64,000 nt of DNA, taken from positions 1,016-65,015 of the forward strand of contig JAGCGA010000033.1 in the NCBI GenBank assembly GCA_017649855.1, read 5' to 3'. This document shows, one piece after another, positions 1 through 64,000 of the stretch. Both the position numbers and the translations under genes were made by a program. The notes below the pieces were generated by a model. It made no database searches, had not been told where the DNA came from, and worked only from the letters and a program-made list of their open reading frames with translations. Source of the DNA: Bacteroidales bacterium (GTDB taxonomy: Bacteria; Bacteroidota; Bacteroidia; Bacteroidales; WCHB1-69). Each line of letters opens with the position of its first letter. The first letter of the stretch is position 1.

Positions 1-831
1 GAATTAGGAACACTGCTTTCCGGACGGTACATAGCCATCAATTTGCAGCCTTTTTCTTTTTCGGAATACGTATGTGCTTTCCCGGAAGATACCAACTCAG
101 ACCGTTTGTTCCGCCAATATATAAATTCTTCCTCCTTTCCCGAAGCGGTAAATTTATCATTGAATTCTCCCGAAATGGCAAATGAATATCTTAAATCGCT
201 CTACGAAACGGTTGTGGTAAAGGACATTGTGAAACGAAACAATTTAAGGAAGTTTGACACATTGAAACAAGTGTTGAACTTCTTGTTTGACAGTGTGGGA
301 AGTGTAGTATCTCCCAACAATATCACAGACGTGCTTCGCAAAAACGTCACAGAAAAACTGTCGCACAATACGGTACTGAAATATCTGCAGTACTTCACCG
401 AATCATATTTGATATACCCTGTGAGGTTGTACAATATAAAGGGCAAACGACTTCTACAAAGCAATTACAAATATTATGTGGTGGATCTGGGACTGAAAAG
501 CATATTGCAAAGCAATGCGTATGATGCTGATTTGGGGCACAAACTGGAAAATGTGGTTTATTTGGAACTCTTGTCGCGGGGTGGTGAAGTGTTCGCAGGG
601 CGGACAGACAATGGCGAAGTGGATTTCGTGGTTCAAAAATACGATGGTCAAAAGGAATATTATCAAGTTGCCTATACTGTTAGTGACAAAAAGACCTTAA
701 ACAGAGAACTTTCGTCATTAAGGAAGATTCGTGATTCATACCCCAAATACCTGCTTACAATGGATTTTGACAACAGTGATATTGACGGCATAAAGAAAAC
801 CAATGTAATTGACTGGTTGCTGAATTCATAA
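1..831 (+). CDS. AAA-family ATPase, C-terminal DUF4143-like part (5' end lies outside the window)
   Basis: Frame 1 is open from base 1 (ELGTLLSGRYIAINLQPFSFSEY...), so the Met at 43 in the ORF track is internal. The overall layout resembles the C-terminal DUF4143 module of Bacteroidota AAA ATPases. Confidence 0.6.
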   Translation, partial: ELGTLLSGRYIAINLQPFSFSEYVCAFPEDTNSDRLFRQYINSSSFPEAVNLSLNSPEMANEYLKSLYETVVVKDIVKRNNLRKFDTLKQVLNFLFDSVGSVVSPNNITDVLRKNVTEKLSHNTVLKYLQYFTESYLIYPVRLYNIKGKRLLQSNYKYYVVDLGLKSILQSNAYDADLGHKLENVVYLELLSRGGEVFAGRTDNGEVDFVVQKYDGQKEYYQVAYTVSDKKTLNRELSSLRKIRDSYPKYLLTMDFDNSDIDGIKKTNVIDWLLNS

Positions 832-922
832 TAGAGTTGCCCATTTCTCGCATTATGGGAACTTGCCGAAATCATGGTGCGTCGTTAAACTTGGTGATAT
901 TGGTAAATGGCAAGCAGGAGGC
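830..922 (+). pseudogene. 5' remnant of a type I R-M specificity subunit (hsdS fragment)
   Basis: It translates to ...HYGNLPKSWCVVKLGDIGKWQAGG, which matches the usual HsdS N-terminus (LPxxW..xKLGDI...GG[TP]). The reading frame then runs straight into a GC-rich non-coding element at about 923. Confidence 0.35.
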
Positions 923-1145
923 AAGAAGCGTGCAGAACGGCAGCTAACGACCCACGACAACCGCCGCGGGCACGCCGGAGATGTGTATGGGTGTGGCGGG
1001 GTGGCGCGATCCCCCACCCCGGACCCCGCCAGGGGTCAAAGCTTGGTAGGACAACGGTGACACGTGCTGCCCCACCCGCGGCGCGGGGTGCATGTGCGAT
1101 GAGGGGGAAAAGGAATCGGCGCGGAAATGAGGCGCGAGGCGACGA
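923..1145. repeat. GC-rich multi-hairpin element A (REP-like)
   Basis: There is an abrupt jump to GC-rich sequence inside an AT-rich island. It contains palindromes such as ccccacccgcggcgcgggg and ggaccccgccaggggtc. Bases 1017-1051 are the reverse complement of 14602-14635, with about 29 of 35 positions matching by eye. Confidence 0.5.
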
Positions 1146-1306
1146 TCACAAATGACAGCCTAACGCCTCGCACCTGTCCTTCCGCACCACGCGGTCGCGC
1201 ATGGGGGAAGGATTTTTAACGTTGCGGGCGATGTTTTGGACAAGTTCACGGTAATTGTCGCTTCCATCATCTTTTTTGTGGTAATAAGGCTTGATAGAGT
1301 TTGTCC
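1146..1306 (-). pseudogene. 3' remnant of an abiH paralogue
   Basis: The minus-strand translation is NSIKPYYHKKDDGSDNYRELVQNIARNVKNPSPMRDRVVRKDRCEALGCHL*. It aligns residue for residue with the C-terminus of the intact gene at 2178-3431 (VSIKPYYHQMDENKDDYRKLVQNIARNFTDPRLMRDRVVRKERCEPLGAK*). No upstream coding part remains. Confidence 0.75.
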
Positions 1307-1421
1307 CCACAGCCGAAAATTACACTATAATATCTCACTGTATTTCAACATCTTATAATTCACTCATATTTACTACTGACGAAATTTATCACTTTTAGTG
1401 ATTTTCGTCAATATATTTTTG

Positions 1422-1429
1422 TATCTTTG
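1422..1429 (+). promoter_or_regulatory. Bacteroidota -7 promoter box TATCTTTG (TAnnTTTG)
   Basis: It matches the TAnnTTTG consensus exactly and lies in an AT-rich context about 114 nt upstream of the ATG at 1543. Confidence 0.45.
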
Positions 1430-1542
1430 CAAAAAATTACTTATACGGTTGTAAATAACTGAAAACTAACAACTGACAACTGATACAGGTATCTAGTTTC
1501 CATTTTTTTATACATTTGCCGCATAATTTAAAACAATCGAAA

Positions 1543-2175
1543 ATGAAGAAAACAGCAATATTTTTAGTCTTTTTTGTGCTTGTCGCACTACTCAACGCTC
1601 AGAATCCAGCCTTAAGCGTTCCTAAGTTCAAGGGTATTGAAATCACGGGGACTGTTGACCAATTTGGCAGCAAGCTTACCAACCAGGGTTTCAAATTCTT
1701 GGGGAATGAAGATTATGGCTCTGTTTACATGGGCAGTTTTGCAGGTATAAATGATTGTCTTGTAATCTTAGTCCCTGTTGTGAATTCTAAGGATATTGCC
1801 TCGGTCAACGTGATTATTGGATTGACACTTTCCGATTACGATGTTTATACTTATGAATCTTGGGACAAACTTCTCAACGACTACAACAATTTAAAAGACC
1901 TTTTGACCCAAAAATATGGAGAACCCACTGAAGATAATGCTGGTTTTGCAGAAGATGCCTCTACGGGTAATTCATTTTTAAAACTACTTTCCGTCAAGGA
2001 AGGGCAATGTGAATACTATTCCATCTGGGGTGATTCCGACGTTGACAAAATGATGGTGGAATTAGCCATCAAGGGCGGCAAAAGCATGGGCTACGAAGCG
2101 GCGGTTATCACATTACACTATTGGAATGTTGATAAAACCAGAGATTCCCAAAAAGAGATACTGGACGATTTATGA
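1543..2175 (+). CDS. secreted hypothetical protein (signal peptide, no lipobox)
   Basis: The internal Met at 1543 gives MKKTAIFLVFFVLVALLNAQ, a classic signal peptide, so the start at 1516 in the track is unlikely. I recognise no family. Confidence 0.55.
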   Translation: MKKTAIFLVFFVLVALLNAQNPALSVPKFKGIEITGTVDQFGSKLTNQGFKFLGNEDYGSVYMGSFAGINDCLVILVPVVNSKDIASVNVIIGLTLSDYDVYTYESWDKLLNDYNNLKDLLTQKYGEPTEDNAGFAEDASTGNSFLKLLSVKEGQCEYYSIWGDSDVDKMMVELAIKGGKSMGYEAAVITLHYWNVDKTRDSQKEILDDL

Positions 2176-2177
2176 TT

Positions 2178-3431
2178 TTATTTAGCGCCTAACGGTTCAC
2201 ATCTTTCTTTTCGCACCACGCGGTCGCGCATGAGACGCGGATCAGTAAAATTGCGGGCGATGTTCTGCACCAATTTGCGATAATCGTCCTTGTTTTCATC
2301 CATCTGATGATAATACGGTTTTATGGAAACACAATTCGGATGTTCAAAAAGAGTGGAAAGAAGTGTTCGGTCTGTAACACCACAAGAGTGCCCCATTATG
2401 CAAATCTGGTAAAAATCCGATTCAATGAAAGCGAGCATTCTCCGATAATTGGAAGCATCAAGATAACGAAATGATTTGATGTGACGCAAATATTCATTGT
2501 CGTTTTTCTTCATAAGCACATTGTATTCGTCATCACGCTCATCCCCATATCCGAAGATAACGCTCTTTGGATTATTAAGTGTCCCGTGAATGTGATTGGC
2601 CTCAAACTTGCCCGGGTTTTCCGATTTAGGAAGGTACATGTCTGCAGTGTTAGTGTAGTTGAAATTGAGAAGCATAATGTTGTCAGGTAGTCGGTATGCC
2701 GGACATGCACTCTCCATAACATTATCGAATATACCAGAACGAATATCTGTCGCAAATTCGTTCTTAAAGTATTTAATAGAACTTTCTGCTGTCAGTAAGG
2801 ATCCATAATCTGTATAATATCCATCAATCAGTTTTTCCCATTCAACATCATCATAATTCAACCGATCCTTCATCATCTCATCCCATTGACTTTTTGATCC
2901 TATGGCTATTTCTTCTTTAGAGATTGGTGCCAATATCTGTTTTTGGATAGTAGGATTGAAGGAATATGTTGGTAGAGAATTCAAATATTCAATGAGTTTT
3001 TCCTTGATGAATTCTAAATCGTCATTAATCTGCTTCGGATCATCACTTGATTTTAAGAAAGCGTAGTAGATGTCTTCAATACTACACCAAGGTTTATATA
3101 TTTCTTTGCAAATTTTCTCAAATAAAAGGCTTGAATTGTAATAATCACATAGATTTCTGTCTCGTTGTGCTATTTCTAATACTTCTTGTTCAGTCCAAGG
3201 TTCATTAGGTTGACTTTTGCAGTAATGATATTTCCACACATCATACCAATTGACTAAATTAATGCTGTCCGATAAAGTAAAGGAGTAAAATCTGTCTCTC
3301 AAAGTTCTCCCACATTCATACAATAGTCGCGCACCCCATTCTTTCCTATACCAATTAATGAAATCAGAATAACGCGTAGGTAGTCTATGTGCCAAATCGA
3401 AGCCGTTACCGATTAGAACCAGTCTGTTCAT
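2178..3431 (-). CDS. AbiH-family abortive-infection protein
   Basis: The N-terminus MNRLVLIGNGFDLAHRLPTRYSDFINWY is the hallmark AbiH start (IGNGFDLAHGLPT.Y.DF). At 417 aa the size is typical. Confidence 0.75.
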   Translation of the reverse strand: MNRLVLIGNGFDLAHRLPTRYSDFINWYRKEWGARLLYECGRTLRDRFYSFTLSDSINLVNWYDVWKYHYCKSQPNEPWTEQEVLEIAQRDRNLCDYYNSSLLFEKICKEIYKPWCSIEDIYYAFLKSSDDPKQINDDLEFIKEKLIEYLNSLPTYSFNPTIQKQILAPISKEEIAIGSKSQWDEMMKDRLNYDDVEWEKLIDGYYTDYGSLLTAESSIKYFKNEFATDIRSGIFDNVMESACPAYRLPDNIMLLNFNYTNTADMYLPKSENPGKFEANHIHGTLNNPKSVIFGYGDERDDEYNVLMKKNDNEYLRHIKSFRYLDASNYRRMLAFIESDFYQICIMGHSCGVTDRTLLSTLFEHPNCVSIKPYYHQMDENKDDYRKLVQNIARNFTDPRLMRDRVVRKERCEPLGAK

Positions 3432-3486
3432 ATTTTTCTTGTTATTGAAAAATCATTCAATATACACCACATTATCATCACATCCA

Positions 3487-4218
3487 CTATTTTTCTTTTG
3501 ATTTCCCTCCCGCAGCATCTTCTGAAATTGGCAACGCAATAAATTCATTCAATTCCTTTCTTCTCAATCTCCATTGAGGAAGATAGTGCGTTAGGATGGC
3601 TTCAAACATTTTATTGTGATTCTTGACCTTCAAATGGGTCAATTCATGTGCCACAACATATTCAATACAGGAACGCGGAACCCTTGCAAGTTCCAAATTG
3701 AAGAGTAAATGCCTTTTCTTGTTGATGCAACTCCCCCATTGTGAACGCATTAATTTGACCTCCCATGTGACATCGGGCTCTTCCATTTTATTGGTCCATT
3801 CAGCAACCATCTCGGACAACAATGACTTTAATTCTCTCCTTTGCCATTCTCTTAGCACCTCTGCACGATGTTCAGTTGTCGTCCCTGGCTGGACTGTCAT
3901 TATTAACCAATCACCCTGTTTGGTAATTGTATGACTACATCTCGGTTTTTCCTCAATACGAAGACGGTAGCGTTGCCCGAAATGGTAGTATGTCTCGCCA
4001 GTCTCATAATTACGTTCGGTTTGCCTTGCTTGTTCAAGAACTTCCCTTCGTTTTTCTTCTATCCATTCCCATTTTGATATAATAAACGAACGAATATCAT
4101 TATCATCAAGATATTCGGGTGAAGACACGTGAACACGAGCATCTGGAGGATAAACCGCCAAATGCAAGTTTTTTATATTCTTGCGTTCTACTGCTATCTC
4201 AATTCCGTTCAGTTCCAT
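3487..4218 (-). CDS. DUF45/YgjP-like (M48-family) zinc metallopeptidase associated with type I R-M
   Basis: It carries the WGSC motif and HELTHL (HExxH). Its ATG at 4218 overlaps the hsdR stop codon as TGATG. The track's TTG start at 4221 is an alternative. Confidence 0.8.
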   Translation of the reverse strand: MELNGIEIAVERKNIKNLHLAVYPPDARVHVSSPEYLDDNDIRSFIISKWEWIEEKRREVLEQARQTERNYETGETYYHFGQRYRLRIEEKPRCSHTITKQGDWLIMTVQPGTTTEHRAEVLREWQRRELKSLLSEMVAEWTNKMEEPDVTWEVKLMRSQWGSCINKKRHLLFNLELARVPRSCIEYVVAHELTHLKVKNHNKMFEAILTHYLPQWRLRRKELNEFIALPISEDAAGGKSKEK

Positions 4219-7200
4219 CAATCAGGAAATTCTATAGTATGAGCGATGATTATCCCTAAAATATTTTCTGCTTCGAAACCCTCACCTTTTAAAGCTTTCT
4301 CTATCTGCCTTAACAATTGCTTCTTGATTTGCTTGTTCTGCCTGAATCTGGGTTGAGCAAATTGTTTAGCTATCGCATATATTCTTAAGGTTAGTTCTAT
4401 GTTCCCGCCCAAATTATCACACAGATTTTTCTTTGCGGCAGTGTCGAGGCGAGCATCCACAACATTGCCTTGCATCAATTCCTCACCAATCTTCTTGATC
4501 TGCTTCAAAAATTCCTTATACTCTATGACACCTTGTCGCAATTCTTCCAATAAACGATTAATACGATCAGAAAAACGCCTATATTCTTCAGGGTTTTGCT
4601 CGCGTTTACGATTAACGACACGACGGACATTCGCCGTCATAGTTTCAGCTACTCCACGCTGACCTCCCAACTCTTGTTCTGCTTCTATATCTACTTCAAC
4701 ATCTCCCGTCAACTCATTTATACTGATAATATCCAAGAAAGAAAAATCATTCAATTCTGCTAATTTCTCACTTCTAGGAGCAACGATATATCGGTCAAGC
4801 AGGCTGCGCATTTGCGCATCGTACAGTTTCATATCCACATAGTCGCCACTTCGTTGCATCAAGGCGTGACGTAACTCGTCATAGTCTTTCACCTTCCGAT
4901 AAATGCTTTCTGTTTCTTCTTTTGTAAACCCAGCTTCTTCCATCTCCATTGCAATGGCTGCATAACGACGGGACAAACGGTTTACTGCATTGTAGAAATC
5001 CTCACGTTTTGTAGCATTCTTAATAACCTCTGCTGCTTGTTCGTCCACAGGCGTATCCGGCTTGAAGCAGAAATAGTCGAAGAAGTTATCCAATTTCCGA
5101 GGCAATTCTACCGGTTCACACAATCGCTCAACATTTTGCAAAGCCTTTTCCAGTTCTTCACGACCTTTCTTTAATCGAGACTTTAACAATTCTGCTATTT
5201 CATCCTTTTGGAAGCCTTCAGTAGTTTCGCCATTTGTGTAACTCTCAATGGCTCCTTCAATAAAGTTGAACAACCCCCTGTAGTCAACGATATAACCAAA
5301 CTCCTTCTCTTCGCCATTCAGTCGGTTTACTCGACAAATAGCTTGGAATAAAGTGTGGTCTATCATCTTTCGGTCAAGATAGAGATAAGTTGCAGTAGGA
5401 GCATCGAAACCCGTCAACAATTTATCTACCACAATGAGCAACTTCATCTCGGCAGGACGGTTAATGAATTGGTCTTTTGCCCATTCCTCAAATTGTTCAG
5501 GAGTACGCTTGCCCATCATCTCCTTTGACCACTTATATTTCAGTTCTTCCTCCGTTTTCTTTTCACCAGCAAAACCAGAGGCCAAATTAATATCGGGTTC
5601 ATAGCTTGAAACGACCGCACAATGATTGGTAAAACCCTCTTCCTTGAACAAAGACCAATATTTATATGCCTCATAGATACTTTCGCAAACCAGCATGGCA
5701 TTACCATAGCCACCTGTTAGAGCCGGCTTTGTTTCCATATCAAATAGGATGTCGGCTATGACTCTTCTCATAGGTTGGTCACTGCTATAGATATTCTGTA
5801 ATTGCGCCCACCTGTCTTTCAGTGCTTCTTTGGCCTTTGGCGTAAGTTGCTGGGTGTGAATTTCAAAGAGCGCATTCAGCTTATCTGGGTCTTGCAATTC
5901 CTTTTCTACATTTCTTGCTTCGTAACGCAAATCTAGGATGACACCATCTTTTACAGCTTCATCGAAACGGTAAGAATGTATATAGCGGCCAATATTATCC
6001 TGACTTGACTTGCGTTCACCTTTCTTCAACAATGGTGTACCCGTGAAACCAATCATCATGACGTTTTCGCCCATAATCATCCTCATGGCCTTGTGCAACA
6101 AACCGCCTTGTGTGCGGTGACATTCGTCAATGAAAACAAACAGATTGCCTTTTGCCTTGAAATCCACAGGCAATTTCTCTGCCACTTCCTTTAGGTATTG
6201 ATCTATTGAACGCTTTCCAGCCTTTTGATATTCCTCTAAATTTTCTTTATCCGACGATGCACCAAATTTATGAATAAGTGTGGTGATCATCCATGGGGCT
6301 GTTGCATCTAACTTTGTCAACAGATCATTGCCGCTCTTGGCATGGTAAAAATCAATGTTATGATTCTTCAAATCAAGCAAGCCTGAATTGCGCAAGCCAT
6401 TGGTAATTTGCTTGTCAAGTTCGTCACGGTCGGTAATAATAACAACTCTTGCATCCTCAATATTCTGTTTAATCCATTTTGCCAGCCACACCATCGTGAG
6501 GCTCTTGCCCGAGCCTTGTGAATGCCAGATAATACCGCTGTCCTTTTTTTCAATGCGAGGGATGGCCGCGCGAAGTGCAAAGAATTGATTGGGACGCGCC
6601 ACTTTCTTTGTGCCACCATCATAAATAATACAATACTGTATGAAATGTATCAATCGCGTAGGCTCCAACATCTGCAACACTGAACGGTCCAACTCATTCT
6701 GAACATCGGCAAATGTTGGCTTGTCAAGCTGTTCATCATCGCTTATACCTGTAGGCTCTTTCCAATGCAAATAGTATTTCTGAGGTGTACAAGTAGTTGC
6801 ATAGAACAACCCTTCACTTGGATTGCCAGCCATACAAAGTTGCGAAGTGGTAAAAAACTGCGGAATATAACCTGATTGCTGGTTACGATAGTTCTGACGG
6901 ATGCCCTCTGCTACAGGAATGCCCTGTCGTTTCAACTCCAGCACTACCATTGCAATGCCGTTGATATAAACCACAATGTCTGGGCGACGGTGTTCCGTTA
7001 CAGGCAGACCATCACACCTAACCGTTACTTCTTCGGCAATCTCAAAGATATTGTTCTTCGGATTTTTCCAGTCAACCAGATGCACGGTCAGGTCTGTTTC
7101 GTTCAAGCCTCTGTGGATACTGACGCCATAGCATAACCGTTCATAAACCTTTTCGCTGGTTTCCATCAACGTCTCGAAGTTAGAACACTGCGCTATTTCC

Positions 7201-7421
7201 TCTTTCAGTTTCCTAACAGCCGACTTCGCCTGTTCACTTGTCAATTTCTGCTCACTTTGCTTCGTCAGAAAATCCATCAAGGACTCTTCCCGCAAATTGC
7301 TGTTTTCCACCTCTTTCAGGTTGCCGATATATTGATAGCCAGGCAGCCTGTCCTTGACAAGCCTCAACACTTGCTCCTGCGTCTCACGTTCACTTTGGGT
7401 TATGTTGTCAATGAATAGCAT
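4218..7421 (-). CDS. hsdR: type I restriction endonuclease subunit R
   Basis: The protein is 1067 aa. It has an N-terminal PD-(D/E)xK-like nuclease motif (RPDIVVYINGIAMVVLELK), a Walker A motif (SQGSGKSLT), a DEAH-type box (FIDECHRTQ) and helicase motif VI (QAICRVNR). Confidence 0.9.
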   Translation of the reverse strand: MLFIDNITQSERETQEQVLRLVKDRLPGYQYIGNLKEVENSNLREESLMDFLTKQSEQKLTSEQAKSAVRKLKEEIAQCSNFETLMETSEKVYERLCYGVSIHRGLNETDLTVHLVDWKNPKNNIFEIAEEVTVRCDGLPVTEHRRPDIVVYINGIAMVVLELKRQGIPVAEGIRQNYRNQQSGYIPQFFTTSQLCMAGNPSEGLFYATTCTPQKYYLHWKEPTGISDDEQLDKPTFADVQNELDRSVLQMLEPTRLIHFIQYCIIYDGGTKKVARPNQFFALRAAIPRIEKKDSGIIWHSQGSGKSLTMVWLAKWIKQNIEDARVVIITDRDELDKQITNGLRNSGLLDLKNHNIDFYHAKSGNDLLTKLDATAPWMITTLIHKFGASSDKENLEEYQKAGKRSIDQYLKEVAEKLPVDFKAKGNLFVFIDECHRTQGGLLHKAMRMIMGENVMMIGFTGTPLLKKGERKSSQDNIGRYIHSYRFDEAVKDGVILDLRYEARNVEKELQDPDKLNALFEIHTQQLTPKAKEALKDRWAQLQNIYSSDQPMRRVIADILFDMETKPALTGGYGNAMLVCESIYEAYKYWSLFKEEGFTNHCAVVSSYEPDINLASGFAGEKKTEEELKYKWSKEMMGKRTPEQFEEWAKDQFINRPAEMKLLIVVDKLLTGFDAPTATYLYLDRKMIDHTLFQAICRVNRLNGEEKEFGYIVDYRGLFNFIEGAIESYTNGETTEGFQKDEIAELLKSRLKKGREELEKALQNVERLCEPVELPRKLDNFFDYFCFKPDTPVDEQAAEVIKNATKREDFYNAVNRLSRRYAAIAMEMEEAGFTKEETESIYRKVKDYDELRHALMQRSGDYVDMKLYDAQMRSLLDRYIVAPRSEKLAELNDFSFLDIISINELTGDVEVDIEAEQELGGQRGVAETMTANVRRVVNRKREQNPEEYRRFSDRINRLLEELRQGVIEYKEFLKQIKKIGEELMQGNVVDARLDTAAKKNLCDNLGGNIELTLRIYAIAKQFAQPRFRQNKQIKKQLLRQIEKALKGEGFEAENILGIIIAHTIEFPD

Positions 7422-7433
7422 AACAAATAGGGT

Positions 7434-9248
7434 TTAGTTGTTCTCTTGAGGCACAAAACCATTGGCGCGCATCCAGTCAAGTCCTGTTTGCCAGCGGTTA
7501 CGGCTGATGCGTTTCTTTGATTCATGCCAGTTGTTCAGGACTTCGTTCAGTATATCGTCATCCGTAAAGGGCTGATGGCTTTGCAACAAGTCACCCCATG
7601 CACTGTAAAGGGTCGCGATAATCTCGCACTGCTCCGTTGGGCTGGATTTAAAGGTGTCGATTATCTTCTCAAACATAGGCATAACATCAGCGTAGTATTT
7701 TTCGAAATACTTCTTGTGTCCGCCTCGGTTCTGCATAGGTATATACTGGTATCCTTTGTCCTCTTTCTTTGCCTCAAACCATTTTTGTTTCTTCAACTGG
7801 CTATCAATAGAGCGGAGCGCTCTGTTGTCGTATGGGCCAGCAGCATCCCTATGATAGTGGGAGTCTATGTTGATGTGGCAAAGATGCTCTGTCAGGAAAA
7901 TCAGCTTTTCCATCTTCACATGTCCGAAGGTAGGTTCCTCGCAAAGACAATCGGCTATCTCTGCCGCCAATACGCTTCTCTTGAAGTACACATTTGCCGC
8001 TTTTGCTTTCGGAAGGTCTTGTTGTTTCGTCTCTGCTTCTATCAATCTTATTTGCCCTGTCAGCAGTTTTTGCATCATCCCTTCTTTCAACCGTATATAT
8101 TTATCTCTTTCTTCTTCGAGAGATTCGATTTCGTTGTCAATCGTAGTGAGAACATTGGCAATCGCTACTTGTTCTTCGTATAAGCAAGGTAGATTAATCT
8201 TTAACGGAGCAATATCTTTGGGGTGAATATGAGGTTGAGCCCCGCCTGTTTGTAATCGAAATATATCCTTTTGCTTTAGCAGTAAAACATAGTATATAAA
8301 ATCGATGAAGTAATCATTGCCTTCCGATATTGTTGAACAGTCTGTCGCAAATATCGGTCCTTTATAGTATGAAATGTATCCCGCATTTGCACCAGAGGCA
8401 CTGATGGTAATTGTTCTACCATTACGATTAGCAACATTATGGAACCCAGCAGGTGTTATTCCTCCAGCAATTACAGGAATATTACCAAATTGATACTCTG
8501 ACGATTTCAACATACATCCACGTTGGATACTGACAATTGTTCCTAATTCACTCTCCACCCATTCCCCATCGAATCCCGGCAACCTTTTCTTTCCAGTCAG
8601 CAATTGCTGCATAGCACCTTGCTTTATCAAGCGTTTCTTCTTTATTGTCTTTGAAAGGGAAGAAATCAGCTTGTCAACACCTGATAATGCCTCCGCTATC
8701 CGGCTCTGCTCCTGCTTGTCTTTGGGATAAACGACAATAGTGGAATCAATGGCCTTCTTCGATAGAGAAAGAACTTTGATTCCTTGCATGTGTGGAAGCA
8801 ACTGATTGTGATACAATGAAGAATTAAAAAAATATCCCAAGTATTTTGGGGAAAACAAATCTTGCTTTGGTCTGTTGACAATTGTATGTAATCCTGCAAC
8901 AATATCACCATTAACATTAATCAGTTCTGTTGCCTTTCCAGCTGTTTCGTCTTCAGCAGTATCAGCAACAATTATATCTCCTGAACGAAGTAACACATTT
9001 GGATTAATCGATATTCCTGTATCATCATTGATGTATGGTAACTCATCTGTTTCAGCGTCAACAATTTCTCCAAATTTCACAAGGACATCACCATAGTGTA
9101 CATTTCGCACAATTCCACTTTCATAATTCAAGCAGTCTCTTGATAATGTATTGGAATTAACATGAAGGAAAGTTTCTCCAACCGAAGACTTTTCCCAGTC
9201 TTCAGGAATCAACCCTATCTCCGTCTGTTTGAATTTTGTTTCAATCAT
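7434..9248 (-). CDS. hsdS: type I R-M specificity subunit with an extra C-terminal domain of about 200 aa
   Basis: It has two TRD halves, each followed by the conserved helices (KRLIKQGAMQQLLTGKKRL and YIRLKEGMMQKLLTGQIRL). The canonical HsdS ends near aa 404, but the ORF continues to aa 604. Confidence 0.85.
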   Translation of the reverse strand: MIETKFKQTEIGLIPEDWEKSSVGETFLHVNSNTLSRDCLNYESGIVRNVHYGDVLVKFGEIVDAETDELPYINDDTGISINPNVLLRSGDIIVADTAEDETAGKATELINVNGDIVAGLHTIVNRPKQDLFSPKYLGYFFNSSLYHNQLLPHMQGIKVLSLSKKAIDSTIVVYPKDKQEQSRIAEALSGVDKLISSLSKTIKKKRLIKQGAMQQLLTGKKRLPGFDGEWVESELGTIVSIQRGCMLKSSEYQFGNIPVIAGGITPAGFHNVANRNGRTITISASGANAGYISYYKGPIFATDCSTISEGNDYFIDFIYYVLLLKQKDIFRLQTGGAQPHIHPKDIAPLKINLPCLYEEQVAIANVLTTIDNEIESLEEERDKYIRLKEGMMQKLLTGQIRLIEAETKQQDLPKAKAANVYFKRSVLAAEIADCLCEEPTFGHVKMEKLIFLTEHLCHINIDSHYHRDAAGPYDNRALRSIDSQLKKQKWFEAKKEDKGYQYIPMQNRGGHKKYFEKYYADVMPMFEKIIDTFKSSPTEQCEIIATLYSAWGDLLQSHQPFTDDDILNEVLNNWHESKKRISRNRWQTGLDWMRANGFVPQENN

Positions 9249-9259
9249 TGCAATTTACT

Positions 9260-11713
9260 TTAAAATTCAACACCCATTTCTTGAAGATAACCCTTCACAA
9301 TATCGCGATAGCGGTTTACGTCGGCTTCCATCTCTGGTAGCGTCACCTTATACCGTTCGTTCAATGCCGTGATAGAAGTAATGATGTTTTGATGCTCAGC
9401 GGTCATCAAGGCTTGCAAACGGCTCTGCATGTCGGGCATCCACTTGTCATCAAACACCATCGTGCGTATTTCTTCTTCCCTCAAAGCCTTGTACTTCTTC
9501 AAGACATTCGCTGTGAGTCGGGCAACTTTGTCTTTCAAGTTCTTCTTTAGTTGCTCTTGCTCCTTGAAATGCTTCAAGAAGTCCTCCCACACAGGTATAG
9601 TGTCAGCATTTTCCTTGGGATTATTCTTACCATCCTTCCACAAAAAGCCAACGGCTTTGCAAAACTTTGCATTCACCTTGTCGCTCTCAATATCCTCAAA
9701 AGCATCAGCATATTCCTCCATAATGGTTCCCATTGCCACCTGTTCTGCGTCTATCAACTGCCGAGTATTGGTCACATCGGCTTGTTCCTTGGCAAAATAA
9801 CGATTGACAAGGATTGAGGAAGGCACGAGGTCGCAGGTCAAGTCCTCATAGCTGTAGGTTTTCTTTACTTCACCCTTTTTGTTGGTGGGCAGTTCCACGG
9901 TCACCTTCCAACCATCGCGACTAATCAGATAAAGGTCATCCTGCATTGTCACATCATTCCAGTAGGTCATCAGTTCATCATAGACAGCGTATGCATCGAC
10001 CAACGAACGACTGGACTTGAAAATGCGTAATATCTCGTCGCTCCAACGAATAATAGCCTTGCGGGGTACACTGCCAACACCCAGCGTTTGCAATTCCTCG
10101 TGCATAAACTGATGCCATGTTTCAAAAGCTTTGCCGTAATTGTCAGCCTGTAGCAGATAACTCTCATCTTGTTCTATAAGCTGGGCTAAATGGCTGCCGG
10201 CTTCTTTAGTCAGTTGCAAATAGCCGTCGTTCTCGTAGGGCTCAAATATCTTGTCGCGAAGCGACGGGCACACATTCCATAGTGTTTCCAAGGAATCAAT
10301 ATCAGCCAAAGGCAAGCCTCCATGAATATGGGCATGGAGATTTTGCTCAACTTCAGTAGAGCGTGGCGTAATGTAGCGGGGAATGTTCAGATTGTATTCG
10401 TTGCGTTCTATTTCTTCCCATTCCACCAAGCGGCAAAAGTGGTCTATCTGCTTTCCGGCCTCCCACGCATCACTGATACGGCGGATGTCCTGCTCACGAA
10501 GTCTGTTCTTTGCACCGTCCTTCTTGAATCCCTCTTTTGCATCCATCATAAAAATACCTTTTGAGGTTGCAGCGTTTTTCTTGTCAATAATGATGATGCA
10601 GGCCGGAATACCAGTGCCATAAAACAGGTTTGAGGGAAGTCCAATGATGCCACGTATCACCTTTTTGTCAATCAGATGTTTCCTGATTTTGGCTTCGGCC
10701 TCGCCTTTTTCTACCGAGCCACGGAACAACACGCCATGAGGTAGGATACAGGCACCCATGCCATCTGGTTTTATCGACTCGATGATGTGCAATAGAAACG
10801 CATAGTCTCCCTTGGATGTTGGCGGCACACCAATGTCCTTTTTCCATCGGCTATAAACATCATCTTCTTTGGCCGACTTCATCCACTTCTTCAGGGAAAA
10901 CGGAGGATTGGCAACCACATAGTCAAACTGGTCAAGCTTGACACCATGAGTATGCAAAGGCGTGTTCAATGTATCACCTTGTTGCAGGTCTGCCGTCATC
11001 ATGCCATGCAGAATCATATTCATCTTGGCCATGCTTATGGTAGAAAGATCTTTCTCCTGACCATAGATGCCAACGTTTACACCCTCTTTGGGAGCCTCGT
11101 CTCTGGCGCGAAGCAACAACGAACCCGAGCCGCAGGCAGGGTCGTAGATGTTTATTTGCGGACGATGGTCTTTGCTGATGCCAATAATGCGAGCCATCAA
11201 ACGGCTTACCTCGGCAGGAGTATAGAACTGTCCTTTAGACTTTCCCGACTGTGAGGCAAAATTGCGCATCAGATATTCGTATGCATCACCTATCAAATCG
11301 TCGTCACCAGCTCGGTTGGTACCGAAGTCGAGGTTCTTGTTTTCAAAAACTTCAACGAGACCCGTGATGGTATCAACCTTGTCCTTCCCCTTGCCCAACT
11401 TGTCTTCATTGTCGAAGTCGGCATTGACGAACACATTGTCAAGTCCAAAAGCGTTAGCTATTTTCGCCAACTTCACATTGATTTGCTCACCAATATCATT
11501 CTTGTGCTTCAGTTTGCGAATCTCATCGAAAGTGCAATCATCAGGCAGATCCTCCATCATGTCCTCATCTCCAGCCTTCTTCTTATCGCTGATATATTTC
11601 AAGAACAGCATGACCAGCACATAGTCCTTGTATAGACTTGCATCCATACCACCACGGAGTGCATCACAGCCCTCCCACAGCATACTATATAATTGTGATT
11701 TCTTGATTGCCAT
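9260..11713 (-). CDS. hsdM: type I R-M N6-adenine DNA methyltransferase subunit M (long form, 817 aa)
   Basis: It has the HsdM N-terminal domain (KSQLYSMLWEGCDALRG), SAM motif I (DPACGSGSLL) and catalytic motif IV (NPPF in VVANPPFSLKKW). A helical tail of about 330 aa follows. Confidence 0.9.
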   Translation of the reverse strand: MAIKKSQLYSMLWEGCDALRGGMDASLYKDYVLVMLFLKYISDKKKAGDEDMMEDLPDDCTFDEIRKLKHKNDIGEQINVKLAKIANAFGLDNVFVNADFDNEDKLGKGKDKVDTITGLVEVFENKNLDFGTNRAGDDDLIGDAYEYLMRNFASQSGKSKGQFYTPAEVSRLMARIIGISKDHRPQINIYDPACGSGSLLLRARDEAPKEGVNVGIYGQEKDLSTISMAKMNMILHGMMTADLQQGDTLNTPLHTHGVKLDQFDYVVANPPFSLKKWMKSAKEDDVYSRWKKDIGVPPTSKGDYAFLLHIIESIKPDGMGACILPHGVLFRGSVEKGEAEAKIRKHLIDKKVIRGIIGLPSNLFYGTGIPACIIIIDKKNAATSKGIFMMDAKEGFKKDGAKNRLREQDIRRISDAWEAGKQIDHFCRLVEWEEIERNEYNLNIPRYITPRSTEVEQNLHAHIHGGLPLADIDSLETLWNVCPSLRDKIFEPYENDGYLQLTKEAGSHLAQLIEQDESYLLQADNYGKAFETWHQFMHEELQTLGVGSVPRKAIIRWSDEILRIFKSSRSLVDAYAVYDELMTYWNDVTMQDDLYLISRDGWKVTVELPTNKKGEVKKTYSYEDLTCDLVPSSILVNRYFAKEQADVTNTRQLIDAEQVAMGTIMEEYADAFEDIESDKVNAKFCKAVGFLWKDGKNNPKENADTIPVWEDFLKHFKEQEQLKKNLKDKVARLTANVLKKYKALREEEIRTMVFDDKWMPDMQSRLQALMTAEHQNIITSITALNERYKVTLPEMEADVNRYRDIVKGYLQEMGVEF

Positions 11714-11715
11714 TG

Positions 11716-13665
11716 TTAATTGTCTTTTGTGTTATGACTTTCGTCAAATTCTTTTTCCAGTCGTTCCCGTAATCCTTTACGACAAAAATAATCTTTAAAC
11801 TTTGTCTTCCTTAAGAGCAATGTTCCAAATGTTGTTGCTACTGCAGCACCAATTGCAATAATAATAGACCAAATTGTTGGAAGAGCGGCCTTATAAAATT
11901 CGTTTACGCACCACAAAGCACAGATTGCAAGAATAAGTATAACATTTATCCATGTATCTTTGGCCAATTTACTCATTTTTGAATTAACGAACTCATCTTT
12001 ATCTTTTAGGTATTTGTCTTTTTCTAATAATTTGAGGCGCTCGTTCAAACCTTGTATTTGCAAATCTTTTTCTTCTATCTTCTTATTTAGTCCCTCTATT
12101 TCTGTCTCTGCATCATGTTTCTGTTTTAGTTTGAGGTTTTCTTCTTCACTAGTATATTCTTTCAACTTCTTAGCGAACTGTTCAACTGTCACATTGTCTG
12201 CAAGTAATGATTCGTCAACCTCTTTTTGTGTCAAATGACCTTCTGCCATTCGAATGCATAAATTAAAACTATCTTTTTCGGTAATACTTCCTATTGACAA
12301 AGCATCATCAGCTCGTTTCTTTATTATTTTCAAAGTCTCTCTTGTTGGCATCTTTGACCTTCTATATTTTGTCACATAAGAAGCCAAACCTCCCTTGGTA
12401 ATATCACTGATTGAGATGTTTTGTCCCTGAGCCGGATTTGACAACCATAATAAAACCAATAATTCATTAGCACTTATCAAATACCTATCATGTATCTTCC
12501 TTCCATAACTATAATCATAAGGTGAATATGAATTATGTAGGAACCAGCACTTGGCGTCAACAAATTCTTTTATATTTTGCCCTCTTTTCTTTTCAACATA
12601 ATATTTTGCCACCACATCATTAAGTGCACTTTCTTTGTTGTTTTGTCTGCTTTGGATCAGGTCTTTATATTCTCTTGATTTACTTGCTTTTTCAACAATT
12701 TCCCTGATCTGAGCTTCCTTTATGATAGTAATACCTTTATCATAAATTGTCTTAAAGACATTATCCTTTATCCTTTCAAGAGTGGTTTTGTCTATATTTC
12801 TTCGAATACAAGCGCTAAACACATCTGCGCATTTCACAGACCCTATATAGTCTTTGTTAGCAAAATCATTGATGCGGTTGCTAAGCAATATTTGAATTTG
12901 TTCAAAAGTACTATAAAGCATAGAAAATCGATAACCTAATTGACGACACAAATCGAATACTTGATTACAAGTATGGAAAGCATCTTCCGTATTAAGGTCG
13001 ATCAAACTAATAAAGAAGTTGGTATCTAATAATAATTCAGCATCCGTAACTTTTGTGGTGATATTTTGCTTCAAATAAGACTCAATAATACTACCTAAAT
13101 AGATCTTACCCATCAATTCAAATATAGAGGAGTTGTCAAGCCGTTCAGAAACATATTTTGGCACAAAATAATCTAAATCCAGTAAGTCCGAACGTTTGTC
13201 GGAGAACAACTCCATATTTTGGGCAAGAATAAATTTCTTTAGATCCTCAAAATCAAATTGATAACCATTTTCTTGGCAATAGGTACAATAATCATCTTTT
13301 AAAAGATTAATATTCTGTCCTTCCTGCTCGAACAATTCGTCAATATCATTAAACACATAACTTTTAATAATGAAAGAACCATCATTAAATAGTTCGAATA
13401 TGTTTTTATCATTTATTTGATATTCAATATTCTCTAATATCTTGCCAAGTATCGGCAGAGGAATGGAAATTTCAAATACAGCAAATATTTTGTCAGAGAT
13501 TTCTGTTAGTGAACGTCCCTTAAAATCTATAAGTCCGTGTTCTTTAGCATATTCTGATAAAGCTTTCTTCACCAGAGGAATATATAATTCTGATATAGCA
13601 GCCTTAGAAGAAGATGTTTCTTTCAAGTATCCAAGTAGCGAATATGTTGCTAACAATTTATCCAT
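11716..13665 (-). CDS. uncharacterised 649-aa protein with an N-terminal domain, a PIN-like DTN motif, a coiled coil and two C-terminal TM helices
   Basis: LLLDTNFFISLIDL at aa 211-224 is a typical PIN strand-1 motif. A heptad-rich segment spans aa 505-560 (EENLKLKQKHDAETEIEGLNKKIEEKDLQIQGLNERLKLLEKDK). Two hydrophobic stretches follow (WINVILILAICALWCV and LPTIWSIIIAIGAAVATTFGTLLL). Its stop codon lies 2 nt before the hsdM ATG. Confidence 0.6.
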   Translation of the reverse strand: MDKLLATYSLLGYLKETSSSKAAISELYIPLVKKALSEYAKEHGLIDFKGRSLTEISDKIFAVFEISIPLPILGKILENIEYQINDKNIFELFNDGSFIIKSYVFNDIDELFEQEGQNINLLKDDYCTYCQENGYQFDFEDLKKFILAQNMELFSDKRSDLLDLDYFVPKYVSERLDNSSIFELMGKIYLGSIIESYLKQNITTKVTDAELLLDTNFFISLIDLNTEDAFHTCNQVFDLCRQLGYRFSMLYSTFEQIQILLSNRINDFANKDYIGSVKCADVFSACIRRNIDKTTLERIKDNVFKTIYDKGITIIKEAQIREIVEKASKSREYKDLIQSRQNNKESALNDVVAKYYVEKKRGQNIKEFVDAKCWFLHNSYSPYDYSYGRKIHDRYLISANELLVLLWLSNPAQGQNISISDITKGGLASYVTKYRRSKMPTRETLKIIKKRADDALSIGSITEKDSFNLCIRMAEGHLTQKEVDESLLADNVTVEQFAKKLKEYTSEEENLKLKQKHDAETEIEGLNKKIEEKDLQIQGLNERLKLLEKDKYLKDKDEFVNSKMSKLAKDTWINVILILAICALWCVNEFYKAALPTIWSIIIAIGAAVATTFGTLLLRKTKFKDYFCRKGLRERLEKEFDESHNTKDN

Positions 13666-13692
13666 AATTATACAGTAGTAATCGCAATCAAA

Positions 13693-14358
13693 TTATTTCT
13701 CCCTCTCCAATCTAATCTCCCACAAGGTTTTCCCATTATGGCTAAAATACTTTGGTCCCTGGTAGGATTCGCTCTTGTTGTGCATTCCTTCGGGCAGGTA
13801 GGTGCCGCAAAAGGCAGAAAGGCTCCAGAGGCGGCCTTCATACTCCACCTTGTTTTTGCCTGCTACTTTTACAGGAAGGTTCAAAGCATCGAATATGATA
13901 GTGTCACCCACATTCAGGCCGATCATACTGAAATCAAAAGGTTTGCGTTGCTCTTTCTTCTCTTCCTTCTCTTTGATTTTCTGACCTTCCACAATTGGAT
14001 AAATCTGATAAGGCTTATCCGAATCATATCGCATAATGACGGCGTCCTCAATCGCACAGGCTATATCCATAAAAATGTCCAGTGCCACTTGTGGGTCAAC
14101 ATTGAAAAACTCCCTGTTTTGGCGTATGCGCAAATCAGTAAGACGATCTATCGTCTTATGCACTAACTTCTCCACCTCACCATATTTGACGGTTTTCATC
14201 GTGGCATAAATGTCGAATGGAAGTGGCACGGCTGTGTTATCCAATTCTTTTGAACGGACATCCACCGGGCGTGAACTCTTGCCTATTTTCACCCAATCCT
14301 CCTTAAAACTGGGATTCGTCAGAATGTAAACGTATCCTTCTTGCGGCTCTTTGGTCAT
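13693..14358 (-). CDS. T5orf172 / GIY-YIG-superfamily domain protein with an unassigned C-terminal domain
   Basis: The N-terminus GYVYILTNPSFKEDWVKIGKSSRPVDVRSKELDNTAVPLPF...EVEKLVHKTI...REFFNV fits the T5orf172 pattern. It is the first gene of the array. Confidence 0.7.
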   Translation of the reverse strand: MTKEPQEGYVYILTNPSFKEDWVKIGKSSRPVDVRSKELDNTAVPLPFDIYATMKTVKYGEVEKLVHKTIDRLTDLRIRQNREFFNVDPQVALDIFMDIACAIEDAVIMRYDSDKPYQIYPIVEGQKIKEKEEKKEQRKPFDFSMIGLNVGDTIIFDALNLPVKVAGKNKVEYEGRLWSLSAFCGTYLPEGMHNKSESYQGPKYFSHNGKTLWEIRLEREK

Positions 14359-14386
14359 ACAAAATGTTTTTCTACAATTACAGCCG

Positions 14387-14394
14387 CAAAAATA
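14387..14394 (-). promoter_or_regulatory. -7 promoter box TATTTTTG for the defence array
   Basis: The minus strand reads TATTTTTG, about 29 nt upstream of the ATG at 14358. It is the only clear TAnnTTTG box I see upstream of the co-directional array. Confidence 0.45.
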
Positions 14395-14399
14395 ACAAA

Positions 14400-14745
14400 T
14401 AATTGCAAAAAATCCGCATTTTCACACACCGGATTTCTTCGCCCTGCCCTCCCCTCCCGCGGCGCCTCTCGCCGTCATCAGGGCACGCGCGGGGCGCACC
14501 GCGGGCGTGGCCGGAACGCCATCCATCACACCCGTTCCGTAATCCACGACTACAGATATGGAACCCCTACGGGGTTGTCATATGGAGGCGGGGCCATGCA
14601 TTCCTACCGGACGTTGACCCCTGCGGGGTCTGGGGAATGACATCAAGGTATCTTGATGCATTCTATTACTACCCCGGCCTGCGGCCACCCCTTCTACCAT
14701 AGAAGGGGAATTTAGGGACACCGCATTCCATTGAACGTAAACCTG
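14400..14745. repeat. GC-rich multi-hairpin element B (REP-like)
   Basis: It is a chain of short hairpins: aatccg..cggatt, aacccctacggggtt, gacccctgcggggtc, catcaaggtatcttgatg and ccccttctaccatagaagggg. It shares the tcctacc..ttgacccctgcggggtc.gggg block with element A, in inverted orientation. Confidence 0.5.
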
Positions 14746-14771
14746 TTAAGTAATTGGAAAATAGTATTACG

Positions 14772-15947
14772 CTATGGCAGTTTGGACAATTCCCGATACA
14801 AAGCCAACCCTTTCGCCGTCAACAAGTATTTTTGGCGGGGATGTCGGGGAGATTGGGGGTACAACATGCGGACATAACCATCCGAAATGGCAGGGTTAAG
14901 ATGGTATTCCAAGAAATTGGGTCGATGTTTCAATCCTAACACACTCATAAGTTGAGATATAGAAAACTCATCACGTCCGATTATCCTTATCAGTTCAATA
15001 ATAAAAGGATTGTCTGTATGGAACAAATCCCGTACTTGTTCGGGTACTTGTTCGGGTACTTGTTCGGGTATTTGTCCTGTACTTGCAGGGGCCGCCAGAT
15101 TGGGCTGCAGGCTCCACTCCTTTGCGGGGTGGATATGCAGATATCGGTTTCTCAAATCCCATTGCTCTCCCAACAACATATTGCGGAAGAATCGCTCCAA
15201 ATAAACGGGAGAGTAGTCAATGCCTTTCACTGCACTCTTGTAGTTGGCGCGCACCAGCGCATTGCGAAAATACCAGGAATGATCGGCAAACATGTTGTTG
15301 TCTACCTTGAAACCGATGTGCCGAAGATAAAGAATGGTAAAGACCGCCGTGGTGCGGGTGTTGCCCTCACCAAATGGATGAATCTGCCATAATCCTGAAA
15401 CAAAGCGGGTGAGATGCGTTATGAATTCGTCAGACGAAACCCCTTGATAACTGTACTGACGTTCCTGTTCTATATCGTACTCCACGGCCCTTTGAAGGTC
15501 TTCCCAGTTGAGATAATTCACAGATTCGTATTCCAACACCCACTCCTTCTTGGAAATATCATAGTCGCGAACCTTACCGGCGTGTTTGAATACGCCTTCG
15601 AAAATCCTCCGATGCAAAGCGACAAATCCTTTGGAGCTAAAGTCAAAAGACTCAGAGGAGAGTATCTTGGTGATGTTGGCCGAAACTTTATCTGCCTCTT
15701 GCTTTTCGTCGTCATCGGGTTCACGCTTTGTCTTAGACAGATAATATGTTTTTATCAAATCACGCACCTCATCAATGTTGATTTCACCCTCAATGTGCTT
15801 GCGGGCAGTTTCTTTCAGATAGTCCGAAGTCGTAAGCCCGTCCACAGCCTGCAGTCCAATAGCAGTCTGCCAAATGGAGGCCTTTTCCTTTTTGCCTGGT
15901 TCCACCTGTCGGATGTATTCGTCAAAATCTGGGTATTGAGAGTTCAT
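14772..15947 (-). CDS. Fic/DOC family protein (AMPylase-type) with a C-terminal winged-helix-like domain
   Basis: It carries the Fic motif HPFGEGNTRTTAVF (HxFx[DE]GNxRxxR). The ATG at 15947 (MNSQYPDF) is more likely than the TTG at 15956 used in the track. Confidence 0.85.
   Translation of the reverse strand: MNSQYPDFDEYIRQVEPGKKEKASIWQTAIGLQAVDGLTTSDYLKETARKHIEGEINIDEVRDLIKTYYLSKTKREPDDDEKQEADKVSANITKILSSESFDFSSKGFVALHRRIFEGVFKHAGKVRDYDISKKEWVLEYESVNYLNWEDLQRAVEYDIEQERQYSYQGVSSDEFITHLTRFVSGLWQIHPFGEGNTRTTAVFTILYLRHIGFKVDNNMFADHSWYFRNALVRANYKSAVKGIDYSPVYLERFFRNMLLGEQWDLRNRYLHIHPAKEWSLQPNLAAPASTGQIPEQVPEQVPEQVRDLFHTDNPFIIELIRIIGRDEFSISQLMSVLGLKHRPNFLEYHLNPAISDGYVRMLYPQSPRHPRQKYLLTAKGLALYRELSKLP
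15032..15079. repeat. 12-bp tandem repeat (3 perfect copies and 1 degenerate copy) inside the Fic gene
   Basis: gtacttgttcgg occurs three times, followed by gtatttgtcctg. It encodes PEQVPEQVPEQV in the linker before the C-terminal domain. Confidence 0.9.
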
Positions 15948-15980
15948 ATTATCCAATTCATCAGTTTGATATTACATCTG

Positions 15981-15988
15981 CAAAGATA
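15981..15988 (-). promoter_or_regulatory. -7 promoter box TATCTTTG for the Fic gene
   Basis: The minus strand reads TATCTTTG, about 33 nt upstream of the ATG at 15947. Confidence 0.45.
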
Positions 15989-16100
15989 ACATTTTTTTCG
16001 GGAAAACAAGCATCCTAAACACCCTATTTTAACATACGCCTCCCAACTATATACTCATGCGCCGAGTGGCGGACATGATGCTTATCATGAAAAATTTCAT

Positions 16101-16108
16101 TATGTTTG
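16101..16108 (+). promoter_or_regulatory. -7 promoter box TATGTTTG
   Basis: A TAnnTTTG match lies upstream of the protease ATG at 16204. This argues against the start at 16057 in the track. Confidence 0.4.
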
Positions 16109-16203
16109 CCGCGCCGTTCGTCTCCTGTCTTATCCATACGACCTCGCAGGGAGGGATGGCACCCAAAACGTTTATCTACAGAGGTCCACATCTTACCATC
16201 ACA

Positions 16204-17745
16204 ATGAAGAACACACTACGTTTTTTGCTCATCCTGATGACAGCCTGCCTTTGCGGCACGACTAATGCCCAACCCGCCACCGAGCTGACCAACCTGGTGA
16301 TCTTCCTCCGCTTCGCCGACGACGCAGAGATCACCCATCCTTTTGCGGACATAGACACCATGTTCAACGGGAAAGCCCCCGACTGCTACAGCGTCTATAA
16401 TTTCTTCAAGGAGATGACCTACGACAAAATCCACTTCAACACCGTCTATACCAACAACATACAGAACGGGGTCATCGTGTCGTATTGCGACATTCATCCA
16501 CGGGGATATTACGAGCCTTACAGTCCGACCAATCCGGAAGGCTATACGGGGAGCAATCCCTTCATGGGGGTCTCCATGCGCGAGGCGGAGCTGCTGGGAC
16601 GCGCCGTCCGTTATGTGGACTCCCTGCATCTGGTGGACAACTCCGTTGTGCTGGACGGCAACGGGGACGGGAACATCGACAACCTCAGCTTCATCGTCAA
16701 GGGAGGCGTGGGTGCGTGGGCATCCATCCTGTGGCCCCACATGGAGTTCTTCCCACACGACTCCCTCGACTACGTGGTGACCCTCAACGGCGTCCGGCCC
16801 TACACGTTCAACTTCGAATTCGAGGGGGCGGGTCCGAGCTACTTCAGGACCGATGTCTTCCGGCATGAGATGGGCCACTCTCTGGGCCTGCCGGACCTCT
16901 ACCACTACCTCAACTTCCAAGGCGTGTCGCCCGCGGGCATGTGGGACATGATGGACAACAACTATGCGCCCAACCAGATATCGGCCATATACAAAAACAA
17001 GATCCTGCACGTTGCCGACGAGCCGGTCCAAATCACGGAGGACGGCGACTACACACTGCTCAGCTCTGGGTCAAGTCCGACCCAAAGCTGCTATTACATC
17101 AAGTCGGCCATCGACCCCACGCAGTGGTATGTGCTGGAATACCGCAACTGGTACGATCCTTTTGAGGCAGGCATCCCGGGCTGCGGCCTGGTCATCGGGC
17201 GATGGAACGACACCGTGCCACTCGACTACAACGGCATGTTTGCCAACGCCTTCTTCGACTTCTACAACCAGGCGCACCAATACTGGATATTCCGTCCGGG
17301 CAGCAGCGACGACATGACCAATGGAGACATCTGGAACGCCCATTTCAGTCAGGCCAGCGGTCGCACGAGCTTCGGTCCCGGCACCGACCCGCACCCATTC
17401 CTCACTGACGGCACGCCGGAGAACAGCTTTGAGATCACCAACATCTCAGAGAACGGCTATGAGCTGACCTTCCACGTCCACTTCTTCAACAGCGGCGTGG
17501 ACGAGCCTCTGCAGACCGAATGCCTGACCGTCTATCCGAACCCCGCCCACGACTATGTGTCCATCGACGGGCTGAGCCTCTCGCGTCTGGAATTATACAA
17601 CACCGTGGGGCAGCTGATCCTTGCCGAGGATATCCACGACCCGCACCATACGCTGTTCCTGTCCAGCCTGCCGGCGGGATCCTACCTCCTGAAGATCATC
17701 CGTGACAACGGCACCGAAACGGTCCGGAAGCTGATGAAGAGGTGA
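16204..17745 (+). CDS. secreted M6-like (immune inhibitor A-type) zinc metalloprotease with a T9SS C-terminal sorting domain
   Basis: The signal peptide MKNTLRFLLILMTACLCGTTNAQ starts at the internal Met. It has the zinc motif HEMGHSLGLPDLYH. The C-terminus LTVYPNPAHDYVSI...LPAGSYLLKI is a typical Por/T9SS CTD. Confidence 0.75.
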   Translation: MKNTLRFLLILMTACLCGTTNAQPATELTNLVIFLRFADDAEITHPFADIDTMFNGKAPDCYSVYNFFKEMTYDKIHFNTVYTNNIQNGVIVSYCDIHPRGYYEPYSPTNPEGYTGSNPFMGVSMREAELLGRAVRYVDSLHLVDNSVVLDGNGDGNIDNLSFIVKGGVGAWASILWPHMEFFPHDSLDYVVTLNGVRPYTFNFEFEGAGPSYFRTDVFRHEMGHSLGLPDLYHYLNFQGVSPAGMWDMMDNNYAPNQISAIYKNKILHVADEPVQITEDGDYTLLSSGSSPTQSCYYIKSAIDPTQWYVLEYRNWYDPFEAGIPGCGLVIGRWNDTVPLDYNGMFANAFFDFYNQAHQYWIFRPGSSDDMTNGDIWNAHFSQASGRTSFGPGTDPHPFLTDGTPENSFEITNISENGYELTFHVHFFNSGVDEPLQTECLTVYPNPAHDYVSIDGLSLSRLELYNTVGQLILAEDIHDPHHTLFLSSLPAGSYLLKIIRDNGTETVRKLMKR

Positions 17746-17749
17746 GAGG

Positions 17750-17900
17750 ATAGCCGTTGGCTATTAGCTATTAGCCATTAGCTGTTGGCCGTTAGCCGTT
17801 GGCTGTTGGGTTGGAACTTTGACTTTGACCGTTGACTTTGACCGTTGGCCGTTAGCCATGAACTAACAACTATTATCTGTTAACTATTAACTCTTAACTG
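17750..17900. repeat. array of degenerate words in a 7-nt register (agccgtt ggctatt agctatt ... gactttg ... tattaac)
   Basis: Read directly, there are about 21 consecutive units in a 7-nt (occasionally 6-nt) register with a TT core. The array starts 5 nt after the protease stop codon. Confidence 0.85.
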
Positions 17901-18052
17901 TGAAGAGTTCCTCCCTTTCGCACCGGGGTCGGGCAGTGTCCTGTAGCAAGTGATTCCCGCGGTGCGAGGATGGTTGGGGGTGCTGTCCCTCCCCAGACTG
18001 CACTGCGTTTAGTCTGGGGTTATTGAGATTACGTCTCTCCGAGACGTTGTGG
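17901..18052. repeat. GC-rich multi-hairpin element C
   Basis: It contains the hairpins tcgcaccg...cggtgcga, ccccagact...agtctgggg and acgtctc tcc gagacgt. It lies between convergent genes. Confidence 0.5.
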
Positions 18053-18255
18053 GATGGCCGTTAGCTGTTGGCCGTTAGCTGTTAGCCGTTAGCCATTAGC
18101 TATTGGCCATTAGCCATTGGCTGTTGGCCATGAACTACCAACTATTATCTATTATCTATTAACTGTTATCTATTAACTATCATTCTACCAAGCTCTTGCC
18201 CCTGCGGGGCCGCTCAAGGAATAACTATTATCTATTAACTCCTAACTTCCAACTC
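18053..18255. repeat. second 7-nt-register word array, with an embedded cccctgcgggg hairpin
   Basis: It reads ggccgtt agctgtt ggccgtt agctgtt agccgtt agccatt agctatt ggccatt agccatt ggctgtt ggccatg aactacc aactatt atctatt atctatt aactgtt atctatt aactatc, which is 18 units in perfect register. A hairpin lies at 18196-18215. Confidence 0.85.
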
Positions 18256-19035
18256 CTATCGTCTCTTCTTCTTCTTCGCTTCCCACTTCTTCACGGCCTT
18301 TTTGTAGCGTTCGCGGCAGCCTTTGATGTACTCGTCGGTGAACTTGGGGTTGCCGTACTTGGCCATGCGGCCCTGGATGATGGAGGCCTGGTTGGAGACG
18401 TAGCCAGAGGGGCGGGCCGGGTTGCGCTTCATGGGCGCAGGATAGCAGGCGGTGATGAGGGCGGCCTGGCGGGCGCTCAGATGCTTGGCGCTGCAGTGGA
18501 AATAGTGCTGTGCCGCGGCCTCTGCCCCGTAGATGCCCGGGCCCATCTCGATGACGTTGAGATAGACCTCCATGATGCGCTCCTTGCCCCAGAAGGTCTC
18601 GATCATAAAGGTGAAATAGACCTCGAAGCCCTTGCGCACCCACGAGCTCTTGGGCCAGAGGAAGACGTTCTTGGCGGTCTGCTGGGAGATGGTGCTGGCC
18701 CCGCGCTTGCGGCCATGCTCGCGCTCTTTGACGGCCTGGTCGATGGCGATGATGTCAAAGCCGCGATGGCCAAGGAAGTAGTTGTCCTCCGACGCGATGG
18801 CCGCCTTGTACATGTAGGGGGAGATCTCCTCGATGGGCTTCCACTTCTTCTCGATAGACTGGCCATCGAAGACCGCCCGACGGAGCATCAGCAGGGTCAC
18901 CGGCGGGTTGATCCAGCGGTAGGCGATCGGCAGCAGGATGCTGAGGAGGAATAATGCTAATACAATCTTACCGACAATCCTCCAAAAAGAGGATTTCTTC
19001 TTGGATTTGGGACTTTTGCTTTTCTTTGTAGCCAT
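18256..19035 (-). CDS. mtgA: monofunctional biosynthetic peptidoglycan transglycosylase (GT51)
   Basis: It has the motifs ASEDNYFLGHRGFD, GASTISQQTAKN and RIMEVYLN, plus an N-terminal basic tail and a TM anchor. Confidence 0.9.
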   Translation of the reverse strand: MATKKSKSPKSKKKSSFWRIVGKIVLALFLLSILLPIAYRWINPPVTLLMLRRAVFDGQSIEKKWKPIEEISPYMYKAAIASEDNYFLGHRGFDIIAIDQAVKEREHGRKRGASTISQQTAKNVFLWPKSSWVRKGFEVYFTFMIETFWGKERIMEVYLNVIEMGPGIYGAEAAAQHYFHCSAKHLSARQAALITACYPAPMKRNPARPSGYVSNQASIIQGRMAKYGNPKFTDEYIKGCRERYKKAVKKWEAKKKKRR

Positions 19036-19041
19036 AGCAGA

Positions 19042-20250
19042 TTAGTCGAGATGCAGGTTGTGGCCCATCTTATCCTGTTTGGTCTTGAGGTAGCGGGCAT
19101 TTTCCTTATTCGGGGCGATGATGATGGGGATCGTCTCGGTGATGTTGATGCCGTGGGCGTCGAGGCCGACGCGTTTGGCGGGGTTGTTGGTGATGAGGCG
19201 CACGTTGGTGGCTTTGAGGTCGCGCAGGATCTGGGCGCCGATGCCGTAGTCGCGCTCATCGGCCTTGAAGCCGAGTTCGAGGTTAGCCTCCACGGTGTCG
19301 CGTCCCAGCTCTTGCAGATGGTAAGCGCGCAGCTTGTTGATGAGGCCGATGCCTCTACCCTCCTGGCTCATGTAGAGGATGAGACCTTTGCCCTCCTTGT
19401 CCACCATCTGCATGGCGTTATGCAGCTGGTCGCCGCAGTCGCACTTGCAGGAGCCGAAGATGTCGCCCGTGGCGCATGAGGAGTGCACGCGGACCATCAC
19501 CGGCTCGCCGGCTTCCCACTCGCCCTTCTTGAGGGCCAGATGGGTGGCGCCGTTGTTCAGCTGCGTATAGGCGATGAGGCGGAAGGTGCCCCAGCGGGTA
19601 GGCAGGTTGACGTCCTCTTCCTTGCGGATGAGGGTCTCGCGTTGCAGCCGGTAAGCGATGAGCTTCTCGATGCTGGTCACCTTGATATCGTGTTTCTCGG
19701 CGATCTCCAGCAGCTGCGGCAGGCGGGCCATGGTGCCGTCGGGGTTGATGACCTCGATCAGCGAGCCCACAGGCTGCAGGCCTGCAAGACGGCACATGTC
19801 GACGGTCGCCTCCGTATGGCCGGCGCGCACCAGCACGCCCCCGTCACGGGCACGCAAGGGGTTCACATGGCCGGGACGCCCGAAGTTGCCGGGCTTCATC
19901 GTCGGGTCGGCCAACGCCCGGATGGTGGAGGCTCGGTCCGACATGGAGACACCCGTCGTGCATCCATAGCCCAACAGGTCCACCGTCACGGTGAACGGCG
20001 TGCCATGCATGGAGGTGTTGTCGTTGACCTGCATGGGCAGATCCAGCTGTTCACAACGCTCTTTGGTCAGGGGCACACAGAGGACCCCGCGTCCGTATTG
20101 CAGCATGAAGTTCACCTTCTCAGGCGTGATCTTCTCCGCCGCTATGATAAAATCTCCTTCATTCTCGCGGTCTTCATCATCCACCATGATGATGAACTTG
20201 CCCGCTTTCAAATCTTCTAAAGTCTCTTCAATAGAGCTCAGGTTTCTCAT
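19042..20250 (-). CDS. ribBA: bifunctional 3,4-dihydroxy-2-butanone-4-phosphate synthase / GTP cyclohydrolase II
   Basis: It has the RibB motif [12 protein letters not shown] and the RibA zinc site [21 protein letters not shown]. The start is moved to the ATG at 20250 ([18 protein letters not shown]) because the ATG at 20292 in the track lies inside a heptad-word array. Confidence 0.9.
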
Positions 20251-20335
20251 TAGTTTTGGTAGTTGGTTATTAAATACTTGGCTGTTGGCCATTAGCTATT
20301 AGCTGTTGGCTAATGGCTAAAGGCTAACAGCTATC
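20251..20335. repeat. 7-nt word array that switches polarity and can fold as a long imperfect hairpin
   Basis: It reads tagtttt ggtagtt ggttatt aaatact tggctgt tggccat tagctat tagctgt tggctaa tggctaa aggctaa cagctat. The second half is the complement type of the first. Confidence 0.7.
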
Positions 20336-21643
20336 TTAATTCAGTTTCGTGATCTTGAAGCCTTGGAAAGCCCAGGCAGTGCCATCCGGGGTTCCGTTCT
20401 TGTGATAGCGCAGGGCAAACCGGAACGTGGGAGACTGGATCGCACTCAAATCCAAGGCGTTACTCCATCCGAAGGAGGTGGGGAAGACATTCAGATTGGG
20501 GTTGAAGGGATGCCAGTCGCCATGCGTGGCAGGGTCCTCGCCATCGGTGTAGGAGGTGGAGTAATAGACTTGATAGTAGTTGGCCAGGCTGCCGCCCACA
20601 TTATTCTGATGCTTGATTTCCAGGACCACATTCTCCAGAGAGTTCAGACCTGCGAGGTTGATCACCGGGGAGATGAGCCAGTCGTCACACTCAACGCTGG
20701 AGGCATTGTGGAAGATGATGTCCGTGCTTTGGAAGCTGCGGTATTGCCAAGCGTCGGTGGCCGGATAGCGGCTCCACGTGCCACTGGTCAGGCTGTTGGC
20801 ATTCACATAGTTCTCCACGAGCACCTCATCCTGCAGCACCTCCTGCACATCCTCCTTGGTACGCAGCGTGAGCTGATACTCAGAGTTATAAACGGAGAGG
20901 ATACCGTACAGGCAGTATTCTTTGTTGGCATCGATGATGATGTTGCGGAAATAGGCATAGCTGGAAGTACGCACGATGATGGGGGTGCCGTTGATATAGA
21001 CGGTACGGTCGCAGGTGAAGTCGTTGGATGCAAGCGGCTGTCCATGATGTTGGGAGTCGAACTTGCAACCATTGATTTTGACGAGGCAGTTGACATTCTC
21101 AGGGGTCAGCTGGGTAGAGCCAGTGACCTCGATAGGATGGGCGATGAAGGGATGGTTGAGGTCTGGAAGACCATCTTTGTGCAGATAACGACCCAAAGCG
21201 CTGGGGCTAATACGACCCACGGAGCCGGGGTATTTCCAGCCAACCTGGTATTTGTTGTGATAGTCGCCCACGATGAGTCCACGACAGTCCAGATAGACGG
21301 TCTGACCTACGGGGTACTCGTTATACAAGCCGGAGCGGTCGATGGAGATCTCGATGCCGCCGGTCTCGTCCTGGATGGTCAGGTACTTGTAGCAGTTGCC
21401 GCCCTGGTCGGAGCTGACGACCACAGCCTTGACGATGAAGACCTCGTCAGAGCTGCAGATGGAGTCTTGGGCGCCAGTGCCCAGATTGGGATGCATGGCC
21501 TTGATGTCGGCGATGGTATGATTGGCGGCGGGGCCATCATACACGGGCACCTGAAATTCGGGTTCCTCCCAGCGGTTGCAGGAGCAGAACAAACCAGCCA
21601 TCACGGCTGACAATATAATGATATAGGAGCTTATTCTTTTCAT
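20336..21643 (-). CDS. surface lipoprotein with a DUF5689-like OB-fold N-terminal part and a choice-of-anchor-J-like C-terminal domain
   Basis: It has a lipoprotein signal (LFCSC). It is a paralogue of the next gene, sharing segments such as GNCYK(Y/F)..I(Q/E)D.T(G)GI.I.ID.S.LY..YPVGQ.V...C.GL..GDY. Confidence 0.5.
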   Translation of the reverse strand: MKRISSYIIILSAVMAGLFCSCNRWEEPEFQVPVYDGPAANHTIADIKAMHPNLGTGAQDSICSSDEVFIVKAVVVSSDQGGNCYKYLTIQDETGGIEISIDRSGLYNEYPVGQTVYLDCRGLIVGDYHNKYQVGWKYPGSVGRISPSALGRYLHKDGLPDLNHPFIAHPIEVTGSTQLTPENVNCLVKINGCKFDSQHHGQPLASNDFTCDRTVYINGTPIIVRTSSYAYFRNIIIDANKEYCLYGILSVYNSEYQLTLRTKEDVQEVLQDEVLVENYVNANSLTSGTWSRYPATDAWQYRSFQSTDIIFHNASSVECDDWLISPVINLAGLNSLENVVLEIKHQNNVGGSLANYYQVYYSTSYTDGEDPATHGDWHPFNPNLNVFPTSFGWSNALDLSAIQSPTFRFALRYHKNGTPDGTAWAFQGFKITKLN

Positions 21644-21652
21644 GATGGTCGA

Positions 21653-22912
21653 TTATTTTGCTAAACCGGTGATTGTAATATTGTTGATAGCCCATTGCAC
21701 ATTGTCACCCATCGTCTTGAAAGCAAAGCGGAAGTCCTCCGACTGTGCGCCTGCCGGCAGGTCAAAGTGCTCGTTCACGAAAGTGTTGGTCCCTTCCGTG
21801 GCACTGAGGGTGAGCGGGATCCACAGGGTGGTATTCACATCGCCCGTATAATGGTCTGTGTAGAAGCACATCGTCTTCTGTGCATTAAAGCCCTGCGGTG
21901 TGCGGTGTGTGAAGGAGAATGCCGGATCCGTCACATTGCTCAAATCGATAGCCGGCGAGATGAGCCAGCTGCCGTCAGCGGAGGAGCCATTATAGAAGAA
22001 GCCGGTGAAGCTGCTGTTGGACATGACCGACCAGTTGCTGCCGTGAATCCATCCATTGTCGAAAGCGGTGGCATAGTTGACGCTGAAGATGGTCTGTGTC
22101 TGTTGCGGGGCCACGAAGTCCTGCACATCTTCCAAACCGCGGATGACAATCTGCACAAAGTTGTTATAGCGTGTCAGGATGCCATAGACGGTGCCTGTGC
22201 CGACGGGCAGCATCTCGTTGATAAAGTCCGCATAGTTGCTAGTACGCATGGTGATGGTGCTGCCGTCCGCCATCCGGATGTCGTGACTGGTGGAGGCATT
22301 GGGCTGGCAGTAGGTAGCCGCGCCGCCCTCGATGAAGGTGGCGTTCTCCAGTTTCACCAAGCGGTTGTAGTAAGTGGTGGGAATGTTGTCGGCTTCAGGA
22401 ATGCTGTTCAGCACCAGCGGGGTGAATGCTTCATCCATGTTGATGGGCAGACCGTCGCAGAAGAGATACTTGGAGACCTTGGCAGAAGGGATGCCCTGCA
22501 TGGAGCCGTTCTCCCACATGCCCAACTGCGGCAGCTTGAAATAGTCGCCCAGCACCAAGCCGTCGCACTTGACGAAGACCCTCTGGCCAACCGGGTATTT
22601 GTGGTAGAGGGTGGAATTGTCAATCTTGATCTGGATACCGGCGGTACCATCTTCAATGTTGATGAATTTGTAGCAGTTGCCATGCTCGTCGGAGCTGACC
22701 ACGATACCGGAGATGATGGTGCCGGCAGGGATGGAGTCAAAGGAGTTGGTGGAACCGATGGTATGGTATTCCAACAGCTCGGCAATGGTCATATTGGCGA
22801 CCCCGTCAAAGGTCTGAACCGGAGCCACATCCTGTTCCCAGTTGCAGGAAGAGAGGAAGAGGCCTAAGCCGCATATCAGCGACAGAATGGATATATGTTT
22901 CATTATCTTCAT
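21653..22912 (-). CDS. paralogous surface lipoprotein (DUF5689-like / choice-of-anchor-J-like)
   Basis: It has a lipoprotein signal (LFLSSC) and is colinear with 20336-21643 in sequence. Confidence 0.5.
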   Translation of the reverse strand: MKIMKHISILSLICGLGLFLSSCNWEQDVAPVQTFDGVANMTIAELLEYHTIGSTNSFDSIPAGTIISGIVVSSDEHGNCYKFINIEDGTAGIQIKIDNSTLYHKYPVGQRVFVKCDGLVLGDYFKLPQLGMWENGSMQGIPSAKVSKYLFCDGLPINMDEAFTPLVLNSIPEADNIPTTYYNRLVKLENATFIEGGAATYCQPNASTSHDIRMADGSTITMRTSNYADFINEMLPVGTGTVYGILTRYNNFVQIVIRGLEDVQDFVAPQQTQTIFSVNYATAFDNGWIHGSNWSVMSNSSFTGFFYNGSSADGSWLISPAIDLSNVTDPAFSFTHRTPQGFNAQKTMCFYTDHYTGDVNTTLWIPLTLSATEGTNTFVNEHFDLPAGAQSEDFRFAFKTMGDNVQWAINNITITGLAK

Positions 22913-22930
22913 TGTTGTCCGTTTTTTCTG

Positions 22931-25480
22931 TTAATTGAATGTGAGATTGAGTCCGAGGTAGAATGTGGTGCCAAAGGCGTAGTAGTACTTGTTGGCAAAC
23001 TTGTTGACGTTATAGGAGGAGTAGTCGAAACGATATTGCTCCCATGCGGTGGTCACCAGGTTCTTGTTGTTGAGCAGGTTGGTGACGCTGGCATTAAAGC
23101 CGATCAGGCAGCCGCTCTTGATACGCCAAGACTTGCTGACCGACACATCCATGGTGAACTGGCCTTTGAGTCTCTCCTGGTCCACCACCTGATGGTAGAG
23201 TTCGGAGTTCTCGTCCAGGGCGCCGCGAGCGGTAGAGGTCCGGCGTTCGGGGTTAAGATCACAGAAGATCTTGTCGAAATAGTTACAGTTGATGTTTACC
23301 CACCAGTAATTATAGTTGAACTTCAAGCCAGCGGTGGTGGCCAGTTGCGGGGTGCCGGAGACATGGAAGTTCTTCCAATAGACGGTACGTTCCACATCGC
23401 CTTCAAAGTCGGTGCCGTTATCGGCATTCATGGTCACCTCGGCACGGTCGGAGTAGCGATAGTCGCCGTAGTTGCCGGCGAGGATGAGGGAGAACATGCT
23501 GCCGAGTTTGATTTCCATACCCAGCTCAGCGCCCAGATGACGTTGGTCGATGCCGGAGATGGAGTAGTTGACCATGCTGGCATAGTCGTCATGATAGAAG
23601 CTGATGAGGCGCGTAGCATCTATGATTTGCGCATAATAGGCGGTCAGACGCATCTTGATGCCGGGATAGGAGATGATGTAGGAGAAATCGCCGGCGAAGA
23701 TTTTCTCGTTCTTGAGGTTCTCCGTGTATTTGTTGCGGATACGCGGGGAGACGAAGGCGTTCAGAACACTCGGCGCCTGCGACGAAGCCATACCGTTCAA
23801 GACAAGGTAGTTACGGCCATTGATCTTGTAGGTCACACCCGCCTTGCCGGCGCCTTCGAGGAATCGTCTGACCTCAGACTTGCCATAGGACTCATCTTGG
23901 AAGCGGCCGTTCTGCATGTGGCCGAAGCGCCAGAACTCGGTGCCGCCGATCTCGCCGCCGACATGGAAATCGACATGATTATAGGTGAAGGTAGTCATGA
24001 CCCAGGCCTTCTGGGTGTAGATATGATAGTCGTAGTTATAGCCGAAGATGTCGCCTTGATAGAGCGTGTCGTTCATGTGGAGCAGGTCGTTGTACTGCAC
24101 GTTCTGGTCATCGGGGAAGTCGCCCTCGGAGAACTTATCCACGTCGAGCCAGTAGGCGCCACCCAGCATATCGTTGATCGTCTTGTAGTTTTTCTGTTTC
24201 ACGCCACGGAAGTCGACACCCGCAAAGAGTTTGACATGTTTTGTCAGGGTAGCGTTGACGTTAGAGCTGCCGCCGAGCAGGAAGTGGTCATAGATACGGT
24301 TCTCGACCATGTACTGGGCGCGTTTGCCCTGGATGGCGGCCAGCTGGTTCACCTCGTACATCTTGTCCCAGTTGACTTGGGTATAAGACTCGTCATTGGA
24401 GGCCCAATAGTTGAAGATATTGGGATAGTAATAGTTGGTGTCGCCGTTGTTAATCTGATAGGACGGCAGATAGCGGTAATAGTCGGGGCGCGGGTCTGGC
24501 ACATCGTACCAGTTCAGGGCTGTCGTGTTGTTGCGGCCGAAGGAGGTGGCGATGGTGGACTGCACCTGGATTTTATTGTTCTTGGGAGCGTAGGTATGGG
24601 TCAGCAGGATGACCGGCTCGCAGGTGGTGCGCACGCGGGCGTTCCGCTGTTTGCCTTGATACCAGCCCCAGTTGGCATTATAGTAATGGTTGTCGAGCAG
24701 ATCATACACCTCTTGGACCGCGTTGGCCTGCATGCCACGGGAGGTGTAGGAAGCAAAGGCTGACAAGTTCAGATGGTTGGCATCATCAAATTTCTTCTCC
24801 ACGGCAAAGAAACCGGCGAGGCTGTTATAGGTTGTGCCCTCCACATAGGAGAAGTTATGGCCGAAGCGTCCTGAGAGGGAGCCTGCTACGGACCAGCCGT
24901 TCTTCATCAGTCCGGTGGCACCGGTCACGATCACCCGGTTGTTGTAGGTGCGGTTGCTCATCGAGTAGGTAGCCCGCAGCTGACGGCGGAGGAAGCTGGC
25001 CCGCAGGTTGTAGTTGATGGCACCACCCACATTGCCGAAGGTGAACGCCGCCTCATTCAGGTTGGCGATGTTCTCCGGATAACGGAAGACGTGGTTCAGA
25101 CCTCCCCACTGCGAGTAGGAGGCCCGGTCCGTGATCATGCTGTTCATGGCAAAGCCGTTCAGGCACACATCCTGGTATTTGTTGTCCAGACCTCTAGCCC
25201 GGAAATAGGCGATGCTGAACGTGTAGGACGTATTGTTGGCGTAGATATCCTGGCTGGAGTGCAGCAAGCCGGGGATAAAGTGGTTGTCGCCACTCTCGCT
25301 GTCATCGCTTTGGCCTTCGCTGAGGTCGACAGAGGCGTTTTCCTCGCCCGTCACGTTGGTCACCTGGACCGTGTCCGCAGACGCTTTCTTATTATGCTTA
25401 CCCTTCTTCGAATCATCTTGGGCGCTCAGATACGGGAGCGCACACAGGAGAGCAAGAACACATAGTATCAGTTTTTTCAT
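22931..25480 (-). CDS. TonB-dependent-receptor-like outer-membrane beta-barrel protein
   Basis: It has a signal peptide, is 849 aa long, has alternating aromatic beta-strand patterns throughout, and ends in the terminal motif LGLNLTFN. It sits upstream of the two lipoprotein paralogues. Confidence 0.6.
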   Translation of the reverse strand: MKKLILCVLALLCALPYLSAQDDSKKGKHNKKASADTVQVTNVTGEENASVDLSEGQSDDSESGDNHFIPGLLHSSQDIYANNTSYTFSIAYFRARGLDNKYQDVCLNGFAMNSMITDRASYSQWGGLNHVFRYPENIANLNEAAFTFGNVGGAINYNLRASFLRRQLRATYSMSNRTYNNRVIVTGATGLMKNGWSVAGSLSGRFGHNFSYVEGTTYNSLAGFFAVEKKFDDANHLNLSAFASYTSRGMQANAVQEVYDLLDNHYYNANWGWYQGKQRNARVRTTCEPVILLTHTYAPKNNKIQVQSTIATSFGRNNTTALNWYDVPDPRPDYYRYLPSYQINNGDTNYYYPNIFNYWASNDESYTQVNWDKMYEVNQLAAIQGKRAQYMVENRIYDHFLLGGSSNVNATLTKHVKLFAGVDFRGVKQKNYKTINDMLGGAYWLDVDKFSEGDFPDDQNVQYNDLLHMNDTLYQGDIFGYNYDYHIYTQKAWVMTTFTYNHVDFHVGGEIGGTEFWRFGHMQNGRFQDESYGKSEVRRFLEGAGKAGVTYKINGRNYLVLNGMASSQAPSVLNAFVSPRIRNKYTENLKNEKIFAGDFSYIISYPGIKMRLTAYYAQIIDATRLISFYHDDYASMVNYSISGIDQRHLGAELGMEIKLGSMFSLILAGNYGDYRYSDRAEVTMNADNGTDFEGDVERTVYWKNFHVSGTPQLATTAGLKFNYNYWWVNINCNYFDKIFCDLNPERRTSTARGALDENSELYHQVVDQERLKGQFTMDVSVSKSWRIKSGCLIGFNASVTNLLNNKNLVTTAWEQYRFDYSSYNVNKFANKYYYAFGTTFYLGLNLTFN

Positions 25481-25503
25481 ACGCGTGGATTTTTACAGAA
25501 GCG

Positions 25504-25511
25504 CAAAAATA
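25504..25511 (-). promoter_or_regulatory. -7 promoter box TATTTTTG for the barrel/lipoprotein operon
   Basis: The minus strand reads TATTTTTG, about 24 nt upstream of the ATG at 25480. Confidence 0.4.
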
Positions 25512-25693
25512 CACAATTTTTGGTATGGTGAAGCACCTGTTGAAAATCCGTGCATATCCGTATGCGTCGTGGAGCGACGGCATCCTTGGGGACCCTCCGG
25601 ATGTGAATGACGGGAAGCATTCCTCGGAGAATTTCACAACAACCTGTTTAGAAGTAAATAAAAAAATATGAACATCGTATTCCATAATATTTT

Positions 25694-25701
25694 TATATTT
25701 G
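25694..25701 (+). promoter_or_regulatory. -7 promoter box TATATTTG for pgi
   Basis: A TAnnTTTG match lies about 60 nt upstream of the pgi start. Confidence 0.4.
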
Positions 25702-25762
25702 CGACCTCGTTATAAAGGAAGAACCGAAAATCCATAAAAGAGTAGGACGAACCATTAACTGC

Positions 25763-27070
25763 ATGCTTATGAAGCTCAACTACACGAATACATCATTTGC
25801 CGTCTCAGAAGAGGCTTTGTGTGCGCACAAGGCGCTTGCCGAGCAGGCCTATCAGACCACGGTCAGCAAGAGCGGCCGCGGCAACGACTTTTTAGGCTGG
25901 GTGGACCTGCCCGCCGGAATCAGTGAAGAGGATTTCGCCACCATCGAGCGATGTGCCGACCGTTTGGCCAGCAAGTCGGAGGTGACGGTCGTCATTGGCA
26001 TCGGAGGTTCCTACCTGGGCACCCGCGCCGTGGTGGAGGCATTGCAACACTCCTTTGGCGCCATGGTGCCGCAGCAGCGCCCCTACCTGCTCTATGCCGG
26101 CAACAACATGAGTGAAGACTATCTGCACGACCTGTTGGAGGTGTTAGACAAGAAGGACTACTCTTTGATTGTGATTTCCAAGTCGGGCACCACGACGGAG
26201 CCCGCCATCGCCTTCCGGGTGCTGAAGCAGCACTGTGAGCGCAAATATGGTCTGGAGGAGGCCCGCACGCGCATCGTGGCCGTCACGGATGCCGCACGCG
26301 GCGCCCTGCGCACTCTTGCCACCCAGGAGGGCTACGACACCTTCGTCATCCCCGACGATGTGGGCGGACGCTACTCCGTGCTGACCCCCGTGGGACTGCT
26401 GCCCATCGCGGTGGCCGGCTTCTCCATCCGCAAGCTGGTGGAAGGCGCCAAGGCTATCCGCACGGAACTCCTCGCCCACCCCGCCTTCGCCGACAACCCC
26501 GCCATGCAGTATGCACTGGTACGCTATATGCTCTACAACCAAGGCCTCAAGGTGGAACTGATGACCTCCTTCGAGCCTCGTCTCTTCTACTTCGTGGAGT
26601 GGTTCAAACAGCTCTTCGGCGAGAGCGAAGGCAAAGAGCACAAGGGCATCTTCCCCGCCGGCGCCATCTTCTCCACCGACCTGCACTCCCTCGGCCAGTA
26701 CATCCAAGAAGGCACCCGCCAACTCTTCGAGACCGTGCTGACCGTCGAGAAGGCCCACCATCATGTGGAGATCCCCTTCGACGAGAAGAATACCGACGGG
26801 CTCAACTACCTGCAACATCGCAGCATCGACGAGATCTGCCATATCGCCCAGCAGGGCACCTGCCAAGCCCATGTGTCCGGCGAAGTGCCGAACATCGAGA
26901 TCACCATCCCCGAGTTGTCTGAACACTACCTGGGCGAGCTGATCTACTTCTTCGAGTTCAGCTGTGCCGTCAGCGGTTATATGCTGGATGTCAACCCGTT
27001 TGACCAACCCGGCGTGGAAGCCTATAAACGCAACATGTTCCTGCTGCTTGGCAAACCCGGTGTTAAATAA
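25763..27070 (+). CDS. pgi: glucose-6-phosphate isomerase (short, roughly 440-aa type)
   Basis: It has the motifs GNDFLGWVDLP, IGIGGSYLG, ISKSGTTTEP, GGRYSVL and GESEGK. Confidence 0.9.
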   Translation: MLMKLNYTNTSFAVSEEALCAHKALAEQAYQTTVSKSGRGNDFLGWVDLPAGISEEDFATIERCADRLASKSEVTVVIGIGGSYLGTRAVVEALQHSFGAMVPQQRPYLLYAGNNMSEDYLHDLLEVLDKKDYSLIVISKSGTTTEPAIAFRVLKQHCERKYGLEEARTRIVAVTDAARGALRTLATQEGYDTFVIPDDVGGRYSVLTPVGLLPIAVAGFSIRKLVEGAKAIRTELLAHPAFADNPAMQYALVRYMLYNQGLKVELMTSFEPRLFYFVEWFKQLFGESEGKEHKGIFPAGAIFSTDLHSLGQYIQEGTRQLFETVLTVEKAHHHVEIPFDEKNTDGLNYLQHRSIDEICHIAQQGTCQAHVSGEVPNIEITIPELSEHYLGELIYFFEFSCAVSGYMLDVNPFDQPGVEAYKRNMFLLLGKPGVK

Positions 27071-27088
27071 TGCAAAAAAACGATCGTT

Positions 27089-28564
27089 TTGGCATCGTTC
27101 ATCCTCATATTTTTTGCATTCTACATTGTGATGCTGTTCGTCATCGCGGGCCTCACCTCGCGAAAGTCGGACAACCAGTCATACTTCACCGGCAACCGGA
27201 AGTCACCCTGGTTTGTGGTGGCATACGGCATGATCGGAAGCTCCCTGTCGGGAGTCACGTTCATGTCGGTGCCAGGCGATGTTTATACCACCCAGTTCAC
27301 CTACTTCGGGGTGGTCCTGGGCTACATCCTGGGCTATATCGTCATCGCCAAGCTACTGCTACCATTATATTATAGGCTGCAGGTGACCTCCATCTACGAA
27401 TACTTGGGCATGCGGGTAGGCAAGGAGGCCCACGCCACCGGCTCGCTGCTCTTCTTCATCTCGCGCCTGTTCGGTTCTGCATTACGCATGTATCTGGTTA
27501 TCTTCGTCTTGCAGATCTTCGTCTTCGACGGGTTGGGCATCCCCATCTGGCTGACCTCCATTGTGATGATCGCCATCATCCTGTTCTACACCTTCCGCAG
27601 CGGCCTCCGCACGGTGGTGTGGACCGACTTGTTGCAGACCACCTTCCTCATCGGGGCACTCGTCATCACGCTGATCGTCATCCTGCGCACCATGGACTCC
27701 TCCTTCTCGCAACTCTGGTCGGAGATGGCCACCGCCGGCAAGGGCGGGAGCGACTGCCGACTGATCTGGAACACCGACTGGCATAGCAACTGCTACTTCC
27801 TGAAGCAGATCATCGGCGGCATGTTCATCACCATCGCCATGACGGGCTTGGACCAGGACATGATGCAGAAGAACCTGTCGTGCAAGTCGTTGAAAGACGC
27901 CCAGCGCAATATGTTCTCTTTCACGGGTATTCTGGTGGTTGTCAACGTGCTCTTCCTGTTGTTGGGTGGCCTGCTACTGGTATTTGCCCAGCGCAATGGC
28001 ATCGACATCGCGAATATGCCGACCGACCGCATCTATCCCGAGATTGCCTTCCGCTATATCGGCAAGCTAGGCGCCATCGTCTTCATCTTCGGCCTTATCT
28101 CTGCCGGTTTCTCCTCTGCCGACGGCACCTTCACGGCACTGACCACCTCCGTGTGCTACGACATCCTCAAGATTCAGAATCGTCAGTATTCGGAAGAGCG
28201 CCAGGCCCGCATCCGCCGGATGGTGCACATCGTCATCGCCCTACTCTTCCTGTCGGTCATCATCTTCGTGTCAAGCCATCACAAAGATGCGCTCATCCGC
28301 ATCATCTTCAAGGTGGCCTCCTACACTTACGGTCCGCTGCTGGGGCTCTTCATCTTCGGCATGTTCACCCAGCGGGAGATTCCGGCCGGGCGCCGCTTCA
28401 TGATACCTGTCATCTCTCTGGTCATCCCCGCTTTCTGCTATGTGCTGGCCAGCTATTCGCAGCAGTGGTTCAACGGCTTCCAATTCGGCTATGAATTGCT
28501 GATTGTCAATGGATTATTGGTATTCCTCAGCCTGTTAGCCATTAGTAAGAAGAGTGATCAGTGA
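27089..28564 (+). CDS. sodium:solute symporter (SSF) family transporter
   Basis: It is a 491-aa polytopic membrane protein with a TTG start, about 13 hydrophobic segments, and SSF-like motifs (FFTGNRKSPW.., GLRTVVWTD). Confidence 0.7.
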   Translation: MASFILIFFAFYIVMLFVIAGLTSRKSDNQSYFTGNRKSPWFVVAYGMIGSSLSGVTFMSVPGDVYTTQFTYFGVVLGYILGYIVIAKLLLPLYYRLQVTSIYEYLGMRVGKEAHATGSLLFFISRLFGSALRMYLVIFVLQIFVFDGLGIPIWLTSIVMIAIILFYTFRSGLRTVVWTDLLQTTFLIGALVITLIVILRTMDSSFSQLWSEMATAGKGGSDCRLIWNTDWHSNCYFLKQIIGGMFITIAMTGLDQDMMQKNLSCKSLKDAQRNMFSFTGILVVVNVLFLLLGGLLLVFAQRNGIDIANMPTDRIYPEIAFRYIGKLGAIVFIFGLISAGFSSADGTFTALTTSVCYDILKIQNRQYSEERQARIRRMVHIVIALLFLSVIIFVSSHHKDALIRIIFKVASYTYGPLLGLFIFGMFTQREIPAGRRFMIPVISLVIPAFCYVLASYSQQWFNGFQFGYELLIVNGLLVFLSLLAISKKSDQ

Positions 28565-28650
28565 ACAGTGATCTGTGAGGAGTTTTTTTAATGCCAACAG
28601 CTAATGGCTAACAGCCAAAGTTCAAAGTCAAAGTCAATAGTCAAAGTATA
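28553..28650. repeat. 7-nt word array (agtgatc agtgaac agtgatc ... gccaaca gctaatg gctaaca gccaaag ttcaaag tcaaagt)
   Basis: Read directly. It begins within the last codons of the symporter gene and extends toward aqpZ. Confidence 0.75.
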
Positions 28651-28689
28651 AAAACCACACACCTTATTATTAACTAAAACCTTATCATT

Positions 28690-29376
28690 ATGAAAAAATT
28701 TATCGCTGAAATGATTGGAACGTTCGTGCTGACCCTGCTGGGTTGCGGTACGGCCATGTTTCTTGGATGCGCTACGCCTGCTGGTGTAGTGGGTACAGCT
28801 ATCGCCTTCGGTTTGACCGTGGTGGCCATGGCTTACACCATTGGTGGCATCTCCGGTTGTCACATCAACCCCGCCATCACCTTGGCAGTGGCACTCTCCG
28901 GCCGTATGAGCTGGAAGGATGCTTGCGGCTACTGGATTGGCCAGGTCATTGGTGGTATCCTCGCCGGCCTCGTGCTCTTCGCACTGGTCAATGTGGTGAC
29001 TCCTTCTGCCGAAGGCATTGCTGAAGGCATGCTGGGTCTCGGCTGCAACGGCGTGGCTAACGCTGGCGGCGTATGGGGTGCTTGCCTCGTAGAGGTTATC
29101 GCCACCTTCATCTTCGTGCTCGTGGTTCTCGGCACGACCGACTCCAAGCTGGGTGCTGGCAACTTCGCCGGTCTCGCCATCGGTCTCACCCTGATCCTGG
29201 TGCACCTCGTATGCATCAACCTGACGGGTACCTCTGTGAACCCTGCACGTTCCATCGGACCGGCCCTCTTCGCTGGTGGCCAGGCCCTGTGCGACCTCTG
29301 GGTGTTCATCTGCGCTCCGCTCGTGGGTGCCGCATTGTCCGCCCTCGTATGGAAAGGCCTCGCTTGCGAGAAATAA
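28690..29376 (+). CDS. aqpZ: aquaporin Z (MIP family water channel)
   Basis: It has two NPA boxes (HINPAITLA and SVNPARSIGPA) and is 228 aa long. Confidence 0.9.
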   Translation: MKKFIAEMIGTFVLTLLGCGTAMFLGCATPAGVVGTAIAFGLTVVAMAYTIGGISGCHINPAITLAVALSGRMSWKDACGYWIGQVIGGILAGLVLFALVNVVTPSAEGIAEGMLGLGCNGVANAGGVWGACLVEVIATFIFVLVVLGTTDSKLGAGNFAGLAIGLTLILVHLVCINLTGTSVNPARSIGPALFAGGQALCDLWVFICAPLVGAALSALVWKGLACEK

Positions 29377-29395
29377 CAAGCTGGTTTACCATCAC

Positions 29396-29436
29396 CAAAA
29401 AAGACGGGACTGTCCTTGGGCAGCCCCGTTTTTTTA
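29396..29436 (+). terminator. rho-independent terminator after aqpZ
   Basis: The sequence is aaaaaagacgggactg tccttggg cagccccgttttttt. It forms a GC-rich stem with one mismatch followed by a T-run. Confidence 0.75.
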
Positions 29437-29484
29437 TGATGAGAAATAGTATCTTGAACCTTGCTTTTTTCACAGAAAAAATGA

Positions 29485-29492
29485 TATATTTG
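29485..29492 (+). promoter_or_regulatory. -7 promoter box TATATTTG for the ABC-exporter operon
   Basis: A TAnnTTTG match lies about 90 nt upstream of the ATG at 29581. Confidence 0.4.
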
Positions 29493-29580
29493 CGGCTTGA
29501 AAAGTAGCGCTCGAGAAATCCAACCGAACGCCTTATATTTATTTTTGAATCAAAGACTTAAGAACATAAAAGAATTGATC

Positions 29581-30507
29581 ATGACCTCTTTGAAGTTGAC
29601 CTCTTCCCACCGTTTGGGCCTTTACCTTTGCCTTATGGTTTTCATCCTGACAGCCACCAGCTGTCGCAAGCACAAAAACGACGCGGACGCCTATGGTGTC
29701 TGCGAAGCCACGGAGATCACCGTCTCCTCCGAAGCCAACGGCAAGATGCTGGAATTCAAGATTCACGAAGGAGAGACCTATGGTGCCGGGGAGGTGGTAG
29801 GTTGTATTGACACCTTCCAGACTTATCTGCAAATCAAGCAGTTGGAATCGTCAATTAAAGCAGCCCTGGCGCGTCGACCGAACGCCACCACTCAGATACG
29901 GGTACTGGACGACAAGCTCTCCACCCTCAACAAGGAGAAGCAGCGTGTAAGCAACCTAATCGAAGCCAATGCCGCATCCACCAAGCAGTTGGATGACATC
30001 CAAGCGGAGATCAACATCACGAAGAGCCAGATTGCGGCCACCAAGTCCACCCTCTCCACCCAAGACCAGTCGTTGCTGGAAGAGGTGGAGGCGCTGCGAT
30101 TCCAGCTGCAACAGTTGCAACACGCCTTGGAAAGCTGCCATATCAAGACCCCCATTGCGGGCACCATCATCAACAAATACATCGAAGAGAGCGAGTTGGC
30201 CTATCAGGGCAAACCATTGTTCAAGATTGCGGACCTGAACAACATGTTCATCAAGGTTTACATCACCGAAGACCAGCTCTCCTCCATCAAGCTCAACCAG
30301 AAGGCAGTCGTACGTTTGGACAAGCCCGACGGCAAATTCATCAAGTTGGACGGCAAGGTCACCTGGATCTCTCCCAAGGCGGAGTTCACGCCGAAGATGA
30401 TCCAGACGAAGGACGAGCGTGCCAACCTGGTATATGCCGTGAAAGTAAGCTTCAAGAACGACGGCTCGGCCAAGATCGGCATGCCGGGCGATGTGCTGTT
30501 CAAATAG
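29581..30507 (+). CDS. HlyD-family periplasmic adaptor (YbhG-like)
   Basis: The internal Met gives a signal/lipoprotein-like N-terminus (LMVFILTATSC). It has a long coiled-coil middle and a beta-barrel C-terminus (GMPGDVLF). Confidence 0.75.
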   Translation: MTSLKLTSSHRLGLYLCLMVFILTATSCRKHKNDADAYGVCEATEITVSSEANGKMLEFKIHEGETYGAGEVVGCIDTFQTYLQIKQLESSIKAALARRPNATTQIRVLDDKLSTLNKEKQRVSNLIEANAASTKQLDDIQAEINITKSQIAATKSTLSTQDQSLLEEVEALRFQLQQLQHALESCHIKTPIAGTIINKYIEESELAYQGKPLFKIADLNNMFIKVYITEDQLSSIKLNQKAVVRLDKPDGKFIKLDGKVTWISPKAEFTPKMIQTKDERANLVYAVKVSFKNDGSAKIGMPGDVLFK

Positions 30508-30522
30508 TTAAGTCTGCGGGCT

Positions 30523-31449
30523 GTGAATGCGCTCTCTGTACAGAAGGTCAGCAAGGTTTACAACAAAACCGTCCAAGCGCTCCGGGACATCACCTTTGAG
30601 ATCCGGGAGGGCGAGTTGTTCGGTCTGGTAGGCCCTGACGGCGCAGGCAAGTCCACCCTTTTCAACATCCTCACCACGCTGTTGCTGCCCGACAGTGGCG
30701 ACATCAAGATCTTGGACATGGACTTGATTGCGGATTATAAGGCAGTAAGGCAGGTGATCGGCTATCTGCCGGGCACCTTCTCTTTGTATCCCGACCTCTC
30801 CGTCAAGGAGAATCTGGACTTCTTTGCCGTGATGTACAAGAGTGACATTGAGGCCAACATGGACCTCATCCGTCCCATCTGGCGTCAGATAGAGCCCTTC
30901 AGCAAGCGCAAGGCGGGCAAGCTCTCCGGCGGCATGAAGCAGAAGTTGGCGCTCTGTTGTGCGTTGATCCACCGACCCAGGATCCTCTTCTTGGATGAGC
31001 CCACCACCGGTGTGGATCCCGTATCCCGCAAGGAGTTCTGGGAGATCCTGCAGGCCATCCGCACCCAAGGCATCACCGTGCTGGTGTCCACCCCCTACAT
31101 GGACGAGGCCACCCTCTGCGACCGTATCGCCTTGATACAAAACGGCAGCATCCTGGGCATTGACACGCCAGAGGCTATCATGAAGCATTTCCGCGGTTCC
31201 CTCTACACCTTCCGTAGTGCGGACATCTTCTCACTCCTCAACGCGCTGAAACAGTGTCCCTTGCAATGCAACTACTACCCTTATGGGGAGCATTGCCATA
31301 TTGCCTTCTACGAAGACATGGAGAAGGCCATGCCGCAATTCCTGCAGTTCCTGGAGGAGCAGCACCAAGAGCACGGGGAGATCACAGCCATACAGCCCTC
31401 CATCGAGGACTGTTTTATAGAAATCGTCAAAATGAACAGCCATGAATAG
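30523..31449 (+). CDS. ABC transporter ATP-binding protein (first half of a split YbhF-like ATPase)
   Basis: It has Walker A GPDGAGKST, the signature LSGGMKQKL and Walker B ILFLDEPT. The start codon is GTG. Confidence 0.9.
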   Translation: MNALSVQKVSKVYNKTVQALRDITFEIREGELFGLVGPDGAGKSTLFNILTTLLLPDSGDIKILDMDLIADYKAVRQVIGYLPGTFSLYPDLSVKENLDFFAVMYKSDIEANMDLIRPIWRQIEPFSKRKAGKLSGGMKQKLALCCALIHRPRILFLDEPTTGVDPVSRKEFWEILQAIRTQGITVLVSTPYMDEATLCDRIALIQNGSILGIDTPEAIMKHFRGSLYTFRSADIFSLLNALKQCPLQCNYYPYGEHCHIAFYEDMEKAMPQFLQFLEEQHQEHGEITAIQPSIEDCFIEIVKMNSHE

Positions 31450-32161
31450 CATAGAGGTAGATCATCTGACGAAAAAATTCGGTGACTTCACGGCGGTCAA
31501 CGAGATCAGCTTCCAGGTCAAGGAGGGTGAGATCTTCGGCTTCCTGGGGGCCAACGGTGCTGGCAAGACCACGGCCATCAAGATGATGAGCGGTCTGTTG
31601 CAGCCCACCTCCGGCACGGCCATCGTGGCCGGCTATGATGTCGTCACCCAGCCCAAGCTCATCAAGCGCAACATCGGCTATATGAGCCAGCGCTTCTCCC
31701 TCTACAACGACCTCACCGTCTTCGAGAACATGCAGCTGTTCGGCACCATCTACAAGATCCCCCGCAAGGAGCTCAAGAAGCGCATCATGGACAGTCTGGC
31801 GGCCTTGGACATGACCAAGCAGGCCAACCTGCTGGTGCACTCCATTCCCTTAGGATGGAAACAGAAGCTAGCCTTTGCCACGGCCATCCTACACAAGCCC
31901 AAGATCGTCTTCCTCGACGAGCCCACCTCCGGCGTGGACCCCATCGTGCGCCGTGAATTCTGGAACCTCATCTACGAGACCGCCTCCACCGGCGTCACCA
32001 TCCTGGTCACCACCCACTACATGGATGAGGCGGAATACTGCCACCGCATCTCCATCATGGCCGACGGCAACATCCGGCTGTTGGGCACCCCCGAAGAGTT
32101 GAAACAGCAGGTCGGCGTGAACACCATCAACGATGTCTTTGTGGAATACGTAAAACATTAA
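31442..32161 (+). CDS. ABC transporter ATP-binding protein (second ATPase)
   Basis: It has Walker A GANGAGKTT and Walker B IVFLDEPTSG. It overlaps the preceding gene by 8 nt. Confidence 0.9.
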   Translation: MNSIEVDHLTKKFGDFTAVNEISFQVKEGEIFGFLGANGAGKTTAIKMMSGLLQPTSGTAIVAGYDVVTQPKLIKRNIGYMSQRFSLYNDLTVFENMQLFGTIYKIPRKELKKRIMDSLAALDMTKQANLLVHSIPLGWKQKLAFATAILHKPKIVFLDEPTSGVDPIVRREFWNLIYETASTGVTILVTTHYMDEAEYCHRISIMADGNIRLLGTPEELKQQVGVNTINDVFVEYVKH

Positions 32162-32173
32162 CCGACGGAAGAG

Positions 32174-33277
32174 ATGAAAGAGTTGCGCATGATATTAAAG
32201 AAGGAGTTCATCCACATCTTCCGTGACCGGATCACGCTCTTGCTGGTCCTGGCCATGCCGGTGGCATTGGTGCTGCTCTTCGGCTTCACCATCAGCACCG
32301 ACATTCACAATGCCAGCATCGCCGTGTTGGACCATGCCAAAGACACACAGTCACAGAACTTCATCCAGAAGCTCTCCTCTTCCAACTATTTCCAGATAGT
32401 CTCCTATCCTAGCACGGAAGCCGAGATCGACTTTCAGTTCAAGGAGAACAACATCAAGCTGGCCATCATCATCCCTCAGAATTTCGAGAGCCAGCTCGAG
32501 AAAGAGCATTCGGCCACCATCCAGATCATCGACGACGTCTCCGACCTCAACATCGCCTCCATCTTGAACAACTACGTCCGGTCGGTGACGCAAGACTTCC
32601 AGAACGAATACAACCAGCATATCACCTCGGCCGATGCCTTCAGCATCACCACCAAGATGGAGTACAACAGCAACATGGAGAGTGTCTATATGTTTGTGCC
32701 GGGCATCATCACGCTGATTATGATTCTGGTTACGGCCCTGATGAGTTCCATCACGCTGGCGCGTGAAAAGGAGACGGGCACCATGCGGATGCTCTTCATC
32801 ACGCCGGTCAACAAAATCCACATTGTCATCGGCAAGGTCATCCCCTATATGATCATCTCGTTCCTGAGCACGATCGTCATCATCATCATCAGCGTCTTTG
32901 TTTTCAAGATGCCCCTCAACGGAAGCATCCTCTTCTTACTCCTGCTCTGCATCATCTTCATGCTCACGGCAGCCTCCTTCGGCATGCTCATCTCAACCAT
33001 CAGCACCACCCAGCTCGACGCCATGATGATCACGATGATGGGACTGTTCCTTCCCACCGTGCTATTGTCGGGCTTCCTGTTCCCGCTCAACAGCATGCCC
33101 ATGATCTTCCAGGTGCTCGCCAATGTCTTCCCGGCCAAATGGTTCATCCTGGCCATCAAAGACGTGATGATCAAGGGCTCGGGTTTCTTCGACGTTTGGC
33201 CATACCTGACCATCCTTTTCGGCATGGCCGTTGTCTTCATCAGTATCAGTCTCAAAATGTTGGATAAAAGAAATTAG
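32174..33277 (+). CDS. ABC-2 type permease (YbhS/YbhR-like)
   Basis: It has an N-terminal TM helix, a large extracytoplasmic loop and five C-terminal TM helices. It is a paralogue of the next gene. Confidence 0.8.
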   Translation: MKELRMILKKEFIHIFRDRITLLLVLAMPVALVLLFGFTISTDIHNASIAVLDHAKDTQSQNFIQKLSSSNYFQIVSYPSTEAEIDFQFKENNIKLAIIIPQNFESQLEKEHSATIQIIDDVSDLNIASILNNYVRSVTQDFQNEYNQHITSADAFSITTKMEYNSNMESVYMFVPGIITLIMILVTALMSSITLAREKETGTMRMLFITPVNKIHIVIGKVIPYMIISFLSTIVIIIISVFVFKMPLNGSILFLLLLCIIFMLTAASFGMLISTISTTQLDAMMITMMGLFLPTVLLSGFLFPLNSMPMIFQVLANVFPAKWFILAIKDVMIKGSGFFDVWPYLTILFGMAVVFISISLKMLDKRN

Positions 33278-33280
33278 GCT

Positions 33281-34402
33281 ATGAGAACGATTCTGATATT
33301 GATCAAAAAAGAGTTTCTGCAGGTGTTCCGCAATCCCTTGTTGCTGAGCATCCTGATTGTGGCGCCCATGGTGCAGTTCATGATCTTCCCCTTCTGCGCC
33401 GATTATGAGATCAAGGTGTTGGACATTGCCTTCATCGACCATGACCGTTCCAATATCAGCCAAGAGATCATCCATAGCTTTGATGCCTCCGACATCTTTG
33501 TCACCCACGGCATCCTGAGCAACAAAAAGGAGGCCAACGAGATGATGAAGCACGACAAAGTGGACATCATCGTGGAGTTTCCCGCTCATTTTGAGCGACT
33601 CCTGATGAATGGCTCCCCCACCCGCATTGCGATTACGGCCAATGCCATCAACACCACCAAGGCGGGCATCGGCGTTGGCTACACCCAAGAGATCATCGGG
33701 GGCTACATGCAAGAATACATGGCACAGAACATGCACTATTCCGGCAATGAGATACCCGCCAACCTGAACCTCTCCCACATCTATTGGTACAATGAGCAGA
33801 TGAACTACAAGAACCTCATCGTGCCGGGCATCCTGGTCATCCTGGTCACCTTGATCGGCTGTTATGTGACGGCCTTGAACCTGGTGCGCGAGAAGGAAAT
33901 CGGCACCATCGAGCAGGTCAATGTGACCCCGATCCGGAGGTGGCAGTTCCTGCTGGGCAAGATGATTCCCTTCTGGATCCTCGGCATGGCGGAGTTCATC
34001 TTGGGACTGGTCATCATGAAGCTCGTCTTCGGCATCACCGTCCAAGGCAGCATCCCCATGTTGTTAGGCATCACCGCCATCTATCTGTTCGTCATGCTCG
34101 GCCTGGGATTCTTCATCTCCAGCGTCTCGGAAAACCAGCTGCAGGCCATGTTCATCGTGCTGTTCCTCTTCATCATCTTCGTGCTGTTGAGTGGACTGTT
34201 CACCCCGACAGAAGGCATGCCGAAATGGGCACACTACATCAACTATCTGAACCCCATGTCGTTCTATATGGAAGTCATCAAGAAAGTAGTGCTGAAAGGC
34301 AGTGCCTTCATCAGTGTGCAGAAGGAGACCCTCGTACTCGTCGGCATGGCGATCATCGTGAACACAGGCGCTATTTTGAGTTATCAGGAAAAGAGTAAAT
34401 AA
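33281..34402 (+). CDS. ABC-2 type permease (YbhS/YbhR-like)
   Basis: Its architecture matches 32174-33277. Confidence 0.8.
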   Translation: MRTILILIKKEFLQVFRNPLLLSILIVAPMVQFMIFPFCADYEIKVLDIAFIDHDRSNISQEIIHSFDASDIFVTHGILSNKKEANEMMKHDKVDIIVEFPAHFERLLMNGSPTRIAITANAINTTKAGIGVGYTQEIIGGYMQEYMAQNMHYSGNEIPANLNLSHIYWYNEQMNYKNLIVPGILVILVTLIGCYVTALNLVREKEIGTIEQVNVTPIRRWQFLLGKMIPFWILGMAEFILGLVIMKLVFGITVQGSIPMLLGITAIYLFVMLGLGFFISSVSENQLQAMFIVLFLFIIFVLLSGLFTPTEGMPKWAHYINYLNPMSFYMEVIKKVVLKGSAFISVQKETLVLVGMAIIVNTGAILSYQEKSK

Positions 34403-35019
34403 TGAAACGGTTTCAGCATATAACGGCACCCCTCATCCTTTTCCTGCTTGTCGGATTTGTTTTTCCCGTCAAGGCTGGGAGTACCGATTCCTTGCTCCAA
34501 AAGAAGGCATATGTTCATCTAGGTTTTGAGGCCGAATGGAACAAAGTACTGCGAAATCATCAGATCTTTCAATCAGGCAATGGTTATGGCGGATGCGCCA
34601 CTTTGACCTTTTCCACCAATTCCATCTTTTCTGTTGGCATTGGCGCGGGGTTTAACGGATACTATATCGCCCAAGAGGTTGGACGCCACATACACTACAT
34701 CCGTTACCATCTATTCATGACACGGGAATTCTTCACATTCCAGATCTTACCCTATAAGAAAAACTGGACTCCTTTCCTGAACTTCAAAATCGGCATGACA
34801 CAGTTTATCGGTCCAGACGAGTTTCGGGAGTTGGCATCCGAAAACAGATATGCTCCGATAAAACTCTTGATGAGTATCACCATCGGCGCTGCCCACAGAT
34901 TCCACCATGGCGACATCCTCTATTTTGGTGTTTCCTTTGACAGCATCAGTCGAAACTACGCGCTGACAACAAAAGTGGGATACCGTTTTCAATTAAATCA
35001 TCGAAAAGAACTTATATAA
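34402..35019 (+). CDS. small secreted, outer-membrane beta-barrel-like hypothetical protein
   Basis: It has a signal peptide (LILFLLVGFVFPVKA), an alternating hydrophobic pattern and a C-terminal aromatic region (VGYRFQL). The start codon abuts the permease stop codon. It is visibly less GC-rich than its neighbours. Confidence 0.4.
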   Translation: MKRFQHITAPLILFLLVGFVFPVKAGSTDSLLQKKAYVHLGFEAEWNKVLRNHQIFQSGNGYGGCATLTFSTNSIFSVGIGAGFNGYYIAQEVGRHIHYIRYHLFMTREFFTFQILPYKKNWTPFLNFKIGMTQFIGPDEFRELASENRYAPIKLLMSITIGAAHRFHHGDILYFGVSFDSISRNYALTTKVGYRFQLNHRKELI

Positions 35020-35046
35020 TACCATTCATACAAAAACCACCTATTC

Positions 35047-36198
35047 ATGCTGATATTAGAAAAACCATACGTATCTGAAACATTGATCAAGACTGCCATT
35101 GAGCAGCATCTCCCGGTCCTGCGCAACGCCATGTCGGAACAGATTGTAGCGAACGGATATCCGCTTCACCTCTACAACGACGAAGAGTTTGTGGCCGCCT
35201 ATCAGCAACGCGGACGTCTCTACACGATGTCGGAGAACGCCTTGGGCTGGCTGGTGGAGCATCTGCCAGACCAGGAACTTCTGGACAAGATCGCCCTGCT
35301 GAAAGACAAAGCCACCTTCCGCCGCATCTGCCAAGACATGTACCCCGACTTCTTTTTCTGCGAAGAGGAGATCGCCAAGCTGGACGGCATCCAGGCCGAC
35401 AAGCTCCCTTATCCGTTGGTGCTGAAGCCCTCCGTCGGCTTTTTGAGCGCCGGCGTGCATGTGGTGCATGATGTCCAGGAATGGCAGGCTGCCATCCGCG
35501 ACATCCAAGAGAACTTCCACAAGGTGAGCGCCCAATTCCCCGAATTCGTCATCGGCACACAGAAATTCTTGATTGAAGCCTATATCCATGGCGAGGAGTA
35601 CGCTGTGGACACCTACTTTGACGACCAGGGCGTCCCCACCATCCTCAATATCTTCCACCATCGCTTTGCCAACGAGTCAGACACCTCCGACCGTCTGTAC
35701 TGCTCCAGTAGAGCCTTATACGACCAATACGAGGAGCCTTTCATGAACTTCCTCGTACAACTCAACAAGGTATTGAAACTGCATGACTTCCCCATGCACA
35801 TTGAGTTCCGCTACGATGGACGGAAGGCTATCCCCATCGAGATCAACCCGTTGCGTTTTGCCGGATTCTGCCTGAACGAACTGCAGACCCACATCAGCGG
35901 CCTGCACCCGATCGTTGCCTATCTGGAAAACATCCACTTGAGCAAGGAGGAGATGTGGAAGGGCAAAGAGCAGGACACCTACAGTTTCCTCGTCTTGGAG
36001 CGCCCCGCCGACGCCAAGCCGGAGGAGCGTTTCAACGAGCGTAAGTTCCGCGAGGACATGATGGATGTGCTGGAGCTGCGTCCTTTGGCCGACCCTACCG
36101 TCGGTGTGGCTGCCACCGCCTTCATCCGTACCGACAACGCCCATCAAGCCGAATTAGAGCATATCCTGCATCTGGACATGCACGACTATATGATATAG
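35047..36198 (+). CDS. ATP-grasp domain protein of unknown substrate
   Basis: It has VLKPSVGFLSAGVHVV, EEYAVD and HIEFRYDGRKAIPIEINPLR, which are ATP-grasp signature segments. Confidence 0.7.
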   Translation: MLILEKPYVSETLIKTAIEQHLPVLRNAMSEQIVANGYPLHLYNDEEFVAAYQQRGRLYTMSENALGWLVEHLPDQELLDKIALLKDKATFRRICQDMYPDFFFCEEEIAKLDGIQADKLPYPLVLKPSVGFLSAGVHVVHDVQEWQAAIRDIQENFHKVSAQFPEFVIGTQKFLIEAYIHGEEYAVDTYFDDQGVPTILNIFHHRFANESDTSDRLYCSSRALYDQYEEPFMNFLVQLNKVLKLHDFPMHIEFRYDGRKAIPIEINPLRFAGFCLNELQTHISGLHPIVAYLENIHLSKEEMWKGKEQDTYSFLVLERPADAKPEERFNERKFREDMMDVLELRPLADPTVGVAATAFIRTDNAHQAELEHILHLDMHDYMI

Positions 36199-36214
36199 AG
36201 CAAAAATCACCATC

Positions 36215-38092
36215 ATGAAGACAACAATATTCTATAGGAAACAGTCTGGGCATCGTCTGCTCTTGATGACTATCGGCTTGGTATGCATCATCAATCTGTC
36301 CTCCTGTCAGAACAACAGCCTGCATCATCCCAAGCCGTCATGGTTCAAATATTACCATGTCTATGATGCGCATGAGCAACAGGCCTTCTATCGTCAGGCT
36401 ATCCCGCAGCACACGGATCCTGACTCCAACATCCAGTACGGGCTGCAGCATTTCTACGGACAACGCGACTACGAGCCCTTCTGGACCGGCAAAGGTCTTG
36501 ACGAGGCCATGAGCGGAACCCTCCTGACCTATCTGGCCGAGCTTACCCAGCACGGCATCAATCCCAAACAGCTGGGATATGACCATATTCAAAGGAGCAT
36601 CGACTCGCTGAAAAACCATCTGGTGGAGAACAGGGACAGTACGCTCTATCAACAGTTGCTGGATCTGGAGCTGGCCCTGACGAAGTCCTATCTGCGTTAT
36701 ATGACCACCATGCGATATGGCATCAGCGACCCCAAGACCGTCAACGGCGGAAAGTGGCTGTACAAGTATGAAAAGCCTGACACGGCCTTTGTGCAAGAGG
36801 CGCTTGCACAAATGGAACACTTGGAGAAGACGTTGCAGAAGGTGCAGATTGAAGACCCCGTGTACCGCCGTCATCAGGAGGAGTTGGCCCGCTGGTATCG
36901 GAAGGCGGAGCAGACGCCTGACACGCTGGCACAGGGCAACTGGTATAGACGCAGTGAGGATTCCAGATACAGGACGCTCTGCCAAAGACTGAAATGGATG
37001 GGGGTGTTAGACTCCGCCGCCACGGACACCAACCGGCTGACGCCTACTGTCCTGAAAGCCGTCAACCTGTTCCGTGCCGACAACGCCATCCCGACCAGTG
37101 ACACGTTGGACCGGGAGACCATCAGCAAGCTGAACCGGCCGGCCAGCTACTACATCAACCGCCTGTCGGCCAACATGGAGCGACTGCGGTGGCACGTCAC
37201 CCCGGCCAAAGACCGGACCTACATCGCGGTCAACATCCCCGACTTCACCCTGTGCACCTTCGTGGAGGACACCATAGCCTTCCAGACCCGGATATGCTGC
37301 GGGCGCACTGCCGACCCAGCCAAAGCCTCCTGGCGCAAGAAGGCGAACGGCCTCATCCTCGCCGCCAAGAGCGAGTCACCCCTGCTCTACAGCAAGATCA
37401 ACTATATCGTGCTCAACCCGGAATGGAACATCCCCTACGACATCATCAAGAACGAATACTACCAGAAGCTTTGCAAGAGCAACACGGCCGTCGTCAACAA
37501 AGAGCACCTCTACATCAAGGATGCCCGCAACGGACAGTATGTGAAGCCTGAGAGCATCGACTGGACCAAGGTCAACCGGCAGAACATCCCCTATCGGCTC
37601 TATCAGACCTCAGGACGCTATAATGCGTTGGGGCAGATCAAGTTCAGCTTCCCCAACACGGAGTCCGTCTATCTGCACGACACCAACAACAAGGGCGCCT
37701 TCAAGCGTCGGGTGCGTGCCCTTTCCCATGGCTGCATCCGTGTGGAAAACCCCTTCGAGCTCGCCGAGGTACTCTACGATCTCAACGAGTTCGACACCAT
37801 CCGCAAAGAGCAAATAGACATCATCATGGGCAAAGAGCCCACCACCGAGAAAGGAGAGAAGTATCTGGAGAAGCTGGAGGAACAAGACTCCATCCGTTAT
37901 GAGAAGCTCTCCGATTATGACAAGCAGTTCTACCGCAAGCTGATGCCCACCTCCATCCACCTGAAGAAGCAGATGCCGCTCTACATTGAGTACTACACCT
38001 GTTTTTTGGATGAGAAAGGGAGGATGCAATACCGCAACGACATCTACTACAAAGATGACAATATCTTGATTTTCACTGGAATGGAAAGATAG
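36215..38092 (+). CDS. L,D-transpeptidase (YcbB/LdtD-like, YkuD domain)
   Basis: The catalytic segment is YLHDTNNKGAFKRRVRALSHGCIRVENP (HxxxxxxSHGC). At 625 aa the size is typical of YcbB-like enzymes. Confidence 0.8.
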   Translation: MKTTIFYRKQSGHRLLLMTIGLVCIINLSSCQNNSLHHPKPSWFKYYHVYDAHEQQAFYRQAIPQHTDPDSNIQYGLQHFYGQRDYEPFWTGKGLDEAMSGTLLTYLAELTQHGINPKQLGYDHIQRSIDSLKNHLVENRDSTLYQQLLDLELALTKSYLRYMTTMRYGISDPKTVNGGKWLYKYEKPDTAFVQEALAQMEHLEKTLQKVQIEDPVYRRHQEELARWYRKAEQTPDTLAQGNWYRRSEDSRYRTLCQRLKWMGVLDSAATDTNRLTPTVLKAVNLFRADNAIPTSDTLDRETISKLNRPASYYINRLSANMERLRWHVTPAKDRTYIAVNIPDFTLCTFVEDTIAFQTRICCGRTADPAKASWRKKANGLILAAKSESPLLYSKINYIVLNPEWNIPYDIIKNEYYQKLCKSNTAVVNKEHLYIKDARNGQYVKPESIDWTKVNRQNIPYRLYQTSGRYNALGQIKFSFPNTESVYLHDTNNKGAFKRRVRALSHGCIRVENPFELAEVLYDLNEFDTIRKEQIDIIMGKEPTTEKGEKYLEKLEEQDSIRYEKLSDYDKQFYRKLMPTSIHLKKQMPLYIEYYTCFLDEKGRMQYRNDIYYKDDNILIFTGMER

Positions 38093-38095
38093 GGC

Positions 38096-39514
38096 ATGGC
38101 TACGCGGGAAGAGTTCACAGGACGGTTATATCATCATTTCTCCTTCACACCCACGCCTTCGCAGGCGGAGGCCATCGAGCGTTTGTCGGAGTTCATCTAC
38201 GACCGGGGAGAGCAGTTCCTCTTCATCATGAAGGGTTATGCCGGCACTGGCAAGACCAGCCTGATGAGTGCCTTGGTCGCTGCCTTGGACGAGTTGAAGG
38301 TACGTACGGTACTGTTGGCGCCTACCGGGCGCGCCGCCAAGGTATTGTCGCAATATACCGGCCGCAAGGCCTACACCATCCACAAGTGGATATACCGGAT
38401 TGCCCAGCGCGGCGGCGCGCACTACTTTGTCCGCAAGGAGAACAAATACCAGCACACCCTCTTCATCGTGGACGAGGCCTCCATGATCTCCGCCGAAGCG
38501 AACAGCGACGGCCTGGGCATGGCCAGCCTCCTGGACGACCTGATCGACTACGTCTATTCATCGCCGCACAACCGGATGCTGCTCATCGGGGATGATGCGC
38601 AGCTGCCACCCGTTCACGCGGTCGAGAGCCCGGCCCTCGCGGTGGACTACATGAAGCACACCTATGACGTGACGCCCTACACCTGCCGTCTCACCGACGT
38701 GGTGCGCCAGGCCCAGGAGTCCGGCATCCTCGCCTCCGCCACCACCTTGCGATACAAGATCGACACCGGCGACTTCTACCCTCCCCTTTTCTCCAAGCAG
38801 CCCATGCCCGATGTGAGCCGCATCCACGGGGGCGACCTGGAAGAGCTCTACAACAGTCTCTATGGCCAGTACGGCTCTGAGGAGATCGTCACCATCACCC
38901 GCTCCAACAAACGGGCCAACATCTTCAACCAGGAGATCCGTAACCGCATCCACTTCCGCGAGAACCGCATCGCCACCGGCGACTTCCTCATGGCCGTAAA
39001 GAACAACTACTACTGGGTTGACGAGGCTTCGGAAGTGGGCTTTCTGGCCAATGGCGACATCATGGAGGTGATGAGCATCCATCGCCAGCAGGAGATCTAC
39101 GGCTTCCATTTCGCGGATGTCACCGTCCGCCTGTGCGACTACCCCGACCAGCCCAACATAGACCTCAAGATCATCTTGGAGAGCTTGGAGGTGGAGAGCG
39201 CCTCGCTATCCTTTGAGGACAACCAGCGGCTCTACCAGGCCATCGCCGAAGACTATCAGGAGATCACGGATCCGCGGGCCCGCTTCATCCGTATCAAAAA
39301 CGACCCCTACCTCAATGCCGTGCAGGTCAAGTTCGCCTACGCGCTCACCTGCCACAAGACCCAGGGTGGCCAGTGGAAACAAGTCATCATCGACAAAGGA
39401 TTTGTGCCGGAAGACGGCTTTGACAAGGAGTTCCTCCGTTGGCTGTACACAGCCCTGACGCGGAGTACCGAGCAGGTCTATCTGCTCAACTTCGAGGATG
39501 AGTATTTCGACTAA
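38096..39514 (+). CDS. RecD-like SF1 DNA helicase / AAA ATPase
   Basis: It has Walker A GYAGTGKTS, Walker B LFIVDEASM and the C-terminal motif YALTCHKTQGGQW. Confidence 0.75.
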   Translation: MATREEFTGRLYHHFSFTPTPSQAEAIERLSEFIYDRGEQFLFIMKGYAGTGKTSLMSALVAALDELKVRTVLLAPTGRAAKVLSQYTGRKAYTIHKWIYRIAQRGGAHYFVRKENKYQHTLFIVDEASMISAEANSDGLGMASLLDDLIDYVYSSPHNRMLLIGDDAQLPPVHAVESPALAVDYMKHTYDVTPYTCRLTDVVRQAQESGILASATTLRYKIDTGDFYPPLFSKQPMPDVSRIHGGDLEELYNSLYGQYGSEEIVTITRSNKRANIFNQEIRNRIHFRENRIATGDFLMAVKNNYYWVDEASEVGFLANGDIMEVMSIHRQQEIYGFHFADVTVRLCDYPDQPNIDLKIILESLEVESASLSFEDNQRLYQAIAEDYQEITDPRARFIRIKNDPYLNAVQVKFAYALTCHKTQGGQWKQVIIDKGFVPEDGFDKEFLRWLYTALTRSTEQVYLLNFEDEYFD

Positions 39515-40680
39515 CGATCGCGCAGGGCATCACAGATCCGGCGCAGTCCCTCCTCCAAGGTGGCGCGTGGACATCCGAAGTTCAGCCGCATAAAGCCTTC
39601 CCCGTCGGCGCCATAGTCCAGGCCGCTGTTCAATCCCACCTTCCCCTCTTCAATCAGGATGCGTACCAGCTCTTCATGGGGCAAGCCATAGGCTCTGAAG
39701 TCGAGCCATAGCAAGAAAGAGGCTTCCGGGCGCATCGCCACCACCTTGGGTGCATGCTCAGCCAGATAGGCAAGAGCAAAGTCCACATTCTCTTGCAGAT
39801 ACGACAGCAGCTGAAGACGCCACTCCTCGCCATAGCGGAAGGCAGCCTCCGCCCCCACATAGGCGAAGAGATGCCCTAACGACAGCTCGTTGGCATCCAG
39901 GAAGCCGAAGAACTGGCGACGGATGTCAGGATCCGGCACATAGCAGACCGAAGAGCCCAGCCCCGCCATGTTGAAGGTCTTGCTGGGCGCAAAAAAGGTG
40001 ATGGCATTATGGAAAGCCTCCTCCGACACCGTCGTAAAGGAGGTGTGACGATGTCCCGGCAAGGTAAGGTCGGCATGGATCTCATCGGCGATGACAAGCA
40101 CCTTCTGCCGGTAACAGATCTCGGCGATGCGCCGTAGCTCCTCCGGAGTCCAGACCGTGCCCCCCGGATTGTGCGGGTTGGCGAGAATCATCACCTTACA
40201 CCCTTTGGCTTTCTCCTCCAAATCCTCATAGTCGATCTCAAAACGACCCTTCACGGTCTTCAAGCTGCTGCTGACAAAACGGCGGCCGCTGCGATGAGGC
40301 ACATTCAGGAAGGGAGGATAAACGGGAGTGGTCACCAAGACATGATCGCCGGGCTGGGTGAAGGCCTGCAAGACAAAGGCAATGCCCTGCACCACCCCGG
40401 GGATGAAGTGCATCTTCGACCACTTGGCCTCGATGCCGTAGTGCGACTGGAACCAGTTGACCACTGCACAGACATACGTGGTGGGCGCAAATGTGTAGCC
40501 AAAGACCTCATGGGCACAGCGTTCCCGGACAGCATTGACCACAAAGTCGGGAGTCTTGAAGTCCATATCCGCCACCCACATAGGCAACAGGTCATCCGTG
40601 CCGAAGACCTCCTTCAGCATATCATGTTTCACACAGGAAGTACCACGTCTGACGACGGGCTCATCAAAGTCGTAATTCAT
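39511..40680 (-). CDS. PatB/MalY-type PLP-dependent C-S lyase (aminotransferase class I/II)
   Basis: It has WVADMDF near the N-terminus, NPHNPGG and SPSKTFNMAG (the PLP lysine). It is 389 aa long. Confidence 0.8.
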   Translation of the reverse strand: MNYDFDEPVVRRGTSCVKHDMLKEVFGTDDLLPMWVADMDFKTPDFVVNAVRERCAHEVFGYTFAPTTYVCAVVNWFQSHYGIEAKWSKMHFIPGVVQGIAFVLQAFTQPGDHVLVTTPVYPPFLNVPHRSGRRFVSSSLKTVKGRFEIDYEDLEEKAKGCKVMILANPHNPGGTVWTPEELRRIAEICYRQKVLVIADEIHADLTLPGHRHTSFTTVSEEAFHNAITFFAPSKTFNMAGLGSSVCYVPDPDIRRQFFGFLDANELSLGHLFAYVGAEAAFRYGEEWRLQLLSYLQENVDFALAYLAEHAPKVVAMRPEASFLLWLDFRAYGLPHEELVRILIEEGKVGLNSGLDYGADGEGFMRLNFGCPRATLEEGLRRICDALRDR

Positions 40681-40778
40681 AATCAGTTGTCAGTTGTTAG
40701 TTAGAAGTTATAGTCAAGGTTCAAGTTGAGCTAGCTAATGGCCAATGGCTAATGGCTAACGGCTAACAGCCAACATCC
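40681..40778. repeat. 7-nt word array (cagttgt cagttgt tagttag aagttat agtcaag gttcaag ttgagct agctaat ggccaat ggctaat ggctaac ggctaac agccaac)
   Basis: It has 13 units in strict register. Its right end supplies the last three codons and the stop codon of the ispG ORF. Confidence 0.85.
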
Positions 40779-42118
40779 GTCTCCGCTATCAACGTTTCCA
40801 GCATGTCTAAAGCCTCCGGGATAGGGATCGGGTTGGTGAGTTTCTCCTTGGCTCGATAGACGCATACCAGTCCTTGGGAGGCGCCCACGATGCCATAGTC
40901 GGCATCGGCCATCTCGCCGGGTCCATTGACGATACAGCCCATCACCCCGATCTTGAGGCCGGGATGGTCGGCAAACCGTTCTTTGACCATGGCTACCACC
41001 GATTGGATGTCGTATTGGGTACGGCCGCAGGAGGGGCAGGATATGAACTCCGTCTTGCTCATCCGTATGCGGCAAGCCTGCAGGATGGTGGCCTGCAGAT
41101 CCTCCAGCTGCTGAGCCGTCATGCAGTCATTCTCCAGCACCAGGTCTTTGATATGATAACGATAGTAGGCGTAACCGGCCATAGCCGCCGCCGAGATCAT
41201 CCACTGCTCGGGGTCCGCCACAGAAGCGGAGTAATAGAGGGTTTGGCCTTTCACGACAGCCTCTTCGGGATGCAGTGTGGAGACCGTCTGCACAAGCCGA
41301 TGGGCAAAGGGAGTCTCATTCTCCGGGGGCTCCGTCAGGGATACGCGGATGGTGTCGCCCACGCCCATCAGGAGTAGCGCGCCGATGCCGGCGGCCGACT
41401 TCACCCGGCCTTCCAGACCACAGCCCGCCTCGGTGACACCGAGATGGAGGGGATATACCTGCCCACGCTGCCGCATAGCCTCGTGCAGCCGCAAGGTGGC
41501 CTCCATCATCGTCTGCACATTACTCGACTTCATGGAGATGACCATCTTGTGGAAGTCCGCCTGGTCGCAGATGTCGAGCCATTCCAAGGCCGACTGCACC
41601 ATAGCCTCCGGCGTGTTGCCATAGCGGTTCAGGATGCGGTCGCAAAGGGAGCCCTGGTTGATGCCAATCCGGAGCGCCGTGCCATGGGCCCGACAGATCT
41701 CGAACAACGGACGGGCACGCTCAGCCATCCGCCGCACCGCCTCCGCATATTCGTCGTCTGTCATCGTGAAAGAGGCAAAGACACGCTTGTCGGTGTAATT
41801 ACCAGGGTTGATGCGCACCTTCTCCACGAAGGAGGCCACCGCTTCAGCCACCTTCGGGTTGAAGTGGACATCGGCCACGATGGGGGTGTCATACCCTTTT
41901 TGGCGTAGCTGCTGCTGTATCTGGGCCAGCGGCTCCACCTCCCGCATCGTGGGCACCGTCAGGCGAACCATCTGGGCTCCGGCAGCTATCATCCGTTCGC
42001 ACTGGGCCACCGAAGCCGCCACATCCAGTGTGTCGGTGTTCGTCATCGACTGCACCACCACGGGCGCATCGCCGCCTATCGCAAGGCGGCCAATCTCGAA
42101 CTGGACATTGCTATGCAT
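40763..42118 (-). CDS. ispG: 4-hydroxy-3-methylbut-2-enyl diphosphate synthase
   Basis: It has VVVQSMTNT, RINPGN and the CPSCGRT Fe-S cluster motif. A moderate insert lies between the TIM barrel and the Fe-S domain. Confidence 0.9.
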   Translation of the reverse strand: MHSNVQFEIGRLAIGGDAPVVVQSMTNTDTLDVAASVAQCERMIAAGAQMVRLTVPTMREVEPLAQIQQQLRQKGYDTPIVADVHFNPKVAEAVASFVEKVRINPGNYTDKRVFASFTMTDDEYAEAVRRMAERARPLFEICRAHGTALRIGINQGSLCDRILNRYGNTPEAMVQSALEWLDICDQADFHKMVISMKSSNVQTMMEATLRLHEAMRQRGQVYPLHLGVTEAGCGLEGRVKSAAGIGALLLMGVGDTIRVSLTEPPENETPFAHRLVQTVSTLHPEEAVVKGQTLYYSASVADPEQWMISAAAMAGYAYYRYHIKDLVLENDCMTAQQLEDLQATILQACRIRMSKTEFISCPSCGRTQYDIQSVVAMVKERFADHPGLKIGVMGCIVNGPGEMADADYGIVGASQGLVCVYRAKEKLTNPIPIPEALDMLETLIAETDVGC

Positions 42119-43163
42119 GATGCTGGATTTTGCTGAATCCCTGGGCTTTGATCTCTATCTGATGATTGTCGGAGGTCAGCAGCTGACAGCCATAGGCCTT
42201 CTCCTTCACATAGCCAACGATCGAGACATTCTCCACATTCTTGATCTTCTCGAAATCCGCCTGCTTGATCGTAAACATCAGTTCATAGTCGTCGCCACCA
42301 TTGAGGGCTGCAACCGTATGGACGATGTCGAAGCTCTTCAGCGTGTTGAAGGTCAGCTCCGTCATGGGGATACGTTCCTCGAAGAGGATGGCGCCTTTGT
42401 CGGAGGCGTGACAGATCTGCATCAGGGCCGCGGCCATCCCGTCGCACACGTTGGCCATGGCGGTAGGGACAATGTTCTCGCGGCGGAGCGCCTCGATGAT
42501 GTCCAATCGGGCCTCCGGACGGAGCTGACGCTGTAGGAGATAGTCCTGACCGGCGAAGTCGGGCTGCACACCGGAGTTGGCGTCAAAGACCTTCTTCTCG
42601 CGTTCCAGGAGGAGCAGACCCGCGTAGGCTGCGGCATAGTCGCCCGACACACAAAGCAGCTCGTTCTCGGCCGCACCGGAACGTCTGGTCAGATGGGCTG
42701 ACTCGCACTCCCCTATCGCGGTCGCACTGACAATCAGGTCCCGACGGGAGGTCGTCACATCCAGACCGACAAGGTCCACATGCAGATTCTCACAGTTGGT
42801 GGCCACTCCGTCCAGTAGGTCTTGCACCGCCTTGAGGTCAAAACGGTTGGAGATAGCCACCGTGAGGGTCAACTGGGTGGGCACGGCGTTCATGGCCAGC
42901 AGGTCCGAGCAGACCACCGTCACGATCTTGTAGCCAAGGTACTGGAGGGGCACATAGGTGAGGTCGAAATGGACATTCTCCATGAAGACCTTCGAAGAGG
43001 TGACCACCTCGTCGGCACCGGGGGCGACGACAGAAGCATCATCACCCACGCCCACCACCGTGGAGGCGTTCTCTTGGGCAAAGCCTTTGGCCAACTCGGC
43101 AATGAGGTCATACTTGCCGACGGAGGGCATCCCCTCTTCGGCCCTGTTGTTCATATCTTGCAT
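42111..43163 (-). CDS. thiL: thiamine-monophosphate kinase (AIR-synthase-related fold)
   Basis: It has VGDDASVV and the SDLLAMNA motifs typical of ThiL. It overlaps ispG by 8 nt. Confidence 0.7.
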   Translation of the reverse strand: MQDMNNRAEEGMPSVGKYDLIAELAKGFAQENASTVVGVGDDASVVAPGADEVVTSSKVFMENVHFDLTYVPLQYLGYKIVTVVCSDLLAMNAVPTQLTLTVAISNRFDLKAVQDLLDGVATNCENLHVDLVGLDVTTSRRDLIVSATAIGECESAHLTRRSGAAENELLCVSGDYAAAYAGLLLLEREKKVFDANSGVQPDFAGQDYLLQRQLRPEARLDIIEALRRENIVPTAMANVCDGMAAALMQICHASDKGAILFEERIPMTELTFNTLKSFDIVHTVAALNGGDDYELMFTIKQADFEKIKNVENVSIVGYVKEKAYGCQLLTSDNHQIEIKAQGFSKIQHHA

Positions 43164-43178
43164 AAAAATAGAAATTGT

Positions 43179-44111
43179 CTATACGTAATAGTGCTTGGAG
43201 ATGGAAGCACATTGCTCGATGCTCTCGATGACATCGGCCATCAGCTTGGCAACGGAGACGACCCGCACCTTGCTGCACGGACGTTTCAACGGGATGGAGT
43301 CGGTAACCAGCACCGTCTCCAGCACGGAGTTCTCAATTCTCTCCAAAGCCTCACCGGAGAAGAGACCGTGTGCACACATGGCATTCACGCTCTTGGCACC
43401 CATCGCCTTGATGGCTTCCGCTGCTTTGCAGAGCGTGCCGGCCGTATCGATGATGTCATCCACCAGGATAACCTCCTTGCCACGAACGTCACCCAGGATA
43501 TGCAACGAGGCGACTTCGTTCTGTTTCTCTCTCTGCTTGAAGCCAATAGCCAGATCGCAGTTCAGAGCCTTGGCATAGGTGGAAGCACGCTTGGTACCAC
43601 CCGTGTCAGGAGAGGCAATCATAATGTCGGGATTGTTCAGACTCTGAATGTATGGAATAAACACATTGGAAGCGAAAAGATGGTCCACGGGTACCTCCAG
43701 GAATCCTTGGATCTGGTCAGCGTGCAAATCCATCGTGATCACGCGGTTCACGCCGGCAGTAGTCAGAAGGTTGCACATCAGCTTGGCACCGATGGAGGTT
43801 CTGGGTTTGTCTTTACGATCCTGACGGGCATAGCCGAAGTAAGGCATCACCGCAATGATGTTGCGCGCGGAAGCACGTTTCGCAGCATCAATGGCAATCA
43901 ACAGCTCAATGATGTTATCCGCCGGCGAGAAGGTCGGCTGGATGATGAAAACATCCTTACCACGAATGGTATCATTGAAATAAACCTGAATCTCTCCGTC
44001 TTTGAACTGGAGAATGTCCACCGGGAAAAGCGGCATGTTCAGGTGATCTGCAATACTTTTAGCTAACTCAGGATTGGCACGACCGGCCACCAATACATAG
44101 TTCTTATCCAT
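43179..44111 (-). CDS. prs: ribose-phosphate pyrophosphokinase
   Basis: It has YFGYARQDRK, MDLHADQIQGF and the PRPP loop ILVDDIIDTAGT. Confidence 0.92.
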   Translation of the reverse strand: MDKNYVLVAGRANPELAKSIADHLNMPLFPVDILQFKDGEIQVYFNDTIRGKDVFIIQPTFSPADNIIELLIAIDAAKRASARNIIAVMPYFGYARQDRKDKPRTSIGAKLMCNLLTTAGVNRVITMDLHADQIQGFLEVPVDHLFASNVFIPYIQSLNNPDIMIASPDTGGTKRASTYAKALNCDLAIGFKQREKQNEVASLHILGDVRGKEVILVDDIIDTAGTLCKAAEAIKAMGAKSVNAMCAHGLFSGEALERIENSVLETVLVTDSIPLKRPCSKVRVVSVAKLMADVIESIEQCASISKHYYV

Positions 44112-44155
44112 AACTGCTTAATATTTATTGATTTAGAAATTATCAAACCAAAGAG

Positions 44156-44163
44156 CAAAGATA
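44156..44163 (-). promoter_or_regulatory. -7 promoter box TATCTTTG for prs
   Basis: The minus strand reads TATCTTTG, about 45 nt upstream of the ATG at 44111. Confidence 0.4.
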
Positions 44164-44220
44164 CTCATACTCTCGTTAGCCCGCAATTAAAAAATATAAG
44201 AACTTATCAACACTTAAAGA

Positions 44221-44310
44221 TGGCTGTTAGCCATCAGCTATTAGCTGTTAGCCATTGGCTAGTTAAACTATGAACCTTGACTTTGAACTTTGACTAAAAC
44301 TGATAACTGC
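44221..44310. repeat. 7-nt word array (ggctgtt agccatc agctatt agctgtt agccatt ggctagt taaacta tgaacct tgacttt gaacttt gactaaa actgata actgcct)
   Basis: Read directly. It lies between the prfB stop codon and the prs promoter. Confidence 0.85.
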
Positions 44311-44311
44311 C

Positions 44312-45395
44312 TCAGTGTTCTTGCATCAGGTAGGCCTTGATGAAATCATCGATTTCGCCATCCATAACGGCATTCACATTGCCGGTCTCGTAGCCGGTAC
44401 GGAGGTCTTTGACCATCTTGTAGGGTTGCATCACATAGCTGCGGATCTGGCTACCCCACTCGATCTTTTTCTTGGAGCCTTCTATCTCGGCCATCTTCTC
44501 ACGCTTCTTCTCCAGTTCCAGCTGATAGAGGCGGGAGCGCAACATCGTCATCGCCATCTCCCGGTTTTGGTGTTGGAAGCGGGTTACCTGACACTCCACG
44601 ATGATGCCGGAAGGATGGTGGTGCAGACGGACGGCGGTTTCCACCTTGTTGACATTCTGTCCGCCGTGCCCGCTCGAGCGGTAGGTGTCCCAGCTGATGT
44701 CGGCGGGGTTGATGTCGATGACAATATCGTCATTGACAATAGGATAGGCGAACACGGAGGCGAAGGAGGTATGGCGACGGTTCGCGGAGTCGAAGGGAGA
44801 GAGGCGCACCAGCCGGTGGACGCCGATCTCGCTGCGCAGATAGCCATACGCATAGGGGCCTTCCACCTCGACGGAGACAGACTTGACGCCTGCCACATCC
44901 CCATCCTGCTGGTCCAGCATCTTGGTCTTAAAGCCATTACGCTCTGCCCAGCGCAGATACATGCGCAGGAGCATCTCTGCCCAGTCGCAACTCTCCGTGC
45001 CACCGGCACCCGCATTGATGGTGATTACCGCATTGAGGGAGTCCTCCTCATTGCGCATCATATTGCGAAACTCCAACTTCTCAACCATCTGGGTCAGACG
45101 CTGGAAGGACTGCTCCACCTCTTCTTCGGTGGCCTCGCCCGCCTCCAGGAAGTCATTGAGGATGGTCAGTTCTTCGCCTTGCTCAGCGGCTTGTTCATAG
45201 TCTTTGACCCATGCCTTGACCAAGGACATCTCCCGCAGCAACTGCTCTGCCTTCTTGGGATCATCCCAGAAGTCGGCCTGCTGGCTGATCTGTTCCTTTT
45301 CGGCTATCTCGGCCTGTTTCGCATCGATGTCAAAGATACCTCCTTAGCTCACCGAGCCTGTTAAGGATACTTTTTATCTGGTCGTTCGTTATCAT
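44312..45395 (-). CDS. prfB: peptide chain release factor 2, expressed through a programmed +1 frameshift
   Basis: The ATG at 45395 opens a 21-codon frame ([21 protein letters not shown]) that ends in CTT TGA C (plus-strand 45329-45335) and is preceded by AGGAGG. A +1 shift continues as [14 protein letters not shown]... into the 44312-45241 ORF, which carries SPF and GGQ ([10 protein letters not shown]). Confidence 0.92.
45329..45335 (-). promoter_or_regulatory. RF2 autoregulatory +1 frameshift site CUU UGA C
   Basis: The minus strand reads AGGAGG TAT CTT TGA C. The in-frame TGA occupies 45332-45330. Confidence 0.9.
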
Positions 45396-45407
45396 CGCAA
45401 TCGTTCT

Positions 45408-45854
45408 TTAAGCGTTTAAAAAAGCCATGATCTCGCCCATCTCAAAGCCTTTGGTCAGCAGGGCGCGGATCAGTTTGGCACGGTCGTCGGCATCGGCTTG
45501 GTTGAGTCTCTTCCACTTGTCCACCGTGGCGGCAAGCATAGCAGTATACTCCTCTGGGTCGATATCGGCCATAGCCTGGTCGATGACAGCCGGCGCCACC
45601 CCCTTGGCATAGAGTCCCTGGCGGATCTTGAGGCGTCCCCACTGGTTCTCCCGCATCTTGCCACGCACGAAGAGGGCCGCGAAGCGCGCGTCATCCACAA
45701 AGCTCTGGTCTTTCAGGCGGCGCAAGATCTCCTCACGCTGCGCACTGGAGATGGTCAGACCGGTCATCTTCTTGCGGACATCGGCCTCGCACCGCTCCTG
45801 ATAGGCGCAGTAGCGCTCCATCTTCACCATTATGTCTGAAGGCACTTCCACCAT
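45408..45854 (-). CDS. recX: RecX family regulatory protein
   Basis: It reads YCAYQERCEADVRKKM...FVDDARFAALFVRGK, a RecX-type three-helix repeat pattern. It is 148 aa long. Confidence 0.75.
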   Translation of the reverse strand: MVEVPSDIMVKMERYCAYQERCEADVRKKMTGLTISSAQREEILRRLKDQSFVDDARFAALFVRGKMRENQWGRLKIRQGLYAKGVAPAVIDQAMADIDPEEYTAMLAATVDKWKRLNQADADDRAKLIRALLTKGFEMGEIMAFLNA

Positions 45855-45856
45855 AG

Positions 45857-47455
45857 CTATTCGGTTTTATCGCTTTCGGTACTCGGAATGTTCCAAAGCA
45901 CGATCTCGTCCATATTGGAATTGTAATAGTGATGCTCCAGCAGATGGTAGCTCTGGTTGGCGACCAGCTTGATGCGCTTCTTATATTTGAATCTCCACTT
46001 GGTCAGGACAGAGGGAAAACCATGTTTCAGGAAAGCGTGCACGAAGGGGTGCACCATCACGGTCACCTTCGACTCCTGTTGTTTTTCAAAGAGGAATTCC
46101 AGGGTATTGTCAATTTCATCCTCAATCAGGATGGCGGGTTTCACCTTGCCGGTACCTTTGCAGGTCGGACACTGTTCGGTCGTCTCGATGATGGTGGCCT
46201 GACGCACGCGCTGACGCGTGATCTCCATCACACAGAACTTGTTGAGAGGCAATATGGTATGTTTGGCCTTGTCGTTTTTCATAAACTCCTGCATCGCCTT
46301 GTACAGTCCAGACTTGTGTTGAGCCGTGTGCAAGTCCACAAAGTCGATGGTGATGATGCCGCCCATATCCCGGAGACGCAGTTGCCGTGCGATCTCGGCT
46401 GCGGCTATCATATTGGTGTTCATCGCATTGTCTTCGGGCGACTGGTTCGACTTCAAGCGGTTGCCGCTGTTGACGTCGATCACATGCATCGCCTCGGTAT
46501 GTTCGATGATCAGATATACCCCACTCTTCACGGTCACCACCTTGCCAAAGGAGCCTTTGATCTGCTTGGCGACGTTGAAATGTTCGAAGATGGGTTGTTT
46601 GTCATTATACAGTTTGATGATGCCTTCCTGTGCGGGCGAATAGGTATGCACGTAGCTTTTCACCTCGTTGAAGACATCCTGTGTGTCAATGTAAATGGCG
46701 CTGAAGGAGTCGTTGAGCATCTCCCGCAAGAGCGAAGAGACGCAGTCGCTTTCTTGCGACAGGCAGGCGCCGGACTTGGCGGTGAAGAGGTTCTCCACGG
46801 TGGTGTCCCACTTGTAGCGGAGCTTGTCCAGGTCGGAGGTCAGCTCTTCCGCCGACTTATGTTCCGCGACGGTGCGGATGATGATGCCGAAGTTGCGGGG
46901 TTTGATGCCCTGCACGATGCTGCGCAGCCGTTTGCGTTCCGCGGTGCTGCGGATCTTCTGGGAGATGGAGACCTTGTCGCCAAAGGGCACCAGCACCAGA
47001 TAGCGGCCAGCGAAGGAGATCTCCGTGGTGATACGCGGGCCCTTGGTGGAGATGGGCTCTTTGGCCACCTGCACCATCAATAGCTGACCGGAGGTGATGA
47101 CATCCCCGATCTTCCCGTTCTTGGGTACCTCTTCCAAATACTGTACCCTACTGATACTCCGCTTGCCCGTGGTGATAGCCTGACTGACAAAGGCATTGGT
47201 CGTGCGCGCATGAATGCCCAAATCCAAATAGTGGAGAAAGGCATCCTTTTCACTGCCGATATCCACAAAGGCGGCATTCAGTCCCGGCATGATCTTCCGG
47301 ACTTTGCCTACATAAATATTGCCTACAGAGAACTTCGCCGTTGACTTCTCCGTGTGTATCTCCATCAACTTCTTATCCTCTAACAGAGCCACCTGCACCT
47401 CTTGATCGTGCGTGGTGATAATCAGCTCTTTAGAAATTTCTGTAGTCTCTTCCAT
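45857..47455 (-). CDS. rng: ribonuclease G/E family endoribonuclease
   Basis: It has an S1 domain (GNIYVGKVRKIMPGLNAAFVDIG), the DNase-I-like segment GGIITIDFVD and the zinc link CPTCKGTG. Confidence 0.85.
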   Translation of the reverse strand: MEETTEISKELIITTHDQEVQVALLEDKKLMEIHTEKSTAKFSVGNIYVGKVRKIMPGLNAAFVDIGSEKDAFLHYLDLGIHARTTNAFVSQAITTGKRSISRVQYLEEVPKNGKIGDVITSGQLLMVQVAKEPISTKGPRITTEISFAGRYLVLVPFGDKVSISQKIRSTAERKRLRSIVQGIKPRNFGIIIRTVAEHKSAEELTSDLDKLRYKWDTTVENLFTAKSGACLSQESDCVSSLLREMLNDSFSAIYIDTQDVFNEVKSYVHTYSPAQEGIIKLYNDKQPIFEHFNVAKQIKGSFGKVVTVKSGVYLIIEHTEAMHVIDVNSGNRLKSNQSPEDNAMNTNMIAAAEIARQLRLRDMGGIITIDFVDLHTAQHKSGLYKAMQEFMKNDKAKHTILPLNKFCVMEITRQRVRQATIIETTEQCPTCKGTGKVKPAILIEDEIDNTLEFLFEKQQESKVTVMVHPFVHAFLKHGFPSVLTKWRFKYKKRIKLVANQSYHLLEHHYYNSNMDEIVLWNIPSTESDKTE

Positions 47456-47471
47456 ATTTTTCTATAAAACA

Positions 47472-47511
47472 ATGAAAACTAAATAAAACGGGTGTTTTAT
47501 TTAGTTTTCAT
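47472..47511 (-). other. perfect 18-bp hairpin in the rng leader
   Basis: atgaaaactaaataaaac gggt gttttatttagttttcat forms a perfect 18-bp stem. It ends 17 nt upstream of the rng ATG at 47455. Confidence 0.8.
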
Positions 47512-47533
47512 CGAAATTTTAACTCATAAAAGA

Positions 47534-47623
47534 TTATTTGTTTTTATGTCTGTTCTTTCTGAGACGTTTTTTTCTTTTATGAGTCGACATTTTATGTCTT
47601 TTTCTCTTTTTTCCACTTGGCAT
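47534..47623 (-). CDS. 29-aa highly basic peptide, bS22-like small ribosomal protein candidate
   Basis: The minus strand encodes ATG..TAA: MPSGKKRKRHKMSTHKRKKRLRKNRHKNK*. It is too short for the ORF track. The pattern resembles the mycobacterial/Bacteroidota bS22 family (KKR.KRMSKKKHRKLL.R.R). Confidence 0.55.
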   Translation of the reverse strand: MPSGKKRKRHKMSTHKRKKRLRKNRHKNK

Positions 47624-47650
47624 AGTTGAATGGATTTTATGTGTTAATGA

Positions 47651-47932
47651 TTATTTGGAATTCTTTACTGCATTAACGAAAGTCTTGCACGGTTTGAATG
47701 CAGGAATATTGTGAGCAGGAATAGTGATGGTCTTAGCTTTGGAGATATCACGAGCAGTCTTCTGAGCTCTTTCCTTAATAATAAAACTACCAAAACCTCT
47801 CAAGTAAACGTTTTCACCGCCTACCATAGAGTTCTTCACGCTATCCATAAATTTTTCAACGATAGTTTGAACACTTGCTTTGTCCATTCCGGTCTTGCCG
47901 GCAATGTCATTCACGATATCAGCTTTTGTCAT
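47651..47932 (-). CDS. hup: HU family DNA-binding protein
   Basis: The internal Met gives MTKADIVNDIAGKTGMDKASVQTIVEKFMDSV...GFGSFIIKERAQKTARDISKAKTITIPAHNIPAFKP, a canonical HU. The -7 box at 47982-47975 excludes the upstream Met in the track. Confidence 0.9.
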   Translation of the reverse strand: MTKADIVNDIAGKTGMDKASVQTIVEKFMDSVKNSMVGGENVYLRGFGSFIIKERAQKTARDISKAKTITIPAHNIPAFKPCKTFVNAVKNSK

Positions 47933-47974
47933 AGTACTTATTTTTAATTGTTTAAACAAATATTTTTGGAACGG

Positions 47975-47982
47975 CAAAAATA
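47975..47982 (-). promoter_or_regulatory. -7 promoter box TATTTTTG for the HU gene
   Basis: The minus strand reads TATTTTTG, about 43 nt upstream of the ATG at 47932. Confidence 0.45.
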
Positions 47983-48124
47983 CAAATAATTTGTTCTAAT
48001 TCTTCACCTTACGGATTTTTTTTTCAAAAAATCGATTATCACCATTAAATAGTGGGTTTTTCAGCCATCCAGGCCAGGGCCTACCAGGCCTGGAAACGAC
48101 AATATTCTTTAATTAATCAGCGAG

Positions 48125-48955
48125 TTAATAGATTTTTTCTGCCACTTTAGACGCCAAACGGCTAGCCCCGATGCGGAAGAGATTCCGGTTCATCCATTCT
48201 TGTCCCAGCACATTATGGAGCAGCTTGACATAATAGACTGCCGTGTCGGGATCGGAGATACCGCCTGCGGCCTTGATGCCGACCCGCTTGCCGGTGTTCT
48301 GGTAATGGAACTTGATGGCGTCCATCATCACCAGAAAGGCCTCGGGGGTGGCATTGACCGCAATCTTGCCGGTGGATGTCTTGATAAAGTCGGCCCCGGC
48401 GGCGATGGCGATCTGGGAGGCCTTGAAGATGTTCTGGGGCGTCTTCAGCTCGCCGGTCTCCAGGATCACCTTCAGCTTGGCTTCGCGACAAGCGTCCCGG
48501 ATAGCCAGTATCTCGTCATAGACCGTCTGGTAGTCACCCTTCAGGAACGTCCCCCGGGAGATGACCATGTCGATCTCGTCTGCGCCCTGCGCTACAGCAT
48601 AACGCACCTCGGCCACCTTGACCTCGATGGGCGACTGCCCCGCGGGGAAGGCACCCGCCACGGAGGCTACCGTGATGGGATTGCGCTGCAGCGCCTCCAC
48701 CGCAGTGTGCACATAGGGAGGATAGACACAGACCGCCGCCGGCATACAGCCCGCCTGCTTTTTGAAATCCAGAGCTTTCTGGCATAGCGCCTGCACCACC
48801 TGCTCATTATCAGTCCCCTCCAAGGTGGTCAGGTCGATGCTGGAAAGGATAAAACGGTACAGCTCCGGCTCCGGCATGGGAAGCGGACGATGATGTACAA
48901 TATTCAAACGGTCTTCGATTTGTTCGGTCCTATACGGATAATTCTCGATATTCAT
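48125..48955 (-). CDS. deoC: deoxyribose-phosphate aldolase (long form)
   Basis: It has SIDLTTLEG, DMVISRG, KVILETGEL and the Schiff-base lysine context FIKTSTGK. Confidence 0.85.
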   Translation of the reverse strand: MNIENYPYRTEQIEDRLNIVHHRPLPMPEPELYRFILSSIDLTTLEGTDNEQVVQALCQKALDFKKQAGCMPAAVCVYPPYVHTAVEALQRNPITVASVAGAFPAGQSPIEVKVAEVRYAVAQGADEIDMVISRGTFLKGDYQTVYDEILAIRDACREAKLKVILETGELKTPQNIFKASQIAIAAGADFIKTSTGKIAVNATPEAFLVMMDAIKFHYQNTGKRVGIKAAGGISDPDTAVYYVKLLHNVLGQEWMNRNLFRIGASRLASKVAEKIY

Positions 48956-48970
48956 GATAATGTTGACAAT

Positions 48971-50068
48971 TTATAGCGTTGATTGGGATTCTTTCTTTTT
49001 AAAACGGTCGATGGCCACTTTCAAGGAGAAGATGTGGGAGTATTGGGCAATGGAGAGATTGCCGAGATCGGTGAAGGCATAGTCGATGGAGACGATATTC
49101 TTGATGCAGACGCCGAGGCCCAAGTTGATTTGGAGGGTAATCCTGTTCCGTCCGTCAAAGTCGGGTTCCCACTGGAAGTTGCCGATGCCGGCGCGCAAGG
49201 CGACGATCTTCTTGTAGGCAAACTCCACGCCCAGATGCGGGTCAATGCTGAGCACATTGCTCCGTATCAGCGTATTGCGTTTACCGTCAAAGGTGCAATC
49301 GAAATCCAGGGCCACGGTCCCGTTGAAGCCCTTGCCCATCTCGAAACGCTTGGCGCCGCCCAAAAGGAGTTTGGGGATCGTCAGCTCCAGGCCGTTTTCA
49401 GGGATCTCGTTGCCCGTCTCCTCAAACACCTGCATCACCTCGTCGGAGAGCTGATAGCGCCACGCATTGAAGGTGGAGGTGCCGTCGCGCAGCATGGCTC
49501 CGGCCTGCCATCCCTTATTATTATATTGTAGGCCGAAGTCGAGGCCGAAGCCCCACGCCCGGGCGAACTTGCCGATGCCGCGAGTGATGATCTTGGCATT
49601 GGCACCCACGGAAAGACCTTGCACCTTGGCAAAGTTGTAGGCATAACTCAACAGGATGGCATTGTCGGCAGCAGAGAAATAGGTGATGCGGTCATAGTCA
49701 ACATTCCCTTGAGCATCAATCAGTTCGGTGGTGTTCATGATATTGTCCACCCCAAAACGGATGTAGGAGAGCGCCACCGTATTGCGGTCATCGATCTTGA
49801 AGCCGAAGCCGGCATAGTCGTATTTGGAGATGCCGGCGAAGTATTCGGCGTGCATCAGCGACAGTTCATAACGCTTGTCCATGCGGCTCAGGCCGGCAGG
49901 ATTCCAGTAGGCTGCCGTAACATCATCGGCGATGGCGGTCATGGTGTTAGCCATGGCCAGGCCGCGCGCCCCGATGCCCAACGAGAGGAACTCGTTGCTA
50001 TACTTGTTCTGTGCAGATCCGAGGAAGGCACCGAGCAAGAAGGCCGTAGCTATCAGTATCTTTTTCAT
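48971..50068 (-). CDS. PorV/PorQ-like outer-membrane beta-barrel protein (T9SS-associated family)
   Basis: It has a signal peptide, and the N-terminal segment LSLGIGARGLAMANTMTAIADDVTAAYWNPAGL is typical of PorV/PorQ/FadL-like barrels. Confidence 0.5.
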   Translation of the reverse strand: MKKILIATAFLLGAFLGSAQNKYSNEFLSLGIGARGLAMANTMTAIADDVTAAYWNPAGLSRMDKRYELSLMHAEYFAGISKYDYAGFGFKIDDRNTVALSYIRFGVDNIMNTTELIDAQGNVDYDRITYFSAADNAILLSYAYNFAKVQGLSVGANAKIITRGIGKFARAWGFGLDFGLQYNNKGWQAGAMLRDGTSTFNAWRYQLSDEVMQVFEETGNEIPENGLELTIPKLLLGGAKRFEMGKGFNGTVALDFDCTFDGKRNTLIRSNVLSIDPHLGVEFAYKKIVALRAGIGNFQWEPDFDGRNRITLQINLGLGVCIKNIVSIDYAFTDLGNLSIAQYSHIFSLKVAIDRFKKKESQSTL

Positions 50069-51238
50069 TTATTCTTTGGGTTTCTTGTTTTTAGCATACT
50101 CTCTTCGATCGCCATCAAAGAGTTCATACCCCTGAAAACGGCACTCAATAGCACCGTTGAAGAGGGTTTTCTTAAGAGAGGGACGTAGTCCTATGGCATT
50201 GAGAGCGTCCTTGTCGGAGCTGATGACAAAGGCACGACAGCCTGCATAGCGGTGTTTCAGGGTGGTGCCTATGCTTGCATACAGTTCTTGCAGGTCTCTC
50301 ACTTGAAGTCGCTCGCCGTAGGGAGGGTTCATCATCACCAGCGCGGGCGTGCGAGCAGGCTTCGTGTCGGCCATGTCTTTACGCTCCAGCGTGACAAAAT
50401 CCTGAAGTCTGGCTTTGATGACATTCGTCTCGGCGATATCGAGGAAACGGCCGTTGATATCCGATCCATAGAAGTTGACGGGCACATCCTCGCGAATTTT
50501 CGCCTCTCTACGGACAGACTTCCACAAATCGCTATCGAAGTTCTTCCAATGCATGAAGCCATAGTCGCGGCGATAGAATCCGGCGGGGATATTCAGGGCG
50601 CGCATGGCAGCCTCCACGAGCAGCGTACCACCCCCGCACATCGGGTCGATAAAGTCACACTCGCCATGCCAACCGGAAAGCTGAATCATGGCAGCACCCA
50701 CCACCTCGTTGATGGGGGCGGGATGGTTGCTCACCTTATAACCGCGCTTGTGCAGCGACTCGCCGGAGCTGTCCACGAAGAGCTGGGCCTCGTTCCGGTA
50801 GATGTGGAGCGTGAACTGCACATCGGGATCTTCCTTGTCCACGGAGGGACGTATCCCATACAGATCCCGAAAACGGTCGCAGATCGCGTCCTTGGCCAGC
50901 AAGGCGGCAAAGAGCGGGGTCTTGAAGATGGTGTCAGACATCGTGGCATGCACCACCATAGTGCCGTCTTCCCGCAGGAACTGCTCCGCGGGGAAGTTGA
51001 AGATCTGGTCGTAGAACTGACGGTTGTTGACGAAGGTAAATTTGCTCTGACGCCACAAGATACGCAAGGCGGTACGACAGAAATAGTTGGCGCGGTACAT
51101 CATCGCCATGTCACCCTCAAAGGCCACCGCCCGGCTCATAATCTGGCAGTTCCGGGCGCCTAAGGCGGTCAGTTCCTCCGCCAGCAGGGGCTCCAAATTG
51201 GCAAACGTCTTCGCAATAAAATATTCGGTCTTTTCCAT
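50069..51238 (-). CDS. THUMP-domain class I SAM-dependent RNA methyltransferase (RlmL/K-like)
   Basis: It has motif I DPMCGGGTL and the catalytic motif MNPPYGERL. The start is set at the ATG at 51238 (MEKTEYF) because a -7 box at 51261-51254 overlaps the track's Met at 51256. Confidence 0.8.
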   Translation of the reverse strand: MEKTEYFIAKTFANLEPLLAEELTALGARNCQIMSRAVAFEGDMAMMYRANYFCRTALRILWRQSKFTFVNNRQFYDQIFNFPAEQFLREDGTMVVHATMSDTIFKTPLFAALLAKDAICDRFRDLYGIRPSVDKEDPDVQFTLHIYRNEAQLFVDSSGESLHKRGYKVSNHPAPINEVVGAAMIQLSGWHGECDFIDPMCGGGTLLVEAAMRALNIPAGFYRRDYGFMHWKNFDSDLWKSVRREAKIREDVPVNFYGSDINGRFLDIAETNVIKARLQDFVTLERKDMADTKPARTPALVMMNPPYGERLQVRDLQELYASIGTTLKHRYAGCRAFVISSDKDALNAIGLRPSLKKTLFNGAIECRFQGYELFDGDRREYAKNKKPKE

Positions 51239-51253
51239 AATTCGAAACGGCCG

Positions 51254-51261
51254 CAAATATA
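51254..51261 (-). promoter_or_regulatory. -7 promoter box TATATTTG
   Basis: The minus strand reads TATATTTG, about 16 nt upstream of the ATG at 51238. Confidence 0.4.
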
Positions 51262-51390
51262 CACAAATTTCAGATATATGCCGACAGCAGAAATTGCCCC
51301 TGAACCATCGTGTCCATCGGCTCCGCCATTTCCGATCGAAAACGGGGACACCCTCCTGTATTTTTTCATTTCAACTTTTCATTTTTTTGT

Positions 51391-51398
51391 TATTTTTG
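51391..51398 (+). promoter_or_regulatory. -7 promoter box TATTTTTG
   Basis: It lies about 28 nt upstream of the NUDIX ATG at 51426. Confidence 0.45.
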
Positions 51399-51425
51399 CG
51401 CTTGTTCTGAATTTAGAAGCATAAT

Positions 51426-51854
51426 ATGTGTAAATCACAACAATATACGATAATAGAGGCTGCCGGCGGCATTGTGAAGAATGAAAACGATGAAATCCTG
51501 ATGATTTTCCGTCGGGAGAAATGGGATTTCCCGAAAGGCAAGGTCGAGGACGGCGAATCGTGGGAGGAGGCCGCCTTGCGGGAGGTCAAGGAGGAGACTG
51601 GCGTACAGGGCCTTCAGCTGGGGGAGGCACTGCCCATGACGGAGCACACCTACACGCTGGAGGGCACGCCCATCCTCAAGCACACCCACTGGTATCGCAT
51701 GAGCGCCCCCAAGCAGGCACTCGCGCCCCAGACGGAAGAAGATATAGCCCAAGCCCTTTGGATTCCCCAAGCGCAAGTGGCAAGTCTTCTGGAAGAGAAC
51801 TCCTTCCCTACCCTCATCCGGTTATGGCAAAATTATACCAAAAACAATGAGTAA
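51426..51854 (+). CDS. NUDIX hydrolase
   Basis: It has the Nudix box GKVEDGESWEEAALREVKEETGV. Confidence 0.8.
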   Translation: MCKSQQYTIIEAAGGIVKNENDEILMIFRREKWDFPKGKVEDGESWEEAALREVKEETGVQGLQLGEALPMTEHTYTLEGTPILKHTHWYRMSAPKQALAPQTEEDIAQALWIPQAQVASLLEENSFPTLIRLWQNYTKNNE

Positions 51855-53280
51855 TCCGCATCAACACATAAAACACCTCTTCACCCTGTTCGTGGTGCTC
51901 TTCGCGAGCACGCTGTCCGGGCAGAATGTCTCCGGCTATTGGGAGGGACAACTCAAGGTGATGGGAGACTCCCTGACCATTGGTGTCTTTGTGGAGCAAG
52001 GCGACACTCTCCTGGTGGAACTGGACAGTCCCGACCAATATGCCTTCCAGATTCCAGCCACCCTTGCGACCTTGAAAGACAGTGTATTGAAGTGGACCAT
52101 CGCTTCGCTGGCCGCTTCATACGAAGGCAAGCTTTCAAAAGACGGGCAGCGCATCGAGGGCACCTTCAAGCAAGGGGGCTCCTTCCCGCTGACCCTATAT
52201 GCCGGGCACTCGCGCAAAAAGTTGAACCGCCCGCAGGAGCCGAAGCCCCCCTACCCATACAGCGAAGAAGAGATCAGCATCAAAGAGCCCCAGGGACGTT
52301 ACGACTATGTGACGGGCACGCTGACAATGCCAGCCACACCCGCCAAGGCGCTGGTCATCCTCATCTCCGGCTCCGGCTGGCAAGACCGCGACGAGAGCAT
52401 CTTTGCTCACAAGCCCTTCAAGGTGATTGCCGACGCCCTGACGCGCGACGGCTATGCCGTCTATCGCTACGACGACCTGCCCAAAGCAGTATTCCAGAAT
52501 GCCACCACGCTGGACTTCGCCGACGTGGTCAACAGAATCCGAGACACCCTCAGCCAACATCCGGCCCTGCGGCATATACCCGTGGGACTGCTTGGCCATA
52601 GCGAAGGCAGTCTGGTGGCCTACATCGTCGACAACAAACGTCCCGTGGACTTTATCATCACCATGGGCGGGGTGGCACAGCCCATCCGACAGATCCTGTG
52701 CTACCAGAATGCAGCCATCGCCATGGCCAACGGGTACACCTGCGAGGAGGCCACCCAGAGCACGACCGAATCCGACCGCCTCTACGCCATCGTGGAGAAA
52801 GCCCCCACCCGCGAGAAGGCCATGGAACGGATGAGGAAATATCTCGAAAGAGGTGGCGTGCGCCGGACGGCCAAGTCATTGGGTTTCAACCCCAACCAAC
52901 TCCAGCACCAGGCCATCCAGACCCTCTGCTCCCCCTGGTTCTACACGCTCTTCCATCTGGACCCCAAGCCCTACCTCCAGCATCTCTCCTGCCCCTTCCT
53001 CGCCATCAACGGCCAACTGGACCTGCAGGTGGAGGCAGGCCAATCCGTCAGACTGATGCGGCAGTACCTTGACCCGAAATCATACAAGAATCCTTACTCC
53101 TTTTACGATGCGCCCTTGGCATACCACACCTACCGCATCATCCCCTCTGCCAACCATCTGCTGCAGACCTGCAAGACTGGTTCGCCTAACGAATACGGAG
53201 AAATTGAGGAGACCATCAAACCGGAAGTGTTACAACTTATGACCGATTGGCTCAACCATATCCTCAATCATTATTATTAA
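51847..53280 (+). CDS. secreted alpha/beta-hydrolase fold protein
   Basis: It has a signal peptide, the nucleophile elbow GHSEGS and a late SANHLL histidine context. It overlaps the NUDIX gene by 8 nt. Confidence 0.6.
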   Translation: MSNPHQHIKHLFTLFVVLFASTLSGQNVSGYWEGQLKVMGDSLTIGVFVEQGDTLLVELDSPDQYAFQIPATLATLKDSVLKWTIASLAASYEGKLSKDGQRIEGTFKQGGSFPLTLYAGHSRKKLNRPQEPKPPYPYSEEEISIKEPQGRYDYVTGTLTMPATPAKALVILISGSGWQDRDESIFAHKPFKVIADALTRDGYAVYRYDDLPKAVFQNATTLDFADVVNRIRDTLSQHPALRHIPVGLLGHSEGSLVAYIVDNKRPVDFIITMGGVAQPIRQILCYQNAAIAMANGYTCEEATQSTTESDRLYAIVEKAPTREKAMERMRKYLERGGVRRTAKSLGFNPNQLQHQAIQTLCSPWFYTLFHLDPKPYLQHLSCPFLAINGQLDLQVEAGQSVRLMRQYLDPKSYKNPYSFYDAPLAYHTYRIIPSANHLLQTCKTGSPNEYGEIEETIKPEVLQLMTDWLNHILNHYY

Positions 53281-53313
53281 AATCATATTATTAACATCTA
53301 AAATATTTTCACA

Positions 53314-54171
53314 ATGGATTTATCAGGAAGAAGAGAAAGTACAAATGTGGACGACAGACGTGGCTCTGCCGGCACCAAAGTTGGCATCGGATGCGGCGGT
53401 ATCATCCTCATCGTCATCATCTCCTTGCTTATGGGCAAGAATCCCATGGAATTACTGCAACGGGTTGGCCAACAACAACAATCACAAACGGAGGCTACCA
53501 CGCACGTGGCCTCCGCGGAGGAAGACTCCCTAGCCGTTTTCACCAAGAAGATCCTGGCCGGCACCGAGGACATCTGGACCGAAGAGTTCCGCAAGATCGG
53601 CAAGACCTACCAGCCCCCGAAGTTGGTCCTGTTCACCAACAGCGTTCAGTCTGGCTGCGGTAACGCCAACTCTTCCGTGGGTCCCTTCTACTGCTCTGCG
53701 GACCAGACCGTCTATATCGACCTCTCCTTCTTTATGAATATGAAGAAACAAATCGGGGCCGATGGCGACTTCGCCTACGCCTACGTCATCGCCCATGAAG
53801 TCGGCCACCATGTGCAGAACCAACTCGGCATCCTCAATGCTGCGCACCAGAAGATGGCCCAAGTCAGCAAGACGGAGAGCAACAAGATCAGCGTATGCCT
53901 GGAGTTGCAAGCCGACTACTTCGCAGGTGTCTGGGCACACCACGACAACAACCGTTTCAAATCCCTGGAGGACGGCGATATTGAAGAGGGCCTGAATGTC
54001 GCTTCCAAGATCGGTGACGACTACCTGCAAAAGCAGGCATACGGCTACACCGTACCGGAGAGCTTCAACCACGGCACCTCTGCACAACGTGCCCGCTGGC
54101 TGAAGAAAGGCCTCACCACGGGCGACATCAAGGGTGGCGACACCTTCTCGGTAGGATATAACAACCTATAG
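53314..54171 (+). CDS. YpfJ-family neutral zinc metallopeptidase
   Basis: The N-terminus is GRRESTNVDDRRG, followed by a TM segment, FYC..D..VYIDL and AHEVGHHVQN. Confidence 0.8.
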   Translation: MDLSGRRESTNVDDRRGSAGTKVGIGCGGIILIVIISLLMGKNPMELLQRVGQQQQSQTEATTHVASAEEDSLAVFTKKILAGTEDIWTEEFRKIGKTYQPPKLVLFTNSVQSGCGNANSSVGPFYCSADQTVYIDLSFFMNMKKQIGADGDFAYAYVIAHEVGHHVQNQLGILNAAHQKMAQVSKTESNKISVCLELQADYFAGVWAHHDNNRFKSLEDGDIEEGLNVASKIGDDYLQKQAYGYTVPESFNHGTSAQRARWLKKGLTTGDIKGGDTFSVGYNNL

Positions 54172-54179
54172 TCTCTACG

Positions 54180-55550
54180 GTGCTGACGCATAACGCCATA
54201 GAATACACGCTACGACACCTCTTCCGTGTGGCACTACCCCACACGGAAGACTTCGTTTTAGGCTTCTCTGTTGAAGACCTCCTGCTGACCATCCACTTGC
54301 AGGACGGCTTCACCGTCTCCATCCCTTTGTTGGATGAGCAAGAGGAAGAGGCTTTTCTGAAAGGACAGTTGCCCGTCTCCGATCTGGAGTTGTGCGCCAA
54401 CCACACCAGCGAGGTGATCGTGTTCCGGCCAGCACATTATGAGTCTGACGAGCTGAAAGTTGAGGACAAGCATGTCAGCTTCTACTTTGACATCGTCACC
54501 CCCTCTTTTCTGCTGCTCTCTCGCAAAGAGGAGACCTTGACGGACGCGCGCGACCGTCACGGACGCTTTCGCTACCAGGACAGCCTATCCAGTAGCAGTC
54601 GGTACGGGCTCATCATGGTTCCCTTGGTGGACGAGTACGCGCTGATCCTACGGGAGAAGCTGCTGGAGGCCGGATTCCCCGCCCATCGTTTGAAGAAGAG
54701 GCAGGGACGGCTGATCCCCACCCACGACATCGACCATCTCATGCGCTTCACGGGCCAGTGGCAGGCCTTCAAGTCCATCTTCGGGCGCGACCTGCTGCTC
54801 GACCATAAGCTGCGGGTGGTCAAGCACTCGCTACGCGAGTACCGCGAATGGAAACAAGACCGCAGTCGGGACCCCTACATCACCGCCATCCAGGACCTGG
54901 TAGAAATGGAAAAAGGCCTGCCAGCCATCTTCTTCTTCATGGCACAGACGGCTGAAGACCAGGATGCTGCTTACGACATCAGAGCGAAGGAGACCGCCGC
55001 GGCCCTGCGTATGGTGAGCGATGCCGGCATGACGATCGGCCTGCATGGCAGCTACGACAGCTATGACGACGAGCAGTTGCTCAGCGCCCAGCGCCAGCGG
55101 CTGCAAGATGTCTCCGGGCAGCCTGTCACCTGCGGGCGGCAACACTACCTGCGCTTTGAGGCTGGCGCCAGCGGACGGCAACCCTCCCTGGAGGTCTGGC
55201 AAAAGAGCGGCATCACCGACGACTACTCGCTGGGCTACGCCGAGTACCCCGGCTTCCGCTGCGGCACCTGCCACCCCTACCCGCTCTACGATCTTCAAAA
55301 CGACAAAGCCACCACCTGCATCGAACACCCGCTCATCCTCATGGATGGCACTCTCTTCGACTATTTGCGCCTCAGCTTCCAAGACTGCAAGTCTATGATT
55401 CAGAAGCACTACAACAGCTGCATGGCCGTCGAGGGCGACTTCGTCATACTCTGGCACAACCACCTGCTGCGACGCATCTTTTACCCGCTCACCCAACATC
55501 TATACAAACCACTTATCCAACAACATCTTTCCAAAGCCAACAACCTATGA
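54180..55550 (+). CDS. polysaccharide-deacetylase-like hypothetical protein
   Basis: It has a GTG start, an IPTHDIDH motif and a GLHGSYDSY motif reminiscent of metal-dependent deacetylase folds. The family assignment is tentative. Confidence 0.35.
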   Translation: MLTHNAIEYTLRHLFRVALPHTEDFVLGFSVEDLLLTIHLQDGFTVSIPLLDEQEEEAFLKGQLPVSDLELCANHTSEVIVFRPAHYESDELKVEDKHVSFYFDIVTPSFLLLSRKEETLTDARDRHGRFRYQDSLSSSSRYGLIMVPLVDEYALILREKLLEAGFPAHRLKKRQGRLIPTHDIDHLMRFTGQWQAFKSIFGRDLLLDHKLRVVKHSLREYREWKQDRSRDPYITAIQDLVEMEKGLPAIFFFMAQTAEDQDAAYDIRAKETAAALRMVSDAGMTIGLHGSYDSYDDEQLLSAQRQRLQDVSGQPVTCGRQHYLRFEAGASGRQPSLEVWQKSGITDDYSLGYAEYPGFRCGTCHPYPLYDLQNDKATTCIEHPLILMDGTLFDYLRLSFQDCKSMIQKHYNSCMAVEGDFVILWHNHLLRRIFYPLTQHLYKPLIQQHLSKANNL

Positions 55551-56593
55551 CCCGCATTCTACATATCATCCATGCTCCCGACAGCCCTGACTGGGACCTT
55601 TTGAAAAATGCCTCTGCCAACGGAATGGAGCATCTTATCCTAGGAGCCCGAACTGAAGACACACCTGGCACATGCGATTGTCCTGGTGTAGTCATGGGGG
55701 ACATCCCCACCGCCGACATCCATCTGATCCACGCTCACAGCTGGATGGCCGACGGCTCAACGGCTTGGAAAATCCATCAAGAACAGGGCATACCCTACAT
55801 CCTCAGCTTATCCGAAGAGGACATCCAATATGCCCACGCACTCTCTCTGAGGCTGCATTCGGACCGGCTGCGCATCCTGCAGGATGCCAGCAAGGTCATC
55901 TTCCCTCACCCCCAGTTTTTTCACGCCTTCAACCAGGCCCTTTCCGACAGCCAAGCCGACCAGCTTTTCGGCAAGTCCTCCATCATCTGCCGCAGCATAC
56001 AACCGCTCTTCTTGCAGCAACTATACCTGCACAAGCCCGTGGCATTAGTCCACATCCGGCTTCTCTACATCGTGCAACATCCCGATTACGAAAGCGAGCT
56101 CTCACTCATCCACAAGGCCATGAAAGAGATTCAGCATCAGAACCTGAGCGTATCCCTGACGGTTGCCGCCAGCTCACTTTCCGCCAAAGAGCAAGACAAG
56201 ATCAAGCGCCAGGGTGTACAATGGGCGCCCTACACGACCGCCGAGGAACTGCTCGAGATATATCGTGCACACCACATAGTCCTGATGATCGGGGATCGGC
56301 TGCAGAGCACCTGCCGGTTTGCCGAGGCACTATCGCAGGGCATGCCGGTAATATACTCCCGTCACAGCTGTCTGGACGGCCTCATCGACAACCCAGAATG
56401 CCGAATTGAGAAAGATCACACCCATACGTTGGCAGAGAAGATCATCGAGATCAGCCAGCGATATGCCACTGCCATACACCATATCAGCGAACTGCACCCA
56501 TTGTTGAAATTCAATGGCCGCGAGATCGCACAGGAATATCACCGGCTCTATGCCATCTGTCACAGCCTGCATAACCATGACAGCAGGATATAA
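55547..56593 (+). CDS. glycosyltransferase-like protein (GT4-like, tentative)
   Basis: It overlaps the upstream gene by 4 nt. It has the size of a two-Rossmann-domain protein, and its C-terminal half contains an E..(A)LSQGMPVI-type segment. Confidence 0.35.
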   Translation: MTRILHIIHAPDSPDWDLLKNASANGMEHLILGARTEDTPGTCDCPGVVMGDIPTADIHLIHAHSWMADGSTAWKIHQEQGIPYILSLSEEDIQYAHALSLRLHSDRLRILQDASKVIFPHPQFFHAFNQALSDSQADQLFGKSSIICRSIQPLFLQQLYLHKPVALVHIRLLYIVQHPDYESELSLIHKAMKEIQHQNLSVSLTVAASSLSAKEQDKIKRQGVQWAPYTTAEELLEIYRAHHIVLMIGDRLQSTCRFAEALSQGMPVIYSRHSCLDGLIDNPECRIEKDHTHTLAEKIIEISQRYATAIHHISELHPLLKFNGREIAQEYHRLYAICHSLHNHDSRI

Positions 56594-56598
56594 GACCA

Positions 56599-56672
56599 TT
56601 GAAAATAAAAATTGAAAATTGGAAGAATAGAAACGGCTTTCTCAACCTCCAATTTTCAATTTCAATTCTGCA
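56599..56672. terminator. bidirectional hairpin terminator built from 7-nt words
   Basis: attgaaaattgga (56611-56623) pairs with tccaattttcaat (56648-56660). On the minus strand the stem is followed by TTTTTATTTT. It lies between convergent genes. Confidence 0.6.
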
Positions 56673-56685
56673 TCTTCAACTATGG

Positions 56686-58182
56686 CTACCGGGCGTTTCG
56701 CTTATACAGGTCAAACACCGTCTTCACCGGATTGAAGGTCTCGATCGGCACTTCCACGAAGATGGTGATCCAGTCACTCATGGCTCCGTTCCATAGGCCT
56801 GGCAACTCCATAGCCTTCAAGTCACGGCCGTTGAACGACTTGCTGGAGATGAATCCAGTCTCAGGGTCCACATAATCGAGCAAATTGAACTTCTGGCCTT
56901 TATAGTCCTTGATGGCACACACCAGATCCACGGGATTGAAGTGGGTGGCGTGCTCCAGGATATTGCGTTGTTCATCATTGGCCTTGTCGATTTGGGAAGA
57001 CTCCACAATCTGCAAAGAGCAGGCGCCCTCCTTGTCTTCCACCCAGAAGGGGCCACCGCCAGGTTCGCCCTCATTCTTCACCATGCCGCAAATGCGCAAT
57101 GGACGGTTGAACTTATCGTAGAGGCTCTCCAGCGAGCAATCATCTTCCAAGGAGATCTGCAGCTCAGACTCGGCAAAATCCATCATCTCGCACAACAGCA
57201 TCTCATCCACATCCCCCTTCTCTATCCGCTTTAGATAACTAAAGATACGTTGTTGTAACTGAACCAGATAACCAGCCAGAACTTTCTTATATCGGATGGT
57301 CGGAGCGATACGGTCTTCCGTGATGACATTGTCGATATTCTTCACAAAAACGACATCGGCATCCATCTTATTCAGGTTATGGATGAGAGCGCCATGACCG
57401 GCAGGACGGAAGAGCAGATGTCCTTGGTCGTCGCGGAACGGCGTGTTATCCGGATTGGCGGCGATGGTGTCGGTGGCAGGGTCCTGGACAGAGAAGGTGA
57501 TGTGATAGGTCACCCCGTAACGCTTTTCATATTTCGGGACCACCGCGCGGACGAGTTGCTCGAAGCCCTCCTTATGAGAGGGTGAGATGGTGAAATGGAG
57601 CTGGCATTGGCCACCATTGTTGGCATACAGCGCCGCCTCAACCAAATGCTCCTCCAAGGAAGTGCGAATCTCCTGCTCGTACCGATGGAATCTCAGCATA
57701 CCTTTCGGCTTGTTACCATAATCGAGCCCTTCTTCCAAGAGCAGGTAACGGATAATGGTGCGGTAGTCACCCTGCTGGCGCACCTGTTCCAAATCAAGAC
57801 CCGCCTTCTTCATTACCTCCGTCAAATCCTCATAGAAGGGATAGACCGGCAAATCTCGCAAAAAGGTCTCAGCCTTCGGGCGCAAGGACTCCGGATCATC
57901 CGTCAGGATGGCAAAGAGGTCCTTGAACATGCGGGTGGCCGCACCCGAAGCGGGCACGAACTTGAGCAATTGGAGACCGCTGGTGGCCGCTTCGTAGTCC
58001 GCCTCGATTTCTTCCACCACGTCTGGGGAAAGGCGTACAATGCCATCATCAATGACGGCAGCCCGGTTCAGATGGGCAAACGGAAAACCCTGGGCGAAAC
58101 GCGCCAGCTGCTGTTCAACAACAGAGACATCACATCCATGATGCTTGATCATTTCTTGATCTTGAATTGAAAACTGTTCCAT
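56686..58182 (-). CDS. conserved Bacteroidota protein, DUF4301-like (family name from memory, unverified)
   Basis: This 498-aa ORF has clean coding statistics. The PASGAATRMFK loop is reminiscent of nucleotidyltransferase P-loops. Confidence 0.4.
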   Translation of the reverse strand: MEQFSIQDQEMIKHHGCDVSVVEQQLARFAQGFPFAHLNRAAVIDDGIVRLSPDVVEEIEADYEAATSGLQLLKFVPASGAATRMFKDLFAILTDDPESLRPKAETFLRDLPVYPFYEDLTEVMKKAGLDLEQVRQQGDYRTIIRYLLLEEGLDYGNKPKGMLRFHRYEQEIRTSLEEHLVEAALYANNGGQCQLHFTISPSHKEGFEQLVRAVVPKYEKRYGVTYHITFSVQDPATDTIAANPDNTPFRDDQGHLLFRPAGHGALIHNLNKMDADVVFVKNIDNVITEDRIAPTIRYKKVLAGYLVQLQQRIFSYLKRIEKGDVDEMLLCEMMDFAESELQISLEDDCSLESLYDKFNRPLRICGMVKNEGEPGGGPFWVEDKEGACSLQIVESSQIDKANDEQRNILEHATHFNPVDLVCAIKDYKGQKFNLLDYVDPETGFISSKSFNGRDLKAMELPGLWNGAMSDWITIFVEVPIETFNPVKTVFDLYKRNAR

Positions 58183-58203
58183 ATCGGCATTATTTTTTAT
58201 GTT

Positions 58204-58965
58204 TTACTCTACAATCAACGAAGCTTCCGCTTTCCGCTTCGACTTCTTGCCTCTCTTTTTGGCTTTGGAATCATGACTCTTTGAATCCAGGTCCATGCCT
58301 CCAAAGATTTTGTCCAAGGCGGACAAATGCAGTGACACATCAAACCAGATGTCCACCGTGTCGTCCGGAGACGCTTCGTCAAAGACGGTCATCACATCGC
58401 AATTCCCAACGAGGGACTGCTGGCGGAGGTTGAGTCCGAGAATCGCATAGATGATAAAATACTCATCAGAGATATCCACCACCTTATAGGCGGTTTTCTG
58501 TTCACGCCCGTCGCCCGAGGCCAGGATCACGCTCAGGACCTGATTGAGCCGCGTCTCATAAAGACTGTTGTCCTGTCCGAGGTTCTTCGCGAAGAGCCAA
58601 GCGTCGAAAAGCAGGTCTATGGAGCAGGGAGACTTCCCCAACTCTTTCAGGCACAGCGCCATGGCATTTTCATAATCCTCCTTTTTCTTCAACTCCACCA
58701 AAGCTTGGGATGCGCCCGTATAGGTATATTCCGTCGAAAAGAAGCTGCCGTAATAAAGGGTTGCCAGCTCCTCAATGGTCAAGGAGGAATCGCCAGATTC
58801 AAACCGGAGAATCATGGTTTTGAACTGTTCCGGCTGCGACTGGACGAACTTTTCAATCTTGTCATAATCCACCTTCAAGGGCTTGTCTCCCATCTGGGCT
58901 TTCAAGGGGATATAAAGCGCGCAGGTGAGCAGCACAAGGAAAAACAAACGGAGGGTCTTTTTCAT
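58204..58965 (-). CDS. secreted hypothetical protein
   Basis: It has the signal peptide MKKTLRLFFLVLLTCALYIPLKAQ and a basic C-terminal tail. Confidence 0.45.
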   Translation of the reverse strand: MKKTLRLFFLVLLTCALYIPLKAQMGDKPLKVDYDKIEKFVQSQPEQFKTMILRFESGDSSLTIEELATLYYGSFFSTEYTYTGASQALVELKKKEDYENAMALCLKELGKSPCSIDLLFDAWLFAKNLGQDNSLYETRLNQVLSVILASGDGREQKTAYKVVDISDEYFIIYAILGLNLRQQSLVGNCDVMTVFDEASPDDTVDIWFDVSLHLSALDKIFGGMDLDSKSHDSKAKKRGKKSKRKAEASLIVE

Positions 58966-59010
58966 ATATCCAAGGTTTAGAATGATGATGCAAAACTAAA
59001 AAATAACAGG

Positions 59011-59478
59011 TCACACCGCACCCAACTCCGGTATCTTTTTGGCCAGGAATTGCAGAAAACCGTCGCAGCCCTCCTGCACATCGTCCCAGGTAGCCTCGAA
59101 GACGCGGGTGTACCAAGGGTCGGCCACATCGCGGGGCGTGTCGGTATAGTCCATCAGCAGGGAGATCTTGTGGTCTCTGTCGGGTCCGAACATGCGCTGG
59201 AGATTCCGCAGGTTGTTCTGATCCATGGCGATGATGAAATCGTAATGCTGATAGTCTTGGGTCGTCATCTGCCGAGCCGTCTTGCCAGCGCATGAGATAC
59301 CATGCTCCTGCAGAAGACGCCGTACGGGCGGATAGACAGGATTGCCAATCTCCTCACGGCTGGTAGCGGCGGAGGCAATCTCAAAACGGGCAGCAAGGCC
59401 CCGCTCCGAGACTTTCTGTTTCAGCACGAACTCAGCCATAGGGCTCCGGCAAATGTTGCCATGACAGATAAAAAGCAC
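59011..59478 (-). CDS. low-molecular-weight protein-tyrosine phosphatase
   Basis: It has the P-loop CHGNICRSPMAE and the DP loop (RDVADPWY). The start is placed at the GTG at 59478 (VLFICHGN...) because a -7 box at 59504-59497 lies inside the ORF called in the track. The ORF is open up to 59562. Confidence 0.8.
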   Translation of the reverse strand: MLFICHGNICRSPMAEFVLKQKVSERGLAARFEIASAATSREEIGNPVYPPVRRLLQEHGISCAGKTARQMTTQDYQHYDFIIAMDQNNLRNLQRMFGPDRDHKISLLMDYTDTPRDVADPWYTRVFEATWDDVQEGCDGFLQFLAKKIPELGAV

Positions 59479-59496
59479 TTTGATGATATACGCTGG

Positions 59497-59504
59497 CAAA
59501 GATA
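59497..59504 (-). promoter_or_regulatory. -7 promoter box TATCTTTG for the phosphatase gene
   Basis: The minus strand reads TATCTTTG. It is back-to-back with the plus-strand box at 59552-59559. Confidence 0.4.
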
Positions 59505-59551
59505 CATAATTTGGAAATACAAACAGATGTTTCAGATTGGGGAATATTATG

Positions 59552-59559
59552 TATCTTTG
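59552..59559 (+). promoter_or_regulatory. -7 promoter box TATCTTTG for the kal-kce pair
   Basis: It lies about 47 nt upstream of the ATG at 59606. Confidence 0.45.
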
Positions 59560-59605
59560 CACCGCGTTTTTGCGAATTAATGTTTAACCCCTAAATAGAA
59601 ACATA

Positions 59606-60004
59606 ATGGAAGAGAAAAAAACATCCATGATCCGATTGAGAATGAGCTCTCAAGACGCTCATTATGGTGGTAACTTAGTAGATGGCGCCCACATGCTGGC
59701 CTTGTTTGGCGATGTGGCTACCGAATTGCTCATCATGCAAGATGGCGACGAGGGTCTGTTCTGCGCCTACGACAATGTGGAATTCCTGGCACCGGTTTAT
59801 GCCGGCGACTATATCGAGGCTGTCGGTGAGATCACCAAGGTGGGCAACACCTCCCGCAAGATGGTCTTTGAGGCCCGCAAGGTCATCGCCCCGCGTCCTG
59901 ACATCAGCGCTTCTGCCGCCGACGTGCTCCCCGAGCCTATCGTCGTCTGCCGCGCCTCCGGCACCTGCGTGGTCCCCAAACAATGCCAAAGAAAAAATGT
60001 TTAA
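59606..60004 (+). CDS. kal: hotdog-fold protein, 3-aminobutyryl-CoA ammonia-lyase (Kal)-like
   Basis: It has the size of a 132-aa hotdog-fold protein. The segment [23 protein letters not shown] and its adjacency to a Kce-type gene fit the lysine-fermentation kal. Confidence 0.5.
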
Positions 60005-60117
60005 TTGTTTAACTGTTTAATTGTTTAAGCATAAATTGCTTTATTATACAGAGAATATTCAGCACCGAACAATAACATTTTCAACATTTCATCAATTCAA
60101 CAATTCAACTATTAACA
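60001..60117. repeat. AT-rich 7-nt word arrays (taattgt ttaactg tttaatt gtttaag ... ttcaaca tttcatc aattcaa caattca actatta)
   Basis: Read directly between kal and kce. Confidence 0.6.
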
Positions 60118-60948
60118 ATGGATAAACTGATCATTACCGCCGCTATTTGCGGTGCGGAAGTAACGAAAGAACAGAACCCCGCCGTGCCTTACACGGTGGA
60201 AGAGATTGTCAAAGAGGCCAAGTCGGCAGTCGATGCCGGAGCTGCCATCGTGCACCTGCACGTACGTGAAGACGACGGCACGCCGACTCAGAGTCGCGAT
60301 CGCTTCCAAGAGTGCGAGGAGGCCATCTACAAGGCATGTCCCAACGTCATCCTGATCCCGTCCACGGGTGGTGCTGTGGGCATGACTCCCGACGAACGTC
60401 TGCAGTCCACCGACACCACTCCCATCCCGGAGATGGCCACCTTGGACTGTGGTACCTGCAACTTCGGGGATGAGATCTTCGACAACACCATGCCGACGAT
60501 GCGCGCCTTTGGCAAACGCATGATCGAACGTGGCATCAAGCCCGAGTACGAGTGCTTTGAGATGGGCCATCTGGACACCATCCTGACAATGGCTCGCAAG
60601 GGTGAGGTGCCCGGCACGCCCATGCAGTTCAACTTCGTCTTAGGCGTTCCCGGCTGCACGCCTGCCACGGTGCCCAACCTCTGCTGGCTTGTCCAGAACA
60701 TCCCGGCAGGCTCCACCTGGACCTGCACCGGCATCGGCCGCCACGCCTTCACCCTCGCCGCTCCCACCATCGTGATGGGCGGCAACGTGCGCGTGGGCTT
60801 TGAAGACAACCTCTACCTCGAAAGAGGCGTCCTCGCCAAGTCCAACGGCGAACTCGTGGACAAGGTCGTCCGCATGGCCAAGCTGCTCGGCCGCCAGGTG
60901 GCCACCTCCGACGAAGCCCGCGAGATCCTCGGCCTCGCCAAGAGATAG
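60118..60948 (+). CDS. kce: 3-keto-5-aminohexanoate cleavage enzyme (BKACE/DUF849 family)
   Basis: The N-terminus LIITAAICGAEVTKEQNPAVPYTVEEI, the segment IVHLHVRED and the 276-aa size are typical of Kce. Confidence 0.75.
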   Translation: MDKLIITAAICGAEVTKEQNPAVPYTVEEIVKEAKSAVDAGAAIVHLHVREDDGTPTQSRDRFQECEEAIYKACPNVILIPSTGGAVGMTPDERLQSTDTTPIPEMATLDCGTCNFGDEIFDNTMPTMRAFGKRMIERGIKPEYECFEMGHLDTILTMARKGEVPGTPMQFNFVLGVPGCTPATVPNLCWLVQNIPAGSTWTCTGIGRHAFTLAAPTIVMGGNVRVGFEDNLYLERGVLAKSNGELVDKVVRMAKLLGRQVATSDEAREILGLAKR

Positions 60949-60964
60949 TCTGTCAATCAGGCAA

Positions 60965-60998
60965 CAAAAAAAAGGACGCTGCACAGCGTCCTTTTTTG
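60965..60998. terminator. bidirectional rho-independent terminator
   Basis: caaaaaaaaggacgctgcacagcgtccttttttg is a GC stem flanked by an A-run and a T-run. It lies between convergent kce and the NhaD-like gene. Confidence 0.8.
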
Positions 60999-61022
60999 TT
61001 ATGATCACTTTCGGCGGACAGG

Positions 61023-62432
61023 CTAGAATGCCATCGGCATGGCAGCCATGGCTGTCACCGCATGCGTGGCGGAAACACCTATCATGATAAAGAGCTTGTC
61101 CAACAGGATATAACAGCCGATGCCGGCCAGATAGCCCAGCAAGGCATACGGAGTGATGTGTTTCAGATACCAGATGAAGTCGATCTTCTCCATACCCATC
61201 ACCGCCACGCCGGCAGCGGAACCGATGATGAGCAGGCTGCCACCCGTACCCGCACAGTAGGCCAGGAAGACCCAGAAGAGGTGATCCATCGGGAAGGTGT
61301 ACATACCCATGGCACCTGCCACCAACGGCACATTGTCGATGATGGAGGACAAGATACCAATCACGGAGTCGATCAGATAGAAGTTGCCATGGAAGACATT
61401 GTCGAGGCTGGCGGCCAGCATGGAGAGATGACCTGCACTCTGCAATCCGGCCACGGCCAACAGGATACCCAGGAAGAAGAGAATGCTGGGGATGTCAATA
61501 CGGGTGAGCACCCCGGAGATCGTGAACTTGCGCATCTCCTCCTGGCTGGTCTTGTGCAGGATCTCCGTCACAATCCAGAGGATGGAAAGGCCCAACATAA
61601 TGCCCATATAAGGCTTCAGGTGGGTAAGGATCTTGAAGATCGGGACGAAGACCAAAGCGGCGATACCCATGAAGAAGATCAAGTTGCGCTGCCAGGTCGG
61701 GATGCTGTTGTTCACCTCCTGTTTCGGACGCTGGGAGGCATCGATCTCGCCACGCTCCACGAAGGAGACCACGATGAGCGGGATAATCATGGAGACGAGA
61801 CTCGGGATGAGGCAATGCAGCATCACGGCACCCGTGGAGACACGGCCTGCAATCCAGAGCATGATGGTGGTCACATCGCCAATGGGGCTCCACGCGCCAC
61901 CCGCATTCGCTGCCAAAATCACCATACCACCGAAGAACCAGCGGTCGTGCTTGTCGGGCAACAGTTTACGGAGCAAGGCTACCATCACGATAGCCGTGGT
62001 CAAGTTGTCCAAAATGGCAGAGAAGAAGAAGGTGATAAAACTCAAGATCCAAAGCAGCTTTACCTTGTTTGTGGTCTTGATATTGTCAGTAATGATGTTG
62101 AATCCTCCATATGTGTCGATCAGCTCCACCACCGTCATGGCACCCATCAGGTAGAAGAGGATCTCCGCGATGTCGCCCAAATGCTCAATCAGCTCATGGG
62201 TGGTGATGAAATCGATAAAGGGATGCACCGAGTCGGGATGTGCCACCTTGAAGGCCTCATAGCCCGCGCCAAAGCCGGCAGTCTCATAGATTCCCGGACC
62301 GGTCAGCACATAGACCGTCCAAATGAGCACGCCCGTCAGCAAAGCAAAAGCGGTCTTGTTGATTTTCAATGGATGTTCAAAAGCTATACAAAGATAGCCG
62401 ATTACAAAAATGACAATCATCAAGTAAAACAT
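61023..62432 (-). CDS. nhaD: NhaD/ArsB-superfamily Na+/H+ antiporter-like transporter
   Basis: It is a 469-aa polytopic membrane protein. The N-terminus IGYLCIAFEHPLKINKTAFALLTG is typical of NhaD-type antiporters. Confidence 0.65.
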   Translation of the reverse strand: MFYLMIVIFVIGYLCIAFEHPLKINKTAFALLTGVLIWTVYVLTGPGIYETAGFGAGYEAFKVAHPDSVHPFIDFITTHELIEHLGDIAEILFYLMGAMTVVELIDTYGGFNIITDNIKTTNKVKLLWILSFITFFFSAILDNLTTAIVMVALLRKLLPDKHDRWFFGGMVILAANAGGAWSPIGDVTTIMLWIAGRVSTGAVMLHCLIPSLVSMIIPLIVVSFVERGEIDASQRPKQEVNNSIPTWQRNLIFFMGIAALVFVPIFKILTHLKPYMGIMLGLSILWIVTEILHKTSQEEMRKFTISGVLTRIDIPSILFFLGILLAVAGLQSAGHLSMLAASLDNVFHGNFYLIDSVIGILSSIIDNVPLVAGAMGMYTFPMDHLFWVFLAYCAGTGGSLLIIGSAAGVAVMGMEKIDFIWYLKHITPYALLGYLAGIGCYILLDKLFIMIGVSATHAVTAMAAMPMAF

Positions 62433-62455
62433 ATCTGCAGAATTTTAGATTTCAC

Positions 62456-63184
62456 TTAGAAAATACTCAACGAGATGCCCACAGACATTGGATGAATCTT
62501 GGGACCTTTGCCAGCTTCAAAGAGCGGCGTCACTTGGAAACTGTAATAGAGATCCACAAACTTCCAGCCGATACGGGTATAGAAGTCTACATTGTACTTA
62601 AGCTTGTGCTCCATGCGCAGATTCTTGACCATGATAGTGTCAGATGCGGTGGTGTAATCCTGACCTTTGTATTTCTGGGAGACCTCGGCGACAAGGCCGA
62701 CACGCGCACCAATGCTGAACTTGAACCCGTTCTCATGACGATACCGGAACTCCAAGGGGATATTGACACTCAAATAATTCATCTTCAGCAAGTTGTACTC
62801 CACCGTAGAGGGCAGTATGTTATACTTCATCAAGCCGCTCTCCTTATCGTACAACAACAAGGCATTGCTGAACTGGGTATGATAGGTCACGCCCACGCCC
62901 AAACCGAATGCCAAGGGTTTGTCTTTGATTTTGAAGTCCCACATGGCAGAGATATTGAAGCCGGGATCGAACTTCTTATAGTTCACCTGTGAGGGCATAC
63001 CCATCCAGAAAGAATGGAAGATATCCATCACCAGCCGGTCTCTGAAAACCACCGGTTTCGCCTCGGCATCTTTGCTTGAAGTATAGGGAGTCACATCGTT
63101 CTGGGCACTCAGACTTTGGAATCCGAGGAACGCCATCATAGCCAATAAAAAAAGCTTTTTGTACATCGTTTTACTATTCGTCAA
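62456..63184 (-). CDS. small outer-membrane beta-barrel protein
   Basis: It has a signal peptide (LSAQ), an alternating amphipathic strand pattern, and ends in ...GISLSIF (terminal aromatic residue). Confidence 0.5.
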   Translation of the reverse strand: MTNSKTMYKKLFLLAMMAFLGFQSLSAQNDVTPYTSSKDAEAKPVVFRDRLVMDIFHSFWMGMPSQVNYKKFDPGFNISAMWDFKIKDKPLAFGLGVGVTYHTQFSNALLLYDKESGLMKYNILPSTVEYNLLKMNYLSVNIPLEFRYRHENGFKFSIGARVGLVAEVSQKYKGQDYTTASDTIMVKNLRMEHKLKYNVDFYTRIGWKFVDLYYSFQVTPLFEAGKGPKIHPMSVGISLSIF

Positions 63185-63207
63185 TGAAGTTGCAAAAATA
63201 CAAAAAA

Positions 63208-64000
63208 TTACATTTCACCTTCGCCTCCGGAATATTCATCTTCTGCAATCCGAACTGGGCGATTACGATAGTTGTTAAGTTTATAGGTGAGATTCAAGGA
63301 GATATTGAAACCGGAGTTCTCACGGATACTGTATGATTCATAACCAATAGGCTCGTCCAGGCCTGACCAGGAGGAGACCTCCATCATACGTACTTTCGGG
63401 ATGAAATAGAGCAAGTTGCGAATGTTCAAGCTGACCACCAAAGAGTTGTCGAGGAATCCTTTCTTCAAGCCCAGGTTCAGGCGGTAGTTGGCGGAGCGGC
63501 GACCTTGGCCGATGCCGTAGGTGCCCCAGCCCATACTTCCAGAGGTCAGCGTGGAGGAACGATAGCGGAAATCGAGTTGAAGGTCGAAATCCTTGCCCAG
63601 CGTGAAGGTCTGGCTCACACCGGCATTCCAAGCCCAGTCGCGGGAGAGGTTCTCATCCAACAGGTTGTCACTGTCGATCAAGTTACGGTAGAAACTGCCG
63701 GTCACGTTGACGCGATACACCTTCTTGACGCGATAGCTGAAGAAGAGCTCGAGGCCGAAGTTCTGGCTCTTGTTAAGGTTCTGGTAGGAGGTCATCGTGT
63801 AGGGCATATCGGTGAGCGGGTCACGAAGGATTTCGGTATAGCGAGTGATCAGGTTGGTACGGCGGCGGTAGAAGGTGGTGAAGGTAAAGGAGCACTTCTG
63901 TTGGGAGTACATATAGCCCAGCTCAAAGGAGTTGGCGAATTCGGGTTCCAGCGCCGGGTTGCCCGTCATGCGGTTCTCGCGGTCGGAGTCGTCAATGAAG
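63208..64000 (-). CDS. TonB-dependent receptor / outer-membrane beta-barrel family protein, C-terminal part (5' end outside the window)
   Basis: The frame stays open to the window edge. It has the barrel strand pattern and NPALEPE-type late TBDR motifs. Confidence 0.6.
   Translation of the reverse strand, partial: FIDDSDRENRMTGNPALEPEFANSFELGYMYSQQKCSFTFTTFYRRRTNLITRYTEILRDPLTDMPYTMTSYQNLNKSQNFGLELFFSYRVKKVYRVNVTGSFYRNLIDSDNLLDENLSRDWAWNAGVSQTFTLGKDFDLQLDFRYRSSTLTSGSMGWGTYGIGQGRRSANYRLNLGLKKGFLDNSLVVSLNIRNLLYFIPKVRMMEVSSWSGLDEPIGYESYSIRENSGFNISLNLTYKLNNYRNRPVRIAEDEYSGGEGEM

Follow-up and report, generated by a model that had tools for sequence, protein, structure and literature searches.

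What are the runs of short degenerate words that fill many intergenic regions of this Bacteroidales genome, and why do they stand where they do? The question is raised by an interval of 510 bp (17746-18255) within the window, i.e. the whole stretch of 64,000 nt that was analysed, for which an initial annotation had listed nine sites with words in a 7-nt register. We found short tandem arrays at all nine. The description of the 510-bp interval as arrays was, however, incomplete: it is a mosaic of heptamer arrays, the 153-nt core of a dispersed element and a classical REP hairpin.

The modules of this mosaic are described on the plus strand. A GCC-type array of eight units T[AG]GC[CT][AG]T (17751-17806) begins 6 nt past the TGA (17743-17745) of the gene for a T9SS-tail protein (16057-17745); its T-rich orientation is the sense strand and, as RNA, it is predicted to fold on itself via its RGCY cores (-26.6 kcal/mol, z -3.8). 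GAC-type words follow (GAACTTTG, GACTTTG and ACCGTTG; 17814-17854) and run into two further GCC units. The perfect register that had been claimed breaks down here, as the words at 17814-17850 alternate between 6 and 7 nt (TRF periods 6 and 13) and the register slips. The junction GCCATGAACTAACAAC (17855-17870) leads from GCC-type to AACTATT-type arrays, and with at most two mismatches it recurs at eight array loci genome-wide, every time in an identical architecture; the AACTATT-type array itself has about 4.6 units (17868-17901). Beyond the 153-nt core (17905-18058), which is not an array, come a second GCC-type array of ten units GC[CT][AG]TT[AG] (18057-18126), the junction GCCATGAACTACCAAC within the same 7-nt register (18127-18142) and an ATCTATT/AACTATT-type array (18143-18181). 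Here the claim of a sustained register is borne out, with 18 units in a single register at 18057-18180, a stretch that also folds (z -2.9 on the plus strand, -4.25 on the minus strand). The 44-nt REP-type hairpin module ATTCTACCAAGCTCTTGCCCCTGCGGGGCCGCTCAAGGAATAAC (18182-18225) separates it from ATCTATT/AACTCCT-type heptamers (18226-18255), which abut the stop codon (18256-18258, minus strand) of a transglycosylase gene (18256-19035) and are G/T/A-rich in the sense of that gene.

Two of these modules are dispersed elements. About 20 copies of the 153-nt core occur in the genome, 77-92% identical, the longer ones with TIR-like ends; its hairpins are conserved but show little covariation. Rfam gave no match in the interval, nor in full copies of this element. 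The REP module is present in 19 copies, some of which form 55-nt tandem runs where contigs C28 and C32 end, and its core also flanks a RAYT-like Y1 transposase gene (C1:64556-65030); copies 95-97% identical are found across the genus. Thus, the initial statement that the repeats are not classical REPs is right for the arrays themselves, although the interval also contains one such REP. Only the 18182-18225 module shows what is expected of REP/BIME, an imperfect palindrome of 20-40 nt whose copies flank a Y1 gene, and we rule out that class for the arrays, which are direct 7-nt repeats. We also agree that they are not CRISPR arrays, in which repeats of 24-50 nt alternate with unique spacers about as long: the units here measure 7-8 nt and stand head to tail, no unique spacers are present, and the 11-nt 'spacer' of the 55-nt REP runs is constant.

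The analysis covered the genome studied here (G000, 95.5% complete) and, for orthologous gaps, four close relatives (G001, G015, G011 and G004). In G000 we counted as an array any intergenic stretch with at least 20 of 28 matches at a given lag, using block shuffles as control. At lag 7 there are 164 intergenic arrays in G000 vs about one in the shuffles; lags 8 and 6 give 42 and 18, and the remaining lags at most three each. Under a stricter threshold 76 of the 80 lag-7 arrays in G000 are intergenic, coding DNA being almost free of them, and TRF reports 248 rows of period 7 in intergenic DNA vs 31 of period 6. Simple autocorrelation, the comparison of intergenic with coding DNA that had been proposed, shows a bump at lags 7 and 14 in intergenic DNA only. 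The arrays therefore exceed the shuffled level by far and, rather than being confined to the window, are genome-wide. The preferred unit is by far 7 nt, and less often 8 nt.

The dominant word families in G000 are GCYRTTR, CAAAGTY, AACTNNN, CACTGAT and ATCTATT. The order in which the word classes had been said to follow one another, GCC, then GAC, then AAC, is seen at 17751-17901, 44221-44310 and, on the minus strand, 40681-40778, but genome-wide the recurrent composite is another one, GAC, GCC, the junction GCCATGAACTACCAAC and ATCTATT. A consistent TAnnTTTG, the sigma-A-type promoter motif of Bacteroidetes, was not found by eye in the TTTG words. A survey across Prevotellaceae had been proposed, but the organism is not shown to belong to that family: its IspG is 67% identical to that of Bacteroidales bacterium UBA1176 and only about 48% identical to that of Prevotella.

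The arrays have clear preferences relative to genes. They occupy 17% of the tandem and convergent gaps of at least 40 nt vs 6.5% of the divergent ones, and their nearest gene end is a stop in 126 cases and a start in 59 (about 2:1). They abut or overlap stop codons, with tracts starting anywhere between -19 and +13 nt relative to the stop. The 5' end of the G+T-rich strand lies at the nearest ORF in 124 of 177 arrays (73/109 next to stops, 51/68 next to starts), a tendency of about 70% and not a strict rule. Replication-strand bias was rejected as its source, local GC skew agreeing in only 78 of the 177. Inverted pairs of GCC arrays are arranged as T-form then A-form in all eight cases; plain slippage explains neither this arrangement nor the polarity. 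Units with a stop codon on both strands number 144 where 80.5 are expected, and units bearing ATG 38 where 65 are expected; with stops on both strands and a unit length coprime to 3, an array closes all six frames.

The other sites in the window show how such arrays are placed and what becomes of them in relatives. Words AACTGAA, AACTAAC, AACTGAC and AACTGAT, TAACTGA-like and G-poor, form an array (1451-1489, plus strand) upstream of a plus-strand gene. An inverted GCC-type pair, T-form then A-form (20275-20335), lies immediately past the stop of a DUF5689 gene (20336-21643, minus strand) and forms a predicted RNA hairpin (-27 kcal/mol, z -6.5); the array at 20252-20335 is present only in G000 and G001, which has one extra unit per arm, and G015 and G011 are without it. 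A CAGTGAT-type array (28543-28647, plus strand) overlaps the stop of an SSF symporter gene, and A-form GCC and CAAAGT words then precede an aquaporin gene; again only G000 and G001 carry the array (28565-28690), shorter in the latter, and G015 and G004 lack it. On the minus strand, a composite fills the spacer between ispG and an aminotransferase gene (40683-40778), running from T-form GCC words, which include the last codons of ispG and its TAG, through GAC-like words to AACTGAC words up to the ATG; the orthologous gap of its 82-nt array (40681-40762) is 2 nt in G001 and holds a different array of 115 nt in G015. GCC, GAC and AACTGAT arrays (44221-44310, plus strand) lie between a release-factor gene (44312-45241, minus strand) and the prs promoter region, and the arrays at 44067-44311 are rebuilt in relatives, with fewer units in G001, 17 units of AACTNNN in G015 and none in G011. 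Between convergent genes, inverted arms of AATTGAA heptamers (56598-56675) form a hairpin in the predicted fold (-20.1 kcal/mol, z -4.1 on the plus strand; -32.0 kcal/mol, z -6.0 on the minus strand), and the same gap in G001 holds 337 nt of CGCAAAGG-type 8-9-mers. Finally, the site at 59998-60119 (plus strand) consists of two arrays, TGTTTAAT past a stop and TTCAACAA ahead of a start, and departs from the claimed 7-nt register since both units are 8 nt (60001-60117); the gap at 60005-60117 contains other 8-mer words in G001 and is array-free in G011 (41 nt) and G004 (19 nt).

Thus, even close relatives differ in their arrays, which come and go, change in length by whole units or are replaced by arrays of other words, and single arrays are therefore dispensable. 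Arrays that a relative only 9-17% diverged lacks cannot have reached their present mixture of units by point mutation alone, which sits uneasily with slippage. Each lineage also has its own array vocabulary: within the genus, G004 and G011 use GAATTTA and ATTCCTA words and have array densities of 1.1 and 4.1 per 100 kb vs 8.5 in G000, and a survey of 80 Bacteroidales loci found 48 lag-7 arrays in 25 loci, with differing vocabularies. Heptamer tracts are also present in the cultivable Xylanibacter ruminicola Ga6B6. The GCYRTTR x4 pattern is patchy in the order (24 of 301 genomes), and its recurrence in 22 of 208 sampled genera, hardly expected from slippage, hints at a pattern-level constraint or transfer.

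Within GCC arrays all eight variants of GC[CT][AG]TT[AG] are common, and adjacent units are identical at a rate of 0.151 vs 0.139 +/- 0.016 in shuffled order; this is no trace of recent unit duplication, a point against slippage. Several explanations of the arrays were rejected. Transition-only, deamination-like variation fits loosely for the GCC family only (ts/tv 1.78; other families 0.67, flanks about 1.2-1.3). Polar growth fails because lag-7 identity is equal in the two array halves (0.698 vs 0.697), and this lack of a polar identity gradient is likewise not in favour of slippage. Loss of XseA, RecJ or MutS is no explanation, all three being present in the array-rich G000, G001 and G015 and in the array-poorer G011 and G004, and wholesale copying between loci conflicts with an almost random unit order.

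The initial annotation had considered terminator or insulator structures where the polarity flips, and this reading applies to a subset. All eight GCC inverted pairs give predicted hairpins (-21 to -54 kcal/mol), but only one of them, at C28:7498-7607, is followed by a T8 tail as expected of an intrinsic terminator. In the window the flips at 56594-56685 and 20270-20338 fold (z -4 to -6.5), but no intrinsic terminator, i.e. a G+C-rich hairpin with a T run, was found in 17600-18400. GCC arrays self-fold (z -2.9 to -4.25). A general role in RNA structure was rejected, the median z being -0.63 in array-bearing tandem gaps vs -0.54 in array-free ones.

We consider it probable that the arrays are slippage-prone, largely dispensable, fast-turnover spacer DNA of the STRR/LSSR class, filtered by selection at gene boundaries. 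We favour this reading because of the unit preference, the type of gap, the position, the turnover, the vocabulary, the stop codons, the self-folding and the match to the literature. Of the three options first offered, slippage-generated spacer DNA fits best, given whole-unit changes, replacement by other words and absence in relatives. The arrays would pile up where selection tolerates them, in untranslated DNA at gene ends and at 3' ends above all, and would grow and shrink by replication slippage, which in the GCC family may be aided by the self-complementary RGCY core as the single strand folds back on itself. Composites probably spread by occasional copying between loci, since the conserved junction at eight loci points to copying. 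Selection at gene boundaries would then filter the words and orientations that survive, leaving stops on both strands, few ATGs, a G-poor sense strand before starts and promoters free of arrays. Inverted arms are predicted to form stable hairpins and may serve as 3'-end or terminator-like structures; we read such use at some loci as a by-product and not as the reason for the existence of the class.

An unlikely but still arguable alternative is that the arrays are gene-boundary insulators, i.e. selected RNA modules that act on the transcript. After a stop they would supply back-up stops in all frames, and GCC-type or inverted arrays would add a 3' hairpin to stabilise or terminate the transcript; ahead of a start, the reverse-complement words, A/C-rich and G-poor, would provide the unstructured leader that Shine-Dalgarno-independent initiation needs in Bacteroidota. 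The strand composition agrees with this: after stops G exceeds C in 59 arrays vs 27, before starts C exceeds G in 23 vs 9, and array-free DNA past stops has no comparable skew, which also removes background composition as the source. Both-strand stop codons are enriched 1.8-fold and ATG is depleted, some entire operon spacers are a single array, and the one GCC inverted pair followed by T8 is terminator-like. The sense strand favours A over G at degenerate positions (83:39 vs 39:44, p = 0.004, a value that is overstated as the units are not independent), and in six of seven tandem gaps the hairpin folds less stably in the sense RNA than in the antisense RNA, as if mRNA structure were limited. 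However, single arrays are dispensable and orthologous gaps do not conserve them, tandem gaps with arrays show no more structure than those without, 17600-18400 has no canonical terminator and about 30% of the arrays disobey the orientation rule. The polarity is moreover independent of ORF orientation, also in PMC4692102, and can be stated without reference to transcription.

Along a different line, we regard it as doubtful that the heptamer arrays of Bacteroidales, Xanthomonas and cyanobacteria are one cross-phylum phenomenon with a dedicated cause, be it an activity that generates them or a function at gene boundaries that is under selection. Such a cause would show itself in the orientation-independent polarity, in inverted pairs that always point inward, in six closed frames and in arrays 'born' as random GCYRTTR mixtures rather than from duplicated units.

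It is quite improbable that the arrays are the variable internal modules of a dispersed REP/BIME- or MITE-like composite, copied from gap to gap, possibly by RAYT-like Y1 transposases, and only remodelled by slippage later. At eight loci the non-repeated 16-nt junction GCCATGAACTACCAAC does link GCC and ATCTATT arrays, with the modules in one and the same order; at four of them the composite lies next to the REP hairpin module, whose core flanks the RAYT-like gene, and three copies of the 153-nt element have a composite array ahead of them. The distribution over tandem and convergent gaps, rarely divergent ones, is REP-like, and shared unit order is slightly over chance (six locus pairs with at least four shared units vs 1.5 expected). 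Yet the majority of arrays have no REP, junction or fixed ends, unit order between loci is otherwise almost random, orthologous arrays change in place, unit by unit, the heptamer arrays of Bacteroidales use unrelated words, and such arrays also occur in phyla for which Rehm et al. (PMC4692102) saw no link to mobile elements.

A periodic platform on which one single-strand nucleic-acid-binding or nucleoid protein would sit every 7 nt, like the one that PMC4679880 proposes for cold-shock proteins on TAACTGA repeats, is very improbable: the strict 7-nt preference, the build of each word family, a constant core of 4-5 nt plus 2-3 variable positions (GC..TT., AACT..., CACT...), and the binding of one heptamer per protein by CspB, as cited in PMC4679880, would suit it, but vocabularies differ between species of one genus, 8-mer arrays stand alongside 7-mers, arrays are dispensable, and the 95.5%-complete G000 has no match to CSD (PF00313), matched in ten control genomes, or to RRM_1, which the Bacteroides thetaiotaomicron control has together with CSD, so that the protein-binding arrays first proposed are unsupported.

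Slippage-prone spacer DNA thus remains our preferred reading. Taken alone, the finding adds one more dense example to a known class, bacterial heptamer repeats having been reported for many years with no accepted function. Their gene-boundary rules, namely depletion in promoter gaps, stop-codon overlap and a G+T-rich strand that points inward, are followed in this genome too, although its phylum is unrelated and its words are entirely different; that the rule set is shared argues for a common cause over lineage-specific regulation. In practical terms, the arrays break assemblies (six of 86 contig ends here, and one G001 contig ends in an array), produce spurious ORF ends since they encode gene tails and stop codons, and can misdirect the search for regulatory motifs in MAGs of rumen and gut Bacteroidales.

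The original description of STRR reportedly dates from 1990. The initial annotation knew of no described function; the class itself is already in the literature as STRR (PMC2670836), as LSSR and TAACTGA repeats (PMC4679880) and as GGGNATC repeats (PMC4692102); the arrays belong to a repeat class reported in cyanobacteria, Xanthomonas, Beggiatoa and some Bacteroidetes. They show what is expected of heptameric simple sequence repeats, i.e. a 7-nt unit, a bias to non-coding DNA with depletion in divergent gaps, polarity and variation from relative to relative. The STRR of filamentous cyanobacteria are, according to PMC2670836, non-coding 7-bp tandem repeats, often hairpin-capable and of unexplained function; the arrays share these traits but have other units and belong to another phylum. 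In the LSSR survey of Mrazek et al. 2007, as reported in PMC4679880, heptamers dominate among long simple repeats. MacGregor 2015 (PMC4679880) described intergenic TAACTGA direct repeats, forward just upstream of starts and in reverse sets after stops; TAACTGA gaps in some Bacteroidetes hold other heptamer repeats, and close relatives are without them. The dominance of heptamers, the intergenic location and the AACTGAC and AACTGAT words before starts are shared with these repeats; unlike them, the arrays include exact TAACTGA sets (two units or more) only three times in G000, other families dominate and stops are favoured over starts 2:1, and we therefore reject them as TAACTGA repeats proper.

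The closest comparison is with the heptamer repeats GGGAATC of Xanthomonas and GGGGA(C/T)T of Nostoc (Rehm et al. 2015, PLoS One 10:e0144275; PMC4692102). In these the G-rich strand has the nearest ORF on its 5' side, whatever the ORF orientation, and the repeats are depleted between divergent ORFs, vary between strains and are transcribed; Rehm et al. refer to polymerase slippage as put forward by Mrazek et al. 2007, an idea that PMC4679880 also summarises. The arrays share with them the 7-nt unit, the many dispersed intergenic copies with the same polarity and few in divergent gaps, the overlap with stop codons, the wide variation in length and sequence between close relatives and the lack of a tie to particular gene functions. 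They differ in that the words are not G-tracts, so that no G-quadruplex is possible, there is no preference for four units, and many word families occur in fixed mosaics with REP hairpins, in a different phylum. To the REP/BIME systems of enterobacteria and pseudomonads they are similar in being extragenic, at 3' ends and in same-direction or convergent gaps, as a mosaic of few motif types, with a genuine REP family and a RAYT-like gene interleaved with the arrays, and dissimilar in being direct 7-nt repeats rather than 20-40-nt palindromes, mostly without a nearby REP and with a unit order that is not shared between loci.

Throughout the source genome of the window (G000; 2.36 Mb, 43 contigs, 51% G+C), we counted 164 intergenic arrays scoring 20 or more of 28 matches at lag 7, against about one in composition-preserving block shuffles, bearing out the excess of 7-nt periodicity expected from the initial annotation. 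At other lags we found 42 intergenic arrays (lag 8), 18 (lag 6) and at most three for the rest, and the intergenic rows of TRF gave 248 repeats of period 7, 82 of period 8 and 31 of period 6. Under a stricter threshold 76 of 80 lag-7 arrays were intergenic, and arrays make up about 4% of the intergenic DNA. One site, at 60001-60117, was misassigned to the 7-nt class; its register is 8 nt. The observed arrays are genuine, genome-wide and order-wide: 80 ispG loci from diverse Bacteroidales (485 kb) held 48 lag-7 arrays in 25 loci (lag 8, 15; lag 6, 4), with lineage-specific words and several arrays directly after the ispG stop. Of 301 genomes sampled from the order, 24 have fourfold GCYRTTR (GCC-type) repeats, as do 22 of 208 genera, G000 being the richest. 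Among named relatives, Bacteroidales bacterium UBA1176 stands nearest to G000 (67% IspG identity; Prevotella about 48%).

The 510-bp gap at 17746-18255, which separates the convergent genes 16057-17745 (product with a T9SS sorting tail) and 18256-19035 (transglycosylase), is a mosaic of arrays and non-array blocks. It contains eight GCC-type units, T[AG]GC[CT][AG]T (17751-17806), GAC-type words whose register alternates between 6 and 7 nt (17814-17854), the junction GCCATGAACTAACAAC (17855-17870), AACTATT words to 17901, the 153-nt non-repeat core of a dispersed element (17905-18058), ten GCC units (18057-18126), the junction GCCATGAACTACCAAC (18127-18142), ATCTATT words to 18181, a GC-rich hairpin module of 44 nt (18182-18225) and further ATCTATT and AACTCCT words that run on to the stop codon at 18256. 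The long perfect register claimed earlier is seen here as 18 units in a single register at 18057-18180. We found no canonical terminator in this gap.

The hairpin module occurs in 19 copies, some of them in 55-nt tandem runs at two contig ends (C28:1-400 and C32:1-420). The REP core (T/A)GCCCCTGCGGGGC, with TTCTACCAAGCT just before it, also borders a gene for a RAYT-like Y1 transposase (C1:64556-65030, 157 aa), so the arrays are interspersed with a classical REP system. A second Y1 gene (C33:15078-15534) is surrounded by its own, different REP family. Copies of the dispersed element in G000 number about 20 and are 77-92% identical. It has no Rfam match; the 3' half of its core is near-invariant, its hairpins CCCCAGACTGCACTGCGTTTAGTCTGGGG and ACGTCTCTCCGAGACGT are conserved with little covariation, and its longer copies end in TIR-like sequences (GGTGATTATATACCTGATGGCAC ... 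GTGCCATCAGGTATATA). GAC/GCC/AACT composite arrays precede three copies. Elsewhere, the 282-nt divergent gap upstream of gene 25763-27070 holds an Rfam DUF805b RNA motif (RF02914; 25715-25748, + strand; 38 bits, gathering score 35.6).

Among gaps of at least 40 nt, 17% of tandem, 17% of convergent and 6.5% of divergent ones bear arrays, and the nearest ORF end is a stop codon for 126 arrays versus a start for 59. The neighbours have common housekeeping roles (ribBA, ispG, prs, a release factor, an aquaporin). Tracts begin within the gene (by up to 19 nt) or as late as about 13 nt beyond the stop, so that the array itself supplies the C-terminal codons and stop of some genes. At ispG (40763-40785) and an SSF symporter gene (28543-28564) the first repeat units encode the final codons and stops, so turnover of the arrays can alter both the C-terminus of a protein and the end of its ORF. 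Heptamer-periodic tracts also occur within the ispG match, in Xylanibacter ruminicola Ga6B6 (locus L097, 3471-3517) and, at the same position with species-specific words, in L083, L093, L095, L100 and L140 (about 3460-3540). In L097, where continuity was checked, the ORF runs through the tract (...NLVINSSTFKDQSSKLVELS...), so such tracts can persist in a tolerant protein linker.

Arrays have a polarity. Read in the sense direction, those following a stop are poor in C and rich in T (TAGCCAT, TAAGAGT, CAGTGAT, CAGTTAG), and those preceding a start, their reverse complements, are poor in G and rich in A (TAATGGC, TTAACTC, GATCACT, AACTGAC). Geometrically these skews are one rule, with the 5' end of the G+T-rich strand at the nearest ORF whatever its orientation, which 124 of 177 arrays follow. 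Inverted GCC-type pairs place the T-rich form before its reverse complement in 8/8 cases and never the opposite. Array-free DNA after stops had no skew of the array type, and local GC skew was rejected as the source (agreement in 78/177 arrays only). Weaker asymmetries depend on the transcribed strand: the sense strand favours A over G at degenerate positions, and the antisense RNA hairpin is the more stable in six of seven tandem gaps.

Stop codons on both strands are found in more units than permutation predicts (144 versus 80.5 expected, a count independent of ORF calls), and ATG is depleted (38 versus 65); since 7 is coprime to 3, arrays of both-strand-stop units close all six frames. GCC-type arrays self-fold through RGCY cores (z -2.9 to -4.25) and inverted pairs form hairpins of -20 to -54 kcal/mol, and as a class the array-bearing tandem gaps have no extra structure versus other tandem gaps. 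That the arrays have a selected boundary function at the RNA level is possible, if unlikely.

Orthologous gaps in same-genus genomes (G001, G015, G011, G004) reveal fast turnover. The 82-nt array at 40681-40762 corresponds to a 2-nt gap in G001 and a different 115-nt array in G015. At 28565-28690 the array consists of four GCC units and one CAAAGT unit in G001 and is absent from G015 and G004; the 30-nt leader adjoining the start codon is conserved. The GCC, GAC and AACT words at 44067-44311 have fewer units in G001, 17 AACTNNN units as counterpart in G015 and none in G011; the 8-mer arrays at 60005-60117 have other 8-mer words in G001, are shorter in G015 and are missing from G011 and G004. 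The inverted pair at 20252-20335 has one more unit per arm in G001 and is replaced by array-free gaps of 30 nt (G015) and 31 nt (G011); the extra units keep the GCC hairpin (20275-20335) symmetric, a single case that may be coincidence. The gap 56594-56685, a 92-nt AATTGAA hairpin in G000, holds 337 nt of 8-9-nt repeats CGCAAAGG / CACAAAGG in G001, punctuated by GGGGATTACC; AAAGGCAC-type units, seen there, are present in G000 too. Per 100 kb there are 8.5 lag-7 arrays in G000, 4.1 in G011 and 1.1 in G004, the latter two using GAATTTA / ATTCCTA words.

The arrays are younger than the split from G015, yet they do not look like fresh single-unit duplications: unit-variant order is near-random between loci (six pairs sharing at least four consecutive units, 1.5 expected), and identical neighbouring units are not in excess (0.151 versus 0.139 after shuffling). 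We found no polar identity gradient along arrays. A deamination-like, transition-only model fits the GCC family alone, and loosely; loss of XseA, RecJ or MutS is rejected, as all three occur whether a relative is rich or poorer in arrays. A 16-nt junction shared by eight loci in a constant module order (GAC, GCC, junction, ATCTATT) implies some copying between loci. This favours a REP-like mobile mosaic and the almost random variant order speaks against one; such an origin is improbable. A periodic protein platform is more doubtful still: cold-shock proteins have been put forward as heptamer binders (PMC4679880), but the cold-shock domain (PF00313) and RRM_1 (PF00076) gave no hits in the 95.5%-complete G000, the control Bacteroides thetaiotaomicron having both. 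We rather favour the arrays as slippage-prone, dispensable spacer DNA that selection at gene boundaries would filter, with hairpins of inverted pairs probably arising as an occasional by-product.

Among the long simple repeats of prokaryotes heptamers predominate, and polymerase slippage was proposed as their cause (Mrazek et al. 2007, as summarised in PMC4679880), and the cyanobacterial STRRs are described in PMC2670836 as hairpin-capable 7-bp repeats of unknown function. TAACTGA repeats precede start codons in Beggiatoaceae, cyanobacteria and five Bacteroidetes, alongside other heptamers (PMC4679880). Our arrays most resemble the GGGNATC repeats that Rehm et al. 2015 (PMC4692102) described in Xanthomonas and Nostoc and showed to be transcribed. 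Both are scarce in coding DNA and between divergent ORFs, lie near the ORF on their 5' side whatever its orientation, overlap stop codons, vary among close relatives and adjoin genes without functional enrichment. Every tested feature is common to the two; the words differ and those of G000 have no G-tracts, so G-quadruplexes are not the common denominator. The G000 arrays are a new, dense member of this known repeat class.
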